In this document: positions 1-56,980 of the stretch, piece by piece
Layout of the letters: every line of letters starts with the position of its first letter
How positions within the stretch are numbered: position 1 is the stretch's first letter
Source: a virus
DNA: 56,980 nucleotides
Direction: 5' to 3' (one strand)
IMG/VR virus record: IMGVR_UViG_3300025632_000018
Span: 1-56,980 of that record
Made by a program: the position numbers and the translations under genes
Notes under the pieces: generated by a model
The model's database searches: none
What the model was told of the DNA's origin: nothing
The model's input: the letters and a program-made list of their open reading frames with translations, nothing else

Positions 1-978
1 GCTAATTTTTCTAAACTTGATTTTAGTAATGATACTGCTGCAGTAACAACTAATATTTCTATTAGTCCTTCTTCATGGGTTTGGTATATTTCAGCAGCTA
101 GTGCTAAAGAATTTGGATTGAATGCTGTTGGTCCAGCACTTGTTGCAAATACTCCAGAACCAAGTTACCCGCCCACTGTATTTGGATATTTCCGTACCAA
201 TGCATCCAATGTTAATAGGTTTAATTTTGCAAATGATACCGCAGCAGGAGTTCATTTACCCAATAATCTTGCTCCAGGTACGGGAAATAAATCTATGGCC
301 TATAGTTCTGCAACTCACGCATATTTCTCTAGAGCTGATACTCAGAGAATTGATTATTCTAATGATACTGCGACTTATGTTACTGTTGGAGGAATGCCTA
401 CTGCCAGATATGAGGGAGCTGCTGTACAGAATCTGACTCACGGATATGTTCTTGGAGGTTTTGCTAGTAGTGTTTATAGACTAGATTTTGCGAATGATAC
501 TGCAACAATGTCTACGAGAGGCAATCTTGCTGCTACCAGGAGAGAGTTTGGTGCTGCAGGAAACTTGACTCATGCATATACCATGGGTAACGGAGATGCA
601 CAGAAGATAGATTATTCTAATGATACTGCAACTTCTGTATTCTTATCTCCTACTATTAGTGCTAGCACTAATACTTATGCAACTGGAAGTATCAGTCATG
701 GATATCTTGCGAGCAGTGGATCTATACAGAGATATGACTACTCGAATGATACTGCATCACCGAATAGTTACGTATCATTCTCATCCAGTTTGGGTAGCAA
801 TGGTGGTGCATCAGGCACCGCATCCTTTGGTTATTTTACTGGTAATGGTCCTCAATACCTTTCTAGACTAGATTTTGCAAATGATACCGTAACTCCAAAA
901 ACAAAAGGAAACCTTGCCAATGCCTCAAATCAATATGGAACGGGAACATCAACTACCGAGTTTGGTTTAAGAGGATAG
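1..978 (+). CDS. Repeat-rich (kelch/beta-propeller-like) putative virion protein, 5'-truncated by the window
   Basis: Frame 1 is open from base 1 (ANFSKLDFSNDTAA...), so the tracked TTG at 118 is not the start. Recurrent R(L/I)D(F/Y)xNDT repeats roughly every 45-50 aa. Confidence 0.55.
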   Translation, partial: ANFSKLDFSNDTAAVTTNISISPSSWVWYISAASAKEFGLNAVGPALVANTPEPSYPPTVFGYFRTNASNVNRFNFANDTAAGVHLPNNLAPGTGNKSMAYSSATHAYFSRADTQRIDYSNDTATYVTVGGMPTARYEGAAVQNLTHGYVLGGFASSVYRLDFANDTATMSTRGNLAATRREFGAAGNLTHAYTMGNGDAQKIDYSNDTATSVFLSPTISASTNTYATGSISHGYLASSGSIQRYDYSNDTASPNSYVSFSSSLGSNGGASGTASFGYFTGNGPQYLSRLDFANDTVTPKTKGNLANASNQYGTGTSTTEFGLRG

Positions 979-980
979 TA

Positions 981-989
981 TGCTATAAT
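981..989 (+). promoter_or_regulatory. Extended -10 promoter (TGCTATAAT)
   Basis: TGnTATAAT 18 nt upstream of the oxygenase ATG. Confidence 0.5.
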
Positions 990-1007
990 AAACAAAAGAT
1001 TGATTAT

Positions 1008-1670
1008 ATGATTGATAATCCACTGACACATATTTTGATCCGACCTAATGTAATTTCTCCTGAAGGTATTCGGGAGATGGTGGATCATATTAAACAATCA
1101 CCTTGTGAAGACCTATCTGTATTTGATTCGGAGACGACAAATAGAACAGGTGAGACATCATGGCAGGTTGATAAGAAGACAAGAGATACACAAATTGTTC
1201 CTATGGGAGATTTGTATCCCAAGATTATGGAACTTCTTCATCATGCCGTAAAAGAAGTTATCAATCCTTTCTATGGTATTGAGGTAACCAGTAGTGAAGT
1301 CCCACAGGTTCTATCTTATGGTATTGGTGGACACTATAAACCTCATATTGATGGGCAGAGTATCTGGGTCACACCAAGAGGTGAAAAGATTTGGAAGAAA
1401 TCTACGGATAGAGATATTTCTATGGTCTTTTATCTCAATGATGATTTTGAGGGTGGAGATTTTATTTTCCCAGAACATCATATTCGTGTAAGACCTGAAC
1501 CTGGTATGATGGTTTGCTTCCCTTCCAGTCATTATTATATGCACGGAGTAGAACCAGTGACAAGAGGAAAAAGATATAGTATAGTGTGTTGGGCTACGGT
1601 AAAAGGTCAACCAAGTATGGACGAAATTAATAATCAGTTATCTCAAGAGTATGGAGTTAAAGTAATTTAA
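1008..1670 (+). CDS. 2OG-Fe(II) oxygenase, prolyl-4-hydroxylase-like
   Basis: YKPHID (HxD), MVFYLNDDFEGG, HGVEPVTRGKRY (distal His and 2OG-binding Arg). Confidence 0.9.
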   Translation: MIDNPLTHILIRPNVISPEGIREMVDHIKQSPCEDLSVFDSETTNRTGETSWQVDKKTRDTQIVPMGDLYPKIMELLHHAVKEVINPFYGIEVTSSEVPQVLSYGIGGHYKPHIDGQSIWVTPRGEKIWKKSTDRDISMVFYLNDDFEGGDFIFPEHHIRVRPEPGMMVCFPSSHYYMHGVEPVTRGKRYSIVCWATVKGQPSMDEINNQLSQEYGVKVI

Positions 1671-1673
1671 ATT

Positions 1674-3083
1674 ATGGCAAACATTTTGGGAGTGCAATTC
1701 GGACATGATGGATCCGTCTGCCTTGTTAAGAATGGTAAGTTAGAGTTTGCCATTGGAACAGAAAGAATTACTGGTATTAAAAAGCAACAAGGATTTACAG
1801 ACGAGATTATAAATTATGCTTTGGACTCTTGTGGTTTAACAGTTGATGATATTGATTGTGTTGCCACCAATGATTTTAAGCAAGAATTTTTTGGTAATGA
1901 ATATCTTGTAGATAATTTTATTATTCAGGGTAGAGAGATTAAGTGTTATATTATTTCTCATCATCTGGCACACTGTGCCTCTGCATATTATACTAGTCCA
2001 TTTAATGAGGCACATTGTTTCAGTATGGATTGTAGTATGGGAAAGATAGAAGCAAATTCTCTGGTGGCATATGGTAAGGGGAAGAAACTTTTTGCCGAAT
2101 ATTGTCCCGGAGAAATGGTCGGAGTATTATATGGTGAAGTAACAGAGAAGTTAGGACTCGGACCTGCACTTCATAAGGCAGGAACAACAATGGGTCTCTC
2201 ATCATATGGGACACCATTTGATTTTGATTATCAATCTTATACTGATGATATCAAACATAAGATGAATGTGGCAGCATCCGTTCAGAATTTGTTTGAGAAT
2301 AAAGTATTGAGTGTCTTAAATGATATAGATCAGAACTCTAATAACCTTTGTCTCTCCGGAGGATCATTTTTAAATTGTAATGCTAACTCAGAGGTCGTAA
2401 GAAAATCTAAATTTAAACAGTTTCATCACTTTCCGGCATGTGGTGATGATGGAACAGCAGTTGGTTCTGCACTTTATGTGTCTCATCATATTCTTGGAGA
2501 GGCAAGGTATGATTACGAACCACAAGACATCTGTTATACCGGAAGAGATTATCCAAGTCAGACACCGGACTATAATCACATAGCAAGACAAATTGCCGAT
2601 GGTAAAATCATTGGTTGGTTTCAGGGCAAATCAGAGTTTGGTCCAAGAGCACTAGGTAATCGTTCTATTCTTGCAGACCCAAGAAACTTTCATAATCGTG
2701 ATCTCATCAATCATGTTGTGAAGAATAGAGAATGGTTCCGTCCTTTTGCTCCTGTTGTATTAGAAGAATGCTATCAAGATTGGTTTGACTTTCCTATACC
2801 TAGTCCTTATATGCTTTATACCGCACAGGTGAAGCAACCAGAAAAAGTTCCAGCCATAACTCATGTTGATGGGTCTGCCAGATTTCAGACAGTCACAGAG
2901 AAATCTAATAAGCACTACTATAATATTATTAAAGCATTTGGAGAACTAACTGGTGTGCCTGTTCTACTCAATACAAGTTTAAATGGGAACGGACAACCTA
3001 TATTAGAAACCGAAGAGGATGCACAAGAGTTTTACAAAAATTCTAAATTAGACATGATGATTATCAATGGTGCTATAATATAA
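1674..3083 (+). CDS. Carbamoyltransferase, CmcH/NodU family
   Basis: GHDGSVCL, HHLAHCASAYY, LSGGSFLN, GDDGTAVG, EFGPRALGNRSILADP, REWFRPFAP, LLNTSLN. Confidence 0.9.
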   Translation: MANILGVQFGHDGSVCLVKNGKLEFAIGTERITGIKKQQGFTDEIINYALDSCGLTVDDIDCVATNDFKQEFFGNEYLVDNFIIQGREIKCYIISHHLAHCASAYYTSPFNEAHCFSMDCSMGKIEANSLVAYGKGKKLFAEYCPGEMVGVLYGEVTEKLGLGPALHKAGTTMGLSSYGTPFDFDYQSYTDDIKHKMNVAASVQNLFENKVLSVLNDIDQNSNNLCLSGGSFLNCNANSEVVRKSKFKQFHHFPACGDDGTAVGSALYVSHHILGEARYDYEPQDICYTGRDYPSQTPDYNHIARQIADGKIIGWFQGKSEFGPRALGNRSILADPRNFHNRDLINHVVKNREWFRPFAPVVLEECYQDWFDFPIPSPYMLYTAQVKQPEKVPAITHVDGSARFQTVTEKSNKHYYNIIKAFGELTGVPVLLNTSLNGNGQPILETEEDAQEFYKNSKLDMMIINGAII

Positions 3084-3086
3084 ATA
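3071..3086 (+). promoter_or_regulatory. T4-type late promoter TATAAATA overlapping an extended -10
   Basis: TGCTATAAT at 3071-3079 and TATAAATA at 3079-3086, upstream of ATG 3109. Confidence 0.55.
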
Positions 3087-3108
3087 TTTGAAAGTTATCT
3101 CACAAAAA

Positions 3109-3495
3109 ATGGCAAAATATCTAAAGCATTATTGGAAGAATGGTGGGTCATGGCTTACCACATCAAATGTTGTGGGTCAGACACACCCAGAGTCAGACTA
3201 TGCCGGTCTTGGGGTAAAGATCTGGATGCACGACTCTGATGGTGTTGACGTATGTCTTTCTGAAGTTCCTGATAGCACTGCGATTTCTACGATCACCGTA
3301 GGTTCCAAGAATGCGGTTATTGAACTGACCGAAACTCAATTTAATTCTGTTAAAACTCCTCTTGATGAAGAATCAGTTCTTCGTCAGGCAGCAATGGAGG
3401 CAGAAATGAGTGGTGATACTGACACTGCAGCAACTAAGAATACTGCTGCAGATGCCAAAGCAACCGAAGCACAGAATGCACTGAATGCACTCTGA
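3109..3495 (+). CDS. Hypothetical protein (probably late)
   Basis: ORF; ATG 3109 is preferred over 3088 because it follows the late promoter. Confidence 0.7.
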   Translation: MAKYLKHYWKNGGSWLTTSNVVGQTHPESDYAGLGVKIWMHDSDGVDVCLSEVPDSTAISTITVGSKNAVIELTETQFNSVKTPLDEESVLRQAAMEAEMSGDTDTAATKNTAADAKATEAQNALNAL

Positions 3496-3496
3496 T

Positions 3497-3525
3497 TTGA
3501 CAATTTAATTTAAATATTTTATACT
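3497..3525 (+). promoter_or_regulatory. Sigma70-like promoter
   Basis: TTGACA-17 nt-TATACT. Confidence 0.65.
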
Positions 3526-3556
3526 AATAGGAGTTTAAACCTCCTATTTTCTTTTT
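3526..3556 (+). terminator. Probable intrinsic terminator
   Basis: AATAGGAG-tttaaac-CTCCTATT followed by a T-rich tract. Confidence 0.5.
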
Positions 3557-3557
3557 T

Positions 3558-3800
3558 ATGAACTTTACTGTATACACAAAAGAAAATTGTCCTCACTGTT
3601 ATAAGATTAAACAAGTATTGGAATTGACCGGAACAGATTTTGTATCTTATAAACTTGAAGAGGACTTTACAAGAGAGGAATTCTATGCTAAATTTGGTAA
3701 AGGTTCTACCTTTCCACAGGTAGTATGTGACAATAAAAAATTGGGAGGATGTGTTGACACAATCAAATTCCTCAGAGAACATCAAGTCATCAAGTCTTAA
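3558..3800 (+). CDS. nrdC: Glutaredoxin
   Basis: CPHC active site, TFPQV cis-Pro motif, LGGC; 80 aa. Confidence 0.85.
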   Translation: MNFTVYTKENCPHCYKIKQVLELTGTDFVSYKLEEDFTREEFYAKFGKGSTFPQVVCDNKKLGGCVDTIKFLREHQVIKS

Positions 3801-4005
3801 CATAAATAAAAATGAAGACCACAGAAATCGTGGTATTGAATTTTTACTTAATGGAGGAAAAAGAAAGCAGACACAACCATTTCATATTATCTTTGAAAAG
3901 ATGGTCTGCTTTCTGAGACGGGAAGTAACTATCTATTTCGAATTTTCTATTAGTACAAGAAAAAGAGAAGTAATCTCCCGGAGTAAGAAAAATGTTAGCA
4001 ACTAG
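3727..4005 (+). CDS. Small hypothetical protein, start uncertain
   Basis: Fills the gap after grx; the only ATG lies inside grx. Confidence 0.45.
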   Translation: MTIKNWEDVLTQSNSSENIKSSSLNINKNEDHRNRGIEFLLNGGKRKQTQPFHIIFEKMVCFLRREVTIYFEFSISTRKREVISRSKKNVSN

Positions 4006-4219
4006 TTTAGTATTTGGATCATTTTTGACTATTCTATTTCTCATGATGGGACTTTTAATTGGTTGGACTGCTAGAGAATACATGATGAACTATCGGGAGG
4101 CACCGAGATATCATCCCGAAATGTTTGATGAGCAAGGAAATCTTATTCCAGACGAAGTAATCGCATTTAATTTTGAAAACTATGACGACAGTAACGAAGA
4201 AGAAAACGACAACGACTAA
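3992..4219 (+). CDS. Small membrane protein
   Basis: N-terminal hydrophobic helix, acidic tail. Confidence 0.7.
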   Translation: MLATSLVFGSFLTILFLMMGLLIGWTAREYMMNYREAPRYHPEMFDEQGNLIPDEVIAFNFENYDDSNEEENDND

Positions 4220-4763
4220 GGCAGCATCATTAGAACTTCCAAGAAATCCATTTGTCTTTGAAGTTTTGGATCTTGTTTCCAAACAGAGAAGTAAGGCAAA
4301 GAAGATTGAAGTTCTGAAAAAGTATGAGCATATTTCTTTGAAGGCAGTATTCATTTGGAACTTTGATGAAAGTGTAATATCTGTTCTTCCTGCAGGAGAG
4401 GTTCCTTATTCTGGATTTGAGGATCAGGCATCATCAAATGGAACTTTGAGCACTAAAATTACTGAAGAAGTTCGTAGAATGCACGAAACCGATTCATTCT
4501 CAATGGGTTCGAGTGATAAGAACGGACACACTACAATTCGTAGAGAATTTAAAAACTTCTACCACTTTATTAAGGGTGGTAATGATAGTATGAATAGTGT
4601 TCGTCGTGAAACGATGTTCATTAACATTCTTGAGGGACTTCACCCACTAGAAGCAGATGTTGTCTGTCTATGTAAGGATAAAAAACTTTCTGAAAGATAT
4701 AAAATCACAAAGGAAATTGTGAGTGAAGCATATCCAGATATTACTTGGGGAAATCGTTCATAA
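4173..4763 (+). CDS. Conserved T4-like/cyanophage hypothetical protein
   Basis: RRETMFINILEGLHPLEA motif; start may be 4182. Confidence 0.75.
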   Translation: MKTMTTVTKKKTTTTKAASLELPRNPFVFEVLDLVSKQRSKAKKIEVLKKYEHISLKAVFIWNFDESVISVLPAGEVPYSGFEDQASSNGTLSTKITEEVRRMHETDSFSMGSSDKNGHTTIRREFKNFYHFIKGGNDSMNSVRRETMFINILEGLHPLEADVVCLCKDKKLSERYKITKEIVSEAYPDITWGNRS

Positions 4764-4765
4764 TT

Positions 4766-5125
4766 ATGGCAAATCAATTGGGAGATGCTCCTACTAAAAC
4801 AGAAGAGGAACAGTCTATGACTTCATGGACACCATCAGAAAAAGAAAATTCTAAATCCGTATATGGATGTGATATACTGATAGAGAATGGAACTTGGGAA
4901 CAAGTATCCACTAAAGATTGTCCTTATGATGCCATGATAATCACCTATGTGGTTGATGGGGAAACGAGATATGATTTGACTCGTAGTCAGAAAGAAGTTC
5001 GTATATTTAACATGTACTGGGATAAGTTCCGTGAGAATCTAAAGGGAATTGGTTTTGGTATGGGAAGAACCAATCCAAAACTATGGGGACTGGAACCACC
5101 ACCCCCAACCAAAAAACGAAAATAA
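4766..5125 (+). CDS. Hypothetical protein
   Basis: ORF after the previous stop; ATG 4766. Confidence 0.7.
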   Translation: MANQLGDAPTKTEEEQSMTSWTPSEKENSKSVYGCDILIENGTWEQVSTKDCPYDAMIITYVVDGETRYDLTRSQKEVRIFNMYWDKFRENLKGIGFGMGRTNPKLWGLEPPPPTKKRK

Positions 5126-5189
5126 TTCCAAAATATCGGCAAAAAAAATCCCGGCAATTTTTTGGTCTGTAGGGATTTTCAGAAACCTC

Positions 5190-5218
5190 TTGACTAAATA
5201 CAGTATAGGGTCTATAAT
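5190..5218 (+). promoter_or_regulatory. Sigma70-like promoter driving the riboswitch-like leader
   Basis: TTGACT-17 nt-TATAAT; predicted TSS near 5225, at the 5' end of the aptamer-like sequence. Confidence 0.75.
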
Positions 5219-5224
5219 GGACCT

Positions 5225-5452
5225 ATCGTTCATCAGAGGAGACTCTGACGCAAGTAAGTCGCGGAACGGAGCCGTTCATCCCATGATTGAATTTCTTTTA
5301 TATTCATCACTCACATGCCAACAAGCCGATAGTATTATGCTGAAGATGAAAGCAAACGAGAATCTCTCTGATGCTTTTAAGGTTGAGTTGGTAGAGACCG
5401 TAAAGGAATCTGTACCTGAGTGTATATGGGACGCAAACGACTAAAGGAACGG
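5225..5452 (+). ncRNA. Tandem glutamine-riboswitch-like RNA (glnA/Downstream-peptide type)
   Basis: Two units of CGTTCAT...GACGCAA...GGAACG. Unit 1 has hairpin TCAGAG-gaga-CTCTGA. Lies upstream of a DUF4278-like gene, the usual context of this motif class. Confidence 0.65.
5283..5444 (+). CDS. 53-aa protein nested in the riboswitch-like element
   Basis: MIEFLLYSSLTCQQADSIMLKM...PECIWDAND; not separately called by the ORF track. Confidence 0.6.
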   Translation: MIEFLLYSSLTCQQADSIMLKMKANENLSDAFKVELVETVKESVPECIWDAND

Positions 5453-5485
5453 ACCTAAAAATCCAACTACTTTAGGAGTAAACAA

Positions 5486-5653
5486 ATGAACACACTTCAA
5501 ATGATTAAAAAGCAGATCAACAAAGTATCTGCACTGCACGACGCACAGATCACTCACACCTCATATCGTGGTGTTGAGTATGATACTCGTTGTGTAAAAT
5601 CAAACGAAACACACGGTACATTCTGTTATCGTGGTCGTGTCTACAATAAGTGA
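5486..5653 (+). CDS. DUF4278-like small protein (55 aa)
   Basis: SD AGGAG; MNTLQMIKKQ...SYRGVEY...CYRGRVYNK with two YRG repeats; below the ORF-track cutoff. Confidence 0.7.
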   Translation: MNTLQMIKKQINKVSALHDAQITHTSYRGVEYDTRCVKSNETHGTFCYRGRVYNK

Positions 5654-5674
5654 GTCACTTACGTTAAAATTGTT

Positions 5675-5711
5675 AGGGGGGTTGCAAGACCCTCTTTTTT
5701 TATGCTATAAT
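5675..5711 (+). terminator. Terminator overlapping the next promoter
   Basis: AGGGGGGTT-GCAA-GACCCTCT plus T-run; TTGCAA and TGCTATAAT overlap it. Confidence 0.6.
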
Positions 5712-5732
5712 TAATTCAAATATCGCAGTATT

Positions 5733-5909
5733 ATGGAGAAAGAAAGGTTAAAACTAATTGTCCGAAATCTTGAATTGCTTGTTGATTCTCTAAAGGCAGA
5801 AGTTTATTCTGATGTTGATATACATACCACAAAGCAAGAAAATTTTGATAATCCATCTTCTGATTATATTTTAGATTACGACGAAGTTTTTGAGGACGAT
5901 GATGGATAA
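5733..5909 (+). CDS. Small acidic hypothetical protein (58 aa)
   Basis: MEKERLKLIVRNLELLVDSLKAEVYSD...; translated by hand. Confidence 0.7.
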   Translation: MEKERLKLIVRNLELLVDSLKAEVYSDVDIHTTKQENFDNPSSDYILDYDEVFEDDDG

Positions 5910-6081
5910 TCGCACTAAAATCAAAAAGGTTAAAGATCTTGCAAAACTATTTGAAAGATTAATAGCACAAGATCATCTTTATAGTGAAGAACGTATTGTA
6001 GAGATGAAAGAAGCACTCTCTTCAATAAAAGAACAAATTGTAAAAATGGAACAAAAGAATTACAAAGGATTTGGTAAATGA
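5902..6081 (+). CDS. Small coiled-coil hypothetical protein
   Basis: Overlaps both neighbours; ends in the KGFG motif typical of cyanophage small proteins. Confidence 0.65.
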   Translation: MDNRTKIKKVKDLAKLFERLIAQDHLYSEERIVEMKEALSSIKEQIVKMEQKNYKGFGK

Positions 6082-6713
6082 ACGTAAAACTGATTAGTGT
6101 TACTCCTGATGCAGAGAAAATGATGGGATATGTGGCACGAGTGTCAAATCCTTCTAATCAAGAGAATCCAAAGGTTGCTGGTCTTCTTAAGTATTGTGTA
6201 AAGCACCAACACTGGAGTGTCTTTGAGCAGTCATTCATGACTCTTGAGATTGAGACTACTAGAGGACTGGCAGCTCAAATCTTGCGTCATCGGAGTTTTA
6301 CATTCCAGGAGTTTTCGCAACGGTATGCAGATTCATCAATGCTTGCCGATACTATTCCTTTGTTTGATCTAAGAAGGCAAGATACAAAGAATCGTCAAAA
6401 TTCTATTGATGATATTAATCCACATACTCGTCAAAATTTTGAAATGAAGATTCAAAAGCACTTTGATGATGCTATGCAACTGTATCAAGAAATGCTTGCT
6501 GCTGGAATTGCAAAGGAATGTTCAAGATTTGTGCTTCCTTTGGCAGTACCAACCAGAATTTATATGAGTGGTTCATGTCGCTCATGGATTCATTATATTG
6601 ATTTGCGTTCTGCTCACGGAACTCAAAAAGAGCACATGGACATCGCAGAAGCATGTAAGAGTGTTTTTGTAGAACAGTTTCCAACAGTAGCAGAAGCTCT
6701 GGAATGGATCTAA
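6078..6713 (+). CDS. thyX: FAD-dependent thymidylate synthase
   Basis: HWSVFE, RHRSFTFQEFSQRY, LR...AHGTQKEH. Confidence 0.95.
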   Translation: MNVKLISVTPDAEKMMGYVARVSNPSNQENPKVAGLLKYCVKHQHWSVFEQSFMTLEIETTRGLAAQILRHRSFTFQEFSQRYADSSMLADTIPLFDLRRQDTKNRQNSIDDINPHTRQNFEMKIQKHFDDAMQLYQEMLAAGIAKECSRFVLPLAVPTRIYMSGSCRSWIHYIDLRSAHGTQKEHMDIAEACKSVFVEQFPTVAEALEWI

Positions 6714-6737
6714 ATATTTTTATACTGAATTGATAAA

Positions 6738-6986
6738 ATGGCAACGTATCCGATTATTAATAAAGAAACTGGTGAACAAAAGGAAATAGTTCTGAGTATT
6801 CATGAGTGGCCAAAATGGTGCGAAGATAATAGTGATTGGATTCGTGATTGGTCTGACCCATCTACCTGCCCTAGACCAGCAGAAGTTGGTGAATGGAGAG
6901 ATAAACTTGTGGCAAGAAATCCTGGATGGAATGAAGTTTTGAACAAGGCATCAAAAGCACCAGGTTCTAAAGTATCTAAAATCTAA
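6738..6986 (+). CDS. Conserved cyanophage hypothetical protein
   Basis: MATYPIINKETGEQKE; usual neighbour of phoH. Confidence 0.75.
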   Translation: MATYPIINKETGEQKEIVLSIHEWPKWCEDNSDWIRDWSDPSTCPRPAEVGEWRDKLVARNPGWNEVLNKASKAPGSKVSKI

Positions 6987-7747
6987 TGGCAAGAAGAAAA
7001 AGAGCATCTGCGAATGATCAACCCATTGGAGTTGGTCTTACAACAAAGCAGATGAAAAGAAAGAAACCATTAAGTTCTGGATACTTAGTGGATATAGACC
7101 CACTCAATGATAATCAAAAAAGATTGTTCAATTCTTATAAAGAAGGAAAGCATCTAGTCGCATATGGTTGTGCAGGAACAGGTAAGACCTTTATAACCCT
7201 CTTTAACGCACTTAAAGATGTATTGGACGAGAATACACCTTATGAGAGAATCTACCTTGTGAGGTCTCTTGTAGCAACTAGAGAGATTGGGTTTCTTCCC
7301 GGATCCCATGAAGACAAGGCAGACATTTATCAAATTCCATATAAGAACATGGTGAAGTATATGTTCCAAATGCCTTCTGATGCTGATTTTGAGATGTTGT
7401 ATGGCAATCTTAAATCACAGGAATCAATTAAATTCTGGAGCACATCATTCCTTCGTGGAACGACACTTGATAATGCGATTGTGATTGTCGATGAATTTCA
7501 GAACCTGAATTTTCATGAACTCGACAGTATTATCACTCGTGTTGGTGAAAATACACGAATTTGTTTCTGTGGTGATTCTCGACAGTCAGATTTAAATAAG
7601 GCAAATGAAAGGAATGGTATTGTTGACTTTATGAACATCTTGCGTAAAATGCCTTCTTTTGATATAATTGAGTTTGGAACTGACGATATTGTTCGATCTG
7701 GTCTAGTCAAAGAGTATATCGTAGCAAAAACAGAAGCAGGTTTTTAA
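6986..7747 (+). CDS. phoH: PhoH family ATPase
   Basis: GCAGTGKT Walker A, REIGFLPG, LRGTT, IVDEFQN, GDSRQSD. Confidence 0.95.
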   Translation: MARRKRASANDQPIGVGLTTKQMKRKKPLSSGYLVDIDPLNDNQKRLFNSYKEGKHLVAYGCAGTGKTFITLFNALKDVLDENTPYERIYLVRSLVATREIGFLPGSHEDKADIYQIPYKNMVKYMFQMPSDADFEMLYGNLKSQESIKFWSTSFLRGTTLDNAIVIVDEFQNLNFHELDSIITRVGENTRICFCGDSRQSDLNKANERNGIVDFMNILRKMPSFDIIEFGTDDIVRSGLVKEYIVAKTEAGF

Positions 7748-8427
7748 TGTTTAATCATGTTGATTTGAATCTTCCTCAACTTGAGAGGGAGACTATTGAT
7801 GGAGTCAGATACTATTCTGTTCCTGATGAAGAAGAACTCTTAAAACTAGTTTCTATCACTTCGGTGACGAGTCATTATAATAAGGAGACTTTTATAAAAT
7901 GGAGAAAAAGAGTTGGTGATGAGGAAGCAAATCGAGTCACAAAGGCGGCAACACGTCGTGGAACTGATTTTCATAGTCTCACTGAGTGTCACCTAAAGAA
8001 TGTAGAGTTACTAAAAGTTCCTCCTATTTCTGATTTTCTATTTAAAATTTCCAAGGGAACTTTAAAGAATATTGATAATATTCATGCTCTGGAAACTTCC
8101 CTATATAGTAAGCAGTTGGGTATTGCTGGAACCGTCGATTGTATTGCAGAATACGAGGGTGAATTAGCAATAATTGACTTTAAGACTTCTAAGAAACCGA
8201 AACCAAGAGATTGGATCGAAAACTATTTTGTACAATGTGCTGCATATGGATGTATGTTGTATGAAATGACTGGTATCCCGGTCAAAAAATTTGTAATCAT
8301 TATGGCTTGTGAAAATGGAGAATGTGTTGTCTACGAAGAACGAAACAAATCAAAGTACATCAAACTTCTTACCGAATATATTAGAAAGTTTGTTAGAGAT
8401 AAATTGGAACTCTATGGAACCGAATAA
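7747..8427 (+). CDS. PD-(D/E)XK exonuclease
   Basis: SITSVT, RGTDFH, AGTVDC, IIDFKTS, YFVQCAAY. Confidence 0.85.
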   Translation: MFNHVDLNLPQLERETIDGVRYYSVPDEEELLKLVSITSVTSHYNKETFIKWRKRVGDEEANRVTKAATRRGTDFHSLTECHLKNVELLKVPPISDFLFKISKGTLKNIDNIHALETSLYSKQLGIAGTVDCIAEYEGELAIIDFKTSKKPKPRDWIENYFVQCAAYGCMLYEMTGIPVKKFVIIMACENGECVVYEERNKSKYIKLLTEYIRKFVRDKLELYGTE

Positions 8428-8674
8428 GGAACTAGAAAAGGTAATCGAGAATAAATTTTTGACACCTTCTAAGTTTGCGTTAGAAATCGAAAAGATTGTT
8501 GCCGAGGAAAAAATCAACTATATCGATGCGATTGTTCACTATTGTGAAGTCAATGAACTTGATGTAGAATCAGTCACAAAACTTGTATCGAAACCACTGA
8601 AAGAAAAACTGAAGTGGGATGCCACGAGACTTAATTTTATGAAAGCAACTTCGAAAGCAAAACTGCCTTTATGA
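8414..8674 (+). CDS. gp33: Late transcription coactivator gp33
   Basis: FALEIEKIV...NYIDAIVHYCE...KPLKEKL; start 8414. Confidence 0.85.
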   Translation: MEPNKELEKVIENKFLTPSKFALEIEKIVAEEKINYIDAIVHYCEVNELDVESVTKLVSKPLKEKLKWDATRLNFMKATSKAKLPL

Positions 8675-9267
8675 AAGTGACTCCATTTGATACCTACCAA
8701 CATTATTTGTCACTCAAAAATCATTTTACAAACCCAAAATACGACTTCTTCCGATATGGTGCGAAGACCCGTGCAAGTGTTTCTTCATTCAATAAAAGAA
8801 GAGATAAGTATTGGTTCGAGAAAACCAGTCGTAAATATAATGATGAAGAAGTTGTAAAATTTCTTGTATCTAACTTCGCATACGCCGACAACCCACAAAA
8901 CTTATGGATTGGAGAAATTATCAGTTCTGGAGAAAGGACTTACGCAGATTGGACAAAGAGACAACAGAGTTTGACTTACTTGTTCAAAGAACAAAGCAAC
9001 GAATTACTCTCGAACAACGAATTAGAGAATCTATTCAGTTGCTCGAAAGGTCATCCAACAATCTTAAAAAGATTTCTTGGTGGAGACATAAGTCTTGAAA
9101 CTTTTGTAATCTATGATAGAATATTCTCATTCAGAAAGAAGTTTGATAAAAAACTGAAAGATCCTGTATGGGAAACCGTAAGTTTAAAACTCCAAAAATA
9201 TTCTCCCTTTCTAAATATTGATGTATTCAAGTTTAAGAAAATTTTGCGGGCCCTTGTAGATGAGTGA
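8671..9267 (+). CDS. gp59: Helicase loader gp59
   Basis: YLSLKNHF...YDFFRY, FNKRRDKYWFEK; located between gp33 and gp32. Confidence 0.85.
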   Translation: MKVTPFDTYQHYLSLKNHFTNPKYDFFRYGAKTRASVSSFNKRRDKYWFEKTSRKYNDEEVVKFLVSNFAYADNPQNLWIGEIISSGERTYADWTKRQQSLTYLFKEQSNELLSNNELENLFSCSKGHPTILKRFLGGDISLETFVIYDRIFSFRKKFDKKLKDPVWETVSLKLQKYSPFLNIDVFKFKKILRALVDE

Positions 9268-9592
9268 CTTTTTTGATTCTGAAATCATTCAGGAAGAACT
9301 GAGTGAAATTAATGAAATGCAAGAAAAAATCTACGAAAGTTTTATTACTTTCGGTAGAATGTCCCGTGAACAAAAACTTGAACACGTTGAAATACTTACA
9401 ACCTTGCTTGAAAAACAGCAAGTGATGTATACTAGACTATCTCTTTCTGATGACCCAAAGGCCATCGAGATGAAAGATAATCTACGCAAATCAGTTTCAA
9501 TGATGGGTTTCCCACCAGAGACTGATATGATGACTTTATTCAGTAGTATGAATGCTACAATCAAATCTCTCAAAGACTATATTGACGACTGA
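9260..9592 (+). CDS. Conserved cyanophage protein (DUF1825-like)
   Basis: FFDSEIIQEEL...LEKQQVMYTRLSLSDDP. Confidence 0.7.
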   Translation: MSDFFDSEIIQEELSEINEMQEKIYESFITFGRMSREQKLEHVEILTTLLEKQQVMYTRLSLSDDPKAIEMKDNLRKSVSMMGFPPETDMMTLFSSMNATIKSLKDYIDD

Positions 9593-9655
9593 GAGAATTT
9601 CTGCTATACTATCCGAGTAAATCCAAAACATCCAAACTAATCTAAGGTAATCTAA

Positions 9656-10579
9656 ATGTCTTTTGCTGATCTTAAGAAGCAATCCAAACTGGGTTCTTTG
9701 ACACAAAAACTGGTCAAGGAAGTCGAAAAAATGAATAATGCAGGTAGTTCAGGAGATGAACGTCTGTGGAAACTAGAATGTGATAAAGGTGGCAATGGTT
9801 ATGCCGTTATTCGTTTCCTTCCTGCTCCTGAAGGTGAAGACCTCCCATTCGTCAAACTCTATTCCCATGCCTTCCAAGGTCCTGGTGGATGGTATATTGA
9901 GAACTCTCTGACAACTCTGAGTCAGAAAGACCCAATGTCAGAATACAACACGATGCTGTGGAACAACGGCACCGATTCTGGTAAAGAACAAGCACGTAAG
10001 CAGAAACGTAAACTGACTTATGTCGCAAATATCTATGTTGTAAAAGATCCTGCTAATCCTTCTAATGAAGGTCAGGTAATGCTTTACAAATTCGGTAAGA
10101 AAATCTTTGATAAGATTACTGCCGCAATGCAACCTGAGTTTGAGGACGAGGAAGCAATCGATCCGTTTGACTTCTGGCAGGGTGCTAACTTCAAACTGAA
10201 GGCAAAGAATGTTGCCGGTTATCGTAACTATGATTCTTCAGAGTTTGCCCGTCAGGATGCACTTCTGGAAGATGACGAAGCAATGGAAGCAATATGGAAG
10301 AAAGAGTATTCTCTCGAAGATTTTGTTGCTCCCGATCAATTCAAGTCTTATGATGATCTGAAGAAGCGTCTTGATTATGTTCTCGGTATCAAAGGAACGA
10401 CTAAGTTCCAAGACCAAGAATCCGTTCAGGAAGAAGAAGAGTTCCGTCAACAGAATCGTGCAGAATCAAATCCTGTCCCTCAGTCAATGAAGGAAGAACT
10501 TGATAGTCTGTCACCTACCAAGACTGATGATGACGATGATGATACACTCTCATACTTTGCCGCACTCGCAGCAGACTAA
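9656..10579 (+). CDS. gp32: Single-stranded DNA-binding protein gp32
   Basis: GNGYAVIRFLPAP, HAFQGPGGWYIEN, YRNYDSSEF, acidic tail. Confidence 0.95.
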   Translation: MSFADLKKQSKLGSLTQKLVKEVEKMNNAGSSGDERLWKLECDKGGNGYAVIRFLPAPEGEDLPFVKLYSHAFQGPGGWYIENSLTTLSQKDPMSEYNTMLWNNGTDSGKEQARKQKRKLTYVANIYVVKDPANPSNEGQVMLYKFGKKIFDKITAAMQPEFEDEEAIDPFDFWQGANFKLKAKNVAGYRNYDSSEFARQDALLEDDEAMEAIWKKEYSLEDFVAPDQFKSYDDLKKRLDYVLGIKGTTKFQDQESVQEEEEFRQQNRAESNPVPQSMKEELDSLSPTKTDDDDDDTLSYFAALAAD

Positions 10580-10586
10580 GTAAGAT

Positions 10587-10610
10587 GGGGAGGGAAACCT
10601 CCCCTTTTTT
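10587..10610 (+). terminator. Intrinsic terminator between convergent gp32 and gp53
   Basis: GGGGAGG-GAAA-CCTCCCC-TTTTTT. Confidence 0.85.
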
Positions 10611-11259
10611 ATGGATTTGTAACTCTAGTATTTTCTGTTCTGATTAGATTGTCGTCAACATATTCTGATGAACGATCATAAATCATAATTTCTCTCATAT
10701 CATTCAAAAACTGCTGTAAATATGATGGTTTTAGTAGATATATTGATGATTTTTCATTATTTTTTCTAACTTCATATTCATAGTTATTGATATTAATCAC
10801 AGGATTTAAAGTAGTTGCAGTATTCGAAGGATTTGGAATTGTAAAATCTTCATCTACAACTTTACCTGCCGGAAGAATCAATCTACCTTGAGTATCTTTT
10901 ACTTCTGTTGTTTCATAATGATGCACGGAAGATAATCCAGTAACACCATACTTATTTTCTGAATATCTATAGAGGTCACGATTTGACAGTGGCCACTGAT
11001 CTCTGACTCTTGTAATATTTGCCGTCATTAAAACGACCCAATCAAGTTCTGCACTTCCATAAAGTTCTTCGGCAACTGTATCGGGTCTTGCACCCTCTAC
11101 AATTTCATACTTATCAAAAATGGTGAATACATTTTGTAAGTCATCACGTAACTTATTTCTTCTGAATAAATTCTTAACTCTCAAATAATTTTGAGAAGAA
11201 TTGCTGTCAGATAAAAATGATTGATAGTCTAATTCTGGTAGTTCTCTGAAATATCCCAT
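10609..11259 (-). CDS. gp53: Baseplate wedge protein gp53
   Basis: MGYFRELP, RPDTVAEELYG LysM-like motif, QWPLS. Confidence 0.85.
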   Translation of the reverse strand: MGYFRELPELDYQSFLSDSNSSQNYLRVKNLFRRNKLRDDLQNVFTIFDKYEIVEGARPDTVAEELYGSAELDWVVLMTANITRVRDQWPLSNRDLYRYSENKYGVTGLSSVHHYETTEVKDTQGRLILPAGKVVDEDFTIPNPSNTATTLNPVININNYEYEVRKNNEKSSIYLLKPSYLQQFLNDMREIMIYDRSSEYVDDNLIRTENTRVTNP

Positions 11260-11260
11260 T

Positions 11261-12283
11261 TTAGTATCCTACTCCTCCGGGTGTTGCTGGATCCTGACCT
11301 GGTGCATATGGACCAGTATACGGAATATAATCAGTATTATAAATTGGTTCGAGTTCTTGAAATGTTAAGTCCATAATCATTGATACTGGTGTTCCATCTT
11401 CATAAGTTGTGTAATTACCCTCTCCTGTATAATTGACATTTACGGACGATAAAAAACACTGTTTAAATTTATGTAAGAATGAGTGTGGTTGACCACCCTG
11501 TCTATATCTCAATTCAAAAATATCTGGAGTTTTTAAGAAAGTTTGTCCATCTACTTTTGGTGCCATATGATATTTAAATGTTCTTATAATATTTCTAATC
11601 TCTTCTGCTTCTTTTGGTCCTCTGGGCACGAATTTGAATTGAAATCTAAAAGTGCGAAGACTTGGACCATTAAATAATAACTCCATATTTGGATTTAAAA
11701 TTTGTCCTGTTGATCTTGCTAAAATTTGAGCTGGAGTAATATTAATATTAGCAATAGCGACTGCCTTTGACGCTAATATTCTAGTTACAAATCCTGCGGC
11801 TCCTTCGACTCCTCCAGCTGCCTTTTTAATATTCCCTGCAGTTGCTGATACTGCACCAATAGTAGATTTTAGACCATCCATCACATCCGCATTTCCTGCA
11901 TTATCCACATAGTCTCTACCGGTATTCATGATATCCATCACTCCACCGACTGCGGCACCGGCAATACTATTCAGATTTGATGATTGATACGATACTGAAT
12001 TGCTATCAGAAATACTTGATGGTATTGGTAATAATATTGTTGCCTTTGATGCTTTTTTGGAGTTTTGTCTTATTCCTCCTGCTCTTGCACTTATGGAGGT
12101 TGTAGATATATCTTTATTAATTGGATTCCCATCATCATCATTTATCTCTACATTAATGTTCTTGGCACGATTAGTAGCCTTAATTGCAGTATATTCAATA
12201 ACATCTATCTGCAAATAATCAGTCCTCTCTGTAAAAGCAGTATATGGATATCTTAGTATAGGTTTCGTACTATTTTGTGGCAT
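11261..12283 (-). CDS. gp48: Baseplate tail-tube cap gp48
   Basis: NPNMELLFNGPSLRTFRFQF, VNVNYTGEG, MDLTFQELEP. Confidence 0.8.
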   Translation of the reverse strand: MPQNSTKPILRYPYTAFTERTDYLQIDVIEYTAIKATNRAKNINVEINDDDGNPINKDISTTSISARAGGIRQNSKKASKATILLPIPSSISDSNSVSYQSSNLNSIAGAAVGGVMDIMNTGRDYVDNAGNADVMDGLKSTIGAVSATAGNIKKAAGGVEGAAGFVTRILASKAVAIANINITPAQILARSTGQILNPNMELLFNGPSLRTFRFQFKFVPRGPKEAEEIRNIIRTFKYHMAPKVDGQTFLKTPDIFELRYRQGGQPHSFLHKFKQCFLSSVNVNYTGEGNYTTYEDGTPVSMIMDLTFQELEPIYNTDYIPYTGPYAPGQDPATPGGVGY

Positions 12284-12299
12284 CTGCCTTACTTTTTAG

Positions 12300-12701
12300 T
12301 TATTTAGAACGAACTTTAGCAAAACCGAGTTCTATCACATCAGACATCTCTTCTGGATAGATTTCGTAGAGTCCACCAATGATTTGATTGTAATCATATT
12401 GCCTTCTACTATTCTGCGTATTCCAATGAAAATTAATTCCACGAAACCCCCAAGAGAATACTTCGGTAACACCTACAAGAGGGTGTTGGTCATACTGCAT
12501 TCCTGGTGTCTTGGCATTATAAAAGAAGGTATAATATTTTCCACTAGAAGGAACCTTACCACCTTCGGATAAAACACTGATTAATTCAGTCATAATATCA
12601 TCAGCAGTTTCGATACCAATTAAAGTATCAACAACACCACGCACACGATTATCATTATCTTCTGTTGGATTTCTTCTTTGTTGGAGTGTTTTTCTTGGCA
12701 T
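12300..12701 (-). CDS. gp2: DNA end protector gp2-like protein
   Basis: GKYYTFFYNAKTP...YDQHPLV, GINFHW; adjacent to gp4. Confidence 0.55.
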   Translation of the reverse strand: MPRKTLQQRRNPTEDNDNRVRGVVDTLIGIETADDIMTELISVLSEGGKVPSSGKYYTFFYNAKTPGMQYDQHPLVGVTEVFSWGFRGINFHWNTQNSRRQYDYNQIIGGLYEIYPEEMSDVIELGFAKVRSK

Positions 12702-13138
12702 TACTTAATACCGAGTTCGTTTTCTGTAAGGACCTTAAACTCATAACCATGATCTAAACACCATTCTTTAGCGGCATTCCACTTTGCCTGATTTTTAGCA
12801 TACTCAACGACTTCATAGATATAACGTTTCGATGTTATTTTTTTAACTTTAGGTTCGATACACTGTTTAAATGGTTTGATTTCAATAATCATTTTTTTAA
12901 TCATACCATTTGATTCTTTGACTTTAATATAAAAGTCTGGAAAGTATCTGTGATATCTGTTATCAATGGGTGAACGATAGGGAACAATAACTTCTTCACT
13001 TCCCCATTCTAAAATATTCTGGTTATTATCACAATAAATCATAAATTTGCGCTCCCATAAGGAACGATAAATGATGTTATTGGGATCACCCTTATACTTT
13101 TTAGGATAAGATGGTTTATATTTTCCCTTATATGACAT
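12701..13138 (-). CDS. gp4: Head completion nuclease gp4
   Basis: MSYKGKYKP..PKKYKGD, YRSLWER, YFPDF, EIKP, NQAKW. Confidence 0.9.
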   Translation of the reverse strand: MSYKGKYKPSYPKKYKGDPNNIIYRSLWERKFMIYCDNNQNILEWGSEEVIVPYRSPIDNRYHRYFPDFYIKVKESNGMIKKMIIEIKPFKQCIEPKVKKITSKRYIYEVVEYAKNQAKWNAAKEWCLDHGYEFKVLTENELGIK

Positions 13139-13178
13139 CTAAATAACTAATAACAAAGTAGACATACAGGTATTTAGA

Positions 13179-14111
13179 GTGGCTCGTCCTTATGTAAGAA
13201 GTATACAACCAAGAGATGCTAAAGAAATATTTGGTAAATTATCACAAACAAATCATTATCAAGTGAGTTTTGGTAGTCTTCCTGGAGAAGTCGAAAGGCA
13301 TATTCGCAGAAAGTTTGGTGTCTTTGATGCAAATAATTTTATGTCTCAAAAAGGTGGTGTTCTTTGTTCTGATGCATCATTACCAGGAAGTTCTTTGGCA
13401 ACTGGAGAAGTAAGAGATAATTTTATGGGCATTCCACAAGAGTTTGCTCATACTCGTTTATATGCTGATGTTGATTTTACTTTTTACATTGATTTAGATT
13501 ACACAAATCTTCGTATTTTTGAGGGGTGGATTGACTATATTAGTAGTGGATCTGAAAGCACGGATGGAATGAATGAATTGACCGATAATTATTATCGTCG
13601 AATGCAGTATCCTGAAAATTATAAAGCAAATACGATGTATATCACTAAATTTGAAAAAGACATTGATAATAATGGAAGAAGATTGGATTATCTTTTTGTA
13701 AATGCATTTCCAAAATTGGTAAATGCAATTCCAGTTCAATATGGTGGTGCAGATATTTTAAAAGTAGGTGTGAGTTTTAATTATGATCGTTATATTATGA
13801 ATCCACAAGGTTCTGTCACAAGAGGAAATTCTGGAAGTTTTAATGATGTAGATAGAACTCAATCATCAGCAGAATTACAACAAGCAAAACGTAATACAAC
13901 TGACTCTTTATCTGGTGCTCCTCCAGCACCAGTACTACCAACACGAAATGAAATATTACGAAGCGAAGCTGCCCAACTCGCAGAATCGAATGTGATAATA
14001 GAGAAGGACAATATATTTCCCGATCTAGAAATAAGAACCTTCACCAATAACACCTTTACGACAGAGAGAGACAAGACATTCCCGGACCTTGAAATAAGAA
14101 CCTTTAAATAA
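13179..14111 (+). CDS. Tail-tube initiator / gp54-like baseplate protein
   Basis: CSDASLPG, FEGWIDYI, NAFP...V.F.Y tail-tube fold; synteny between gp4 and gp26. Confidence 0.6.
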   Translation: MARPYVRSIQPRDAKEIFGKLSQTNHYQVSFGSLPGEVERHIRRKFGVFDANNFMSQKGGVLCSDASLPGSSLATGEVRDNFMGIPQEFAHTRLYADVDFTFYIDLDYTNLRIFEGWIDYISSGSESTDGMNELTDNYYRRMQYPENYKANTMYITKFEKDIDNNGRRLDYLFVNAFPKLVNAIPVQYGGADILKVGVSFNYDRYIMNPQGSVTRGNSGSFNDVDRTQSSAELQQAKRNTTDSLSGAPPAPVLPTRNEILRSEAAQLAESNVIIEKDNIFPDLEIRTFTNNTFTTERDKTFPDLEIRTFK

Positions 14112-14151
14112 CCCCGCTAAATAAAATTACTGAAGTGTTATTACAATTACT

Positions 14152-14874
14152 ATGCCTTTACCCAAGATTAATACACCGACTTATGAGTTGGTGTTGCCTT
14201 CTACCGGAAAGAAGATTAAATATAGACCCTTCCTTGTGAGAGAAGAAAAAATTCTTATTATGGCAATGGAATCTGAAAATATGACCGAGATTACCAATGC
14301 TATTGTTCAAATACTTTCAGATTGTATTGTTTCAAAGGATGTCAAAGTAGAATCTCTTGCTACTTTTGATATTGAATACTTATTCTTGAATGTTCGTGCC
14401 AAGTCTGTTGGTGAAACTGTTGATGTGAATATTACTTGTCCTGATGATGGTGAGACACAGGTAGAAATGTCGATTGATATTGATTCAATTAAGGTTCAAA
14501 AGACTAGAGGACACAAAAATATCATCAAACTTGATGATGAACTTTCAATGAAATTAAAGTATCCCTCACTAGATCAGTTTGTTGAGAATAATTTTGAGAC
14601 AGAAGAGGGAGCAAGTGAAATTAACCAGTCACTTTCAATGATTACATCTTGTGTTGAGATGATTTATAATCAAGAAGAGAGTTGGGAAGCATCTGATTAT
14701 TCGAAGAAAGAACTTGATGAATTTATTGAGCAATTGAATACTAAACAATTCAAACAAATTGAGAAGTTTTTTGCTACGATGCCAAAACTTTCTCATACAA
14801 TTGCAGTGAAAAATCCAGAAACTGGTGTAGAGTCTGAAGTTGTTTTGGAAGGATTAGCAAGTTTTTTCAGTTAG
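14152..14874 (+). CDS. gp26: Baseplate hub subunit gp26
   Basis: MPLPKINTPTYELVLPS, YRPFLVREEKILIMA, DIEYLFLNVRAKSVGE. Confidence 0.9.
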   Translation: MPLPKINTPTYELVLPSTGKKIKYRPFLVREEKILIMAMESENMTEITNAIVQILSDCIVSKDVKVESLATFDIEYLFLNVRAKSVGETVDVNITCPDDGETQVEMSIDIDSIKVQKTRGHKNIIKLDDELSMKLKYPSLDQFVENNFETEEGASEINQSLSMITSCVEMIYNQEESWEASDYSKKELDEFIEQLNTKQFKQIEKFFATMPKLSHTIAVKNPETGVESEVVLEGLASFFS

Positions 14875-14876
14875 GT

Positions 14877-15056
14877 ATGGCTCATACAAGTCTTGAGTCA
14901 TACTACAAGATAAATTTTGCCTTGATGCAGCATCATAAATATTCATTAACAGAACTAGAAAATATGATTCCGTGGGAGAGAGAAGTTTATCTTGCTCTAC
15001 TTCAACAATACATTGAAGAAGAAAACCTAAAGGCACAACAAAAGAGTGGAATCTAA
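14877..15056 (+). CDS. gp51: Baseplate hub assembly catalyst gp51 (59 aa)
   Basis: YYKINFALMQHHKYSLTELENMIPWEREVY; below the ORF-track cutoff. Confidence 0.85.
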   Translation: MAHTSLESYYKINFALMQHHKYSLTELENMIPWEREVYLALLQQYIEEENLKAQQKSGI

Positions 15057-16719
15057 CTTAAACATAAAGAAAACTGATACACCTAAGTTAAATGTAGAGA
15101 CTGTTTCATCGGCAGTCTTTGGAAAAGAGGAAGGTGGAAGTAATATTGGAGGTGGTTCCGGAGAATCGATTAGAAATATTCATAAGACATTAAGTAAATT
15201 ATCTGGTCATGTAAGAAAGGCTTTAGTTCGTATTAAGGCATTAGAGGGAAAATTTTCTGAGGTAGAAACTAAATTAGTAACTAATACTGAAAAAATTGAA
15301 AGAATTGTAAAAATTCAAAAGATATTAGAAAATAAAAAAGGAAATAAAAAAGATAATATAGGGGGCAATCAAAAAGATTTAACTAAAAGTCTCATAGAAA
15401 CAAATAAAATTCTTGTTCAGATACAACAAGAATTGATGAAAAACATTTCTATACAATCCGGAAATGAAAAAGATAAACAAGATAAAGTTAAGAGAACACA
15501 ATCAAAGAATAAACTAAAAAAAGAAGAATCTCAATTAGAAAAATCATCAAAGAAACTTGGATCATCGATAGCAAAGGCATCTGATAAAATTCTTTCCCCT
15601 GTAAAAGGAATTTTTGGTCAGATTATGGACTTTGTTGGAACTCTTGTACTTGGTATTGGAGCTAATGCAATTTTTAAATGGTTAGAAAATAAAGAAAATC
15701 AAGAAAAAGTGCAGGGATGGTTTGATTGGATTAAAGATCATTGGAAATGGGTTGCTGCAGGTATTGGTGTATTATTTGCATTACCCTTGGTTGGTGCAAT
15801 TGCGGGAGTAATTTCTACAATTGGAAGTTTAGTCGGCGTTATTGCATCACTTGCCACACCATTATTAGGATTGATGTTAAATCCATTATTCTGGAAGATT
15901 TTATTGGCAATTGGTGCTGGTATTCTGATTTATAAGGCGGGAGAATGGGTAGTTAAAGGTATTAGAAGAAATATGGTTGGAGGTGAGGGTTTTGTTGACG
16001 CACACGATGCGTTAGATGATAGACTGAAGAGGGATGGACTTGGTATTGAGAAAACATTTTTTGGTATGGGAAAAGCACGCGGATATGTCCTACCCACAAA
16101 AGAAAATAATTATATGGGATCTTTTGATTTAACACCAGAACAACAAGCAATTGTTGATGATACGATAAACAAGAGAAAAAAATTAGATGACTTGAAAAAG
16201 ACTATGGAGGACGAAATAACAACAAAACGAGAAGCAGTAGATCCAAGTAAGTTTCAAGGAACTGGAACAGCTGGTCCTAGTGGTAGTCCTACTAGCTCAA
16301 ATTCTTTACTGTTTGATGAAAGGGAAAGAATTAAAGCAGAAGTTGAAGATTCATACCTTCCAAAAATTCAATCTATAATCAATCCTGGTGGGATAGAAGC
16401 AAGAGCACTGGGTGGTCCGACCACTGCAGGGAAGATATATGAGGTAGGAGAAAAAGGTCGAGAACTTTTTGCTCCAAACGTTGATGGTTCTATAATTAAT
16501 AATATGAGAACAGAAAAAATATATGAGATGATTTCTTCTGGAAGAAAAGGTCGTGGAGGAGTAAATATACAAACTCTTTCAACAATTACAAATCAACTGC
16601 CACCACCTGAAGTTAAAGTTCCAAGTGGACCTGCAACTGAAGTTCCTGATATTGCTAGTGTAAATATGGCAGATCCATATCGTCAATTGACACCAATGCT
16701 ATATGGCATAACAGTGTAG
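15046..16719 (+). CDS. Baseplate hub / tape-measure-like protein, paralog 1
   Basis: Coiled coil, central hydrophobic Gly/Ala segment, ARALGGP...YEVGEKGRELFAP. Confidence 0.6.
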   Translation: MESNLNIKKTDTPKLNVETVSSAVFGKEEGGSNIGGGSGESIRNIHKTLSKLSGHVRKALVRIKALEGKFSEVETKLVTNTEKIERIVKIQKILENKKGNKKDNIGGNQKDLTKSLIETNKILVQIQQELMKNISIQSGNEKDKQDKVKRTQSKNKLKKEESQLEKSSKKLGSSIAKASDKILSPVKGIFGQIMDFVGTLVLGIGANAIFKWLENKENQEKVQGWFDWIKDHWKWVAAGIGVLFALPLVGAIAGVISTIGSLVGVIASLATPLLGLMLNPLFWKILLAIGAGILIYKAGEWVVKGIRRNMVGGEGFVDAHDALDDRLKRDGLGIEKTFFGMGKARGYVLPTKENNYMGSFDLTPEQQAIVDDTINKRKKLDDLKKTMEDEITTKREAVDPSKFQGTGTAGPSGSPTSSNSLLFDERERIKAEVEDSYLPKIQSIINPGGIEARALGGPTTAGKIYEVGEKGRELFAPNVDGSIINNMRTEKIYEMISSGRKGRGGVNIQTLSTITNQLPPPEVKVPSGPATEVPDIASVNMADPYRQLTPMLYGITV

Positions 16720-16723
16720 AAAT

Positions 16724-18427
16724 ATGGTATTACCACTTCTTACTGGATTAGGAAAAGCACTTGGAGGTAATGCAACCAAACAAGTTGCTAGAAAAACTGT
16801 TAAAAAAATATCAAAAGATAAAGTAAAATCTGCTGCAAAAAATAAAAAAAATAATAAAATATCTAAAGATTCTTCGGTATTGTCAACAAATTCTATTGGT
16901 GATATAGAAACAAAATTATATAATGAAGAATCAACGTTGGATAGTTCACAAAAATTAAAGACACCAACTCTAAAAATAAAATCAATATCAAAAACTGATT
17001 CTCCGATAGAGCAGTTAAAACTTAATGTCACTAATATTCATAATTTTTTAGTTCAACAAAATAAACAAAAAAATAAATTAAAAAGAGAAAATCAAAGAAG
17101 AATTCTTGAAGAAATAAGTAAGCAAAAGAAAAAATCAAAAGAAAAAAGAATAGAATCTCCTATTAATAAATCAATAAAAAATATAAAAGAATCCACCTCA
17201 AATAAAAATCAAGGAAGTATTCTTGATAATTTATTGGAATTTATTGGACTTATAATAGGAGGAATTGTAGTCAATGCACTTCCTGCAATTATATCCAAAG
17301 TAAAAGAAATTATTGACAGTGTTGTAAATTTTCTAACACCAATTCAAAGTGGATTTAATTTTATTAAGGGATTTTTTACTGGAGAGTTAGATCAAAAAGA
17401 GTATGATGTAGATAGAAAAAGAATTGATGATGCACTTGCATCATTTGAAGCAGATGGTGGATTAGTCGATCAATTTGCAGAAAAAATGGGACCTCTTGGA
17501 GCTCTTGTTAAGCAATTGAAACCATTTATCGGTATAGTTAGAAAAGAAGTAAAAGGAAAAAATATAACTCTTGCTATAGTAGGAGGTAAGGAGGGAGTAT
17601 TAAATACGGAAACTAAAGAATTTATAGCAAAAGAGTGGACATCGGCAGAAAGGGAAAGAATGGGTGTGAAAGGTTCATCTTCTGCAGGTGCAGGTAATTT
17701 GAATCCTACTGATATTTCAAGTCATTCTGGAGATACTGTCACTTCTCGTGGAGGAACAACTGCAAATCAAGTTTCAGGATTTCCAATCACTAGTCATTTT
17801 GGTCAGAGATGGGGTAGATTGCATGGAGGTATTGATGTTGGAACACCTACCGGAACACCATTAGCTCTTGCTCATGCAGGAAAAATCATGTATGCGGGAT
17901 TGAATGGTGGATATGGAAATATGATTGATGCATGGGTTCCCCATCTCAATGTTCAATTTAGATTTGCTCATTTAGTAAAGTTATTTAAAAAAACCGGAGA
18001 TAATTTTAAAGCAAATGAAATTTTAGGCAAAACTGGTGGTGGTGCCGGAGATCCTGGAAGAGGTAGTTCAACAGGATCTCATTTACATTATGAAATTGAT
18101 ACTCAAAAAAATGGAACAACATATGGTGGATCTAAAAATAAAGATCTATTGTATGATATGGCAAAACATGTAATTCTCGGATCTTCTTCATCTTCATCTA
18201 ATGGTGAAGGTGGTACTATAATTCCACAAATTAGAGGAAATATGCCATCTGATGAAGTTGTTGGAAGAATATCACATTCTGCAATATCTGATCAAAATGT
18301 TTCTACATATTATTATATTCAACCATATGATACTATTCAAAATCAAGTAGTTCCATTTCCGGTTTCAGTGAAAAAAAATTCAAGTATCACTAAACAATCC
18401 GAATTAAACCCAATATGGACGAAGTAA
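16724..18427 (+). CDS. Hub/tail protein, paralog 2, with C-terminal M23 peptidase
   Basis: WGRLHGGIDVG (HxxxD), GYGN, RFAHL, STGSHLHYE (HxH). Confidence 0.75.
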   Translation: MVLPLLTGLGKALGGNATKQVARKTVKKISKDKVKSAAKNKKNNKISKDSSVLSTNSIGDIETKLYNEESTLDSSQKLKTPTLKIKSISKTDSPIEQLKLNVTNIHNFLVQQNKQKNKLKRENQRRILEEISKQKKKSKEKRIESPINKSIKNIKESTSNKNQGSILDNLLEFIGLIIGGIVVNALPAIISKVKEIIDSVVNFLTPIQSGFNFIKGFFTGELDQKEYDVDRKRIDDALASFEADGGLVDQFAEKMGPLGALVKQLKPFIGIVRKEVKGKNITLAIVGGKEGVLNTETKEFIAKEWTSAERERMGVKGSSSAGAGNLNPTDISSHSGDTVTSRGGTTANQVSGFPITSHFGQRWGRLHGGIDVGTPTGTPLALAHAGKIMYAGLNGGYGNMIDAWVPHLNVQFRFAHLVKLFKKTGDNFKANEILGKTGGGAGDPGRGSSTGSHLHYEIDTQKNGTTYGGSKNKDLLYDMAKHVILGSSSSSSNGEGGTIIPQIRGNMPSDEVVGRISHSAISDQNVSTYYYIQPYDTIQNQVVPFPVSVKKNSSITKQSELNPIWTK

Positions 18428-19948
18428 ATGGATAAAAGTTTAGACCAGGCTAAAAAAATAAAACTAAATGTTTCCAATATTCGTAGTGTTCTTATAAAAG
18501 GCAATAAGGATCAGAAAGAAATAAATTTGAGAAAAGAAAGATTATCTGCTAAACAAAAAAGTAAAGAAAAATTTAAAGAGAAAGAAAAAAAATTAGAATC
18601 TCCAATAAAATCTTCATTAAATAAAGTTAAGGAATCTGTAGGTTCTCCAACTGGTGGTAGTATTTTCGATAAACTTTTGGAATTTTTAGGATTGACTTTA
18701 TTGGGAATTATAGTTAATGCTGCTCCTATAATAATTGAAAAAGTTAAGGAAGTTTTTGATATTGTTGTGGAAGTATTTACTCCAATCCAAAGCACATTTA
18801 ATTTGATAGTTGGGTTTATGACTGGAGAAATTGATGACCCAAAATATGATGCAGATAAAAAAAGAGTTGATGGTGTAATTGAAAAGTTGAATAAACCGGG
18901 AGGTAAAGTTGATAAATTGATTAGTAAAACTGGATTATTAGAACCATATATCAGAAAGTTTACAAAAGCTTTGAATATGGGATCAAAAGGTGTTGTTCTT
19001 GCAAAACAAGGAGGTATGGAAGGATTTAAAGATACAAAAACTGGAAAATTTACAAAAAGACAATGGACAACTTCTGAAAGAAAATCATATGAATCATCAA
19101 AAATAACTAAAGTATCTGATGGAGAAATTGAAACATTACCAGAATCTTCCGGAGAAACCCCAATAAACAGTGATGATCCAAGTGTCAGGATTGATGATCA
19201 CCACCCAAGATCTCAGGCAGCTAGTCCTGGTGGATCAGGTAAACCATTTGAAGCAGGAACTAGATATAAAAATGGAAAAATCTTCCTACATTGGACTGCT
19301 GGAACCTATACGAGTACTTATGGCACATACCATACTATCTTTACTGGTGATGGTAAAGCTCATAGAAAAGCATCTTATGACACATTTAGAAACGGGCATA
19401 CTTGGGGTAGAAATGATGAAGGTGTTGCACTGAGTATAGCTGCTCTTGGTGACAAAACATCACAAGGTAGATGGCCGAGTAAAGATGATCATGGAAAATA
19501 TCCAATAAAATCAGTGCAAATACAATCTATGGCAGAAGAAATTGCAAGATTGGCAATTGCATGGGACTGGAAAAAAAGTGATATAAAATTGGGGAGAGTT
19601 TATACTCACGCAGAAATTGCTAGGGAAGAGAATCCTCCATATGGTCCGAACTCTCGTGACCCACAGACAAAATGGGATTTATGGAATTTAAAATCAGGTG
19701 CGCCAGAGTGGTCAGGTGGACCAGAAATTAGAGGTCTTGCTAAAAAATATTATGATAAAATGAAATCTACAGTAGCAACAGGTGAAGGAGGATCTATTAA
19801 TATGTTTACACAAGCAAGACCAGACGAAAGAAAAATGGCAGCAATTAATCAACCAATGTACGAAGATGAAGAAGAAATTATAAATGTTTATATACAACCA
19901 ATAAATAATAAAAGAACAGTATATAATTATCAACCAATACCGGTATAA
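18428..19948 (+). CDS. Hub/tail protein, paralog 3, with N-acetylmuramoyl-L-alanine amidase (Amidase_2-like) domain
   Basis: IFLHWTAG, YHTIF, HTWGRN, VYTHAE. Confidence 0.7.
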   Translation: MDKSLDQAKKIKLNVSNIRSVLIKGNKDQKEINLRKERLSAKQKSKEKFKEKEKKLESPIKSSLNKVKESVGSPTGGSIFDKLLEFLGLTLLGIIVNAAPIIIEKVKEVFDIVVEVFTPIQSTFNLIVGFMTGEIDDPKYDADKKRVDGVIEKLNKPGGKVDKLISKTGLLEPYIRKFTKALNMGSKGVVLAKQGGMEGFKDTKTGKFTKRQWTTSERKSYESSKITKVSDGEIETLPESSGETPINSDDPSVRIDDHHPRSQAASPGGSGKPFEAGTRYKNGKIFLHWTAGTYTSTYGTYHTIFTGDGKAHRKASYDTFRNGHTWGRNDEGVALSIAALGDKTSQGRWPSKDDHGKYPIKSVQIQSMAEEIARLAIAWDWKKSDIKLGRVYTHAEIAREENPPYGPNSRDPQTKWDLWNLKSGAPEWSGGPEIRGLAKKYYDKMKSTVATGEGGSINMFTQARPDERKMAAINQPMYEDEEEIINVYIQPINNKRTVYNYQPIPV

Positions 19949-19977
19949 TCTTTCTAAGGAGTATGAATATAAAATAA

Positions 19978-21270
19978 ATGGCAAACCCAGCAGTCGCATC
20001 AAAATATCAAAAATTTGAAATTAGTAAGAAAGGAAGATCCTTTCCACTTCAATCTAAAGTTACGAGTTTTGATTATTATGAAAGTTTATTATCTCCTAAT
20101 ATTACCGCCACGGTATCATATGTGGATACTGGATTAGTTGAGGTAGATCAAAATGTTGCGACCTATGATAAGGAGTATGATAAACAAGAAAGACCCGGAA
20201 CATTATATAATACACTTCCAATTGTTGGTGATGGATCTGAAGAAATTAGATTTAAAATATCATCGGCACTTGGAACATTAGATTTTTCAACAACTCCATT
20301 ATATGTAAATGGTTCCATCAATCCAGATCAAGATTCAAATCGTGAGTCTGTCATTCTAAGTCTTGTTTCTAAATCTGCGATTAAAAATCAAGAAACCTTT
20401 GTGAAGAAAAATTATTCGAAGTCAACCAATAATACACAATCGGTTGAATTGATTGTACGTGATTTATTGGATATTGACAAATTTTATGCGGAGAAAACTT
20501 CGAATAAGTATCCGTTTATAGGCAATAATAAATCACCATTTGATGTGATTTGTATGTTAGCATCAAAATCTGCCCCAGAAAATGGAAATCCTGGATTTTT
20601 CTTTTATGAGACTCGTGACGGACACTATTTTAAATCAATTGATACTTTGATTGAGCAAAAACCGGTCGCAATTTATTTCCGCAATGATTTCAATAGAAGT
20701 AGTGTGAGTGATAATTCAAATGATTTTAAAATTTTATCTTTTAGTATTATTAAAAATCAAAATCTAATCAATGCACTAAAATCTGGTGTGTATTCAAATC
20801 GTAGGTGTGTATTTAATCCCAAAACTTTCCTATTAGAAGAAAAACAATTTAATATAGGACCTTTAAAAAAATCACTAGGTAAAAATGAAGCACCGACACC
20901 ACAAGATAAAAAGCATACTAGAACACTATTCAGTATAAAAGATGTTGGTTGTCTTTCCTCAAAGGTAGAAGAAAGTGATGAAGGTGATGTGAATAGTTAT
21001 CAAGGTTCTGTTCAAATGAGATATAATTTATTGTTTACACAGATGGTAAAAATGCAAGTTCCTTGCAATCCAAATCTTAAGGCAGGTGATATTGTTAAGT
21101 GTAATTTAGAAATTATTACTCCGGGAGAAAAGGAGCAAGGTTCAGTTGATCCTGTAGAGAGTGGTAATTATATGATTTTAGATTTATGTCATCATTATGA
21201 TCCCCAAAGATCATTTAGTGCAATGACTCTTGTTCGTGATACATACGGTCTATATACAGGTAAAAACTAG
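19978..21270 (+). CDS. Baseplate hub protein (gp27-like)
   Basis: FDYYESLLSP, FFFYETRDG, PCNPNLKAGD, YMILDLCHH; directly upstream of gp5. Confidence 0.6.
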   Translation: MANPAVASKYQKFEISKKGRSFPLQSKVTSFDYYESLLSPNITATVSYVDTGLVEVDQNVATYDKEYDKQERPGTLYNTLPIVGDGSEEIRFKISSALGTLDFSTTPLYVNGSINPDQDSNRESVILSLVSKSAIKNQETFVKKNYSKSTNNTQSVELIVRDLLDIDKFYAEKTSNKYPFIGNNKSPFDVICMLASKSAPENGNPGFFFYETRDGHYFKSIDTLIEQKPVAIYFRNDFNRSSVSDNSNDFKILSFSIIKNQNLINALKSGVYSNRRCVFNPKTFLLEEKQFNIGPLKKSLGKNEAPTPQDKKHTRTLFSIKDVGCLSSKVEESDEGDVNSYQGSVQMRYNLLFTQMVKMQVPCNPNLKAGDIVKCNLEIITPGEKEQGSVDPVESGNYMILDLCHHYDPQRSFSAMTLVRDTYGLYTGKN

Positions 21271-21272
21271 AA

Positions 21273-21779
21273 ATGGCAAATAATACTGGATATGATTTTG
21301 GTAATAATAAATGGTTTTTAGGACAAGTTCCTCCTGAAAGTAATCAACACTATGGAGTTGAATGGCATGATCAGCATGGAGATAGGGTAAAAGTTAGAAT
21401 ACCCGGAATGCATCCGATGAGAAGTAATGATGATGCATATGAACTTCTTGATAAGGATCTTCCTTGGGCAATTGTTGCAAAACCAACAACACATGGAAAT
21501 CGTAACTATCAAAGTTCGGGAATTTGGGGTGGAGAATGGGTAATTGGATTTTTTATGGATGAAGATTGTCAGATTCCGGTGATTACACAAGTTTTATCTA
21601 ATCATGACCCTGGTAAAATTAAAAAATCGACGAATGGAACAACATTAGGACAATCTGTAAGCAGGTATACTCTTGGAAATCCTCCATTCAATGCTCATAT
21701 CTTATCTCCAAGTGTTCCGAGATCGATGATGACAAAGTTTGATTTGGATAAAAACTTTTTTGATGGTGCCAAAAAGTGA
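21273..21779 (+). CDS. gp5: gp5 N-terminal OB-fold module
   Basis: WFLGQV, RVKVRIPGMH, LPWA, GEWVIGFFMD. Confidence 0.75.
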   Translation: MANNTGYDFGNNKWFLGQVPPESNQHYGVEWHDQHGDRVKVRIPGMHPMRSNDDAYELLDKDLPWAIVAKPTTHGNRNYQSSGIWGGEWVIGFFMDEDCQIPVITQVLSNHDPGKIKKSTNGTTLGQSVSRYTLGNPPFNAHILSPSVPRSMMTKFDLDKNFFDGAKK

Positions 21780-21811
21780 ATAAATATCAGGATAAGGAGG
21801 CAAAATTATAG

Positions 21812-24349
21812 ATGGCATATACTGAAAGAGAACTTTTTATAAGAACAGTTGCCGCAGAATCTAGAGGTGAAGATTTAATAGGACAGGCTCTTGTTGCTAG
21901 AATTATATTAAATCGTGCTGGACTTATACAAAGTGGTGCTGTCGGAAAGGGGACCTTTCTAGCAAATGATGCCAGTATAACCGGAGTCATTTATGGAAAA
22001 AATCAATTTCAAGTTGTTAGTGATGGATCAATTAATAATAATTTTTCGCAGGTAGAACTTGATAATGCAGAAAAAGCAATTGCTATTGCTGAAAATCGGT
22101 CAGACTTAAGAGGTAGACTAGAAGCAAGAAATACACCTCCGAATGAGATCAACAGTGCGATGGCATCGACTGGTTTTAGAACTGGTTCAGCATTTAATGA
22201 CCCATCTCAAAATATAAACGTAACTAAATTTGGAAATCATTATTTTAATACTGCTGGAAATAGTAATTTACAGATACCTAATGCAACTGTAAAAACAACA
22301 GAAAGTCCAGGATCAACTCAATCTTCTGCACCTGTTGAGACAGCAAAAGATCCTGCAACAAAAGCAACCACCACAAGTGATAACCCTGTGCCGGTCCCGG
22401 ACAAGGATTTGGAATTTAATAATCCATATTTTCAACTTGATAATGAACGACTTGATGCAGAAATAGAAGCAAATAGAAAACAGATTGCTGAATTAAATGA
22501 AAAATCTTCCGATCTTTGGACGGATGAAGAGAAAGAAAAATATAAAATGTTATCTGCCGAAACAGATGCATTATTTGCAGCAAAATTTGGTAATGATTTG
22601 CAAGAACAGGCAGATGCTGACGGGTGCGTGGCAAGAGAAACTCCGTTAGGAATGACTTTTAAAAATACTCCTGCATGTGAAAAACTTTTTAATAGTGTTG
22701 CATTTAGAGATGCAATCACAAGAATGCAGACAGAAAGAGATCTGCCAGATCCTTGTGGGACATCAGAGATGTCTAAAATCAATACACAACTACAAAAGTT
22801 TTTCACAGTCCTAAAAGGAATCAAAAAATATGCCGATTTATATGTAAACGGAACTATTAATAAGATACAAAATCTTACGGCACTTATTAGAAGCACATCT
22901 CAAATTATTGGTGCAGTTCTCAAAATTCTTGTTAATCGACTACGAGATTTCTTAATTGATAAAATTAGAGCAGGTATTGAAGATCTTATTCATATGATTC
23001 TTCCTACAGTATTAAAATCAATTAAAAATACTATTATTCAAACTGTAATAGACAATATTTTCTGTGCATTTAAAGATGTTATTTCTAATCTTGCAAATCT
23101 TGTTGGGGACTTCTTATTTGAAATGATTGGAAAAATTGTTAATGTTCCTTTCTGTGCCGCACAACAATTTACTAATGCACTTGTAAATAATGTTGCAGCA
23201 ATCGTTGATCAAGCAGTTGGCCCAATCTTAGATCAGATTAATGATGTTCTTGGTGGAGTTACAAAAATTATTGGTAACGTATTCCAGGCACTTGACTACA
23301 TTTTAGGATTTGAAGCATTCTTATGTGCAAAACCAAATTGTCCCGAGATCAAAAAGTTTAAGGCAAGTCCTTGGGGTGGACCATCTCAATCTCAGATTGA
23401 TGACTTTGCAGGATTCTTAAGTCCACCATCAGCAGGAGATCTGATTGAAGATGCGACAAAGTTTATTGATGGAATTGAAATCTTTGGAAAACCTCTTGGA
23501 GATTCGGCAGGAACTATTCCGTCAGACATCACTAAATGTGACCCAAGTGCTTATAAATGTGGACCACCAAGCATTGAAATCTTTGGTGGTGGAGGAGTAG
23601 GTGCAGTTGCCGAAGCTGTTGTAGATAATATTGGAAGAACAATCGGTGTAAATCTTATAAATGGTGGTTCTGGATATACAAGACCTCCATTTGTGTCTTT
23701 TGTTGATGGTTGCGAAGATACATTTACTAGTGGATATTCAGTAATTAGTGAATCTGGTGGAACCGGAACTGGAACTGGTGGAACCGGAACTGGAACTGGA
23801 ACTGGTGGAACCGGAACTGGAACTGGTGGAACCGGAACTGGAACTGGAACTGGTGGAGAAGTTATTGATATAATACTTACAACAACACCAGTTGCACCAC
23901 CAACAGACGGTAGAACTGAATTTGATCCTCCATCAGATACTGGTCAACCGAGTGGAAATGATTTTGTTGTTTGTTTAGAAGGGTTTAGAATTTTGGATAC
24001 TGGTATAGGATATACTACAAATGATAATATTATAATTACTCCAGATATTCCAGGACTTGAGGCAACTGTTCAAATGACCGAGTTTGGACAAATTGTCAGT
24101 ATCCAAATCGGAACAAATGCATGTGGTCTTCCAGGGTATCCAGATATTGAAATAAATAGTCCAACAGGTGAAGGAGCTATTATTGAACCAATACTATCAT
24201 TCACTCGTGTTTCAGACTTTGATGAGTCTGCAGATGATGTCCAACTATCACTAGATGGACCAATTGATACATTAAGAGGAAGAAGTGTGTTAGTAGAAAG
24301 AGGATTTACAAGAAAAGATCTTGTCCGTGTTGTTGATTGTGTGAGTTAA
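21812..24349 (+). CDS. SleB-like cell-wall hydrolase fused to gp5-associated baseplate domains
   Basis: RTVAAESRGE...ALVARIILNR...NQFQVV...FGNHYF, then a helical domain and GGSGY.. repeats. Confidence 0.7.
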   Translation: MAYTERELFIRTVAAESRGEDLIGQALVARIILNRAGLIQSGAVGKGTFLANDASITGVIYGKNQFQVVSDGSINNNFSQVELDNAEKAIAIAENRSDLRGRLEARNTPPNEINSAMASTGFRTGSAFNDPSQNINVTKFGNHYFNTAGNSNLQIPNATVKTTESPGSTQSSAPVETAKDPATKATTTSDNPVPVPDKDLEFNNPYFQLDNERLDAEIEANRKQIAELNEKSSDLWTDEEKEKYKMLSAETDALFAAKFGNDLQEQADADGCVARETPLGMTFKNTPACEKLFNSVAFRDAITRMQTERDLPDPCGTSEMSKINTQLQKFFTVLKGIKKYADLYVNGTINKIQNLTALIRSTSQIIGAVLKILVNRLRDFLIDKIRAGIEDLIHMILPTVLKSIKNTIIQTVIDNIFCAFKDVISNLANLVGDFLFEMIGKIVNVPFCAAQQFTNALVNNVAAIVDQAVGPILDQINDVLGGVTKIIGNVFQALDYILGFEAFLCAKPNCPEIKKFKASPWGGPSQSQIDDFAGFLSPPSAGDLIEDATKFIDGIEIFGKPLGDSAGTIPSDITKCDPSAYKCGPPSIEIFGGGGVGAVAEAVVDNIGRTIGVNLINGGSGYTRPPFVSFVDGCEDTFTSGYSVISESGGTGTGTGGTGTGTGTGGTGTGTGGTGTGTGTGGEVIDIILTTTPVAPPTDGRTEFDPPSDTGQPSGNDFVVCLEGFRILDTGIGYTTNDNIIITPDIPGLEATVQMTEFGQIVSIQIGTNACGLPGYPDIEINSPTGEGAIIEPILSFTRVSDFDESADDVQLSLDGPIDTLRGRSVLVERGFTRKDLVRVVDCVS
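23756..23857 (+). repeat. In-frame tandem repeat encoding (GGTGTGT)n
   Basis: Units of 21 and 27 nt built from GGTGGA/ACCGGA/ACTGGA. Confidence 0.9.
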
Positions 24350-24952
24350 ATGGTAAAACCAACAAACCCAGAAGTTATTGTTTCAGATAACCCATTTGGC
24401 ACCATTATTATGGGTCCGGTTGGTGAGCAAGATAAAGTTGGTGAAGACATTGACACCAATAAAATTGAGATGCTGAAAAGTGGATATTGTCAGATACATA
24501 GTCTCAATGGAAGTAATACGCAAATTGTTCCTGGTTGTTCTCATGAAATTTTAGGAACTAATCTTGCTCAGGGAAGAAATGAAGACGAAAAAGAGAATGT
24601 TGCCAAGTCAATTGTATGTGAAAATGGTGATATTGTATTAGATGCCGCAAACGGAAATATCAAACTAATTGCAAAAAATATATACATTGAAACTGTTGGT
24701 GATAAGAGTGACGGATCAATCCTAATCAAGGCAAATGATCACATTACAATGAAAGCAGATGAACAACTCAATCTTGCCGGTGGTAAGGTTTGTGTAACAT
24801 CTGCCGATAGTATAACTCTAAATGCAAAGGGTTATTTGAGGTTATTATATGCCGATGTTATTCAGGGTTCGCCACTTTCAGGAATACTAGGCACATTTAT
24901 TCCTGGTCCCGTTGCCGACTTAATTACAGATATTGCGGAGACTTGTAAATAA
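24350..24952 (+). CDS. gp5 C-terminal / needle-like baseplate protein
   Basis: Beta-helix-like IxLxAxNxIxL repeats; downstream of the gp5 fragments. Confidence 0.5.
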   Translation: MVKPTNPEVIVSDNPFGTIIMGPVGEQDKVGEDIDTNKIEMLKSGYCQIHSLNGSNTQIVPGCSHEILGTNLAQGRNEDEKENVAKSIVCENGDIVLDAANGNIKLIAKNIYIETVGDKSDGSILIKANDHITMKADEQLNLAGGKVCVTSADSITLNAKGYLRLLYADVIQGSPLSGILGTFIPGPVADLITDIAETCK

Positions 24953-25767
24953 TGGCTTTTCAAAGTTTAGATAGTGGAACTGTAGATGTAATCCATCCTA
25001 TATTAGGAAGTGCATTAAATATACCAAAAGGTTTTTGGGAACCGGGATCAATTGCGGCACATAAGGGACACTTTGGACAAGGTGCATTAACAGTTCCTTT
25101 TAGTGCTGCACTTGTAGCAGGACCATCATTAACATCACCATTAAGTTTCAATTCTATTGGTCTTGATGTTCATACTGGTGTATGGAATACATTAGGAACA
25201 GATGTGAGACTTGGAACTGATGTTTCAATTGGACCATTGACTGTTGATTATAGTGCCATTTTTTCCGAATTAAATGGTCTCAAATCTTCGGTTACTCCAG
25301 ATTGGGGAGCTACAGCACCTATTATTAAGAGTAATGGAGCAAGCATTTTTCAAAATAGTCCATTTGGAAATCTAAATGGATTTTGGATGTATAATGGTTC
25401 ATTTGTTTCAACTGGACCACATACATCCGATATAAGACTCAAGAAGAATATAGAACCATTGACAAATGGTCTGGATAAGATTATGAAGTTGAATCCAGTG
25501 ACCTTTGACTGGGATGAAACAATTGTTCCAGATCTTGCCGGAAAATATCCACATATGGTTGGATTGATTGCACAAGAAGTTGAGGAAGTTGTGCCAGAAG
25601 TCGTTTATAAAACGATGGTAAATAGTGTCAAAGATGGAAAAGAAAAGGGACGAATTTATAAAAGAGTTCTTTATGAAAATTTAGTTGCTCATTTGATTGA
25701 TGGGATGAAAGAACAACAAAAACAAATTGAAGAATTGAAACAACGAGTATCTGAATTGGAGAATTGA
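24952..25767 (+). CDS. Structural protein with C-terminal peptidase S74 intramolecular chaperone
   Basis: HTSDIRLKKNIEPL, LNPVTFDW, GLIAQEVEEV, terminal coiled coil. Confidence 0.75.
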   Translation: MAFQSLDSGTVDVIHPILGSALNIPKGFWEPGSIAAHKGHFGQGALTVPFSAALVAGPSLTSPLSFNSIGLDVHTGVWNTLGTDVRLGTDVSIGPLTVDYSAIFSELNGLKSSVTPDWGATAPIIKSNGASIFQNSPFGNLNGFWMYNGSFVSTGPHTSDIRLKKNIEPLTNGLDKIMKLNPVTFDWDETIVPDLAGKYPHMVGLIAQEVEEVVPEVVYKTMVNSVKDGKEKGRIYKRVLYENLVAHLIDGMKEQQKQIEELKQRVSELEN

Positions 25768-26849
25768 AGATGGATGAATCATTAAGGAATAGAGCAAGAG
25801 AAGTCTTTGAGAAAGATCAAAAGCAACTAGATGATGCATTTGAACCATCATCTGATGTGAAAGCAGTTGGAATTGTCTCCTCAATAACTATTACAGAAAA
25901 TGCTGACGGAACATATACAAAGACTGTAAAAGAAGAAAAAGCAGAAGATCTTTATTTTGATGATAGTGTTGTAGGAAAGGCTGAGAATCAAATAAAAGAA
26001 GATGCCGAAACACTTCAAGAATTCTGTAAAGAATTTGATGATCAAATTATTTCTTATAATGCCGAAATTAATGCAAAAAAACAAGAAATAGTAACCTTAT
26101 CTGCAGAAGCACTCGAACGTAATTGTTGGTCAGGTATTGTTTATACTGCAACTACTACGGGAGGAGTAATAGCAAGTACAGGTGTCGGTGCCACTACAGA
26201 AAATGTTGGAAATTATACTCTTATTGAAGATCGAGATGCACTTGAGATCTATAAAAAAATGGCAGGTCCAAATTTAGATTATGGTGCAGAAAATCCATTT
26301 GATCCAACCAGTATTGTAACTTTAACCTCTTCTTACTCTGGATTTGGACATGAAAATATTCGAGATAATGGAAAAACTGTATCTAGTGATAATACTACAG
26401 AAGTGAGTGCAGATGATTATAATGTTGGAGGGGGAGGAGATGGCAGTAAAGAATATCTTACAAATTTTGAAACCTCCCCTACAGTAGGATCAGGTCAAAA
26501 TGTATCATCAACATCTTCAAATCATATTGGTCCAAGAAACGTAGGTCCATTTAGTGCCTATGCTGGTGTTGGTGTTGCACCATATGCGACTAATACATCA
26601 CTGACGGGAACTGCTGGTGCAAATAAATGTGTTGCTATTGCAAATTCTATTTCAACATTATCGTCAGAAATCACATCTCTCCGAACTCAAAGAGATGCTG
26701 CTGTTAATAGATCAAATCTCAATAAGGTAAAAGAAAAGAAGATGGAAAAAGAGTTGCAAAACTGGGGATCGAATAACGTTAAATCAAAACAAACTCAAAG
26801 AAAAACCTCAAATGCAGACGTAATTTCTGCCGTAGACGCAATGATTTGA
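25764..26849 (+). CDS. Hypothetical structural protein
   Basis: 361-aa ORF at the end of the late tail operon. Confidence 0.6.
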   Translation: MKMDESLRNRAREVFEKDQKQLDDAFEPSSDVKAVGIVSSITITENADGTYTKTVKEEKAEDLYFDDSVVGKAENQIKEDAETLQEFCKEFDDQIISYNAEINAKKQEIVTLSAEALERNCWSGIVYTATTTGGVIASTGVGATTENVGNYTLIEDRDALEIYKKMAGPNLDYGAENPFDPTSIVTLTSSYSGFGHENIRDNGKTVSSDNTTEVSADDYNVGGGGDGSKEYLTNFETSPTVGSGQNVSSTSSNHIGPRNVGPFSAYAGVGVAPYATNTSLTGTAGANKCVAIANSISTLSSEITSLRTQRDAAVNRSNLNKVKEKKMEKELQNWGSNNVKSKQTQRKTSNADVISAVDAMI

Positions 26850-26870
26850 CCACTTCCCCGACTGGCACAC

Positions 26871-26899
26871 TTGACACCGGCACTCAGATGCCTTATAAT
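26871..26899 (+). promoter_or_regulatory. Sigma70-like early promoter with upstream ACTGGCAC motif
   Basis: TTGACA-17 nt-TATAAT. Confidence 0.8.
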
Positions 26900-26923
26900 A
26901 ACAAGGTAAGCAACCAAGGCACC

Positions 26924-27112
26924 ATGCAAGACGAGTTTCTCACACGTTGTGTTGTAGACCCCACCAAACGCACAATCTACATCTATTCCAGTGAAGGAGA
27001 CACCAAAGAAATTGTTTGTGATACTGTAGATCAGTTCATGAATGTTCTTGAGGTCATCCGTAATACTTGTCCAGAAGATGCCTTGGTTTATGCAGAACCA
27101 CTGGAGGTGTAA
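26924..27112 (+). CDS. Small hypothetical protein
   Basis: ATG 26924 lies after the promoter; the tracked start at 26846 precedes it. Confidence 0.7.
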   Translation: MQDEFLTRCVVDPTKRTIYIYSSEGDTKEIVCDTVDQFMNVLEVIRNTCPEDALVYAEPLEV

Positions 27113-27286
27113 ATGGAGATTTTTACCCTGAAAGAATGGGAAGACAATTTTGATGAACTCTTAGAAAGAGTCGAAAACGGTGAAACCATAGGTATTGTAA
27201 GAGAAGATGGTAAGGCAGCAGTCATGATGCCTGCAGATGATGAACTAATACGAATACACACTGAGAACAATAACGAAGCTCAGTAG
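27113..27286 (+). CDS. Phd/YefM antitoxin-like protein (57 aa)
   Basis: EWEDNFDELLERVENGETIGIVREDGKAAVMMP resembles the Phd/YefM core; below the ORF-track cutoff. Confidence 0.55.
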   Translation: MEIFTLKEWEDNFDELLERVENGETIGIVREDGKAAVMMPADDELIRIHTENNNEAQ

Positions 27287-27296
27287 TTCATCATCA

Positions 27297-27368
27297 GGGA
27301 GTGTCGCATAATGGTTAATGCGCCCTGCTTATAACGGGGTCATCCGAGTTCAATTCTCGGCATTCCTA
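27297..27368 (+). tRNA. tRNA-Ile(UAU)
   Basis: Acceptor GGGAGTG/CATTCCT, anticodon arm CCCTG-CT TAT AA-CGGGG, T arm CCGAG-TTCAATT-CTCGG. Confidence 0.85.
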
Positions 27369-27370
27369 TT

Positions 27371-27443
27371 AGTGTAGTTGTGATGTAAGAAAACACGCCT
27401 CTTCGGAGAGTATTGCAGGTATCAAACCCTGTCATCTACACTA
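27371..27443 (+). ncRNA. tRNA-like cloverleaf lacking an anticodon loop
   Basis: Closing stem AGTGTAG/CTACACT+A with three internal hairpins; the middle one is CTC-TTCG-GAG. Confidence 0.5.
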
Positions 27444-27446
27444 TCT

Positions 27447-27519
27447 GCTTCCTTAGCAATCTGGTGAATGCAGCAAACTCATAATTTGCCTAAGGAGAGT
27501 TCGATCCTCTCAGGAAGCA
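27447..27519 (+). tRNA. tRNA with CAU anticodon (Met or Ile2)
   Basis: GCTTCCT/AGGAAGC, GCAAA-CT CAT AA-TTTGC, GAGAG-TTCGATC-CTCTC. Confidence 0.9.
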
Positions 27520-27520
27520 T

Positions 27521-27692
27521 TAGGAACTTGAGACGTTCCAACCAAGGTGCTCATCGGTTCGGATATACCGAAACCCTGTAAGTGAGGATAAACCCCCTTG
27601 GATATTCACAACGGAAATTGTGTCTTACTCCATTATAAACTGTCAGTATACTGGGTGTAATGCCCACATAGCATACGGATAAGTGTAATGCC
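27521..27692 (+). ncRNA. Multi-stem structured RNA, probably the manA RNA motif
   Basis: Stems GGAAC/GTTCC, CCAAGG/CCTTGG, TCGGT/ACCGA, CACAA/TTGTG, GGG/CCC. tRNA-adjacent location is known for cyanophage manA RNAs. Confidence 0.5.
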
Positions 27693-27694
27693 TT

Positions 27695-27779
27695 GCGAGT
27701 ATGGCGGAATCGGTAGACGCACCAGACTTAAAATCTGTTGAGCATTGTGCTCGTGGGAGTTCAAGTCTCCCTACTCGCA
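27695..27779 (+). tRNA. tRNA-Leu(UAA)
   Basis: GCGAGTA/TACTCGC, CT TAA AA loop, long variable arm GAGCA-TTG-TGCTC. Confidence 0.92.
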
Positions 27780-27874
27780 CTCAGGGGAAGGAGTTAGCCC
27801 CACTATATGTAAAGTCACTCTGCGAGAAATGAAGATTATATGATAGGGTTTTCTTTTGGTGAGTGACTAACATG

Positions 27875-27904
27875 AGGTTCCTGGTGGTGCGGGAACCTTT
27901 TTTT
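27875..27904 (+). terminator. Intrinsic terminator of the RNA array
   Basis: AGGTTCC...GGAACCT followed by a T-run. Confidence 0.8.
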
Positions 27905-27937
27905 ATGAAAATAAATAAAAGAAAGAATAATATTATT

Positions 27938-28246
27938 ATGTCTTATACAGTAACCACAAAGAATTGTTGGTATAATGACTATAGGATGATAGTCAAGATG
28001 TTCTTCTTAAATGATGTTCCATTTACATTTGATGATTTGCCTGTGGGTTATTTTTATGATCGAGAAATAATAGAAGAAGCAGATAACAATAAAGAATATT
28101 CTGTAGAAGATATTTACAAAGGATCTAATTATTTGATTATGGAACAGTGTCATCCTTGCTTTGATGATATTGAGATATTAAATCCAGAGAACTTACCAGA
28201 AGAAATACAAAGTTTCTATAATGGAGAAGAGGATTTACTGAGATAA
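27938..28246 (+). CDS. Conserved hypothetical protein
   Basis: ATG 27938 lies after the terminator and a late-promoter-like ATAAATA. Confidence 0.7.
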   Translation: MSYTVTTKNCWYNDYRMIVKMFFLNDVPFTFDDLPVGYFYDREIIEEADNNKEYSVEDIYKGSNYLIMEQCHPCFDDIEILNPENLPEEIQSFYNGEEDLLR

Positions 28247-28281
28247 ATAAAATATAGAAATGTCCTAGAAATCGTAATAAG

Positions 28282-31200
28282 ATGCCACTCAATAAGCTTG
28301 ACAATTTCATTAAGAATACTGAAGGTCGTATACTATATGTAAGTCCATCAGATTTAGACTCGACTGATAGTATTGATAATCAAGGTAATTCACTTGCTCG
28401 TCCATTTAAAACAATTCAAAGAGCAATTATAGAATCGGCAAGATTTTCATATGTCAAAGGAAGTAACAATGATTTAATTGAAAAAACCACCATCCTCTTA
28501 ATGCCTGGTGAGCACGTAGTTGATAATAGACCGGGATTTTATATTAAGAATGTGAGTGGAGCATCTCAAGTTGTTTCTCCTGGAGGAGCATCAAGTGCAG
28601 CACAAACAACATTAGATTTAGATCTTGCTAGTAATTTTGATTTAACTCAAGAAGATAATATTCTTCATAAGTTTAATAGTGTTAATGGTGGAGTAATTGT
28701 TCCTCGTGGAACTTCAATTGTTGGTCTTGATTTAAGAAAGACCAAAGTGCGCCCACTTTATGTTCCCAATCCAACTGATGTTAATGTACCAAATTCTGCT
28801 ATTTTCAGAATTACTGGTACTTGTTATTTCTGGCAGTTCTCTTTCTTTGATGGAAATGAATCCGGAACTGTTTATACTGACTCAACAAACTTTTCTGTAA
28901 ATAATAAATCAAAACCAATTTTTTCTCACCATAAACTAACTTGTTTTGAGTATGCTGATGGTGTTAATCAAGTAACTGGTTATGATTTAACTGATCTTGA
29001 TATGTATTATGCGAAACTTTCAAACGCATATAACACATCATCAGGAAGTCCAGATAGAAATATTGATAGTAAGTATCCTCAGGATCCTGATGGATTTGCA
29101 AAACAAAGACCTGAATGGGAGATTGTTGGAGCATTTGCATCAGATCCAATTTCAATTTCTGCAATCGAAGCAGGATCTGGTGGAACACCGAATAATCAGG
29201 TTACAGTAACAACAACAGTAGATCATGGTCTTACTGTAGGAACACCAATTAAGATTAATGGTGTCTCGCCAACAGATTATAATATTTCAACAAAAGTTCA
29301 AAGTGTTGATTCATCTAATGCAAGAATTTTTACTTATCTTCTTCCAACATTTAGAAAGAATCTTCCAACACCAGGAACTGCATCTGGAGCATCAGTAACA
29401 ATTGAAACTGATACTGTATCTGGTGCATCCCCTTATATCTTTAACATCTCATTACGTTCTGTTTTTGGAATGAATGGAATGTTGGCAGATGGAAGCAAAG
29501 CATCTGGATTCCGTTCAATGGTTGTGGCTCAATTCACTGGAGTCAGTCTTCAAAAGGATGATCGTGCGTTTGTAAAGTATGATAAAACTTCTAGAGGATA
29601 TGCTGGAATTAATATAACCAAACAATCTGGTGCAGATTTATCGAATGGATCATCATCTACAAATCCAGATCAAGTATATCATTTAGATTCTAATGCTGTT
29701 TATCGTCAAGGATGGGAGCAAACTCACATTCGTATCACAAATGATGCAATTCTACAAATTGTTTCTGTTTTTGCGATTGGATATAACAAACACTTCTCTA
29801 TTGAAAGTGGTGGAGATGCATCTATTACTAACTCAAACTCTAACTTTGGACAATTGTCTTTGATTGCAGATGGATTTAAAAAAGAAGCATTTGCTAAAGA
29901 TAATAAGGCATTTATTACAAATATTATCCCTCCAAGATCAACAAATGAAGCAGAAGAAAGTATTGATTGGTTAAGTATTGATGTTGGAGTTACCACTGCA
30001 GTTGGAGTTTCAACTCACCTATATCTTCGTGGATTTGAGTCGGAAGATAGTATTCCACCAGTTTTGACTCAAGGATACCGTATTGGTGCAAAAGTAAATG
30101 ATAAGTTATTTGTAAATGTTGGTTCAGGAACCAGTGAAGCAAACATTTATATGCAGGATGGATTAACATCATCCACTAAAGAATTTAATGTTACTGCCAG
30201 TGCAGATAGCAAGTTGACTATTGGTTTAAATAATGGATTACAAACTGGAGAAAAAATCATTCTTCTGAGTTCTTCTGCCGATTATCCAGAAAATATTGAT
30301 GCACATAAACCATACTATGTAATTTCCCTTTCTGATGCGACAGATGTTGCTGATAGACCTAAAATTCAATTAGCATCAACAAAAACAGATGCTGATAATA
30401 AAAATTTCATTATTTTTTATGGGGGCACTGACCTTAGAGTTGTAAGCAGAATTACTGATAAATCTGCCGGTGATGCTGGTAGTCCGGTTCAATTTGATTC
30501 TACACAAAATCGTTGGTATATTACGGTAAACACTACGAATGGAATTTATTCCACTTTAAACACTTTAGGTGTTGCAGGTATTGGTGCAGAAACTAATCCT
30601 ACATTTATTAAGAGAGCACCAGACAATAGAAGTTTGGATGAAAAGATTTATAAGTTCAGAGTTGTTATTCCAAAAGAACTTATAAATGCAAAAACACCAG
30701 AATCTGGATTTATTATTCAAGAATCCAGCACAACCGGTGTCAGGGAAAATACAGACTTTACTTTATCAACAATTGGTTTAAATGATTTTGAATATAATAG
30801 AAATCCAAGATTTATTTCGGCATGTTCTCATAGCACAAATACTTCAACTGTAATTACAGAACTTCAACATAATCTTGATGTTGGGGATCAAATTATTATC
30901 ACTAATGTAACAGATACTAATAACACTGTTGGTTCTGCGACTAGTGGATATAATGGAACATTTACTGTTGCAACAGTAAGCGCAGACAATATGTCATTTA
31001 CATATTCAAATACAACTGGAAATCCTGGATTATTCAATAACAACACAAGCACCAGAAATCTAAGTCTTCCAAGATTTCAAAGAAATGATTTGCAGAGTAA
31101 CTTCTATGTTTATCGTAATGAAGTAATTAATGAATATGTTGAAAATCAACAAGATGGTGTTTATCACATATATGCACTCAAAGCAGACAATAAAATTTCT

Positions 31201-33531
31201 GCAGAATTTACAGAATTGGAGTATGGTCAAAATGTTACTAATTTATATCCTCAAACTGATAGAGACAATGTAAATGATAATCCAGGATCAACTAAGTCAA
31301 GAGCACTTTCTTTTCCAATTGGTGATGTTAATACAAGTGATTTAAAAGGAAGTATCACCAGAGAATCTGCAGATTCTTTCATGACAAAACTTGGTGGCGG
31401 TCTTATTGTAGATTCTGTTTCACCAGATAGTGGTGGTATTTCAACTATAACATTTACTAGAAATCATAAATTTGCCGGTATTTCTACTGCGACACTTACT
31501 AGTGCAGGATCAGGAACAAGAACTAATGGGACATATTATAATGTAAAACTTTACAATGAAAATACATATTCAACTTGGAATGGTGCCACTGCACAAGTTG
31601 TCGTATCTGGTAATACTATTAATAGTTTCCATATTCAAGCACCTGGATCCGGATATTCTAATTCAGATACACTTTTCTTTGACAATGCTTCAATAGGTGG
31701 AAATCAGGATGGTTCTGTTACGGTATCAAATTCTGGTATCTCAACAAATGTTGGGGATGTAGTTCAGATTACTGGTATTGCAACAATTTCTGATGCATAT
31801 TACAGAATTACTAATGTTCCAGGTGCAAATAAAATTGCAATTGCTAAAACTTCTGGTGATCCCTCTACTTTCCAAGGAAGCATTCTTCTTTCCAGTGGAC
31901 CTTCAATTTCAGTAAGTTCTTCTACATTCCTAAGTGGTATTACAACCTTTACGTGTTCATCTGCACATGGATTGATTTCTGGTAATAAGTTTAGAGTAAT
32001 TGATGCAAGTAGTAATAATCTTGGGGATTATCTCGTAAAATCTAAAGTAAATTTGAATACATTTACTGCAGAAACTACTACAGCACTAACAAGTCCAGCA
32101 TTTCTATTAAAACATAATTTTTCATCTAATTCAGGTGTATCAGATTCAAGTTCAGAAAATCTTGCAGGTAGGCAAAATACCTTCTATAGTGGAGATACTT
32201 TCGTTATCAATAATGGTGGAAATACTATAGGAATCAATACTACTTTAATTCCTCTTTCCCATCCAAAATCTGGAGTATCTGCTGGTGTTGGACTTACTGA
32301 AAGATTGCCAATAGGATCTTATATTCAAATTGATGATGAGATTATGAGAGTCGCATCAACATCGATTACGGGTTCAGATAAACTGACCGTTCTTCGTGGT
32401 GTTTTCTCATCAAATGTTGGAATACATTCCGATACTTCATTAGTCAAAAAAATTAATGTAATTCCTGTTGAGTTCCGCAGACCATCAATTATTCGTGCAT
32501 CGGGACATACGTTTGAGTATCTTGGATATGGTCCAGGTAACTATTCAACTGGTCTTCCACAAGTTCAAACAAGAACTCTGACAGAAAAAGAAGAGTTCTT
32601 AACACAATCTCAAGAAAGATCTGCTGGTATTGTTGTTTATACTGGTATGAACAACAGAGGTGACTTCTATATTGGTAATACCAAGAAATCTTCTTCGACT
32701 GGTGAGGAAACTTCATTTGATACTCCAATTCCGACAGTTACTGGAGAAGATCCCGCAAGATTGAGTGCAATCTTTGACGAAATTACTGTTAAGGAAAGAA
32801 TTGTTGTTGAAGGTGGAGATTCACGTCAAATTCTTTCACAGTTTGATGGACCTGTTACCTTTGGTGGTGAAGTAAGAATTAAAAATACACTAGCACTTAT
32901 TGGTAAATTAAGAATACTTAATACTACAAATAGTACCGGTATTGGAAATGGTTCTGTTGTGATTGATGGTGGTGTTAGTATTGCTAAAAATCTTTTTGTT
33001 GGTGGCAATACAAACATTACAGGAGATTTTGATGTAACTGGAAACACTACTTTTTCAACTATAGTAGCAGCAGGTGCAACATTTGGCAATATTCAAATTG
33101 CCCAGACTGATGATAATACTATTGATACTTCATCTGGTGATTTTAAAATAAGTTCTATTGTAGGATCACTTGTTGCAATTCAAACAAATACCACAATTAC
33201 TGGTATTTTGAGTGTAACTGACGATATTACAGCATTCTGGTCCTCCGATGAAAGATTAAAGGATAATATTACTCCAATCCATGATCCTCTATCAAAAGTC
33301 ATTTCAATCAGTGGTAATACATTTGATTGGAATGATAAGTCTAATAAGTCGGGAAATGATGTTGGATTGATTGCACAAGAGATTGAAAAAGTTCTCCCAG
33401 AAGCAGTTACAACAAGAGACAATGGATACCTTGCAGTTGATTACCATAAGGTTGTTCCTCTGCTTGTAGAGGCAATTAAAGAACTCTCTGGTAAGGTCGA
33501 TGCACTTGAACAAAAATTACAGGATAAATAA
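28282..33531 (+). CDS. Long tail-fibre/structural protein with C-terminal S74 chaperone
   Basis: MPLNKLDNFIKN..GRILYV, GNSLARPFKTIQRA, repeated T..HGL..G motifs, SDERLKDNITPI. Confidence 0.75.
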   Translation: MPLNKLDNFIKNTEGRILYVSPSDLDSTDSIDNQGNSLARPFKTIQRAIIESARFSYVKGSNNDLIEKTTILLMPGEHVVDNRPGFYIKNVSGASQVVSPGGASSAAQTTLDLDLASNFDLTQEDNILHKFNSVNGGVIVPRGTSIVGLDLRKTKVRPLYVPNPTDVNVPNSAIFRITGTCYFWQFSFFDGNESGTVYTDSTNFSVNNKSKPIFSHHKLTCFEYADGVNQVTGYDLTDLDMYYAKLSNAYNTSSGSPDRNIDSKYPQDPDGFAKQRPEWEIVGAFASDPISISAIEAGSGGTPNNQVTVTTTVDHGLTVGTPIKINGVSPTDYNISTKVQSVDSSNARIFTYLLPTFRKNLPTPGTASGASVTIETDTVSGASPYIFNISLRSVFGMNGMLADGSKASGFRSMVVAQFTGVSLQKDDRAFVKYDKTSRGYAGINITKQSGADLSNGSSSTNPDQVYHLDSNAVYRQGWEQTHIRITNDAILQIVSVFAIGYNKHFSIESGGDASITNSNSNFGQLSLIADGFKKEAFAKDNKAFITNIIPPRSTNEAEESIDWLSIDVGVTTAVGVSTHLYLRGFESEDSIPPVLTQGYRIGAKVNDKLFVNVGSGTSEANIYMQDGLTSSTKEFNVTASADSKLTIGLNNGLQTGEKIILLSSSADYPENIDAHKPYYVISLSDATDVADRPKIQLASTKTDADNKNFIIFYGGTDLRVVSRITDKSAGDAGSPVQFDSTQNRWYITVNTTNGIYSTLNTLGVAGIGAETNPTFIKRAPDNRSLDEKIYKFRVVIPKELINAKTPESGFIIQESSTTGVRENTDFTLSTIGLNDFEYNRNPRFISACSHSTNTSTVITELQHNLDVGDQIIITNVTDTNNTVGSATSGYNGTFTVATVSADNMSFTYSNTTGNPGLFNNNTSTRNLSLPRFQRNDLQSNFYVYRNEVINEYVENQQDGVYHIYALKADNKISAEFTELEYGQNVTNLYPQTDRDNVNDNPGSTKSRALSFPIGDVNTSDLKGSITRESADSFMTKLGGGLIVDSVSPDSGGISTITFTRNHKFAGISTATLTSAGSGTRTNGTYYNVKLYNENTYSTWNGATAQVVVSGNTINSFHIQAPGSGYSNSDTLFFDNASIGGNQDGSVTVSNSGISTNVGDVVQITGIATISDAYYRITNVPGANKIAIAKTSGDPSTFQGSILLSSGPSISVSSSTFLSGITTFTCSSAHGLISGNKFRVIDASSNNLGDYLVKSKVNLNTFTAETTTALTSPAFLLKHNFSSNSGVSDSSSENLAGRQNTFYSGDTFVINNGGNTIGINTTLIPLSHPKSGVSAGVGLTERLPIGSYIQIDDEIMRVASTSITGSDKLTVLRGVFSSNVGIHSDTSLVKKINVIPVEFRRPSIIRASGHTFEYLGYGPGNYSTGLPQVQTRTLTEKEEFLTQSQERSAGIVVYTGMNNRGDFYIGNTKKSSSTGEETSFDTPIPTVTGEDPARLSAIFDEITVKERIVVEGGDSRQILSQFDGPVTFGGEVRIKNTLALIGKLRILNTTNSTGIGNGSVVIDGGVSIAKNLFVGGNTNITGDFDVTGNTTFSTIVAAGATFGNIQIAQTDDNTIDTSSGDFKISSIVGSLVAIQTNTTITGILSVTDDITAFWSSDERLKDNITPIHDPLSKVISISGNTFDWNDKSNKSGNDVGLIAQEIEKVLPEAVTTRDNGYLAVDYHKVVPLLVEAIKELSGKVDALEQKLQDK

Positions 33532-33548
33532 CTCTAAAGCTTATAATA

Positions 33549-35789
33549 ATGGCAAATATTAGGAAGTCATTTAATTTTAGGAATGGTGTTCAGGTTGATA
33601 ATGATAATTTCATTGTAAATTCGAATGGTCTGGTGGGGATTGGAACATCTATCCCTACTGAATCTCTCGATTTGATTGGAAATGCAAAAATTACTGGATT
33701 TACAACAACAATAACCTTAGGAGTTGCACAGACTGCAAACTTTTATAATGATCTAAAAGTGGGACCAGTCAATATAGATCCTAGTAGTGGAGTAATCACA
33801 GCAACAAAATTTGTTGGAGATGCCTCCGGTCTTCAAAATATTTTCGCAATTTCAACAACTGGTTGGATTTCACAAGGAGTAGGATTACATACATTTAGAT
33901 CGATTGGTATTGGAACCACAAATCCAGTATATAATTTACAAATAGGAGGAGACCCTGCCACAGCAACTGGTGCGGGTTTTGATGGTGGAAATATTCTTGC
34001 AAGTGGTATAGTTACTGCAACTAGTTTTGTTGGAAATTTAACAGGTAATGTAACTGGTAATGTAACTGGTGTAGCTGCATCTGCAACTAAACTTGAAACT
34101 GCGAGAGATTTTAATATCACTGGTGATTTAGAATCAAGCACTATATCTTTCGATGGAACAGGTAATGTTAGTTTACCATCTGAACTGTCATCTAGTTTCA
34201 GTGCAAATACAAGTGGTATTGTAACTGCGAGTAAGTTTGTTGGTCCTACAGAATCAACAACATCAACGATTACTACCGGAACAATTACCACAGGAACAAT
34301 CACGAATGCAAACATCACTAATGCTGATGTTGGTATTGGAACCTTTGATGATTTAAGAATCAATAAATCTGCTGCAGCAAGTCTTGTTGTTACGAGTACA
34401 ACAAACTCATCTGTAAGTATTGGTGAATCTGTAGGTGCAGGTAATAGTAGTGCCCAGTTACTCTATACACCAGGCACAGGACGTTTGGATATTAATAACT
34501 ACGATGTTGGTGGAGTCAGTATCAATCTTCATGAAGGGACTGGTACAGGCACAACAGAAAGTTTCAATGTCAACTATGACAATTCAACACAGTTTGAAGT
34601 CACTTATGATGGAAAAGTTGGTGTAAATCGTGGTGGTGCTGCATTAGAAAATAATTTAGAAGTTGGTGGTGATGCTCTTATTACTGGAAATTCTCAAATT
34701 GTAGGTATACTTACAGTCGGAACAGGTTCAGAACAAGTAACTCTTGGTGATGGTAGTCCTATACCAGTTTCAGATAGTCAAAATTTTAATACTTTAAGTG
34801 GAATTAGCACATTTAATAAGTTGAGTGTGCAAGATATTCAAGTTGGAGGAGGAATAACAGTATCTTCTGATGTTTATGTTGGAAATGACGTTGGTATAGG
34901 AACAACAACAAACGTTGGTTTTGCTACTGGAGGTATTAATCCAAAACTTCAAATATTTGGAGTAGCATATTCTACAGAAGGATTCATATCCAAGCAGACA
35001 CTTGGAATTACAACAAATATTGACGGATCTTTTCAATCAGATCCTAGAACAATTCCAAGTGATTTAGGTTCAACAATTCCATTCTTGTCTTATGGGGATT
35101 TCCAAGTTGATAGTGGTGCAGCAGGATTTATTTCATCTAATTTTCTAATAGTTCCTACAGTTGGAGTTGCTACCGTAGGATTTGGATCAACTAATCTTGG
35201 AATAATTTCAAAAAATCATATACCAGGTGGAAGTGAATCAGAATACTTATCATCAGTTGGTGTCAATACTTACTTTGCAAGGTCTGTATTTGATGTAGGA
35301 ACTGCTTCTACATCGATGAATAGTTATTTCATTCCTCCATCATTAACAGAAACTCAGATAAGTGTTGTTAGTAATTTATGGCAGAATCCATCTGGATTTG
35401 GGACAGTACTTTCAAGAAAAGTTACTCCAAATGGACTTGTTCCTGGAGGATTAGTATATAACTCCTCAAGAGATAACATCCAGATTAGAAATACTGCATC
35501 ATCATTTAGAAACTTAAGTCCTGTTGTTGCATTTGGAACTATTGTTAGTGGTGCAGTACCAACTCCTGCTGACGGATATAATTTGGATGCTCCAGCAAAC
35601 AGCACTAATGATGCAAACTTTAGTTTTAGCACTGCATTACAATCAGCAAACTATACGGTAATTGTTTCTAATACCGGAACATCAACATTTACTGTTCCTG
35701 AAGTGAATAAAACAACTGCTGGATTTAAAATTACTTTTAGTTCTAGTGCTAGCACCAAAAGTTACTCTGTAATGATACTTCAAGTATAA
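33549..35789 (+). CDS. Tail-fibre-like structural protein
   Basis: VGIGTSIP/IGIGTTNP repeats, GIVTATSF.G, ASATKLETAR. Confidence 0.75.
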   Translation: MANIRKSFNFRNGVQVDNDNFIVNSNGLVGIGTSIPTESLDLIGNAKITGFTTTITLGVAQTANFYNDLKVGPVNIDPSSGVITATKFVGDASGLQNIFAISTTGWISQGVGLHTFRSIGIGTTNPVYNLQIGGDPATATGAGFDGGNILASGIVTATSFVGNLTGNVTGNVTGVAASATKLETARDFNITGDLESSTISFDGTGNVSLPSELSSSFSANTSGIVTASKFVGPTESTTSTITTGTITTGTITNANITNADVGIGTFDDLRINKSAAASLVVTSTTNSSVSIGESVGAGNSSAQLLYTPGTGRLDINNYDVGGVSINLHEGTGTGTTESFNVNYDNSTQFEVTYDGKVGVNRGGAALENNLEVGGDALITGNSQIVGILTVGTGSEQVTLGDGSPIPVSDSQNFNTLSGISTFNKLSVQDIQVGGGITVSSDVYVGNDVGIGTTTNVGFATGGINPKLQIFGVAYSTEGFISKQTLGITTNIDGSFQSDPRTIPSDLGSTIPFLSYGDFQVDSGAAGFISSNFLIVPTVGVATVGFGSTNLGIISKNHIPGGSESEYLSSVGVNTYFARSVFDVGTASTSMNSYFIPPSLTETQISVVSNLWQNPSGFGTVLSRKVTPNGLVPGGLVYNSSRDNIQIRNTASSFRNLSPVVAFGTIVSGAVPTPADGYNLDAPANSTNDANFSFSTALQSANYTVIVSNTGTSTFTVPEVNKTTAGFKITFSSSASTKSYSVMILQV

Positions 35790-35793
35790 GGAC

Positions 35794-35822
35794 TTGACAA
35801 GACTCTAAAAACCATGTAGACT
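35794..35822 (+). promoter_or_regulatory. Sigma70-like promoter
   Basis: TTGACA-17 nt-TAGACT. Confidence 0.55.
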
Positions 35823-35864
35823 ACCTTTGTTAGGGTTGAAGAGGAAGCTATAAGACACTTTAAG

Positions 35865-35907
35865 AACCGTCTACCAGGTCGCACTGGGGACGGTTTTCTG
35901 CTATAAT
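35865..35907 (+). promoter_or_regulatory. Stem-loop plus extended -10 early promoter
   Basis: AACCGTC..CCAG-loop-CTGG..GACGGTT, then TGCTATAAT. Confidence 0.6.
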
Positions 35908-35930
35908 AAGAAGGTAATCGAGGGACACCT

Positions 35931-37124
35931 TTGACCATCACTCTCAGACCCCATCAACGCAAAGCACTGAATGAGATGCTGGCATATGACAAAGGTCAGT
36001 TGATCATCCCTACGGGTGGTGGTAAGACCTTGTGTATGATACATGATATTGTTGAGAATCAAAAGTATATTGATAATGGTTCTACTATTGTTGTTGTAGC
36101 ACCACGTATTCTGCTTGCAGAGCAACTTTGTAGTGAGTTTCTTGAGGTAATTGATACAACTCACACACATGTGATGCATGTTCATAGTGGTGAGACTTCA
36201 CACTTCTCCACAACAAAAGCAGAAAAGATCAATCTTTTTGTAAATACTGCTAGAACTGCTGGTGAGAATGTAGTAATCTTTACCACATATCACTCTCTAC
36301 ATCGTCTTGTAGAAGCAGATATCGAAGTCAACACGATTTACTTTGATGAAGCGCATAACTCAGTCCAACGTAACTTTTTCCCTGCTACGGAGCACTTTTC
36401 TGCTGATGCTGATCGGTGTTACTTCTTCACTGCTACTCCTAAGCATTCTCTCTCTATTTACAAGCCAGGGATGAATGATTATGAGGTCTACGGTAAAGTC
36501 ATCTGTAACATTCCTGCTCCTACATTAGTAGAGCAAGGATACATTCTGCCACCTAAGGTTGTTGTAAAGCAACTGGATATGGTTCAGGACAAGCAAATGA
36601 TTGCCGACCGTGATTGTCAGAATCTGATTGAGACAATTGATGAGAACTCACTGGATAAGATTCTGATTGCCGCACGTTCTACCAAACAGATTATCAAACT
36701 TCTGAGTCAATCTGATTTCCGTAATGAACTAGCAAAACGTGGTTATTCCTGTCTGTATATTACATCCAAGACTGGTGCAATCATTGATGGTCAGAAAGTC
36801 AATCGTGAGGTATTCTTTGATACTCTGAATGCATGGGGTAAAGATCCTAACAAAAAGTTTGTTGTTCTTCATCACTCTATTTTGTCTGAAGGTATCAACG
36901 TCAGTGGACTTGAGGCGGTGTTGTTCATGAGAAACATGGACTATATCGGTATTTCGCAAAGTATTGGACGTGTGATCCGTCTAGGAGGCACCCAGAAGAC
37001 CTTTGGACTGGTCTGTGTTCCAGTTTATGATAAAGTGGGCATCAGCACTGCTAAATCCGTTCAGGCAGTCGTTGACACCGTGTTTAAGCAGGGTCAACCT
37101 GCCATCTCTGTTATCCGTCGTTGA
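35931..37124 (+). CDS. SF2 DEAD/DEAH-like helicase
   Basis: LRPHQ, PTGGGKT, DEAH, FTATP, LSEGINV; TTG start after SD GAGGG. Confidence 0.9.
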   Translation: MTITLRPHQRKALNEMLAYDKGQLIIPTGGGKTLCMIHDIVENQKYIDNGSTIVVVAPRILLAEQLCSEFLEVIDTTHTHVMHVHSGETSHFSTTKAEKINLFVNTARTAGENVVIFTTYHSLHRLVEADIEVNTIYFDEAHNSVQRNFFPATEHFSADADRCYFFTATPKHSLSIYKPGMNDYEVYGKVICNIPAPTLVEQGYILPPKVVVKQLDMVQDKQMIADRDCQNLIETIDENSLDKILIAARSTKQIIKLLSQSDFRNELAKRGYSCLYITSKTGAIIDGQKVNREVFFDTLNAWGKDPNKKFVVLHHSILSEGINVSGLEAVLFMRNMDYIGISQSIGRVIRLGGTQKTFGLVCVPVYDKVGISTAKSVQAVVDTVFKQGQPAISVIRR

Positions 37125-37131
37125 GGTCATT

Positions 37132-37470
37132 ATGAACACTAGATATCTAAAACAAAAAGGAAGAATGTTTCAACAAAAAATCAGAGATCTCATCATTGAA
37201 TCTTTTGGTCTTCCACAAGAAGATGTAAAGTCTTGTAGTATGGGTGCTGGTGGTGTTGACATTCAATTATCATCTCATGCTAAAAGAGTTTTTCCATTCT
37301 CCATTGAATGTAAAAATGTAAAAGGTTTATCTGCACTATCAACTTATTATAAACAATCAGTTTTAAACTGTGTTAAAGAAACAATCCCTGTTCTTGTGTG
37401 TGAGATGCCAGATGGAAAACCTTTGGTTACAATGTCATTGGAAGATTTTTTCGAAGTTGTACGTCGTTGA
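37132..37470 (+). CDS. PD-(D/E)XK nuclease, Holliday-junction-resolvase-like
   Basis: KQKGRMFQQ, SMGAGGVDIQLS, FPFSIECKN. Confidence 0.65.
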   Translation: MNTRYLKQKGRMFQQKIRDLIIESFGLPQEDVKSCSMGAGGVDIQLSSHAKRVFPFSIECKNVKGLSALSTYYKQSVLNCVKETIPVLVCEMPDGKPLVTMSLEDFFEVVRR

Positions 37471-37512
37471 TATTGTGCTATAATATCCAGGTAATCTAAG
37501 ATTATTATTCAA

Positions 37513-37896
37513 ATGAATCCTTCAAAATACATTACATCCTCCATGCGAACTACCATTTACAATTCGGATGGAGAACATCTTAACAAATCCATTAAACATG
37601 GTGCAGTTTGTCAGGGAACTACTGGTCGAAAATTTAATAAAAATCAACGTGTCATTGTTGCAGATAAACGCAATGATGGTAATTATGATCTTGGATTTGG
37701 TGTTGCAACAGGAGAACAAATCGAAGTTGATGCTACTAAAATTTGGAAAAATTGGCAAGATCATCCCAATTCTGTGATTAATTGTGTTTCTTTTTTTGCA
37801 AAAGTAGAAAACGTTCCCAGACACATGGTTAATCCTACACAAACTGATATTCCTAATCATCTTCGGGAACCTTTGTGGACTCTTTCTGCCAATTAA
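37513..37896 (+). CDS. Hypothetical protein
   Basis: ORF with its own TGCTATAAT at 37476-37484. Confidence 0.65.
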   Translation: MNPSKYITSSMRTTIYNSDGEHLNKSIKHGAVCQGTTGRKFNKNQRVIVADKRNDGNYDLGFGVATGEQIEVDATKIWKNWQDHPNSVINCVSFFAKVENVPRHMVNPTQTDIPNHLREPLWTLSAN

Positions 37897-37899
37897 TAA

Positions 37900-37942
37900 A
37901 CTGGCACACTCTGCTTCCGACTTTGCCTCACTCTGCTATAAT
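37900..37942 (+). promoter_or_regulatory. Early promoter cassette
   Basis: ACTGGCAC motif and TGCTATAAT, followed by an AGGTAATCAAGGGA leader. Confidence 0.65.
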
Positions 37943-37968
37943 ACAAAGGTAATCAAGGGAACACCACC

Positions 37969-38109
37969 ATGAAATGCAAAGTTCAACTCTATGTTGCTGG
38001 CACCGTATTTGATGAAGTTGTTGTTGCACGGGACTATGAAGATGCAAAAAAAACTGCCCTTGCACGTAATCCTACAGCAACAATTGTGAGTGTCACTGCC
38101 GTTTTCTAA
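37969..38109 (+). CDS. Small early protein (46 aa)
   Basis: MKCKVQLYVAG...ALARNPTA; translated by hand. Confidence 0.65.
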   Translation: MKCKVQLYVAGTVFDEVVVARDYEDAKKTALARNPTATIVSVTAVF

Positions 38110-38363
38110 TGTCCAAGTTTCTCAAACCCCATGTTCATAATCAGAGTCTCCTGAACCCAAAATCAGGAGATCCTGACGGTTTTGTATCTAAAGACGGAAT
38201 GTGGGCTGCTGTTCCACTAGCGGGAAAGAAGAAAGGGTTCTGTATTATACATAATGGTAGTCAAGTGCATAATGTAAAAACGTATAAGCAAGCACTTGAT
38301 TATATCAAAAAGTATTCTAAAATCAAAAAGAAAGCAACCTCTTCTCTTGAACAATTTCTATGA
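38109..38363 (+). CDS. Hypothetical protein
   Basis: Stop-start coupled ORF. Confidence 0.65.
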   Translation: MSKFLKPHVHNQSLLNPKSGDPDGFVSKDGMWAAVPLAGKKKGFCIIHNGSQVHNVKTYKQALDYIKKYSKIKKKATSSLEQFL

Positions 38364-38542
38364 CTGATAAACAACAAAAGCGCAAAGATGCACTTGGACT
38401 TTTTTATGAGAGTGTATTGAAACCAGATCATGAACTCAGAAAATGTGCTCACAATCAAGAATGTTTCTTTGAGTTGATGGAATGGAGAGCAGATATATTA
38501 GAATATCTTGACCGTTGTAGAAATCAGGAGTTTAACCAATGA
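38360..38542 (+). CDS. Hypothetical protein
   Basis: ATGA overlap. Confidence 0.65.
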   Translation: MTDKQQKRKDALGLFYESVLKPDHELRKCAHNQECFFELMEWRADILEYLDRCRNQEFNQ

Positions 38543-38787
38543 CAGCACAATATGTGCTTTTTTTGGTATTTGGAGTTATTTTATATGTGATAGTCATTGA
38601 TCCAAATGTCGCAAAAGCATTTGATTATGTTCTTCAGTTAGTGAATACAAACATTAGAAAGGAATTGTGGTGGTTAAAAAATAATCCTGCCAATCCTGTG
38701 GTAAAATATATGATATACCGTAAAAATCTCAATCTTGCAAAGGAATTGCGAGCAAAAATAAATAAACACCTAGAGGCAAAAGAATAA
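38539..38787 (+). CDS. Small membrane protein
   Basis: N-terminal hydrophobic helix; ATGA overlap. Confidence 0.65.
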   Translation: MTAQYVLFLVFGVILYVIVIDPNVAKAFDYVLQLVNTNIRKELWWLKNNPANPVVKYMIYRKNLNLAKELRAKINKHLEAKE

Positions 38788-38788
38788 T

Positions 38789-39103
38789 ATGCTGTCTACA
38801 AACTACCGTCTTCGGTTAGAATTTATTTGTAAATGTATTGCAAATAACGAAGAGGTAAAACTTGATGATATGGTATGGGCACAAAAACTTGCGAAAGCAA
38901 ACACAACTGCCTATGAAATGTTGAAAAAAGCAAGAAGACAATCTTCACAAAACATTGAGGAAGGTAGTATGGATGATTTTCTTAATCGGATGGGGTTAGG
39001 TGATCCCGACCCATCCGAATATAAAACGGGATTTGGATCTGCTGATGAAATTGTAGATTGGTTTAATCATGAAAAAAGAGACGATTGGAGGCAAAGAGAT
39101 TAA
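38789..39103 (+). CDS. Conserved cyanophage hypothetical protein
   Basis: MLSTNYRLRLEFICKCI...WRQRD. Confidence 0.7.
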   Translation: MLSTNYRLRLEFICKCIANNEEVKLDDMVWAQKLAKANTTAYEMLKKARRQSSQNIEEGSMDDFLNRMGLGDPDPSEYKTGFGSADEIVDWFNHEKRDDWRQRD

Positions 39104-39104
39104 A

Positions 39105-39341
39105 ATGCAGGCAGTAATTTACAGCAACGGAAGTCAGGAGTGTGAGAGAATGGCATCTCTCATAAAATTTCTTGGGGATAACTTTCATGAATATGTGTTA
39201 GGTGTTGACTTTGATGATAAGGCATTTGAGTCAGAATTTGGTTCAGAGGCAACATATCCTCAAGTATCAATCGGTTATCATCACATTGGTAGCATGAAAG
39301 AAACACTTCAATATATGAGTGAGAATGGAATGTTTGTATGA
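39105..39341 (+). CDS. Glutaredoxin-like protein
   Basis: AVIYS...ECER, FGSEATYPQV, HIGSMKE. Confidence 0.55.
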   Translation: MQAVIYSNGSQECERMASLIKFLGDNFHEYVLGVDFDDKAFESEFGSEATYPQVSIGYHHIGSMKETLQYMSENGMFV

Positions 39342-39547
39342 AACCCCTAATCCTTATTGCTTGTTTTTTACCTCTGGTATTGATTTGGATCGTTATGAAA
39401 CTTTCACTGTGGATTGCAGCTGTTAACCAAGAACAGAATTATGTCCGAACAGAATCCAAAAAACCACACGGACCATATGTGGCAGATGCATATGCGGATG
39501 TTGATGAGGAGGAAGAAGAATATGGAAACCGCACAGATTATCGATGA
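39338..39547 (+). CDS. Small membrane protein
   Basis: Hydrophobic N-terminus; ATGA overlap. Confidence 0.6.
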   Translation: MKPLILIACFLPLVLIWIVMKLSLWIAAVNQEQNYVRTESKKPHGPYVADAYADVDEEEEEYGNRTDYR

Positions 39548-39671
39548 TGCTTTATATGAATATTATGCTGTAGAACAAGGTAAACCTGTCCCCAATTGGA
39601 AGTATATGAAAGATGCTGATTGGTGGATTGATTATCTTGAAAGTTTAGGTATTGACCCAAGAAATCCATAG
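39522..39671 (+). CDS. Hypothetical protein
   Basis: ATG 39522 after GAGGAGG. Confidence 0.55.
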   Translation: METAQIIDDALYEYYAVEQGKPVPNWKYMKDADWWIDYLESLGIDPRNP

Positions 39672-39702
39672 TGTTAAATATAACACAAGTTGCACTGAAG
39701 CA

Positions 39703-39870
39703 ATGGATCAGAACTTAAATTGGAACTTACTGCATCAGTTTGCAAAAGAACTGGGTCAAGAAGGTCATGACTACAAAATACATAAGAGATCCTTATCAGA
39801 CACAGTGAGCACACACAAGGAAATTGTGATAGAATATGGGTATAAACAAGAGAAACCTGATGCCCGATGA
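39703..39870 (+). CDS. Hypothetical protein
   Basis: ORF in the early-gene run. Confidence 0.55.
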   Translation: MDQNLNWNLLHQFAKELGQEGHDYKIHKRSLSDTVSTHKEIVIEYGYKQEKPDAR

Positions 39871-40078
39871 AACTTGGACAGTCATGAACAATCTTGAGCA
39901 ATCATTTTCCCGAATTTCTACAGTAGAATTTATGTTGGATGAATTGCAAGAGGCTGTAGATGAACAAAATCAAATGAAAATTGTTGATATTTGTTATGCA
40001 CTAAACTCTTTCCTTCCAGTTTATACTGAAAACTGGGATAAAAACTTTAAGAAAGCATGGGAACAGGTTGTAGTATGA
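39860..40078 (+). CDS. Hypothetical protein
   Basis: ORF in the early-gene run. Confidence 0.6.
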   Translation: MPDETWTVMNNLEQSFSRISTVEFMLDELQEAVDEQNQMKIVDICYALNSFLPVYTENWDKNFKKAWEQVVV

Positions 40079-40281
40079 TACCAGTTTTTGTTGATGATCC
40101 TAACACATGGACCAAAATACAGGTTCCACAAGAGATTGTGAGAATTTGTGAGAATTTTACGGCACTTGATCCCTATAATGAAGAGAATACAATCACTGAG
40201 AAGTTGAGATTGATTGATTGTTATTGGTATAATATGGGATACTATGATATTGCTCCCCCACTCTTTCCTTTGTTTAAATAA
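40075..40281 (+). CDS. Hypothetical protein
   Basis: ATGA overlap. Confidence 0.55.
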   Translation: MIPVFVDDPNTWTKIQVPQEIVRICENFTALDPYNEENTITEKLRLIDCYWYNMGYYDIAPPLFPLFK

Positions 40282-40282
40282 A

Positions 40283-40450
40283 ATGATCAATCCAATCTCC
40301 TATGTAAAGAACACCAGAACTTCTTATTCCAAGTTCTTAGAAAAGAGTGTGAAGGAAGTTCAGGTTCAGTTTGATGATGAAAATCCTGCATGGATTCCTT
40401 ATGATACTTTAATCGCAATAGATCGCATGATTACAAATGAAAAAGAATGA
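40283..40450 (+). CDS. Hypothetical protein
   Basis: ORF in the early-gene run. Confidence 0.55.
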   Translation: MINPISYVKNTRTSYSKFLEKSVKEVQVQFDDENPAWIPYDTLIAIDRMITNEKE

Positions 40451-40850
40451 TGTTATAGAATACACGGGATGCTCTGAAGAGCAAATAAGATGGGGAAACA
40501 ATGATGATCCCACTTCACATCTTATAATTGGTAAAGAATATATTATTGAAAAAGTGGATGTTCGTTCTCAACATACGAAAATAAAACTTTACAATAAGGA
40601 GGGATGGTTTAACTCAGTATGCTTTGAACTGAAAGATTCTGGGGTAAATAGTAGTTTAGAATATCTAAAAGACATGGATCCAGATAGCATACAGTTAGAG
40701 ACCACATCTAAACTCTTTGAATATGAAAAACTATCCAGAGAAATTGAGAACTGTGAAGATCTTGATACAATGAAAGTAATGGCAAGATGCTTTATTAAAT
40801 TGTATCTAAGACATCAAGAAGTTACAACCCAAATTATGAAAATGCCATGA
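40437..40850 (+). CDS. Hypothetical protein (possible fusion of two small cyanophage domains)
   Basis: N-terminal RWGNNDDP...FNSVCF followed by helical LFEYEKLSREIE. Confidence 0.6.
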   Translation: MKKNDVIEYTGCSEEQIRWGNNDDPTSHLIIGKEYIIEKVDVRSQHTKIKLYNKEGWFNSVCFELKDSGVNSSLEYLKDMDPDSIQLETTSKLFEYEKLSREIENCEDLDTMKVMARCFIKLYLRHQEVTTQIMKMP

Positions 40851-41059
40851 GTTTAATTGATCCCTCCGACCCATTGTTCTTTACAGAATCATCCAGTGAA
40901 CCTTATGATCGACATCACTATAAAGTTACAAAAACTGATGGTAAGTCTCTTACAGTAGAATCATGGGAAGAAGCACAATCAATCTGGTGGAATACTCCAA
41001 CATCTTTTCTCTCTCATATTGATGTGCTAGATAAAAAAGAAGTAAAAGGTTTCAAATGA
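40847..41059 (+). CDS. Hypothetical protein
   Basis: YDRHHYKV; ends KGFK. Confidence 0.65.
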   Translation: MSLIDPSDPLFFTESSSEPYDRHHYKVTKTDGKSLTVESWEEAQSIWWNTPTSFLSHIDVLDKKEVKGFK

Positions 41060-41202
41060 TGAATGATTTTTTAGACAACTTAGGTGCTCAACAACACGAA
41101 AAAATGATTGAGAAAAATGCCAGCAAAGAAGACTACTACAACTCGCAAAGCGAAGGCAAAGAGTTCAACAAAAACTCCCAAGAAAAAGAATCTAACACCT
41201 GA
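41056..41202 (+). CDS. Small hypothetical protein (48 aa)
   Basis: MMNDFLDNLGAQQHEKM; ATGA overlap with the upstream ORF. Confidence 0.45.
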   Translation: MMNDFLDNLGAQQHEKMIEKNASKEDYYNSQSEGKEFNKNSQEKESNT

Positions 41203-41365
41203 AGAAATGCATCCATTTAAAGCATTCCCTTATCGATTAGAATACAGGGACGGAAATGAAGATCGAATCTGCCATTTTGATTGTAATGAACACAGACAAG
41301 CACACATTAAACGATACAAACTCAGAAAAAACAAATACACAATTAATGATCTCACCGTTGCCTAA
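41117..41365 (+). CDS. Basic hypothetical protein
   Basis: MPAKKTTT...FPYRLEY. Confidence 0.6.
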   Translation: MPAKKTTTTRKAKAKSSTKTPKKKNLTPEEMHPFKAFPYRLEYRDGNEDRICHFDCNEHRQAHIKRYKLRKNKYTINDLTVA

Positions 41366-41474
41366 CCTAATCGCAACGGGCTTGATATTTCTGTCCGTCT
41401 TTGCTATAATCCTTGCAGGATACATTCACGGGCACATGAGTATCTCTGCTGTCTACAAAACTTTAAATCCATGA
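41346..41474 (+). CDS. Small membrane peptide
   Basis: Hydrophobic helix, GYIHG. Confidence 0.5.
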   Translation: MISPLPNLIATGLIFLSVFAIILAGYIHGHMSISAVYKTLNP

Positions 41475-41629
41475 CTAAAAAAGAATTTACTGGAAAGGGT
41501 GGTGAAACTTGGGAGTGGGAAGAAACTCCTGAGGTTACTGAAGCACTCAAGCAACTTCATGATAGAGTGAGACGTGCTAAACTCAAAGAGCAAGATGATC
41601 AACTAAACTATGATACAGGAGGAAAATGA
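41471..41629 (+). CDS. Small hypothetical protein (52 aa)
   Basis: MTKKEFTGKGGETWEWEETPE; ATGA overlaps at both ends. Confidence 0.6.
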   Translation: MTKKEFTGKGGETWEWEETPEVTEALKQLHDRVRRAKLKEQDDQLNYDTGGK

Positions 41630-41904
41630 GCGATCAATTTATGAATGACGACGAATATGATCAATTAATGAAAGATGGACTGGAAAGGTACAAGAAAAGA
41701 ATGAACAACATCAAGGAAGCAAAACTTGATTTTGAAGATATGGAACTTCTTCAATTGGAGTTTTATGTAAGTGAAATGGAGAAAAATTGTTCGATGGGTG
41801 GAGAGATCCGTCGTCATGAATCCATTTACAATAAAATCAAAAAGGAACAATCAAGAAGAATTCTTGTTAAACTTGAAGAAGAAGCACTCGGTAAATTTAA
41901 ATGA
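41626..41904 (+). CDS. Hypothetical protein
   Basis: ORF with SD AGGAGG. Confidence 0.6.
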   Translation: MSDQFMNDDEYDQLMKDGLERYKKRMNNIKEAKLDFEDMELLQLEFYVSEMEKNCSMGGEIRRHESIYNKIKKEQSRRILVKLEEEALGKFK

Positions 41905-42128
41905 AAGATCAACCAATCACAGTCGAAGACTATAAAGAGCACAGTCAAGAGTTCTTTGATAAGTATTTTTATGTTGCCAAAGAACTTGGTGAAGGTGCTA
42001 AGGCAGAAGACATCCTTAAAATTATGGAGTCTCTTGCTGGTGTTGTTATGAAGAAAAGATCTGAAACTAAAGTAGGACCTTTTGGATTTAATAAAAAACC
42101 ACCCGAAGAGAACAATGATTCAGACTGA
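41901..42128 (+). CDS. Hypothetical protein
   Basis: ATGA overlap. Confidence 0.65.
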   Translation: MKDQPITVEDYKEHSQEFFDKYFYVAKELGEGAKAEDILKIMESLAGVVMKKRSETKVGPFGFNKKPPEENNDSD

Positions 42129-42369
42129 TACAAAACCAGAAGTCATTATACCAGAAGGTGCCGAACTTATTGACGAGTGTTTCTATGTTTGGGCAACTCG
42201 TTATGGTTTGTTTTCTTCTATGACCAAAGATGGTCGTCAAATGCTCACTGGTGCCATTAAAGAAAATGTGACTATTATGACACGATGGCACCTTAAGTGT
42301 GAACAAGAAGGTTGGCCTGAAGGTAGCACTAGAGTAGTGAATAGTGGCATAGTTAGTGGTAAACTTTAG
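42115..42369 (+). CDS. Hypothetical protein
   Basis: IDECFYVW...TRWHLKCEQEG. Confidence 0.65.
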   Translation: MIQTDTKPEVIIPEGAELIDECFYVWATRYGLFSSMTKDGRQMLTGAIKENVTIMTRWHLKCEQEGWPEGSTRVVNSGIVSGKL

Positions 42370-42420
42370 TATATGAAGGTTAAAGTGTTAAATACTTAAA
42401 ACATCCAAACAAATCTTAAA

Positions 42421-42573
42421 GTGGATTTATCCGACAAAAAAGCAACAAAAAAAATTATCAAAAGATCTAAAAAACATCCTGAATGGTATTCTCAAGAAGA
42501 AGTTTTATATGCTAAAATGATTAGAAAGCAATTAAAGAAAAATGAAAGACAGTCTGAAAGTAGACCAGAATAA
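42421..42573 (+). CDS. Small basic protein (50 aa)
   Basis: GTG start; KKHPEWYSQEEVLYAKMIRK. Confidence 0.55.
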   Translation: MDLSDKKATKKIIKRSKKHPEWYSQEEVLYAKMIRKQLKKNERQSESRPE

Positions 42574-42697
42574 AGACGGAACCTTTAGTCTTGAATGGGA
42601 TAAAGATGATCCTAATTGGAAGTTCTTAAATGGTATGACAAGTAAGGAAATTCAGGAAATTGTAAATCGAGCAATCAAAGATCAACTTGACTCTTAA
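42542..42697 (+). CDS. Small hypothetical protein (51 aa)
   Basis: DGTFSLEWDKDDPNWKFLN. Confidence 0.55.
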   Translation: MKDSLKVDQNKDGTFSLEWDKDDPNWKFLNGMTSKEIQEIVNRAIKDQLDS

Positions 42698-42707
42698 TAA
42701 TAAAAAA

Positions 42708-42938
42708 ATGGCACTCTCAGAATCAGTCGAAGCATCACTCAAAGAAGCAGAACAATCACTTCGCAATGCACTTGCATTTGCGGCAAGGCAAGAAAGACCA
42801 ATGGTTTGCAACAATATTGCAGAGATGATAAGTAAAATAGAATCAGTTATCTCTACTGATGAAATTCTTGATAAACTTGAAAATCGTAATCCTGGAGATA
42901 GTGGCATCTTTGACTCTTGGTTTAATACTGATGAATAA
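42708..42938 (+). CDS. Hypothetical protein
   Basis: MALSESVEASLKEAEQSLRNALAFAARQE. Confidence 0.65.
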   Translation: MALSESVEASLKEAEQSLRNALAFAARQERPMVCNNIAEMISKIESVISTDEILDKLENRNPGDSGIFDSWFNTDE

Positions 42939-43012
42939 ATGTGAATAAAAACTTAAATTCCTAGATAATATTGGATTCTAATGTTAGAATATCAACACAC
43001 CGAAAGAAATCT

Positions 43013-43168
43013 ATGACTTTACCAAAAAACGGCAAGAAATTGACCGAAATGGAGGAAAAAAGCATGAAAATTGCCCTAAAAGAGGCAGATATACGTGCAA
43101 TTCATCCTGAAAGAATGGAAGCTCTTGCTCATTATTTGGTAGAAAAGGCAAAAAGTCAAAATAAATAA
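43013..43168 (+). CDS. Hypothetical protein
   Basis: IRAIHPERMEALA. Confidence 0.55.
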   Translation: MTLPKNGKKLTEMEEKSMKIALKEADIRAIHPERMEALAHYLVEKAKSQNK

Positions 43169-43189
43169 AAGTATAAGAACAGTAGCACA

Positions 43190-43417
43190 ATGGAAAACAT
43201 CGAAACTCACATCGCCAAGGACAAAGAAATCCTTGACAATCCTATGATCTCTCCCAATCAACGTCGTCACATTGAAGGTGAACTACATGAATTGGAAGAA
43301 TATGCTGAACATCATAAGAAAGAAATTGAAGCAGGTGATCATCACGATCCGTCATACCTTGAGTTGTTCTGTGATCAGAACCCATCAGAACCCGAATGTT
43401 TGGTTTATGAAGACTGA
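43190..43417 (+). CDS. cp12: CP12 Calvin-cycle inhibitor (phage type)
   Basis: C-terminal LELFCDQNPSEPECLVYED with the CP12 Cys pair. Confidence 0.85.
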   Translation: MENIETHIAKDKEILDNPMISPNQRRHIEGELHELEEYAEHHKKEIEAGDHHDPSYLELFCDQNPSEPECLVYED

Positions 43418-43421
43418 TTGA

Positions 43422-43477
43422 GACAGTTTGAGAAGTGTCACACTGACCCTTACAGGGTCTTTTTTATGCCTTATAAT
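43422..43477 (+). promoter_or_regulatory. Early promoter cassette with terminator hairpin
   Basis: GACAGTT..AAGTGTCAC, GACCCT-taca-GGGTC plus T-run, TATAAT. Confidence 0.65.
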
Positions 43478-43502
43478 ATAGAGGTAATCAAGCAAAGGCA
43501 CC

Positions 43503-43916
43503 ATGGGTACCCGTTCCCGCATCGGCATCCAACTTCAAGATGAGAGCATCGTTTCTGTTTATTGTCATTATGATGGATATCCTGCGTTCAATGGTAAAGT
43601 TCTGCGTGACAACTATGATACCGTTGAGAAAGTAAAAGAACTGATTGATGGTGGTGATATGTCCTGCACCTGGACTAATTCTGGTTGGGGTAATGAAACT
43701 CTGCCTGAGTCTGGTGCTCTGTATTATACTATGCGTGGTGAATCTCTTGAAGATAATGCACCACGTCTTGACAAAGATATGGAAGAGTTTTTCTCTGATG
43801 GTGAAGAATACTCCTACATCTTCCGTAATGGTAACTGGTTTGCTTATGACATGCATCAGTTTGAAGATATGGTAGCACCAGAACCTGTGGAAATCCCTGC
43901 TGGTCCAGTTGCCTAA
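43503..43916 (+). CDS. Conserved early hypothetical protein
   Basis: MGTRSRIG...SVYCHYDGYP...EEYSY. Confidence 0.75.
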   Translation: MGTRSRIGIQLQDESIVSVYCHYDGYPAFNGKVLRDNYDTVEKVKELIDGGDMSCTWTNSGWGNETLPESGALYYTMRGESLEDNAPRLDKDMEEFFSDGEEYSYIFRNGNWFAYDMHQFEDMVAPEPVEIPAGPVA

Positions 43917-43959
43917 GTGTCCCAATGCATCCTGAAACCCTCTCAGGATGCCCTATAAT
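43914..43959 (+). promoter_or_regulatory. Early promoter stem-loop cassette
   Basis: GCATCCTGA-aaccctc-TCAGGATGC followed by TATAAT. Confidence 0.65.
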
Positions 43960-43982
43960 ATGTTCATACAAGGGAAACCACC

Positions 43983-44351
43983 ATGACTGCCACTTTCACT
44001 GACTACGTTGCTCAACAGGATGCACGTAACACCATTCAGTTGAATGTCACCAAGTATGCTCTCATGCTTTGTGATGCACTGCAACAGTCTCATCAGCGTC
44101 AACATCCAAATGGTCGTAACTATTCTTATGCACTGATCTCCGGTCGTAAGTATCATAAAGTGATGCAGTGTGTCGATGGTCAGACGGAATCAGTTCATGC
44201 CTTCATTGATAAGAAAACTGGTGAAGTATACAAGGCAGCATCATACAAGGCACCAGCAAAAGGTGTTCGTTTCAATCTGCTAATCATCGAAGAACGTGAG
44301 TTTGTGTTGGAGAACTGTGATTGGGCAGGTGGTTATCTTTACATTCGTTGA
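43983..44351 (+). CDS. Conserved T4-like early hypothetical protein
   Basis: GRKYHKV...SVHAFIDKKTGEVYKAASYKAPAKGVRFNL...WAGGYLY. Confidence 0.75.
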   Translation: MTATFTDYVAQQDARNTIQLNVTKYALMLCDALQQSHQRQHPNGRNYSYALISGRKYHKVMQCVDGQTESVHAFIDKKTGEVYKAASYKAPAKGVRFNLLIIEEREFVLENCDWAGGYLYIR

Positions 44352-44387
44352 TTATTCCCAAATCTTTTCATTAAACACTGAATTATT

Positions 44388-44771
44388 ATGGCACACGAAT
44401 ACGATCTCACGGAACAATCTGATCTTGATATGTTAGATGAGGTTGATGGTGAGTATTACAATTGGGATCAGAATCACTCTGGTTATTTGTGGTTGACTGA
44501 TGCATGTGTGGAGAAGTATGGATTAGAGAAGGGTATGGATGTAGAACCCATTGACTGGGATATTTGGGATGATGAGTATTACGCTGAATACAAAGAGATG
44601 GGATTAAAGTGGGATCTTCCTATTCAACAATATGCCTCAGTGCATGATAAGGATGGAAAGTATCTCCGTGATTGCACCTATGAAGACTGGGAAGTATGTA
44701 AGGCAAATGGTATTAAGGAAGAAATGTTAAGTGATGAAGGTTGTGAAATTATGGGATGGTGTGACGGATGA
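44388..44771 (+). CDS. Acidic hypothetical protein
   Basis: ORF. Confidence 0.6.
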   Translation: MAHEYDLTEQSDLDMLDEVDGEYYNWDQNHSGYLWLTDACVEKYGLEKGMDVEPIDWDIWDDEYYAEYKEMGLKWDLPIQQYASVHDKDGKYLRDCTYEDWEVCKANGIKEEMLSDEGCEIMGWCDG

Positions 44772-44929
44772 TTGTAAATCTAACAAAGAATGAGATAAAG
44801 CATCTTGTATATCTTCTGGGTAAAGGAGATGCTGATTATCCTGAATTAAATCAGAATTTACTGAACAAATTAGGATCACTGATTGAAGTCTGTACTTGCA
44901 AAGAAAAAAATTCTGAGACTGAACAATGA
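44768..44929 (+). CDS. Small hypothetical protein (53 aa)
   Basis: ATGA-coupled; translated by hand. Confidence 0.5.
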   Translation: MIVNLTKNEIKHLVYLLGKGDADYPELNQNLLNKLGSLIEVCTCKEKNSETEQ

Positions 44930-45084
44930 AAGCATCATCTGATCGATGGATTGTCTCATGGAAACGTGAGAAGAAAAATGGTTACACTTCAACTCAGCAA
45001 GTTGTAGTCTATGGAATCAAAAATGTTGAGCACATTATCAATACAATGGTTCCGACAGATGAATGGAGTGTAACACCAGCATGA
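44926..45084 (+). CDS. Small hypothetical protein (52 aa)
   Basis: ATGA-coupled; RWIVSWKREKK. Confidence 0.5.
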   Translation: MKASSDRWIVSWKREKKNGYTSTQQVVVYGIKNVEHIINTMVPTDEWSVTPA

Positions 45085-45142
45085 CTGCTAAAGAAAAACT
45101 TTTATTCTTATCATCTTTTATCTGGGTTTTACATTGGGGAAC

Positions 45143-45559
45143 ATGTCTTACATCTTTCATAGTGGATACGGTTATTCTCAAAAACGGTGTGAGGATATTG
45201 CCCATTGGTTTTTGAGTGAATTTTTCCCACGACACAAAATTGTGGTAGAGATTGAACATAAAGGTCTCAAACGTGATGGTGTTGTTGGGTATTGTGATGT
45301 GATTGGTAATGATTATCGGCCACGACACTTCTTGATTGAACTTCAGGCACGTATGTCTGAGGAGATGTATATAAAAACTCTTTTTCATGAACTGACTCAT
45401 CTGGCACAGTGGGTAGGTGGTTCTCTGCGGTTTCATCATGGAAAAATGAGGTATTGTCAGGAACCGGTGGAGAATTATGATTATTGGGATCAACCACATG
45501 AAATTGAGGCACGGAAGGAAGAAGTAAGGCTATATGATCAGTGGTTAAATGAGGAATAG
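45143..45559 (+). CDS. Zinc metallopeptidase-like protein (HExxH)
   Basis: TLFHELTHLAQW, YWDQPHEIEA. Confidence 0.7.
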   Translation: MSYIFHSGYGYSQKRCEDIAHWFLSEFFPRHKIVVEIEHKGLKRDGVVGYCDVIGNDYRPRHFLIELQARMSEEMYIKTLFHELTHLAQWVGGSLRFHHGKMRYCQEPVENYDYWDQPHEIEARKEEVRLYDQWLNEE

Positions 45560-45562
45560 AGT

Positions 45563-45619
45563 GTGCCAGTCGGCAAACCGGTTCAGATGCTTGACATTAC
45601 CATGAATCGGTGATATATT
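45563..45619 (+). promoter_or_regulatory. Early promoter cassette
   Basis: GTGCCAGT motif; TTGACA-17 nt-TATATT. Confidence 0.7.
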
Positions 45620-45672
45620 AGATTCATGGGAGAAATCCCCGATCAACATTAGTCTTTAAGGAGATTGTAATT

Positions 45673-46815
45673 GTGTCCAAAACAAAAAAGCAAGGTGCAG
45701 GAACATCAATCGAGCATTATATTCAAGATGCAGCAGAGATTCGATTGACCGCACGTTTACAAGAAGAGGCAGAGAGATTAGGAGTTGCCTCTAAGAGCAT
45801 TTCTTCAGAAATCAATAAGGAATTTGAGAAGGCATGTGTAGACGGTAATATTGAGACTAAGTTCTCTAAGAGTAAGTATTCTAAAAATATAGAAGCAACA
45901 TATCAGTCTATAGTTCAGGATCTTATTAAGAAATATCCTGATCGTAAGTTTTATTTTCAGTGTGTAGATACAGAGTATCGCAATTTAGGAAAGAAAGGTG
46001 ATATTCTTATTCATTTTGATGATGGTGAGAAAATCTCTGTTAGTGTTAAGAATTATCAGAATGGATATTCTTCTATTCAGGTATGTTCAGGAACATTTAA
46101 TTCTACATTAAATAACATCTTATTTGATAATACTGATTGTTCTCCTGGAATGTATATTTCACCTTATGGTGTAAAGTTTAAGGGAAGCAATAGAGAGTAT
46201 CGTGATGGACTTGTAATGAGACAATATCCTGAATTACTTCCTTTCTTTGGTAAGTTGGATAATATTAATGATAGTATTCGTGACTACTATATTAATAGTC
46301 CAGAGGCAGAGCATTATGAAAATGTAGCAGATCAGTGGAAGAAGGATTGTTCTTCTGTTGGTACTGAAGTTGCACCTCTTGTTGTTGAGGCACTTTCATT
46401 TCTACCTAATGAATCGGTTCTTGGTAGAATGCAGAAAGCAACTGGTTTAGTATCTGATGAGCATCTACTCTGTCTTGGTAAAGGTGAATATCTATTCTCT
46501 GTTACTAATGAGGATTATCATAAACTTTGCAATCGTGTAAAGGCAGCAACTCATGTTGAGTTGGAGAGTAGAGGACAATCAGTTTTCTATCATATCTGTG
46601 ATGCTGATGGTGTAATCATTAGTATTAATCAACCATGCACACTGCAAAAGAATGGAGCATGGTTTGCAACCAATGAACCAAAGTTTGAGGGTGTTCGTGA
46701 AAAGAATGATAAAGGTAAAAAGTTTATGCTTAAGTGGGGTCAAAGAAGACCACGTAAGAGTAAAGAACTTGCAACATCTACAAACATGTATCTTAAATTA
46801 AAAGACTATATGTAG
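45673..46815 (+). CDS. Putative PD-(D/E)XK restriction-endonuclease-like protein
   Basis: KKGDILIHFDDGEKISVSVKNY (D-x10-SxK pattern); lies near DNA MTase genes. Confidence 0.45.
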   Translation: MSKTKKQGAGTSIEHYIQDAAEIRLTARLQEEAERLGVASKSISSEINKEFEKACVDGNIETKFSKSKYSKNIEATYQSIVQDLIKKYPDRKFYFQCVDTEYRNLGKKGDILIHFDDGEKISVSVKNYQNGYSSIQVCSGTFNSTLNNILFDNTDCSPGMYISPYGVKFKGSNREYRDGLVMRQYPELLPFFGKLDNINDSIRDYYINSPEAEHYENVADQWKKDCSSVGTEVAPLVVEALSFLPNESVLGRMQKATGLVSDEHLLCLGKGEYLFSVTNEDYHKLCNRVKAATHVELESRGQSVFYHICDADGVIISINQPCTLQKNGAWFATNEPKFEGVREKNDKGKKFMLKWGQRRPRKSKELATSTNMYLKLKDYM

Positions 46816-46835
46816 TCTAATGTTTTGATTTATTA

Positions 46836-46883
46836 ATGAATCTTTCAAACTCACTTGAAAGATTCATATATACATGGTATTCT
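46836..46883 (+). promoter_or_regulatory. Promoter overlapped by a 13-bp perfect inverted repeat
   Basis: ATGAATCTTTCAA-6 nt-TTGAAAGATTCAT; TTGAAA-17 nt-TATTCT. Confidence 0.55.
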
Positions 46884-46905
46884 TGAAACAACCTTTAAAA
46901 AAACA

Positions 46906-47982
46906 ATGAGTAAGCATTCCTTCGGCGTAATTAACGCACAAAAATTTCCAAAAGCACCCGATTGTAAAGAGGGGTATGAATGGATTGATGGTGGAGATGT
47001 TAAGATGATCCCAATTGAAAATTGGGAGTCTGATTATGAGTGTGATGCAAATACTAAAATAAATGATCACACAAATTATGAAAAAGTAGAGAGTAATTTA
47101 CAAGCAACGGGATTTGATCATTCTTTTGAACCAGGACATGCAGTTCCTATCCCTGGGACAAATAATGTTTCAGGAAAGAGTGCTAGAACTCGTCATAATA
47201 TTCTTAAAAACAATGGATATAAGTATTATCCAACTAGGTTAATGACACCTGTTGAGGGATATGATGAAAGAATATCATCATTTTCTGAGGCGATGTCTGC
47301 TGATCTGCAACATAAACCACATAGAGAATTGAGTATGAAGCAAATTGCACAACAAATGTGGGCACAAAAAGATAAAGGTATTTCCTGGTATCATGGGCAA
47401 CCCGTTAATCCTGTGACCGGAGAAATTATCTATGGGGATGATGAATTTGATCATGCTTATGATACAGAGTTTGGAATCAATCAGGTATTTTGGCATAAAG
47501 TTCCAAGGGGAACTATCAGAAATTTAGTAAACAAAGGATTTTCCACTGCTGTGAAAATCAATGATAAAGATGAGAGAGTAATTAAGCAAGAAGTCAAAGA
47601 TCATGAACTTGGAAATGGTAATGATGGATATAAAGTCAGTTTGATTTGTATGGATGACGCTGGCGCAAATGCTCCTGCTAAATTGTGGAATTTGTTTATG
47701 AATCCAAATAATAAGATTCGTCACATTATTTTCACTAAAAAAGCACAAACGGCAGAAGAAGTGAAAACAATGAGAGAGACCTGGAGAAAAACTTTGATTA
47801 ATTATGCAAAGATTGCTATTCAGTTTTCTCTGCAAAATAAATATATTTCTCCCGAAACAAGGGAAGAATTTATTAATGAGCGACTTCATATAATGTTTGC
47901 AAATTTTGAACTTTATGGGTATAATCATCTTGAGGATGAGGAAAATTATGTGAAGATTGATATGTTTCGTGAGTATGTTTGA
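46906..47982 (+). CDS. Hypothetical protein
   Basis: About 358 aa; ATG 46906 lies after the promoter. Confidence 0.7.
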   Translation: MSKHSFGVINAQKFPKAPDCKEGYEWIDGGDVKMIPIENWESDYECDANTKINDHTNYEKVESNLQATGFDHSFEPGHAVPIPGTNNVSGKSARTRHNILKNNGYKYYPTRLMTPVEGYDERISSFSEAMSADLQHKPHRELSMKQIAQQMWAQKDKGISWYHGQPVNPVTGEIIYGDDEFDHAYDTEFGINQVFWHKVPRGTIRNLVNKGFSTAVKINDKDERVIKQEVKDHELGNGNDGYKVSLICMDDAGANAPAKLWNLFMNPNNKIRHIIFTKKAQTAEEVKTMRETWRKTLINYAKIAIQFSLQNKYISPETREEFINERLHIMFANFELYGYNHLEDEENYVKIDMFREYV

Positions 47983-48065
47983 TCTAATCTAACAGATAAA
48001 GTATAACGACATTATTCTCATTGGAGATTGGTTTGTTTAATTAAATAAATCACCTCTAAGAGAAT

Positions 48066-48989
48066 ATGCAGTTTGATATAATAGTAACGAATCCACCATT
48101 TCAGGATTCTACCAATAAGAAGAAGACACAACATAAGCTATGGATTGACTTTACACAGAAAACATTCAGTGAGTGGTTAAAACCTGGAGGTATTCTCCTT
48201 CAGGTTTCTCCTAGTAGTTTCTTATCACCATCCAGTAAGATTCTGCAACTGTTTAAGTCTAAGGCAGTGAAGTTTCTGAACTTAGATACAAAAACTTATT
48301 TTCCTGAAGTGGGAAGCACGTTCGCCGACTATATGGTCTCCAACCGTCCCGGCATCGAAAAAACTAAAGTTGTTACTCAAGACGGTACATTTGACTGTAA
48401 AATAGATGATTCAGTGTTCTATTTGCCTATAGATTTATCAGAAAATGCCTTATCTGTTCATAATAAGGTAATGTTTGAGATAAGAGAGCACCTTGATGTA
48501 AGATATGATTATGTGACGTGTCATAACGTGAATTTGCTACGGGAGACTGGTATCATCAATAAGTGGGATAACTGTTGTGACATTAAAACTAAACAAGAGT
48601 TTATTGATAGTCATCCAATTCTACACACAAACAAACAAACTTGGTATTCACGAATTCGACAGGATTGGGCATCAAAGAAGAAAGTAATGTGGTCACGGAG
48701 TGGATATACAAAACCAGTTTATGATGATGGTATTTTAGGTGGTACTGATATGGTATATTATGTGTTGGTGAATGATAAAGAATCGGGAGAGAATCTAACA
48801 CATAACCTGAATAGTACGCTAATGAAGTATATTCTCAAGACTGCAAAATGGTCTGGGTTTGGTAATGAGAAAGTATTTTGTAGGTTGCCAAATTTACCAA
48901 TTGATTGTAAAATGAGTGATGATGATGTGTTTGATTTCTTCAACATCACAGAACAAGAGAGAGTGTATGTCAGACAAATTGTGGGATGA
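48066..48989 (+). CDS. N6-adenine DNA methyltransferase, catalytic/TRD half (Eco57I-like)
   Basis: DIIVTNPPFQ at the N-terminus, LKPGG, VSPSSFL; no SAM-binding motif I. Confidence 0.75.
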   Translation: MQFDIIVTNPPFQDSTNKKKTQHKLWIDFTQKTFSEWLKPGGILLQVSPSSFLSPSSKILQLFKSKAVKFLNLDTKTYFPEVGSTFADYMVSNRPGIEKTKVVTQDGTFDCKIDDSVFYLPIDLSENALSVHNKVMFEIREHLDVRYDYVTCHNVNLLRETGIINKWDNCCDIKTKQEFIDSHPILHTNKQTWYSRIRQDWASKKKVMWSRSGYTKPVYDDGILGGTDMVYYVLVNDKESGENLTHNLNSTLMKYILKTAKWSGFGNEKVFCRLPNLPIDCKMSDDDVFDFFNITEQERVYVRQIVG

Positions 48990-49437
48990 AGTAAAGAATA
49001 GGATGAATGATCACTCTTATATGGGTGAGATTAATCGTGACGAATACAGAGTCAAAGTAACAGCCGAGGTTTTTACTCCGACTGATTTGGTGATAAGAAT
49101 GATTCGTGAATGTGGTACGGATGAGTTTGTATCAGGCAAAACAGTTCTTGACCCTGCATGTGGAGATGGTCAGTTTCTAACAGCAGTCAAGTGGGTGAAA
49201 GTGTTGTTTCATAATATGAGTGAGGAAGATGCACTTAAAGATATCTATGGTGTGGATATTATGAGAGATAATGTTGACCTATGTAAGAAAAGATTGGGAG
49301 GAGGAAAAATATTAATGGGTAATACATTAGATCCTGCAAAGAGATTAGACGGTCAAAGTGATAGTGAACATGATATGATGAAGTTTCTATTTCTAGCACA
49401 GACAACGGTCTATAGTGCCGAAGCAATGGACACCTAA
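48967..49437 (+). CDS. N6-adenine DNA methyltransferase, SAM-binding half
   Basis: EVFTP, VLDPACGDGQFL, IYGVDI, GNTLD; no NPPY/F motif. Confidence 0.8.
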   Translation: MSDKLWDEVKNRMNDHSYMGEINRDEYRVKVTAEVFTPTDLVIRMIRECGTDEFVSGKTVLDPACGDGQFLTAVKWVKVLFHNMSEEDALKDIYGVDIMRDNVDLCKKRLGGGKILMGNTLDPAKRLDGQSDSEHDMMKFLFLAQTTVYSAEAMDT

Positions 49438-49484
49438 ACAAGTGGCACAGGGTGTCCTGAAACCCCACCAGGATGCCTTATAAT
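49428..49484 (+). promoter_or_regulatory. Early promoter stem-loop cassette
   Basis: GGACACCT..AAGTGGCAC, TCCTGAAACCCCACCAGGATGCC, TATAAT. Confidence 0.65.
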
Positions 49485-49514
49485 ACAGAGGTAATCAAGG
49501 GAACACCACTCACC

Positions 49515-49784
49515 ATGCAAATCACCAACAATGTCACCACGGTTGATTTCTTTCCTGAGGCATTCATTGCCGAGGCAGATGAAGAGAAAGGAATGATCAC
49601 TGTGGTCAAACGTTTTCAGAAACGTGTTACTTTCAATGCTAATGGTCTGAAGTCTTATTCAACTGTGACGGCACTGAATGCACGTAATGAGTGGGACACA
49701 CGTATTGCGAATGGTGCGGTGGTAACTGATTTCAATCTTGACAAAATGCCACGTTCAGAGTATACTCCTATGGCAGTAGGTTGA
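49515..49784 (+). CDS. Early hypothetical protein
   Basis: ATG 49515 lies after the cassette leader. Confidence 0.65.
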   Translation: MQITNNVTTVDFFPEAFIAEADEEKGMITVVKRFQKRVTFNANGLKSYSTVTALNARNEWDTRIANGAVVTDFNLDKMPRSEYTPMAVG

Positions 49785-49895
49785 TGAGTAAGGTTAATTT
49801 TATTCAATACATGCTGGCATTTATCATCACGATGTTCGCAATGTCATCTTATTTGATGTTCCTTGCAGAACGTGACACCAAAATGATGAACTATT

Positions 49896-50039
49896 ATGAC
49901 TCAACAATCGAATCAAGAGTTCGTGAATGACTTGTTTGACAAACTCTTTAAGCACACAGACACGGACATGATTGATTTGCACGATGATGATTCTTGTGAT
50001 GACCATCTCCAATTTGAAAAACTCATTCTTGACTTCTAA
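49896..50039 (+). CDS. Small acidic protein (47 aa)
   Basis: MTQQSNQEFVNDLFDKLF; translated by hand. Confidence 0.5.
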   Translation: MTQQSNQEFVNDLFDKLFKHTDTDMIDLHDDDSCDDHLQFEKLILDF

Positions 50040-50308
50040 TGACTGATCTAACTTTTTCTGGTGTATTTGTTACTTGTGAAGATTATGGATGCATTTATAC
50101 TGTTTGCACTGAAGGTGAATTGTTTTATGCACCTATTCATAATGATGGAAAGATAGATTTTGATGAATTTAATATGGTAGATTTTTGGGAATGTGATTTG
50201 GATGTGGAAGAATTGGAGGAGATACAATCAAAGTTAATTGATATGATGCAAATTGCCGGACTGTATTTCAAATCACAACCAATTGAATTATCAGGAGTTA
50301 ATGAATGA
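50039..50308 (+). CDS. Hypothetical protein
   Basis: Coupled ORF. Confidence 0.6.
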   Translation: MTDLTFSGVFVTCEDYGCIYTVCTEGELFYAPIHNDGKIDFDEFNMVDFWECDLDVEELEEIQSKLIDMMQIAGLYFKSQPIELSGVNE

Positions 50309-50520
50309 AAAAGACTGAGATTAATATTGAACTGAATGTGCATGAGTTAGATATTATACTCAAGGCACTTGAATTAGTAGAGAACGGAGATGAGATACAG
50401 ATCAATCGATCATCAGGTAGTATTGACACCTTGTATGATCGATTGTATGATTATTATGCCACATTAGACACAACAAACGTCGAACTCAATTATGAATCTT
50501 ATGTTGAACCCTCTTTCTAA
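50305..50520 (+). CDS. Hypothetical protein
   Basis: Coupled ORF. Confidence 0.6.
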   Translation: MKKTEINIELNVHELDIILKALELVENGDEIQINRSSGSIDTLYDRLYDYYATLDTTNVELNYESYVEPSF

Positions 50521-50677
50521 AAGAACACCAGTGACCCCACAAACAAATCCAGAGTTATGGTATTCATGGTATAATGTGGTCAAAGAAGATGCACCTGAGG
50601 TATTAGATCAGTTTATTGAAAACACTGCTGCAAAGATGGAACTGACTGTTGATTACTTTACTGCGGAGTTCTTGTGA
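50492..50677 (+). CDS. Hypothetical protein
   Basis: AAKMELTVDYFTAEFL. Confidence 0.55.
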   Translation: MNLMLNPLSKRTPVTPQTNPELWYSWYNVVKEDAPEVLDQFIENTAAKMELTVDYFTAEFL

Positions 50678-50904
50678 AATACATGTATGTTGTTGATTAC
50701 TGGGTGCCATTTCCACAGTCAGAGTATGGAGGGTTAATTACATTGATTGCAGAGAATGATGCAGAAGCCCTTGAATTGTTATCTGATGAGGAATCATTTA
50801 ATGAGGACTATGGACATTTGATTATGGAAAAGATTATTACCGCAAATAAACTCAGCTTGCTAGATGAATATGAATCTGGTATAATAGAAGCATTCTGCAC
50901 TTAA
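50674..50904 (+). CDS. Hypothetical protein
   Basis: YVVDYWVPFPQSEYGG; GTG start. Confidence 0.65.
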   Translation: MKYMYVVDYWVPFPQSEYGGLITLIAENDAEALELLSDEESFNEDYGHLIMEKIITANKLSLLDEYESGIIEAFCT

Positions 50905-50909
50905 TCTCT

Positions 50910-51062
50910 ATGGAAGAATTATATAAACTACAGGAAGAAGGGACGATGGGATGGACTGATGTTACGGGAGCATTAACAAAGGAGGAATGTAAGAGACAAT
51001 ATGAAGAAAATTTAAATGATGGTACAAATCCAAAACGATTAAAGATTGTAAGAGTCCAATGA
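50910..51062 (+). CDS. Small hypothetical protein (50 aa)
   Basis: LTKEECKRQY..GTNPKRLKIVR. Confidence 0.55.
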   Translation: MEELYKLQEEGTMGWTDVTGALTKEECKRQYEENLNDGTNPKRLKIVRVQ

Positions 51063-51337
51063 TTGATTTCCCACACCTACCACCCGAAGGTTTTTCTTAT
51101 TCATTTGAATCATTTAGCGCAAGGTATGATGCAGTATGGATAGTCAATCATGCAGACTTCTCTTATAGAGATACACCACCCAAATCAATATGGGGATTCT
51201 ATTCATCAAAGAAGGGAAAGTATTATGCACCGATTAATTCAAAGAAGGTAGGTAAGGAAGTATTGATTCAGGATACAACTCCTTATAGTGCAATGAAAAA
51301 GAACCTAAATCCATTAGAAGCAATATTGTATTCATGA
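51059..51337 (+). CDS. Hypothetical protein
   Basis: DFPHLPPEG...SIWGFY...YYAPINSKKVG. Confidence 0.7.
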   Translation: MIDFPHLPPEGFSYSFESFSARYDAVWIVNHADFSYRDTPPKSIWGFYSSKKGKYYAPINSKKVGKEVLIQDTTPYSAMKKNLNPLEAILYS

Positions 51338-51582
51338 GTTATGTTCCAAAGGTTAATGATTATGTAATATGGAATCATCATGGTATTATACATGAGGGAT
51401 GGGTATACTTTGTTGATAGTGCCTATATTACGATTGAGACAGGAGTAAGACCTAAACCAAACTGTGAGTATACCAGAGAAGAGAAACATAAGTATATTCA
51501 TACTCTGCTTTGTTGTTATCCTCATCAATGGAAAGATCTAACTTATGTGAAGAGCCGGAAGAGCATTTATGAATCGTTATAA
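51334..51582 (+). CDS. Hypothetical protein
   Basis: YVPKVNDYVIW...EGWVYF..YITIE. Confidence 0.7.
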   Translation: MSYVPKVNDYVIWNHHGIIHEGWVYFVDSAYITIETGVRPKPNCEYTREEKHKYIHTLLCCYPHQWKDLTYVKSRKSIYESL

Positions 51583-52216
51583 GAAAGTATTATTTCCTAT
51601 ACATTTGTTTCAGACAAATATTCGTGAAAACGGATTAATCTTAGATGATGTATTAGATAAAATCGAATATCTTTATAAGAAAAAAAATTTAAAAGTTCCT
51701 GATGGTTGGTTGACTGACAGTCTGTTTACTACATTTGATATAAATGAAATTAATTCATTTATTTTTCATGAGGATAGTATATTTTTCAAGTACTATCATG
51801 ATTATGTAAAAAAGTTTTTTGATAAACCAGTTGAATTTGAGTTTGATGATATTTGGTTAAATGTTTATTCAAAAGGTGAATTTCAGGAACAGCACACACA
51901 TTCAAGTTTTGATGTTTTCTCAAGAAGATCACATTTCTCTTGTATTCATTATTTAAAATTTGACTCAGAAGTTCATGAACCAGTAATATTTGTTGATCCG
52001 ATTGAGGAAAAAAGATATAATACAATAGAGATGGATTCAAATTATTATGGTAATGGTAGATGGTCACCTTATGTTCGTGAGGGTGATTTATTAATGTTTC
52101 CACCATATTTGAGTCATTATGTGAGTAAGTCGGATCCGACACCAAACAATCCAAGAATATCAATTTCATTTAATATTTGGATCAAACAATATGGAGATCG
52201 AAAACATGGAAATTAA
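51569..52216 (+). CDS. 2OG-Fe(II) oxygenase-like protein
   Basis: WLNVYSKGEFQEQHTH, FSCIHYL, EGDLLMFP..LSHYV, RISISFN. Confidence 0.75.
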   Translation: MNRYKKVLFPIHLFQTNIRENGLILDDVLDKIEYLYKKKNLKVPDGWLTDSLFTTFDINEINSFIFHEDSIFFKYYHDYVKKFFDKPVEFEFDDIWLNVYSKGEFQEQHTHSSFDVFSRRSHFSCIHYLKFDSEVHEPVIFVDPIEEKRYNTIEMDSNYYGNGRWSPYVREGDLLMFPPYLSHYVSKSDPTPNNPRISISFNIWIKQYGDRKHGN

Positions 52217-52688
52217 TTTTGATGATAATTTTTTAGAAAATAAAGAATTTAAGATTGTTCGGGATTATTGTTTAAATGCATCATATCATTATGGTGAGAG
52301 TGATAATGGTGATGATATTGTGACGGGAATGGTGCATAACATACCAGAGACAGAATTTGTATATAAGTTATTTCGTAAGAAGTTAATGGATAAATGTTCA
52401 TTTCTTTCTAATATGAAATTATATCGGATGTATATTAATTGTTTTGCTCCAAATGAGAATCCATATTTTCATACTGATGGGGAGGGAGTTACATTTTTAC
52501 ATTATGCGAATGATAGATTTGATTTACAAGAAGGAGGGGAGACACAATTTTATGTGGATGAGAACATTTATGGTGTGATTCCAATACCAAATCGATTAGT
52601 CATGTTTGATGGTAGGATTTTACATCGTGCAACATCATTTCGGAATGGTCATCGATTTACGGTTGCAATTAAGTATTCTCCACAATAA
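52191..52688 (+). CDS. 2OG-Fe(II) oxygenase
   Basis: PYFHTD, GGETQF, PNRLVMFDGRILHRA, RFTVA. Confidence 0.8.
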   Translation: MEIENMEINFDDNFLENKEFKIVRDYCLNASYHYGESDNGDDIVTGMVHNIPETEFVYKLFRKKLMDKCSFLSNMKLYRMYINCFAPNENPYFHTDGEGVTFLHYANDRFDLQEGGETQFYVDENIYGVIPIPNRLVMFDGRILHRATSFRNGHRFTVAIKYSPQ

Positions 52689-52710
52689 ATATAAAAAAGT
52701 CATTATATTC

Positions 52711-53886
52711 ATGGCAACGAACGTCACAAAAACATCACACTTTACATCTGGTGCGGGTAATCCGATTTCATTTTCGCAGATTAAGGCGCAATTTGGTGGA
52801 AATACTTCTGATATCAAGGCGAGTGCATATTTAAGAAATACTGGTGATGATGTTGATTGGGATGGACCTAATGCATCATCAATTAGTCCAAGGATACCGG
52901 ATGCAACAGAAAATAGTAGTGTTACTTCAACAAATAATGACTGGACGGTAGATTCATTAAGAGATACAATTACAGGATATAATGTCACTCAGAGTGGAAA
53001 TAATGAAGAATTGGAATATGGTGATACTAATACATCAACATGGAATGGAAATTTAAGTCGTAATGTTTTAAAGAAGTTTGATGTAACAGGAACGATTTTT
53101 GCAAATCAAACTGATAAAGATGCACTTACATTTGATGGAAATTTATATAATTTAGAGATAGAGGTTGATCAAGCGGGTGCAATTTATGGAGAAGGTGGTG
53201 CTCTTGGAGGAAGTGGAGGAGATGCATTATATGTGAACAATACTTATACGAAATCAGATGTTGAGATTCGATCTTATGGTAGGATCTGGGCTGGTGGTGG
53301 AGCAGGTACATCGGGCAATCCCGGAAATCCTGGAGGATCTATTAATAATTGTAGTGCTACTCAGTATAGGTATGGTGTATCTAATCCTTATACGAGTGGA
53401 ACTAATTTAGCATCTGCAATGCCTGGTCGGTCGTGTCGCATTGCACTGGGATCTGGAGCAAGGTGGATGAATGCGAATCAAACTGCTATCAGAAATCGTT
53501 GTCGTGGAAGTGGATCAAGAAGAGGAATGGGTGTATATCCGGCAGGTAATTATCAGTGTTCGGCAAATTGGTCGATTAATTGTTACAAACCAATCAATTT
53601 TAGTATTGGTGGAGGTGCAGCTGGAGCTGCCGGTGGTGGAGGAGTTGGACAGGGATTTAGTAATTTCAATAGTCCAGGAAGTGGTAATCCTGGAGGAAGT
53701 GGATCCACGAATAGTTGTAGTGGAGGAAGTTCGACAGGTAATAGTGGTAATCCCGGAAATTCTGGTGGTAAATGGGGACAGAGTGTGGTTGGAGGAGGAA
53801 GTGGAGGAAAATCAATTCAGAAAAGAAATGCCAGAGTCGAATATTATACTAACAATACTGTAAAGGGATCAATCACTAATATATAA
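52711..53886 (+). CDS. Gly-rich tail-fibre tip/adhesin-like protein (gp36-like N-terminus, gp38-like C-terminus)
   Basis: PISFSQIKAQFGG at the N-terminus; GAIYGEGG..GGSGGDAL, GRIWAGGGAG and polyglycine runs; late-promoter-like ATAAATA just upstream. Confidence 0.55.
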   Translation: MATNVTKTSHFTSGAGNPISFSQIKAQFGGNTSDIKASAYLRNTGDDVDWDGPNASSISPRIPDATENSSVTSTNNDWTVDSLRDTITGYNVTQSGNNEELEYGDTNTSTWNGNLSRNVLKKFDVTGTIFANQTDKDALTFDGNLYNLEIEVDQAGAIYGEGGALGGSGGDALYVNNTYTKSDVEIRSYGRIWAGGGAGTSGNPGNPGGSINNCSATQYRYGVSNPYTSGTNLASAMPGRSCRIALGSGARWMNANQTAIRNRCRGSGSRRGMGVYPAGNYQCSANWSINCYKPINFSIGGGAAGAAGGGGVGQGFSNFNSPGSGNPGGSGSTNSCSGGSSTGNSGNPGNSGGKWGQSVVGGGSGGKSIQKRNARVEYYTNNTVKGSITNI

Positions 53887-53898
53887 TAAAAAAACAAT

Positions 53899-54231
53899 AT
53901 GATGTTAAATGAATTGATATTTAAATTTATGGATGAGTTTTTTCTTCAAGAGATGCACGAATCATTTCATGCATCAAAGAATTGTCAGAAAGAACGGTGG
54001 AGTATATGTGAAGGATGTGAACACTTTGATGAACCGGAGGAAGGATGTAAGGAATGTGGATGTTATTTGCCACATAAGATAAAAGATCCATGGGGTGATT
54101 GTCCTTTAGATAAATGGATATCAAATGATGAGGAATGGAAGAATAAACATTATAATCAGTTAAAAGATGTTATAATAGAGAAGTATCCAGAATATCAAGA
54201 ACTTATTGAAAGACATGAAAGAATCAACTGA
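53899..54231 (+). CDS. Cys-rich protein (DUF6171-like)
   Basis: RWSICEGC...CKECGCYLPHK...CPLDKW. Confidence 0.6.
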   Translation: MMLNELIFKFMDEFFLQEMHESFHASKNCQKERWSICEGCEHFDEPEEGCKECGCYLPHKIKDPWGDCPLDKWISNDEEWKNKHYNQLKDVIIEKYPEYQELIERHERIN

Positions 54232-54832
54232 ATTGAAGGGAAGGTATTCTGATTTCATTGGAGAATACTCATGTGTATATTCTACGGAGTATTGTAATGA
54301 GATTATAAGGGGTTTTGATTATTATCAGGATATTGATGCAGTTTATTGTGAGGATGATCAATTTGAGAATAGTAATGCCGGTAGGTTTGATTGGGCATTA
54401 GATTTACATGATATGAGTCCGAGTATGAATGGTCCTGTATCACAACAAATGAATGAAGTATTGTTTGAATGTTTAGAAGAGTATACACAAGTCTTTGGTC
54501 ATTTAAAAATAGTACCATTTTATTCATTGGCACAAAAGATACAGAAGACACCAGCAGGAGGAGGTTATCATGTCTGGCACGATGAGAATAGTAGTGTACA
54601 AGAAGCACGAAGATCTCTTGTATGGATGATCTATTTGAATGATGATTATGAAGGAGGAGAAACAGAGTACTTGTATTATAAGAAAAGAATACAACCAGAG
54701 AGAGGTAAGTTACTTATATGGCCTGCAGGTATGACACATTGCCATAGAGGAGGATTAGTATTAAAGGGGAATAAGTATGTTGCGACAGGATGGTTCTATC
54801 TGGGAGGAATGAATTATGGAAGAGAAGAATAG
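54206..54832 (+). CDS. 2OG-Fe(II) oxygenase
   Basis: GGYHVWHDE, WMIYLNDDYEGGET, HCHRG, KYVATGW. Confidence 0.9.
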   Translation: MKDMKESTELKGRYSDFIGEYSCVYSTEYCNEIIRGFDYYQDIDAVYCEDDQFENSNAGRFDWALDLHDMSPSMNGPVSQQMNEVLFECLEEYTQVFGHLKIVPFYSLAQKIQKTPAGGGYHVWHDENSSVQEARRSLVWMIYLNDDYEGGETEYLYYKKRIQPERGKLLIWPAGMTHCHRGGLVLKGNKYVATGWFYLGGMNYGREE

Positions 54833-55094
54833 AGATGAAGACTTTCCTTCTGTTAATGAACAAGGAAAGAATTTAGCAAAGTTTACATTTGAAGTAGTCA
54901 AGAATGTAATTGATCTATCACCTAGTAATGAGAGTAAGTTACTTCTATCTAAAGAAGAACAGAAGGAAAGAATGGATATATGTAAGAAGTGTGATTATTA
55001 TAGTGTAAGACAGAATAGATGTAGACAGTGTGGTTGTTATCTGGGTACTAAGGTGAAGTTCGGTGTGAGTCAGTGTCCAATAGGTAAATGGTGA
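54816..55094 (+). CDS. Cys-rich protein (DUF6171-like), second copy
   Basis: RMDICKKC...CRQCGCYLGTK...CPIGKW. Confidence 0.6.
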   Translation: MEEKNRDEDFPSVNEQGKNLAKFTFEVVKNVIDLSPSNESKLLLSKEEQKERMDICKKCDYYSVRQNRCRQCGCYLGTKVKFGVSQCPIGKW

Positions 55095-55187
55095 ATACTA
55101 ATGAACTAATGGTAACAACGGATACATTATTGATTAAAAAATAGGTTTTAAATATGATTATAAATATAAAACTGTTTTTTACATAGT

Positions 55188-55239
55188 TGTGGAAAAGTAT
55201 TGTATTTCTGTGGATAAACCCTATTATTTGTGTGGAAAA
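55188..55239 (-). promoter_or_regulatory. Three DnaA-box consensus sites (TTWTCCACA)
   Basis: TGTGGAAAA at 55188, TGTGGATAA at 55209, TGTGGAAAA at 55231; same orientation. Confidence 0.6.
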
Positions 55240-55242
55240 CCT

Positions 55243-55307
55243 CTTATAAACCTCAGATCTTATGCCTTATAAAGTTCTTATAAACCTCAGATCTTATGCC
55301 TTATAAA
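55243..55307. repeat. Two identical 31-bp direct repeats
   Basis: CTTATAAACCTCAGATCTTATGCCTTATAAA at 55243 and 55277. Confidence 0.9.
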
Positions 55308-55335
55308 CCTTCTGAGACTTGTGACCTTTACCCGC

Positions 55336-55364
55336 AGGCTATCACACTCAGAGCATTTTGTCAA
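55336..55364 (-). promoter_or_regulatory. Minus-strand sigma70-like promoter pointing into the repeats
   Basis: TTGACA-17 nt-TAGCCT with TGn extension. Confidence 0.5.
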
Positions 55365-55452
55365 CCACCCCCGCATAAAAATTCTGAGACCCACACATTT
55401 TTTATCGTCGAGACTTATAAATAATGCTTATGGATCTCGACTAGATATGCAC

Positions 55453-55481
55453 TTGACATCTAGACGAGATAACAGTATAAT
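55453..55481 (+). promoter_or_regulatory. Consensus sigma70 promoter
   Basis: TTGACA-17 nt-TATAAT. Confidence 0.75.
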
Positions 55482-55513
55482 ATACAAGTAACATACAAAT
55501 CTCGACGAGACCC

Positions 55514-55705
55514 ATGTATTACTACGATCACAATCTCGACTATACATCATTAAGTAATGATCATAATGTATACGATCTCGACGAGATGTGTGAGACATAC
55601 ATGCATAATACATCACTAGATATGCAACTAGATGCATACGATGATGATGAGTATGCACGAGATACACATGATTACGTCGAGCTTGCATACAAACATTACG
55701 CATGA
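55514..55705 (+). CDS. Small acidic Tyr/Asp-rich protein
   Basis: ORF directly after the promoter. Confidence 0.5.
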   Translation: MYYYDHNLDYTSLSNDHNVYDLDEMCETYMHNTSLDMQLDAYDDDEYARDTHDYVELAYKHYA

Positions 55706-55735
55706 TATAATACGTAAACATCACACGAGATACAC

Positions 55736-55888
55736 ATGTACGCACAGAAACGCATTGTAAGTGTTACATTAGACATTGAGTGTTATGAAGATCTAGACCT
55801 GCAGAATATCAATTGGGTTGATATCTTAGGACTAGAAGGTGATGAGAATATTGATATTAGCATCAGAGAGACTGCAGATCTATATTAG
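55736..55888 (+). CDS. Small acidic protein (50 aa)
   Basis: MYAQKRIVSVTLDIECYEDLDL; translated by hand. Confidence 0.55.
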   Translation: MYAQKRIVSVTLDIECYEDLDLQNINWVDILGLEGDENIDISIRETADLY

Positions 55889-55889
55889 T

Positions 55890-56008
55890 GTGCCAGTTCG
55901 TGGATCGGCACAGTTTAAACTAGTGTCTTGTGCCAATCGTGGAACCGTCCACTAAATGAGCACAGGGCATCGAATTCGTGTATTGTAGAAGGGTCAAAGA
56001 AATTCACC
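55890..56008 (+). promoter_or_regulatory. Early leader cassette, copy 1
   Basis: GTGCCAGT, GTGCCAAT, GTCCACT, CGTGTATTGTAGAAGGGTCAAAGAAATTCACC. Confidence 0.6.
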
Positions 56009-56014
56009 TCAAAA

Positions 56015-56182
56015 ATGATTAACAACGACACACTTGAGATGTTATCAGCACGGGAACAATTGATGCATGATATCGACGCAATTGTTGATGGTGAACTTAG
56101 TGGCATTATAAGTGATCGATTGAGTAATGAATTGGTGACGCGTCTATGTGATGCTGTCTGTCGTAATTTCCCCACTAAGTAA
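56015..56182 (+). CDS. Small hypothetical protein
   Basis: ATG 56015 lies after the cassette. Confidence 0.6.
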   Translation: MINNDTLEMLSAREQLMHDIDAIVDGELSGIISDRLSNELVTRLCDAVCRNFPTK

Positions 56183-56191
56183 CAAGAATAT

Positions 56192-56271
56192 GTGCCAGTC
56201 GTAGAGGTGTCCACTAATCTCCCCACTGGCACCAAAATCGTGTATTGTAGTTAAGTCATCAGGAATTCACC
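56192..56271 (+). promoter_or_regulatory. Early leader cassette, copy 2
   Basis: GTGCCAGT..GTGTCCACT..ACTGGCAC, AAAATCGTGTATTGTAG...GGAATTCACC. Confidence 0.6.
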
Positions 56272-56273
56272 AA

Positions 56274-56510
56274 ATGCAAGGTTACAACGGTTGGACAAAT
56301 TGGGAAACCTGGAATGTTGCTCTCTGGATCGGAAATGATCCTGGTTTGTATGAACTTGCATGTGATGTTGCCAGGGATGGTGGAACTTATGGTCATATGG
56401 TTAGTATGATTTTAGAGTGTAGTAAAGAAACACCAGACGGATGTAAGTGGGACGATGTTAATATCAACGGAATAGAAGTAAACGAAATGATGAAAGAACT
56501 TATAGACTAA
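56274..56510 (+). CDS. Conserved phage early protein
   Basis: YNGWTNWETWNVALWI. Confidence 0.75.
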   Translation: MQGYNGWTNWETWNVALWIGNDPGLYELACDVARDGGTYGHMVSMILECSKETPDGCKWDDVNINGIEVNEMMKELID

Positions 56511-56552
56511 GTAACCCTTACTCAACTCTCACTAACTAACACTTTTTTTCAA

Positions 56553-56702
56553 ATGGATTACGACACTTTCGACACTGACATCTTCTCTGAGATTAATGAC
56601 ATGCCGGGTGAGATTTATGATGTGATTGAATATAAGGAAGAGTATGAAGATGATAAGAAGTTTGACGTAGAAGGTTACATTAACGGAAACACTGATTACT
56701 GA
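56553..56702 (+). CDS. Small acidic protein (49 aa)
   Basis: MDYDTFDTDIFSEIND; translated by hand. Confidence 0.5.
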   Translation: MDYDTFDTDIFSEINDMPGEIYDVIEYKEEYEDDKKFDVEGYINGNTDY

Positions 56703-56829
56703 TGAAATTTACTCTCGTTCGTTTCAAAGGTCAATGGGTGAAAGTATCGAACAAACTATCACCTCCAAGCAACTGGGTTACAGTTATTAACTCACCTCAC
56801 ACTAAGTAACACAAACCGGTCGGCCGCGA

Positions 56830-56910
56830 GTGGACAGTTGGACAAAGTGGCATAAGGTCACGGCACAGACCCCAAAATCGTGTATTGTAGAAGGGTCAAA
56901 GGAATTCACC
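56830..56910 (+). promoter_or_regulatory. Early leader cassette, copy 3
   Basis: GTGGACAGT, AAGTGGCA, AAAATCGTGTATTGTAGAAGGGTCAAAGGAATTCACC. Confidence 0.6.
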
Positions 56911-56912
56911 AA

Positions 56913-56980
56913 ATGCAAACTTACACCGACCCCTGCACTTATGCCATGCAAAATGATATGAACCGTCTCAAGGAAGAGAT
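56913..56980 (+). CDS. Early ORF, 3'-truncated by the window
   Basis: ATG after cassette copy 3; open to the window end. Confidence 0.45.
   Translation, partial: MQTYTDPCTYAMQNDMNRLKEE

Follow-up and report, generated by a model that had tools for sequence, protein, structure and literature searches.

Introduction

Positions 5225 to 5452 of the window (the whole stretch of 56,980 nt analysed here, from IMG/VR virus record IMGVR_UViG_3300025632_000018) contain two copies each of CGUUC and GAACG, the strands of the P1 helix of glutamine riboswitches, together with an open reading frame (ORF) of 53 codons. The question raised by this locus is which of these strands pair with each other, and how a candidate metabolite sensor and a gene share one RNA. 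Riboswitch aptamers are usually viewed as compact, contiguous and non-coding, and units with more than one aptamer are usually pictured as consecutive. The original prediction, made from the sequence alone, described two consecutive (tandem) glutamine-riboswitch-like aptamers, the second of which enclosed the ORF in its stem.

Genomic setting

The window is of the T4-like cyanomyovirus type of cyanophage. The closest record is that of Synechococcus phage S-SKS1, with approximately 82% identity across the leader region, and genes for ThyX and PhoH lie shortly 3' of this region. The locus forms a compact early unit in the order promoter-like site, structured leader with the 53-codon ORF, 55-codon ORF and terminator-like hairpin; the two ORFs are named gp197 and gp198 in phage records. 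The promoter predicted to abut the element is present (Table 1), and transcripts would start at about position 5225, two bases 5' of outer P1.

Table 1. Features of the leader and of the two-gene unit, with window coordinates
Feature	Position	Strand	Evidence or remark
Sigma-70-like promoter, TTGACT-17-TATAAT	5190-5218	+	11 of 12 consensus matches; placed likewise in relatives
Outer P1, 5' strand CGUUC, pairs with 5447-5451	5227-5231	+	99.5-100% paired, invariant
P2a hairpin of the outer core, UCAGAG-GAGA-CUCUGA	5233-5248	+	rich covariation (UA, AU, CG and GC pair types in relatives)
Outer J2/3, CGCAAGUA	5249-5256	+	Rfam alignment; C5251 long-range with G5452; AAGUA is the loop-E strand
P3, 5' strand AGUCG, common to both cores, pairs with 5438-5442	5257-5261	+	compensatory variants
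Inner J3/1, CG	5262-5263	+	G5263 invariant in alignment A2; matches the conserved G before GAACG
Inner P1' hairpin, GAACG (5264-68)/CGUUC (5273-77), loop GAGC	5264-5277	+	99.5-100% paired; covariation; RNAalifold
P2b, 5' strand UCCCAU, pairs with 5426-5431 across the ORF	5279-5284	+	covariation in relatives
gp197, 53 codons plus TAA, unknown function, PHROG 504, in the P2b loop	5283-5444	+	coding-type conservation
P2b, 3' strand AUGGGA, codons 48-50	5426-5431	+	covariation in relatives
Inner J2/3, CGCAAA, within codons 50-52; C5434 pairs with G5269	5432-5437	+	frozen synonymous sites
P3, 3' strand CGACU; final base is the first base of the stop codon	5438-5442	+	compensatory variants
Outer J3/1, AAAG, loop-E strand; with 5441-42 the putative OFF-state anti-Shine-Dalgarno strand	5443-5446	+	
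Outer P1, 3' strand GAACG, plus G5452 (partner of C5251)	5447-5452	+	pairing counts in relatives
Small hairpin GGA/UCC with A-rich loop	5451-5464	+	98 of 102 distinct tails
CUUUAG (5470-75, putative OFF-state partner of 5441-46) and gp198 Shine-Dalgarno GGAG (5475-78)	5470-5478	+	
gp198, 55-aa DUF4278-like protein, two YRG motifs	5486-5653	+	Pfam PF14105; PHROG 545
Intrinsic-terminator-like hairpin (5675-5696) and T run, closing the two-gene unit	5675-5703	+	

Relatives and searches

A total of 231 loci was gathered through the gp197 protein, and 148 distinct ORF-bearing elements were aligned (alignment A2). When IMG/VR was searched with a pattern of the inner core in which P2b is short, 120 loci were obtained; in at least 101 of them the double element is complete and P2b forms a simple hairpin. 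Of this ORF-less form, which is common in cyanophages and has 85 nt in one natural example (L241:8336-8420), 65 distinct elements constitute alignment A3. In all, 266 distinct relatives were compared, and the whole layout is repeated in hundreds of cyanophage records. MAFFT mis-registers P2a and also P2b of three relatives (L141-143), and the three 'unpaired' cells at 5283:5427 are alignment artefacts.

A covariance model built from the ORF-less relatives (R1) detects the 5' half of the element in the window; it was discarded for scoring the interrupted form, for which it places a false 3' half at about 5340-5360. Under strict filters, 120 additional genomes from the family to which a Synechococcus-labelled genome belongs gave no match to R1. 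A scan of genome contigs with a pattern for the nested signature was likewise discarded, being swamped by chance matches in unrelated phyla (approximately 200 expected by estimate); two of its hits labelled as cyanobacteria (L381 and L407) lie on phage-like contigs, one of them of 194 kb.

Sequence motifs and database matches

Direct reading of the sequence located every motif on which the original prediction was built: CGTTC (5227-31), TCAGAG/CTCTGA (5233-38/5243-48), CGCAAGTA (5249-56), AGTCG (5257-61), GAACG (5264-68), CGTTC (5273-77), TCCCAT (5279-84), ATGGGA (5426-31), CGCAA(A) (5432-37), CGACT (5438-42), AAAG (5443-46) and GAACG (5447-51). The half-motif GACGCAA-N(7-11)-GGAACGG occurs twice in the 57-kb window (5247-69 and 5430-52), with 0.00 copies expected from 100 shuffles, and CGTTCATC occurs four times, with 1.19 copies expected.

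At the gathering threshold, Rfam reported no riboswitch in the whole window and two tRNAs only. With the limit relaxed to E = 10, the 5' part (5225-5272) alone was recognised, by RF01739 (23.6 bits, E = 0.007; gathering score 35 not reached), the second half being invisible because of the 140-nt insert, and RF01704 (glutamine-II) gave no match in the window. ORF-less relatives exceed the gathering threshold of RF01739 (43.6 and 41.0 bits) and are aligned by Rfam as one aptamer, the P3 of which carries an insert of 38-39 nt. Interrupted forms are therefore missed by standard annotation, as they fall below the threshold, and uninterrupted forms are read by it as a single aptamer. The predicted relationship to glutamine riboswitches is upheld, P1, P2, P3 and the long-range pair being present.

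Architecture of the double core

As shown by covariation, the leader folds as two interlocked glutamine-type three-way junctions, one core being folded inside the other. The outer junction is a canonical glutamine-I (glnA) core, the P3 of which opens into the second core, and the inner core is a circular permutation of the outer one, with the ends of P1 joined by the loop GAG(C). P3 completes the three-way junction but has no terminal loop, and it is common to both cores, the inner one using it from the opposite side.

The pairing of AGTCG with CGACT, originally noted as a complementarity between the two units, corresponds to this P3 and is borne out by many compensatory variants across the 266 elements, which contain at least eight complementary strand pairs (AGUCG/CGACU, AGUCA/UGACU, GGUCG/CGACU, GGACGG/CCGCCC, AGCCGACU/AGCCGACU or AGUUGACU, AGCCGACA/UGCCGACU and AGCCGACG/CGCCGACU, among them the types ..GACA/UGCC.. 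and ..GACG/CGCC..). The closing pair is GC in 129, GU in 15 and AU in 3 cases, and insertions of 3 nt are matched on both strands in relatives; the P3 of class-B relatives has one or two fixed C.A mismatches. The predicted helix TCCCAT/ATGGGA (P2b) also covaries. In ORF-less relatives, where it forms a hairpin, it covaries strongly (CG39/UA26; GC25/CG22/UA17), and across the ORF the compensatory forms UCCUC/GAGGA (L141-143) and UCUCA/UGAGA (L150) are found. The 3' strand encodes a Trp-Asp codon pair in ORF-bearing forms, and in L141-143 a change from Trp to Glu is compensated approximately 150 nt upstream, in the strand within the 5' UTR. In the other ORF-bearing relatives the 5' strand varies by C-to-U changes only, with G.U pairs kept.

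The tandem alternative proposes independent sensors lying side by side, closed by 5227-31/5264-68 and 5273-77/5447-51. In approximately 85-90% of the relatives, as in the window, the four P1 strands are interchangeable; for the window's own sequence the nested and tandem folds reach -63.5 and -63.0 kcal/mol, respectively, values too close for nearest-neighbour energies to tell the two folds apart. The assignment of the topology rests on the relatives, because the sequence of the window fits both P1 pairings equally. For a transcript extending to 5270, the fold of lowest energy coincides with unit 1 of the tandem model (total energies being nearly equal), and glutamine doublets have been treated as independent tandem units in the literature (PMC9481103). 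Among the relatives, however, the side-by-side pairing of the original prediction is broken in 24 of the 148 ORF-bearing and in 14 of the 65 ORF-less elements. In the former, the inner strands GAACG/CGTTC change together to CAACG/CGTTG, the outer strands remaining unchanged; under the nested fold the inner P1' junction pair is GC in 124 and CG in 24 elements with none unpaired, whereas tandem pairing of the same 148 elements produces 24 unpaired cells in each P1. In the latter, CGGAAGUA replaces CGCAAGUA as the first junction, and the base following the last GAACG changes from G to C in exactly those 14; the outer long-range pair of the nested fold is CG in 51 and GC in 14 elements with none unpaired, whereas the tandem fold has 14 mismatches (G.G, C.C) at both long-range pairs. 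Unit 1 of the tandem model would be devoid of any P3, a single expression platform is present for both cores where the tandem model leads one to expect one per aptamer, and the nested pairing is chosen by both Rfam and RNAalifold, the latter by itself recovering outer P1, P2a, the P1' hairpin and P2b from A3. Two independent side-by-side sensors are considered very improbable, and the tandem pairing may still occur as a co-transcriptional intermediate. A pseudoknot of the glutamine-II type (5' CGUUC with a loop GGAACG and a 3' P2) was found unsupported, covariation favouring the nested helices.

In a tree computed solely from the interior of the ORF and blurred by phage recombination, the state of the inner pair changed at least 13 times. 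Both sides of the pair changed together in all four well-supported independent contrasts, with no case to the contrary, a number too small to reach significance (sign test p = 0.125). Outer P1 is invariant, hence without covariation of its own, and its partners were assigned because the neighbouring long-range pair covaries and the tandem model is excluded.

In the nested fold, the long-range pairs C5251:G5452 and C5434:G5269 are C:G in all 148 ORF-bearing sequences, and the P1' loop always starts with G, which is G5269, the partner of C5434. With regard to the loop-E motif (J2/3 CGGAAGUA and J3/1 GAAG), the outer core has CGCAAGUA and AAAG; the inner core, with CGCAAA and CG, has shorter junctions and no loop-E motif. 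Nucleotide roles in outer J2/3 were assigned after PMC6698751, and by the same comparison G5263 would have a role like that of the conserved G ahead of GAACG. In both solved glutamine classes the ligand site comprises C1:G59, the G22 triple and the long-range pair (PMC6698751); the pair that caps P1 is G23:C60 in glutamine-I (5DDP) and C19:G41 in glutamine-II (PMC6698751). The pocket-equivalent bases of both cores are invariant in A2 (148 distinct sequences, collected via the protein), and CGUU(C/G)A, CGCA and GGAACGG of the inner core are unchanged in these sequences, the ORF interiors of which are only approximately 50% identical. Binding of glutamine by each core is therefore probable, as the pocket nucleotides of the solved glutamine-I and glutamine-II structures are all kept.

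It may be objected that only the outer core binds glutamine and that the inner junction is a decoration of P3 that carries a gene. The scoring of ORF-less forms by Rfam as a single aptamer with a P3 insert is in line with this, as are the missing loop-E motif and the shortened junctions of the inner core, and the loop of 3-4 nt that closes P1' beside the long-range pair is perhaps sterically tight. However, the unchanged inner-core bases are the very ones that make up the pocket of the two solved classes, glutamine-II binds without loop E as well, and the first base of the P1' loop is always the G that the long-range pair needs. A single binding site is regarded as unlikely, and two sites are preferred.

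The gene within P2b

A conserved ORF inside the TCCCA(T)/(A)TGGGA stem had been predicted, and gp197 agrees with this: its homologues can be aligned from end to end, many of the differences between them conserve the amino acid, indels come solely in multiples of three, and it belongs to PHROG 504 (E = 1.4e-27). No Pfam family was matched by gp197. The gene was found in 313 phage records (tblastn), and both aptamer halves border it in every IMG/VR locus with both ends on the contig. Placement of the start codon in the 5' stem strand holds for the window, where P2b includes its A and U, and fails in two relatives (L226 and L227), in which the start codon lies 13 nt beyond the stem. The stop codon (UAA, 5442-44) is made up of the final base of CGACT and the AA with which AAAG begins.

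Codons 50-53 show near-single usage (GAC 0.99, GCA 1.00 as one of four codons, AAC 1.00, GAC 0.98), whereas several codons are in use for conserved residues of the interior. The RNA motif is kept in a different reading frame in L128 and L150, and the same end motif is retained in ORF-less relatives with no reading frame at all. By this comparison, constraint at the ends of gp197 is shown to act on the RNA. Constraint on the protein (the N-terminus and the WDAND tail) might be invoked instead, since W49, D50, A51 and D53 each show 98-99% conservation across the 114 distinct ORFs of 53 codons. Synonymous sites are, however, frozen in the end codons only, the motif survives both the frame shifts and the compensated change from Trp to Glu, and the ORF-less homologues, which carry the same sequence, refute an explanation by protein constraint, which can hardly be maintained.

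Expression platform and gp198

The small hairpin downstream of the outer core pairs G5451, G5452 and A5453 with U5462, C5463 and C5464; its third pair varies (G-C, A-U, G.U, C-G), and it is kept despite a large insert. G5451 and G5452 are also needed at the ligand-binding end of the outer core, with which the hairpin is therefore in competition. The anti-Shine-Dalgarno helix CU(A/G)AAG (5441-46)/CUU(U/C)AG (5470-75) is paired at 98.8%, and its pair 5443:5473 is AU in 75, GC in 36 and GU in 34 cases, A never standing opposite C; the sign test over independent contrasts gives p of about 0.06 with few contrasts. Both structures are incompatible with the outer core. They are contained in the minimum-free-energy fold of 5225-5500 (-69.5 kcal/mol); the value of -63.5 kcal/mol for the nested fold excludes tertiary and ligand energy. 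The minimum-free-energy fold also contains a helix between GUUCAU (5228-33) and the start of gp198, AUGAAC (5486-91), which was rejected as unconserved where gp198 starts with AUGGCA. CCUAAA (5454-59) can possibly pair with UUUAGG (5471-76), a pairing for which covariation gave no support and which could mask the Shine-Dalgarno sequence even in the folded state.

The product of gp198 matches PF14105 over residues 25-54 (23.1 bits, E = 9.4e-5), just missing the cut-off of 25.3. Glutamine riboswitches have been characterised experimentally as ON switches for DUF4278/IF17 genes (PMC6212724), and the layout of the platform suggests an ON switch for gp198 with glutamine. A different possibility is that gp198 is mainly translationally coupled, a ribosome that ends at UAA 5442-44 melting the anti-Shine-Dalgarno helix and glutamine playing a minor part. 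The gp197 stop codon does lie inside the anti-Shine-Dalgarno strand (5441-46), 41 nt 5' of the gp198 start, and from established footprint sizes a terminating ribosome would cover 5441-5455. Against this, ORF-less relatives share the platform and the gene 3' of it although they have no ORF upstream for coupling, so that their platform must work by RNA switching alone. Coupling as the main control of gp198 is considered improbable, and ligand-dependent switching is retained as the preferred explanation.

Comparison with known systems

Group I and II introns hold protein genes in loops of structured RNA, with helices that close around the gene, and in leader-peptide attenuators the choice between RNA folds depends on the translation of a small ORF. 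Unlike in the introns, the host RNA would here be a metabolite sensor rather than a ribozyme, and the nested gene is no homing or maturase gene; unlike the ORFs of attenuators, gp197 has no evident stalling codons.

With glutamine-I (RF01739; Synechocystis gifB/IF17 leader, PMC6212724) the outer core shares P1 CGUUC/GAACG, the P2 hairpin, J2/3 CG(C/G)AAGUA, the loop-E strand (A/G)AAG, P3 and the long-range pair, as well as the position upstream of a DUF4278 gene (here the DUF4278-like gp198). The inner P1' variant CGUUG/CAACG is the P1 of the crystallised glutamine-I RNA (5DDP; PMC6698751, PMC5393176). Unlike glutamine-I, which has approximately 60 nt, the phage element is 225 nt long; its P3 is closed approximately 180 nt away, with the permuted second core in between, an entire gene occupies the loop of one stem, and the long-range pair has the C:G orientation of glutamine-II instead of G:C. 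Glutamine-II (Downstream-peptide, RF01704), which controls DUF4278 peptides in marine picocyanobacteria (PMC6698751), shares with both phage cores the signature CGCA ... GGAACGG and the C:G long-range pair; the inner core further resembles it in the absence of loop E and in a nearly identical pocket. In glutamine-II, however, the equivalent of P1 is a pseudoknot and P2 is 3', whereas both phage cores are three-way junctions.

The tandem glycine riboswitch and the 'pseudo-cooperative' glutamine doublets (PMC9481103, in which 157 doublets were counted as pseudo-cooperative tandems) also have two homologous ligand sites per leader, possibly with a sharper response, and the glycine riboswitch likewise combines two aptamers with one expression platform. 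In contrast to these tandems, the phage cores are not consecutive, one being inserted in a helix of the other, and this helix is shared. Glutamine riboswitches have been noted in T4-like cyanophages (PMC9964418). In the literature covered, which did not include Ames & Breaker 2011 and Ren 2015, no published account of nesting, permutation or in-stem genes was found, and the supplements of Weinberg 2010 are silent on nesting.

Proposed mechanism

Taken as a whole, an interlocked double glutamine aptamer that acts as an ON switch for gp198 and is coupled to the translation of gp197 is considered a likely explanation of the locus. As predicted from conserved pocket bases, each of the two cores would bind glutamine. 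With no ligand, 5441-46 would pair with 5470-75 beside the Shine-Dalgarno sequence and G5451 and G5452 would be held in the small hairpin, keeping gp198 off. Glutamine would lock outer P1 and its long-range pair, freeing the bases of the OFF structure from their pairing and turning on the IF17-like gp198. P3 re-orients upon ligand binding in the known aptamer (PMC5393176), and cross-talk between the two sites could pass through the common P3.

P2b would form only after the ORF has been transcribed. Ribosomes on gp197 must unzip the sensor, because P2b, P3 and outer P1 lie in or just after its reading frame, and a ribosome at the stop codon (5442-44) would open P2b, P3, outer P1 and the anti-Shine-Dalgarno helix. 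It is plausible, judging from this overlap, that ribosome traffic on the nested ORF is coupled to aptamer folding. The folded sensor would in turn bury the gp197 start codon, although not universally (L226, L227). From the competition between sensor and ribosome and the hidden start codon, the nested and the downstream gene are therefore expected to be reciprocally regulated.

A more comprehensive reading is offered tentatively, as somewhat less probable than not: that of a two-site sensor with a single platform and a permuted core sharing P3, the P2 loops of which dock small genes (in this element that of P2b, among the relatives that of P2a or both) in a reciprocal operon for the tuning of nitrogen. 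The ligand-locked fold would then silence the nested genes, switch on the IF17-like gene and tune nitrogen assimilation of the host in the course of infection.

Implications

The leader departs from the usual view of riboswitches in that one core is built into a helix of another, in the natural circular permutation of a core and in the presence of whole genes within aptamer stems. If both sites bind glutamine, it would represent a novel design for sensing of a cooperative or digital kind and a simple system in which the competition between translation and ligand sensing on one RNA can be studied. A phage homologue of the family of glutamine-synthetase inactivating factors would be placed under the direct control of nitrogen status, which bears on how cyanophages in the ocean handle the nitrogen of their hosts.

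Genes within the P2a stem

In many relatives (loci L345, L381, L232, L234, L240 and L252, among others) the P2a stem also encloses a gene, of about 60-69 codons; the window has no counterpart of it, its P2a being a plain hairpin. The genes enclosed in P2a of the relatives form a second protein family, with 46 distinct proteins and the motifs HW(E/D)M(S/T)C and YLIDY. CGUUCAUCC(A) precedes the start codon of these ORFs, and in many of them the junction GGA CGC AAG UAA is translated as the C-terminal end GRK followed by the stop codon. At some loci (L381, L097 and L171-L196) both P2a and P2b are gene-bearing.

Coordinates and placement of the features described
Feature	Coordinates	Remarks
Plain P2a hairpin	window 5233-48	
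P3 position 3	window 5259:5440	U-A in the class of the window
GUUCAU, outer P1 5' strand	window 5228-5233	complementary to AUGAAC
AUGAAC, start of gp198	window 5486-5491	
Additional domain		after the outer GGAACGG and before the Shine-Dalgarno site of gp198, as an insert in the expression platform's GGG/CCC hairpin
PhotoRC-II RNA (RF01717)	L241:1021-1116	57.1 bits
DNA inverted repeat	window 5209-5223	contains the promoter -10 box

Pairing in P2a, P3 and the outer P1 strand

At L141-L143 the bases flanking P2a (A following CGUUC, C preceding GCAAGUA) jointly become G and U; this exchange of A.C for G.U hints at a wobble pair that would lengthen P2a. In the AGCCGACU and GGACGG classes, P3 has a C.A or A.C mismatch fixed at its third pair, suggesting a conserved non-Watson-Crick feature of the shared helix. 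GUUCAU of the outer P1 strand and AUGAAC at the start of gp198, the downstream gene, are paired in the minimum-energy fold of the window, and this pairing is not kept in relatives in which gp198 starts with AUGGCA.

Additional and neighbouring elements

The expression platforms of some relatives (L004, L088, L168, L177, L187 and L188) contain an additional conserved domain of about 30-40 nt, which consists, in order, of ACGGAUCC, a covarying hairpin and AGAAGGUU. A PhotoRC-II RNA was detected on the viral contig of L241, where about 7 kb separate it from the double riboswitch in its ORF-less form.

The arms of the inverted repeat at the promoter covary among phages (for example GGTCTA..TAGACC, ATGGTA..TACCAT, GTCATG..CATGAC and TGTGTTA..TAACACA). 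Since the repeat is positioned upstream of the presumed transcription start, an RNA hairpin seems less likely than an operator or a structure at the DNA level.

Follow-up and report, generated by a model that had tools for sequence, protein, structure and literature searches.

The intergenic region at 55095-55513 of a viral genome fragment appears to hold the best candidate for the replication start of this virus: a conserved control module in which three DnaA boxes probably make up one accessory, exchangeable cassette. As read from the sequence, the module consists of a leftward sigma70-type promoter (P_left), variable repeats, the cassette and an AT-rich block, and it lies back to back with a strong predicted early promoter (P_right). 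We tentatively propose, at somewhat less than an even chance, that it serves as an early replication start of the T4 oriF/oriG kind, that is, a promoter plus an unwinding element, helped by host DnaA. The window, i.e., the whole stretch of DNA analyzed, is the 56,980-bp record IMGVR_UViG_3300025632_000018, which is 64.2% A+T and has an IMG/VR completeness estimate of 28%. Its closest isolate is Synechococcus phage S-SKS1 (Llyrvirus, not Kyanoviridae; 208 kb; host WH7803), and it counts as an S-SKS1-like marine Synechococcus virus. Since T4-type baseplate, tail, and fibre proteins are encoded in the window and a T4 gp59-type helicase loader in S-SKS1, the original prediction of a T4-like phage is fair for the machinery, but the lineage falls outside Kyanoviridae and the record is a fragment. 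We know of no T4-like cyanophage with a mapped replication origin, and full-text literature searches for DnaA boxes or mapped replication origins in cyanophages returned no paper.

The three boxes occupy 52 bp and share one orientation. Box 1 (55188-55196) and box 3 (55231-55239) read TTTTCCACA on the minus strand and TGTGGAAAA on the plus strand, while box 2 (55209-55217) reads TTATCCACA and TGTGGATAA, respectively; box 2 starts 21 bp from box 1, and box 3 starts 22 bp from box 2. Positions, orientation, and spacings were all as originally predicted, as was the identity of the elements as DnaA boxes, each being an exact match to TTWTCCACA. The further claim that TTTTCCACA is the cyanobacterial form agrees with published work, which describes TTATCCACA as the general DnaA box and this 9-mer as its cyanobacterial counterpart (PMC4674748). 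The genome-wide count that had been proposed for TTWTNCACA was made with C at the N position, and retrieved only four exact TGTGGAWAA matches on both strands of the 56,980 bp (2.5 expected), three of which are the trio. Three or more same-strand boxes within 60 nt occurred in none of 300 Markov simulations, the analytic expectation being 1.7e-6.

Box 1 lies 2 bp from the AT block (55126-55185, no strand assigned), a candidate unwinding element of 87% A+T with flanking A-runs and T-runs. The AT-rich run announced at about 55125-55185, before the boxes, was indeed there, with 86.9% A+T as compared with 64.2% in the record; only 0.06% of 61-nt segments are equally rich. Nearest-neighbour energies further placed the least stable duplex of the whole record in the 45- and 60-nt segments starting at 55126. 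Upstream, the intergenic region is bordered by a plus-strand gene of 92 aa with a weak DUF6171 match (54816-55094), which closes a block of 2OG-Fe(II) oxygenase and Cys-rich genes. Ranking of gaps on a crude ORF map made these 419 bp (55095-55513) the largest gap free of protein and tRNA genes, so that the original description as the longest non-coding stretch is roughly right; two longer gaps in that map are a tRNA array at 27.3-27.9 kb and a segment at 12.3-13.2 kb whose minus strand appears to be coding.

Past the boxes come iteron-like tandem repeats (55243-55307, plus strand), with a 34-nt unit present twice and four CTTATAAA cores at 55243, 55266, 55277, and 55300. About 30 conserved bases separate them from P_left (55336-55364, minus strand), a predicted sigma70-type promoter with TTGACA at 55364-55359, a 17-nt spacer, and TAGCCT at 55341-55336. 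From its predicted start near 55329, the leftward path crosses first the repeats, next the boxes (at about +90 to +140), and then the AT block (about 145-200 nt away), with no ORF in it. In the opposite direction, P_right (55453-55481, plus strand) is a perfect-consensus sigma70 promoter (12/12) ahead of small early genes. Four TCTCGACGAGA-type palindromes between 55434 and 55587 bracket P_right and its 5' leader in an operator-like arrangement. The first downstream gene (55514-55705, plus strand) encodes a very acidic, Asp/Glu/Tyr-rich protein of 63 aa with no family match; it contains repeated ARDT-like units and may act as a DNA mimic or in host takeover. It is followed by a conserved 50-aa gene (55736-55888, plus strand), which served as the anchor for collecting syntenic loci. 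Farther downstream, successive small ORFs have just ahead of them a copy of a roughly 36-nt motif (core CGTGTATTGTAG ... GAATTCACC; 55973-56008, 56235-56270, and 56875-56910), and GC-rich inverted repeats or hairpin-like stretches (55890-55955, 56191-56217, and 56818-56860) precede these copies. The motif is present in many copies in S-SKS1 and is reminiscent of the cassettes, made of a promoter and a stem-loop, by which early genes are shuffled in T4-type phages.

Two other functions were considered for this DNA and found less favour. A structured non-coding RNA or a strong terminator was rejected as the main reading because the P_left transcript and the box region fold no better than shuffled sequences (z of +0.96 and +1.54, respectively) and the hairpin in the AT block is weak (-7.5 and -3.2 kcal/mol); no Rfam family was found in 54.0-57.0 kb at E up to 1. 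A late promoter in the AT block is possible but not favoured. The block does contain one copy of the T4 late-promoter consensus TATAAATA, and a second lies at 55416, upstream of P_right, so that two of the three copies in the record fall in this intergenic region. Nevertheless, three copies in 57 kb rich in structural genes are fewer than the 5.9 expected, and TATAAATA is therefore probably not the general late promoter of this phage; late promoters of the S-SKS1-like lineage probably have another consensus.

Host DnaA is the only known reader of the boxes, given that no DnaA-type DNA-binding domain was recognized in the phages: Bac_DnaA was not found in the window, nor Bac_DnaA_C in five box-bearing phage genomes, and a phage-encoded DnaA was accordingly discarded. 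It is likely that the host protein docks at the three sites, as judged from the exactness of the boxes, the conservation of the 9-mers amid drifting spacers, their helical phase, the lack of a phage DnaA domain, and their facing the DNA that is easiest to melt. A bacterial genome scan for the A-type triple array returned cyanobacteria in about 50 of 80 cases among the matches listed. Such arrays are rare in the sampled genomes, with one or few per genome and a spacing that is most often about 21 bp, the co-oriented form with this spacing being typical of cyanobacterial chromosomes. In two of five genomes tested, an array precedes dnaN by a few hundred bases, which is where an origin canonically lies. 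Cyanobacterial oriC beside dnaN (PMC4674748) shares with the phage locus the box sequences TTTTCCACA and TTATCCACA, the co-oriented spacing of about 21 bp, and a nearest box facing an AT tract, but it has 8-12 boxes and an inverted second array, whereas the phage has three boxes and no second array. In both of the cyanobacterial origins that we read, an adjacent box pair is followed by a GC cluster (GCCC), by four CTA repeats (DnaA-trios), and lastly by an AT-rich stretch. Relative to the AT block, the phage boxes are oriented like this pair; however, the phage locus has no adjacent pair, no DnaA-trio array but a single CTA, and no GC cluster between box 1 and the AT block. The predicted likeness to oriC thus extends to a cluster of consensus boxes facing an adjoining AT-rich tract, but not to these other host features, and the phage element is dispensable. 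In three small low-GC genomes of the cyanobacterial-phylum sample (L347-L349), TTTTCTACA boxes, a variant type, lie upstream of dnaN with a clear trio array and an AT tract; these genomes are probably non-photosynthetic relatives and not hosts of the phage.

A 2.40-Mb genome of 61% G+C from the cyanobacterial phylum, presumably a marine Synechococcus, has only one-mismatch boxes upstream of dnaN, and no exact box pair within 25 nt was found anywhere in it. No site there would equal the phage trio in strength, and because the origin there has one-mismatch boxes only, the phage sites would out-compete it. These features, together with the perfect consensus of all three boxes, are what a DnaA sink would draw on: three boxes in each amplifying phage genome could titrate host DnaA and stop new host rounds of replication. 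The E. coli datA locus and the DnaA-box clusters of Bacillus are such titration or inactivation sites, and resemble the trio in being high-affinity box clusters outside the chromosomal origin; datA-type function depends on IHF and on site arrangement within the chromosome. A sink is nonetheless improbable here, given that there are three sites only, that a sponge needs no fixed orientation, phasing, or adjacent unwinding element, that many relatives have no trio, and that the comparison genome is a marine Synechococcus by inference only.

Conservation of the locus was assessed first against the closest isolate. At the syntenic site of S-SKS1, near 151.4 kb of that genome, an AT core of 44 bp is identical and is followed by three boxes at spacings of 21 and 21 bp, whose spacers have diverged, then by five copies of a 22-nt repeat, and finally by P_left and P_right; the three-box element is hence present in the S-SKS1 lineage, i.e., outside Kyanoviridae. 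As a guard against circularity, further relatives were gathered independently of the boxes through the 50-aa anchor gene. Of the loci obtained, 67 extended at least 700 nt upstream of the anchor; 29 of these had at least three exact boxes, always co-oriented and 460-650 nt ahead of the anchor gene, and none was found in roughly 115 kb of downstream flank of the collected loci. Alignment of the box-bearing loci (25 distinct) revealed 9-mers that are invariant save at the W position, with diverging spacers. Start-to-start spacing of boxes 2 and 3 takes one of two values across these loci, 22 bp (two helical turns) or 31 bp (three turns), the longer distance, about one turn more, being that of one clade. 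The neighbouring tandem repeats are hypervariable among relatives in both copy number and sequence. Whole genomes hold a single cluster, comprising three of the nine boxes of S-SKS1 (208 kb) and, in a 205-kb contig, four boxes. Moreover, in all 27 distinct box-bearing loci, what is essentially the least stable 45-mer of the locus falls within the 100 nt next to box 1, and this persists even where the AT block is non-homologous. The promoters are still more widespread than the boxes: among 60 distinct related loci, with or without boxes, P_left with its invariant 17-nt spacer occurs in 53 and P_right in 56, and P_left is also found in S-SKS1, S-SM2, Bellamy, and SynMITS9220M01.

Beyond the anchored set, a pattern scan showed three-box arrays to be common among viral contigs at large, with more than 115 detected, a subset of which are Kyanoviridae-type loci homologous to that of the window. 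S-SM2 has two boxes at the syntenic site, and the freshwater T4-like Synechococcus phage DSL-LC03 has seven exact TTTTCCACA boxes at 80.1-80.6 kb (L343:2120-2160 and 2505-2580). The DSL-LC03 boxes flank a putative homologous module, with an inverted pair on one side and, on the other, one inverted box together with four direct ones spaced 16-18 bp. A 284-kb IMG/VR contig (G002) carries two separate box clusters, at 29.3-29.4 kb and 239.07-239.13 kb, the second of which matches the cluster of L042/L096; this contig may be a concatemer, a chimeric assembly, or a phage with two modules.

Conservation at the syntenic locus, which the original prediction had listed among its checks, is therefore real but partial: the 9-mers are kept in S-SKS1 and as a full trio in 25 of 53 loci that bear P_left, and the trio is absent from about half. 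Three of the remaining loci have one or two boxes, six have only the 6-nt core, and 19 have nothing box-like. Those 19 are truly box-less, as not even the TGTGGA core is present, which also disposes of degenerate boxes hidden in these alleles. The distribution of the trio among syntenic loci is all-or-none. Box-less alleles are of three types. In the first, a minus-strand GIY-YIG homing-endonuclease gene lies just downstream of P_left in place of the AT block and the boxes, in one case next to an anchor protein 100% identical to that of the window. In the second, an HNH endonuclease gene takes the same place and leaves a one-box remnant. The third retains the AT block and has other short repeats in the slot. 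The endonuclease genes are free-standing (GIY-YIG with NUMOD1, L135:144-968; HNH, L143:368-907; both minus strand), syntenic to 55100-55240, and probably driven by P_left. Conversely, some alleles keep the trio next to a non-homologous AT block. Bellamy and SynMITS9220M01 have the framework of the module without boxes, and no box cluster was found anywhere in the genome of seven of ten reference Kyanoviridae, i.e., T4-like cyanophages. The alleles with different repeats or a homing-endonuclease gene, together with these seven references, indicate that the trio is accessory, most simply one exchangeable cassette in the conserved module.

The same observations bear on two readings in which DnaA plays no part. 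As other short repeats occupy the slot in relatives (TGTGGAG-type, TGTAGATA-type, and GGTGATATT repeats, and TTGAGAAT palindromes), the slot would be a general protein-binding cassette, and the boxes might be iterons of another phage or host factor that coincide with the DnaA consensus by chance. This is quite improbable: the match covers nine of nine positions with variation confined to the one position that DnaA tolerates, no conserved flank extends beyond the 9-mer across two virus lineages, the layout is like that of cyanobacterial chromosomal arrays, 25 perfect trios stand against 19 loci without the 6-nt core, and no candidate DNA-binding gene was found among the neighbours. Alternatively, the trio could have no selected function and be a passenger kept by hitch-hiking in a recombination or homing hot spot, as the locus attracts free-standing GIY-YIG/HNH genes and exchanges cassettes. 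We regard this as very improbable, because the 9-mers stay invariant while spacers and repeats diverge, an insertion of 9-10 bp keeps the phase, and the trio or its boxes recur in Kyanoviridae contigs, S-SM2, and DSL-LC03. The box-region locus is indeed a homing hot spot in otherwise near-identical phages, and S-SRM01 has an annotated HNH gene just upstream. Collectively, the way in which the boxes are phased and oriented, their association with the least stable DNA, the exact conservation of the 9-mers, and the all-or-none distribution make a sink, another protein, or no function the less likely explanations.

In the origin reading that we prefer, the P_left transcript would run into the AT block, the candidate unwinding element, where the RNA could persist as an R-loop primer. 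DnaA would occupy a single face of the helix, pointing at the AT block from a distance of 2 bp, and could help to open this block or keep it open, making origin firing dependent on host DnaA status. Every step here, from DnaA binding and promoter activity to unwinding, R-loop formation, and a role in replication, is what we infer from the arrangement of the DNA. We know of no need of a T4-type replisome for DnaA, and the cassette, like single T4 origins, can be lost. Conservation of the same architecture in S-SKS1 despite diverged spacers speaks for an origin, and the P_left transcript is predicted to be unstructured (the z of +0.96 above), a result that an R-loop would allow but that does not amount to evidence for it. 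Against an origin, some 145-200 nt separate the AT block from the predicted P_left start, more than in the roughly 100-bp T4 minimal origins, and the trio is missing at about half of the syntenic loci, even next to a 100%-identical neighbour protein. GC/AT skew of the whole S-SKS1 genome was of no use as an origin locator, since it is monotonic and all genes are on one strand.

The closest model for this reading is provided by the R-loop origins oriF (uvsY) and oriG (gene 34) of T4, in which a promoter fires into an exchangeable A+T-rich unwinding element and single origins are dispensable (PMC3016281, Kreuzer and Brister 2010); a T4-type replisome is common to both. The T4 promoters are, however, MotA-dependent middle promoters, the element lies within the minimal origin of about 100 bp, and DnaA is not involved, whereas here a sigma70 TTGACA is followed by the AT block about 145-200 nt downstream, with repeats and three boxes in between. 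Indeed, the -35 of P_left is a perfect sigma70 TTGACA and not a MotA box, which sets it apart from MotA-dependent middle promoters. Iteron theta origins (RK2 oriV, P1 oriR, F, and pSC101; PMC4980987) offer a second parallel, with DnaA boxes, direct repeats on a helical lattice, an AT-rich element, and a promoter alongside; box position and orientation matter in these plasmid origins, and DnaA is a non-essential helper at some, e.g., R1 (PMC4980987). They differ from the phage locus in that no recognisable Rep gene lies beside its repeats, the adjacent ORFs encoding acidic proteins of 50-63 aa without family matches, and in that its repeats are hypervariable as opposed to conserved 17-22-mers. 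The replicon is also of another kind, being a lytic phage of 200 kb that brings its own helicase and loader.

Lambda provides a third comparison and, with it, the closest alternative to the origin reading. There, the promoters pO (oop) and pR lie next to ori-lambda, the leftward pO has two DnaA-protected boxes downstream beside the origin region, and host DnaA modulates origin-activating transcription (PMC3985674). Lambda nonetheless has its own initiator O, its iterons lie inside the O gene, and its DnaA sites are merely consensus-like, in contrast to the perfect, phased boxes adjoining the AT block of the phage locus. On this precedent, DnaA at the boxes could be a roadblock or regulator of the P_left transcript or of read-through from the upstream operon. 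The effect would be to shield the late and early blocks from each other, or to make early expression follow the DnaA status of the host, as at lambda pO. The boxes do lie downstream of a conserved promoter in a single orientation. P_left is probably a working promoter, since box-less alleles have a minus-strand homing-endonuclease gene after it, and extra insulation could be useful because the AT-block hairpin is weak (-7.5 kcal/mol). Such transcription control is still unlikely as the main role of the trio: the DSL-LC03 boxes occur on both sides of the module and in both orientations, a misfit with a single roadblock position; a roadblock needs no link to the least stable DNA, yet this link holds with non-homologous blocks; and the lambda arrangement is itself part of origin control.

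Taking the origin reading one step further leads to a possible but doubtful generalization, whereby some T4-like and S-SKS1-like cyanophages would have a hybrid origin that joins a T4-style promoter and unwinding element to host DnaA through a plug-in cassette copying the host box layout. Replication onset would then read the DnaA-ATP state of the host, and with it cell cycle, light, and nutrients, while phages would exchange the cassette for other factor-binding repeats or lose it to homing endonucleases. T4, the model of the group, starts replication without DnaA, and T4-like cyanophages belong to the most numerous viruses that infect the chief primary producers of the ocean. Host DnaA sites placed in a conserved module, next to the DNA that is easiest to melt, offer a precise and inexpensive experimental target, for which nature supplies controls in the form of alleles with and without boxes, some of them distinguished only by the insertion of a homing-endonuclease gene. 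Should DnaA not be used, the trio would still represent a widespread, exchangeable regulatory cassette. If it is, phage replication would be tied to the cell-cycle and energy state of the host, with a bearing on the diel dynamics of infection in the ocean.
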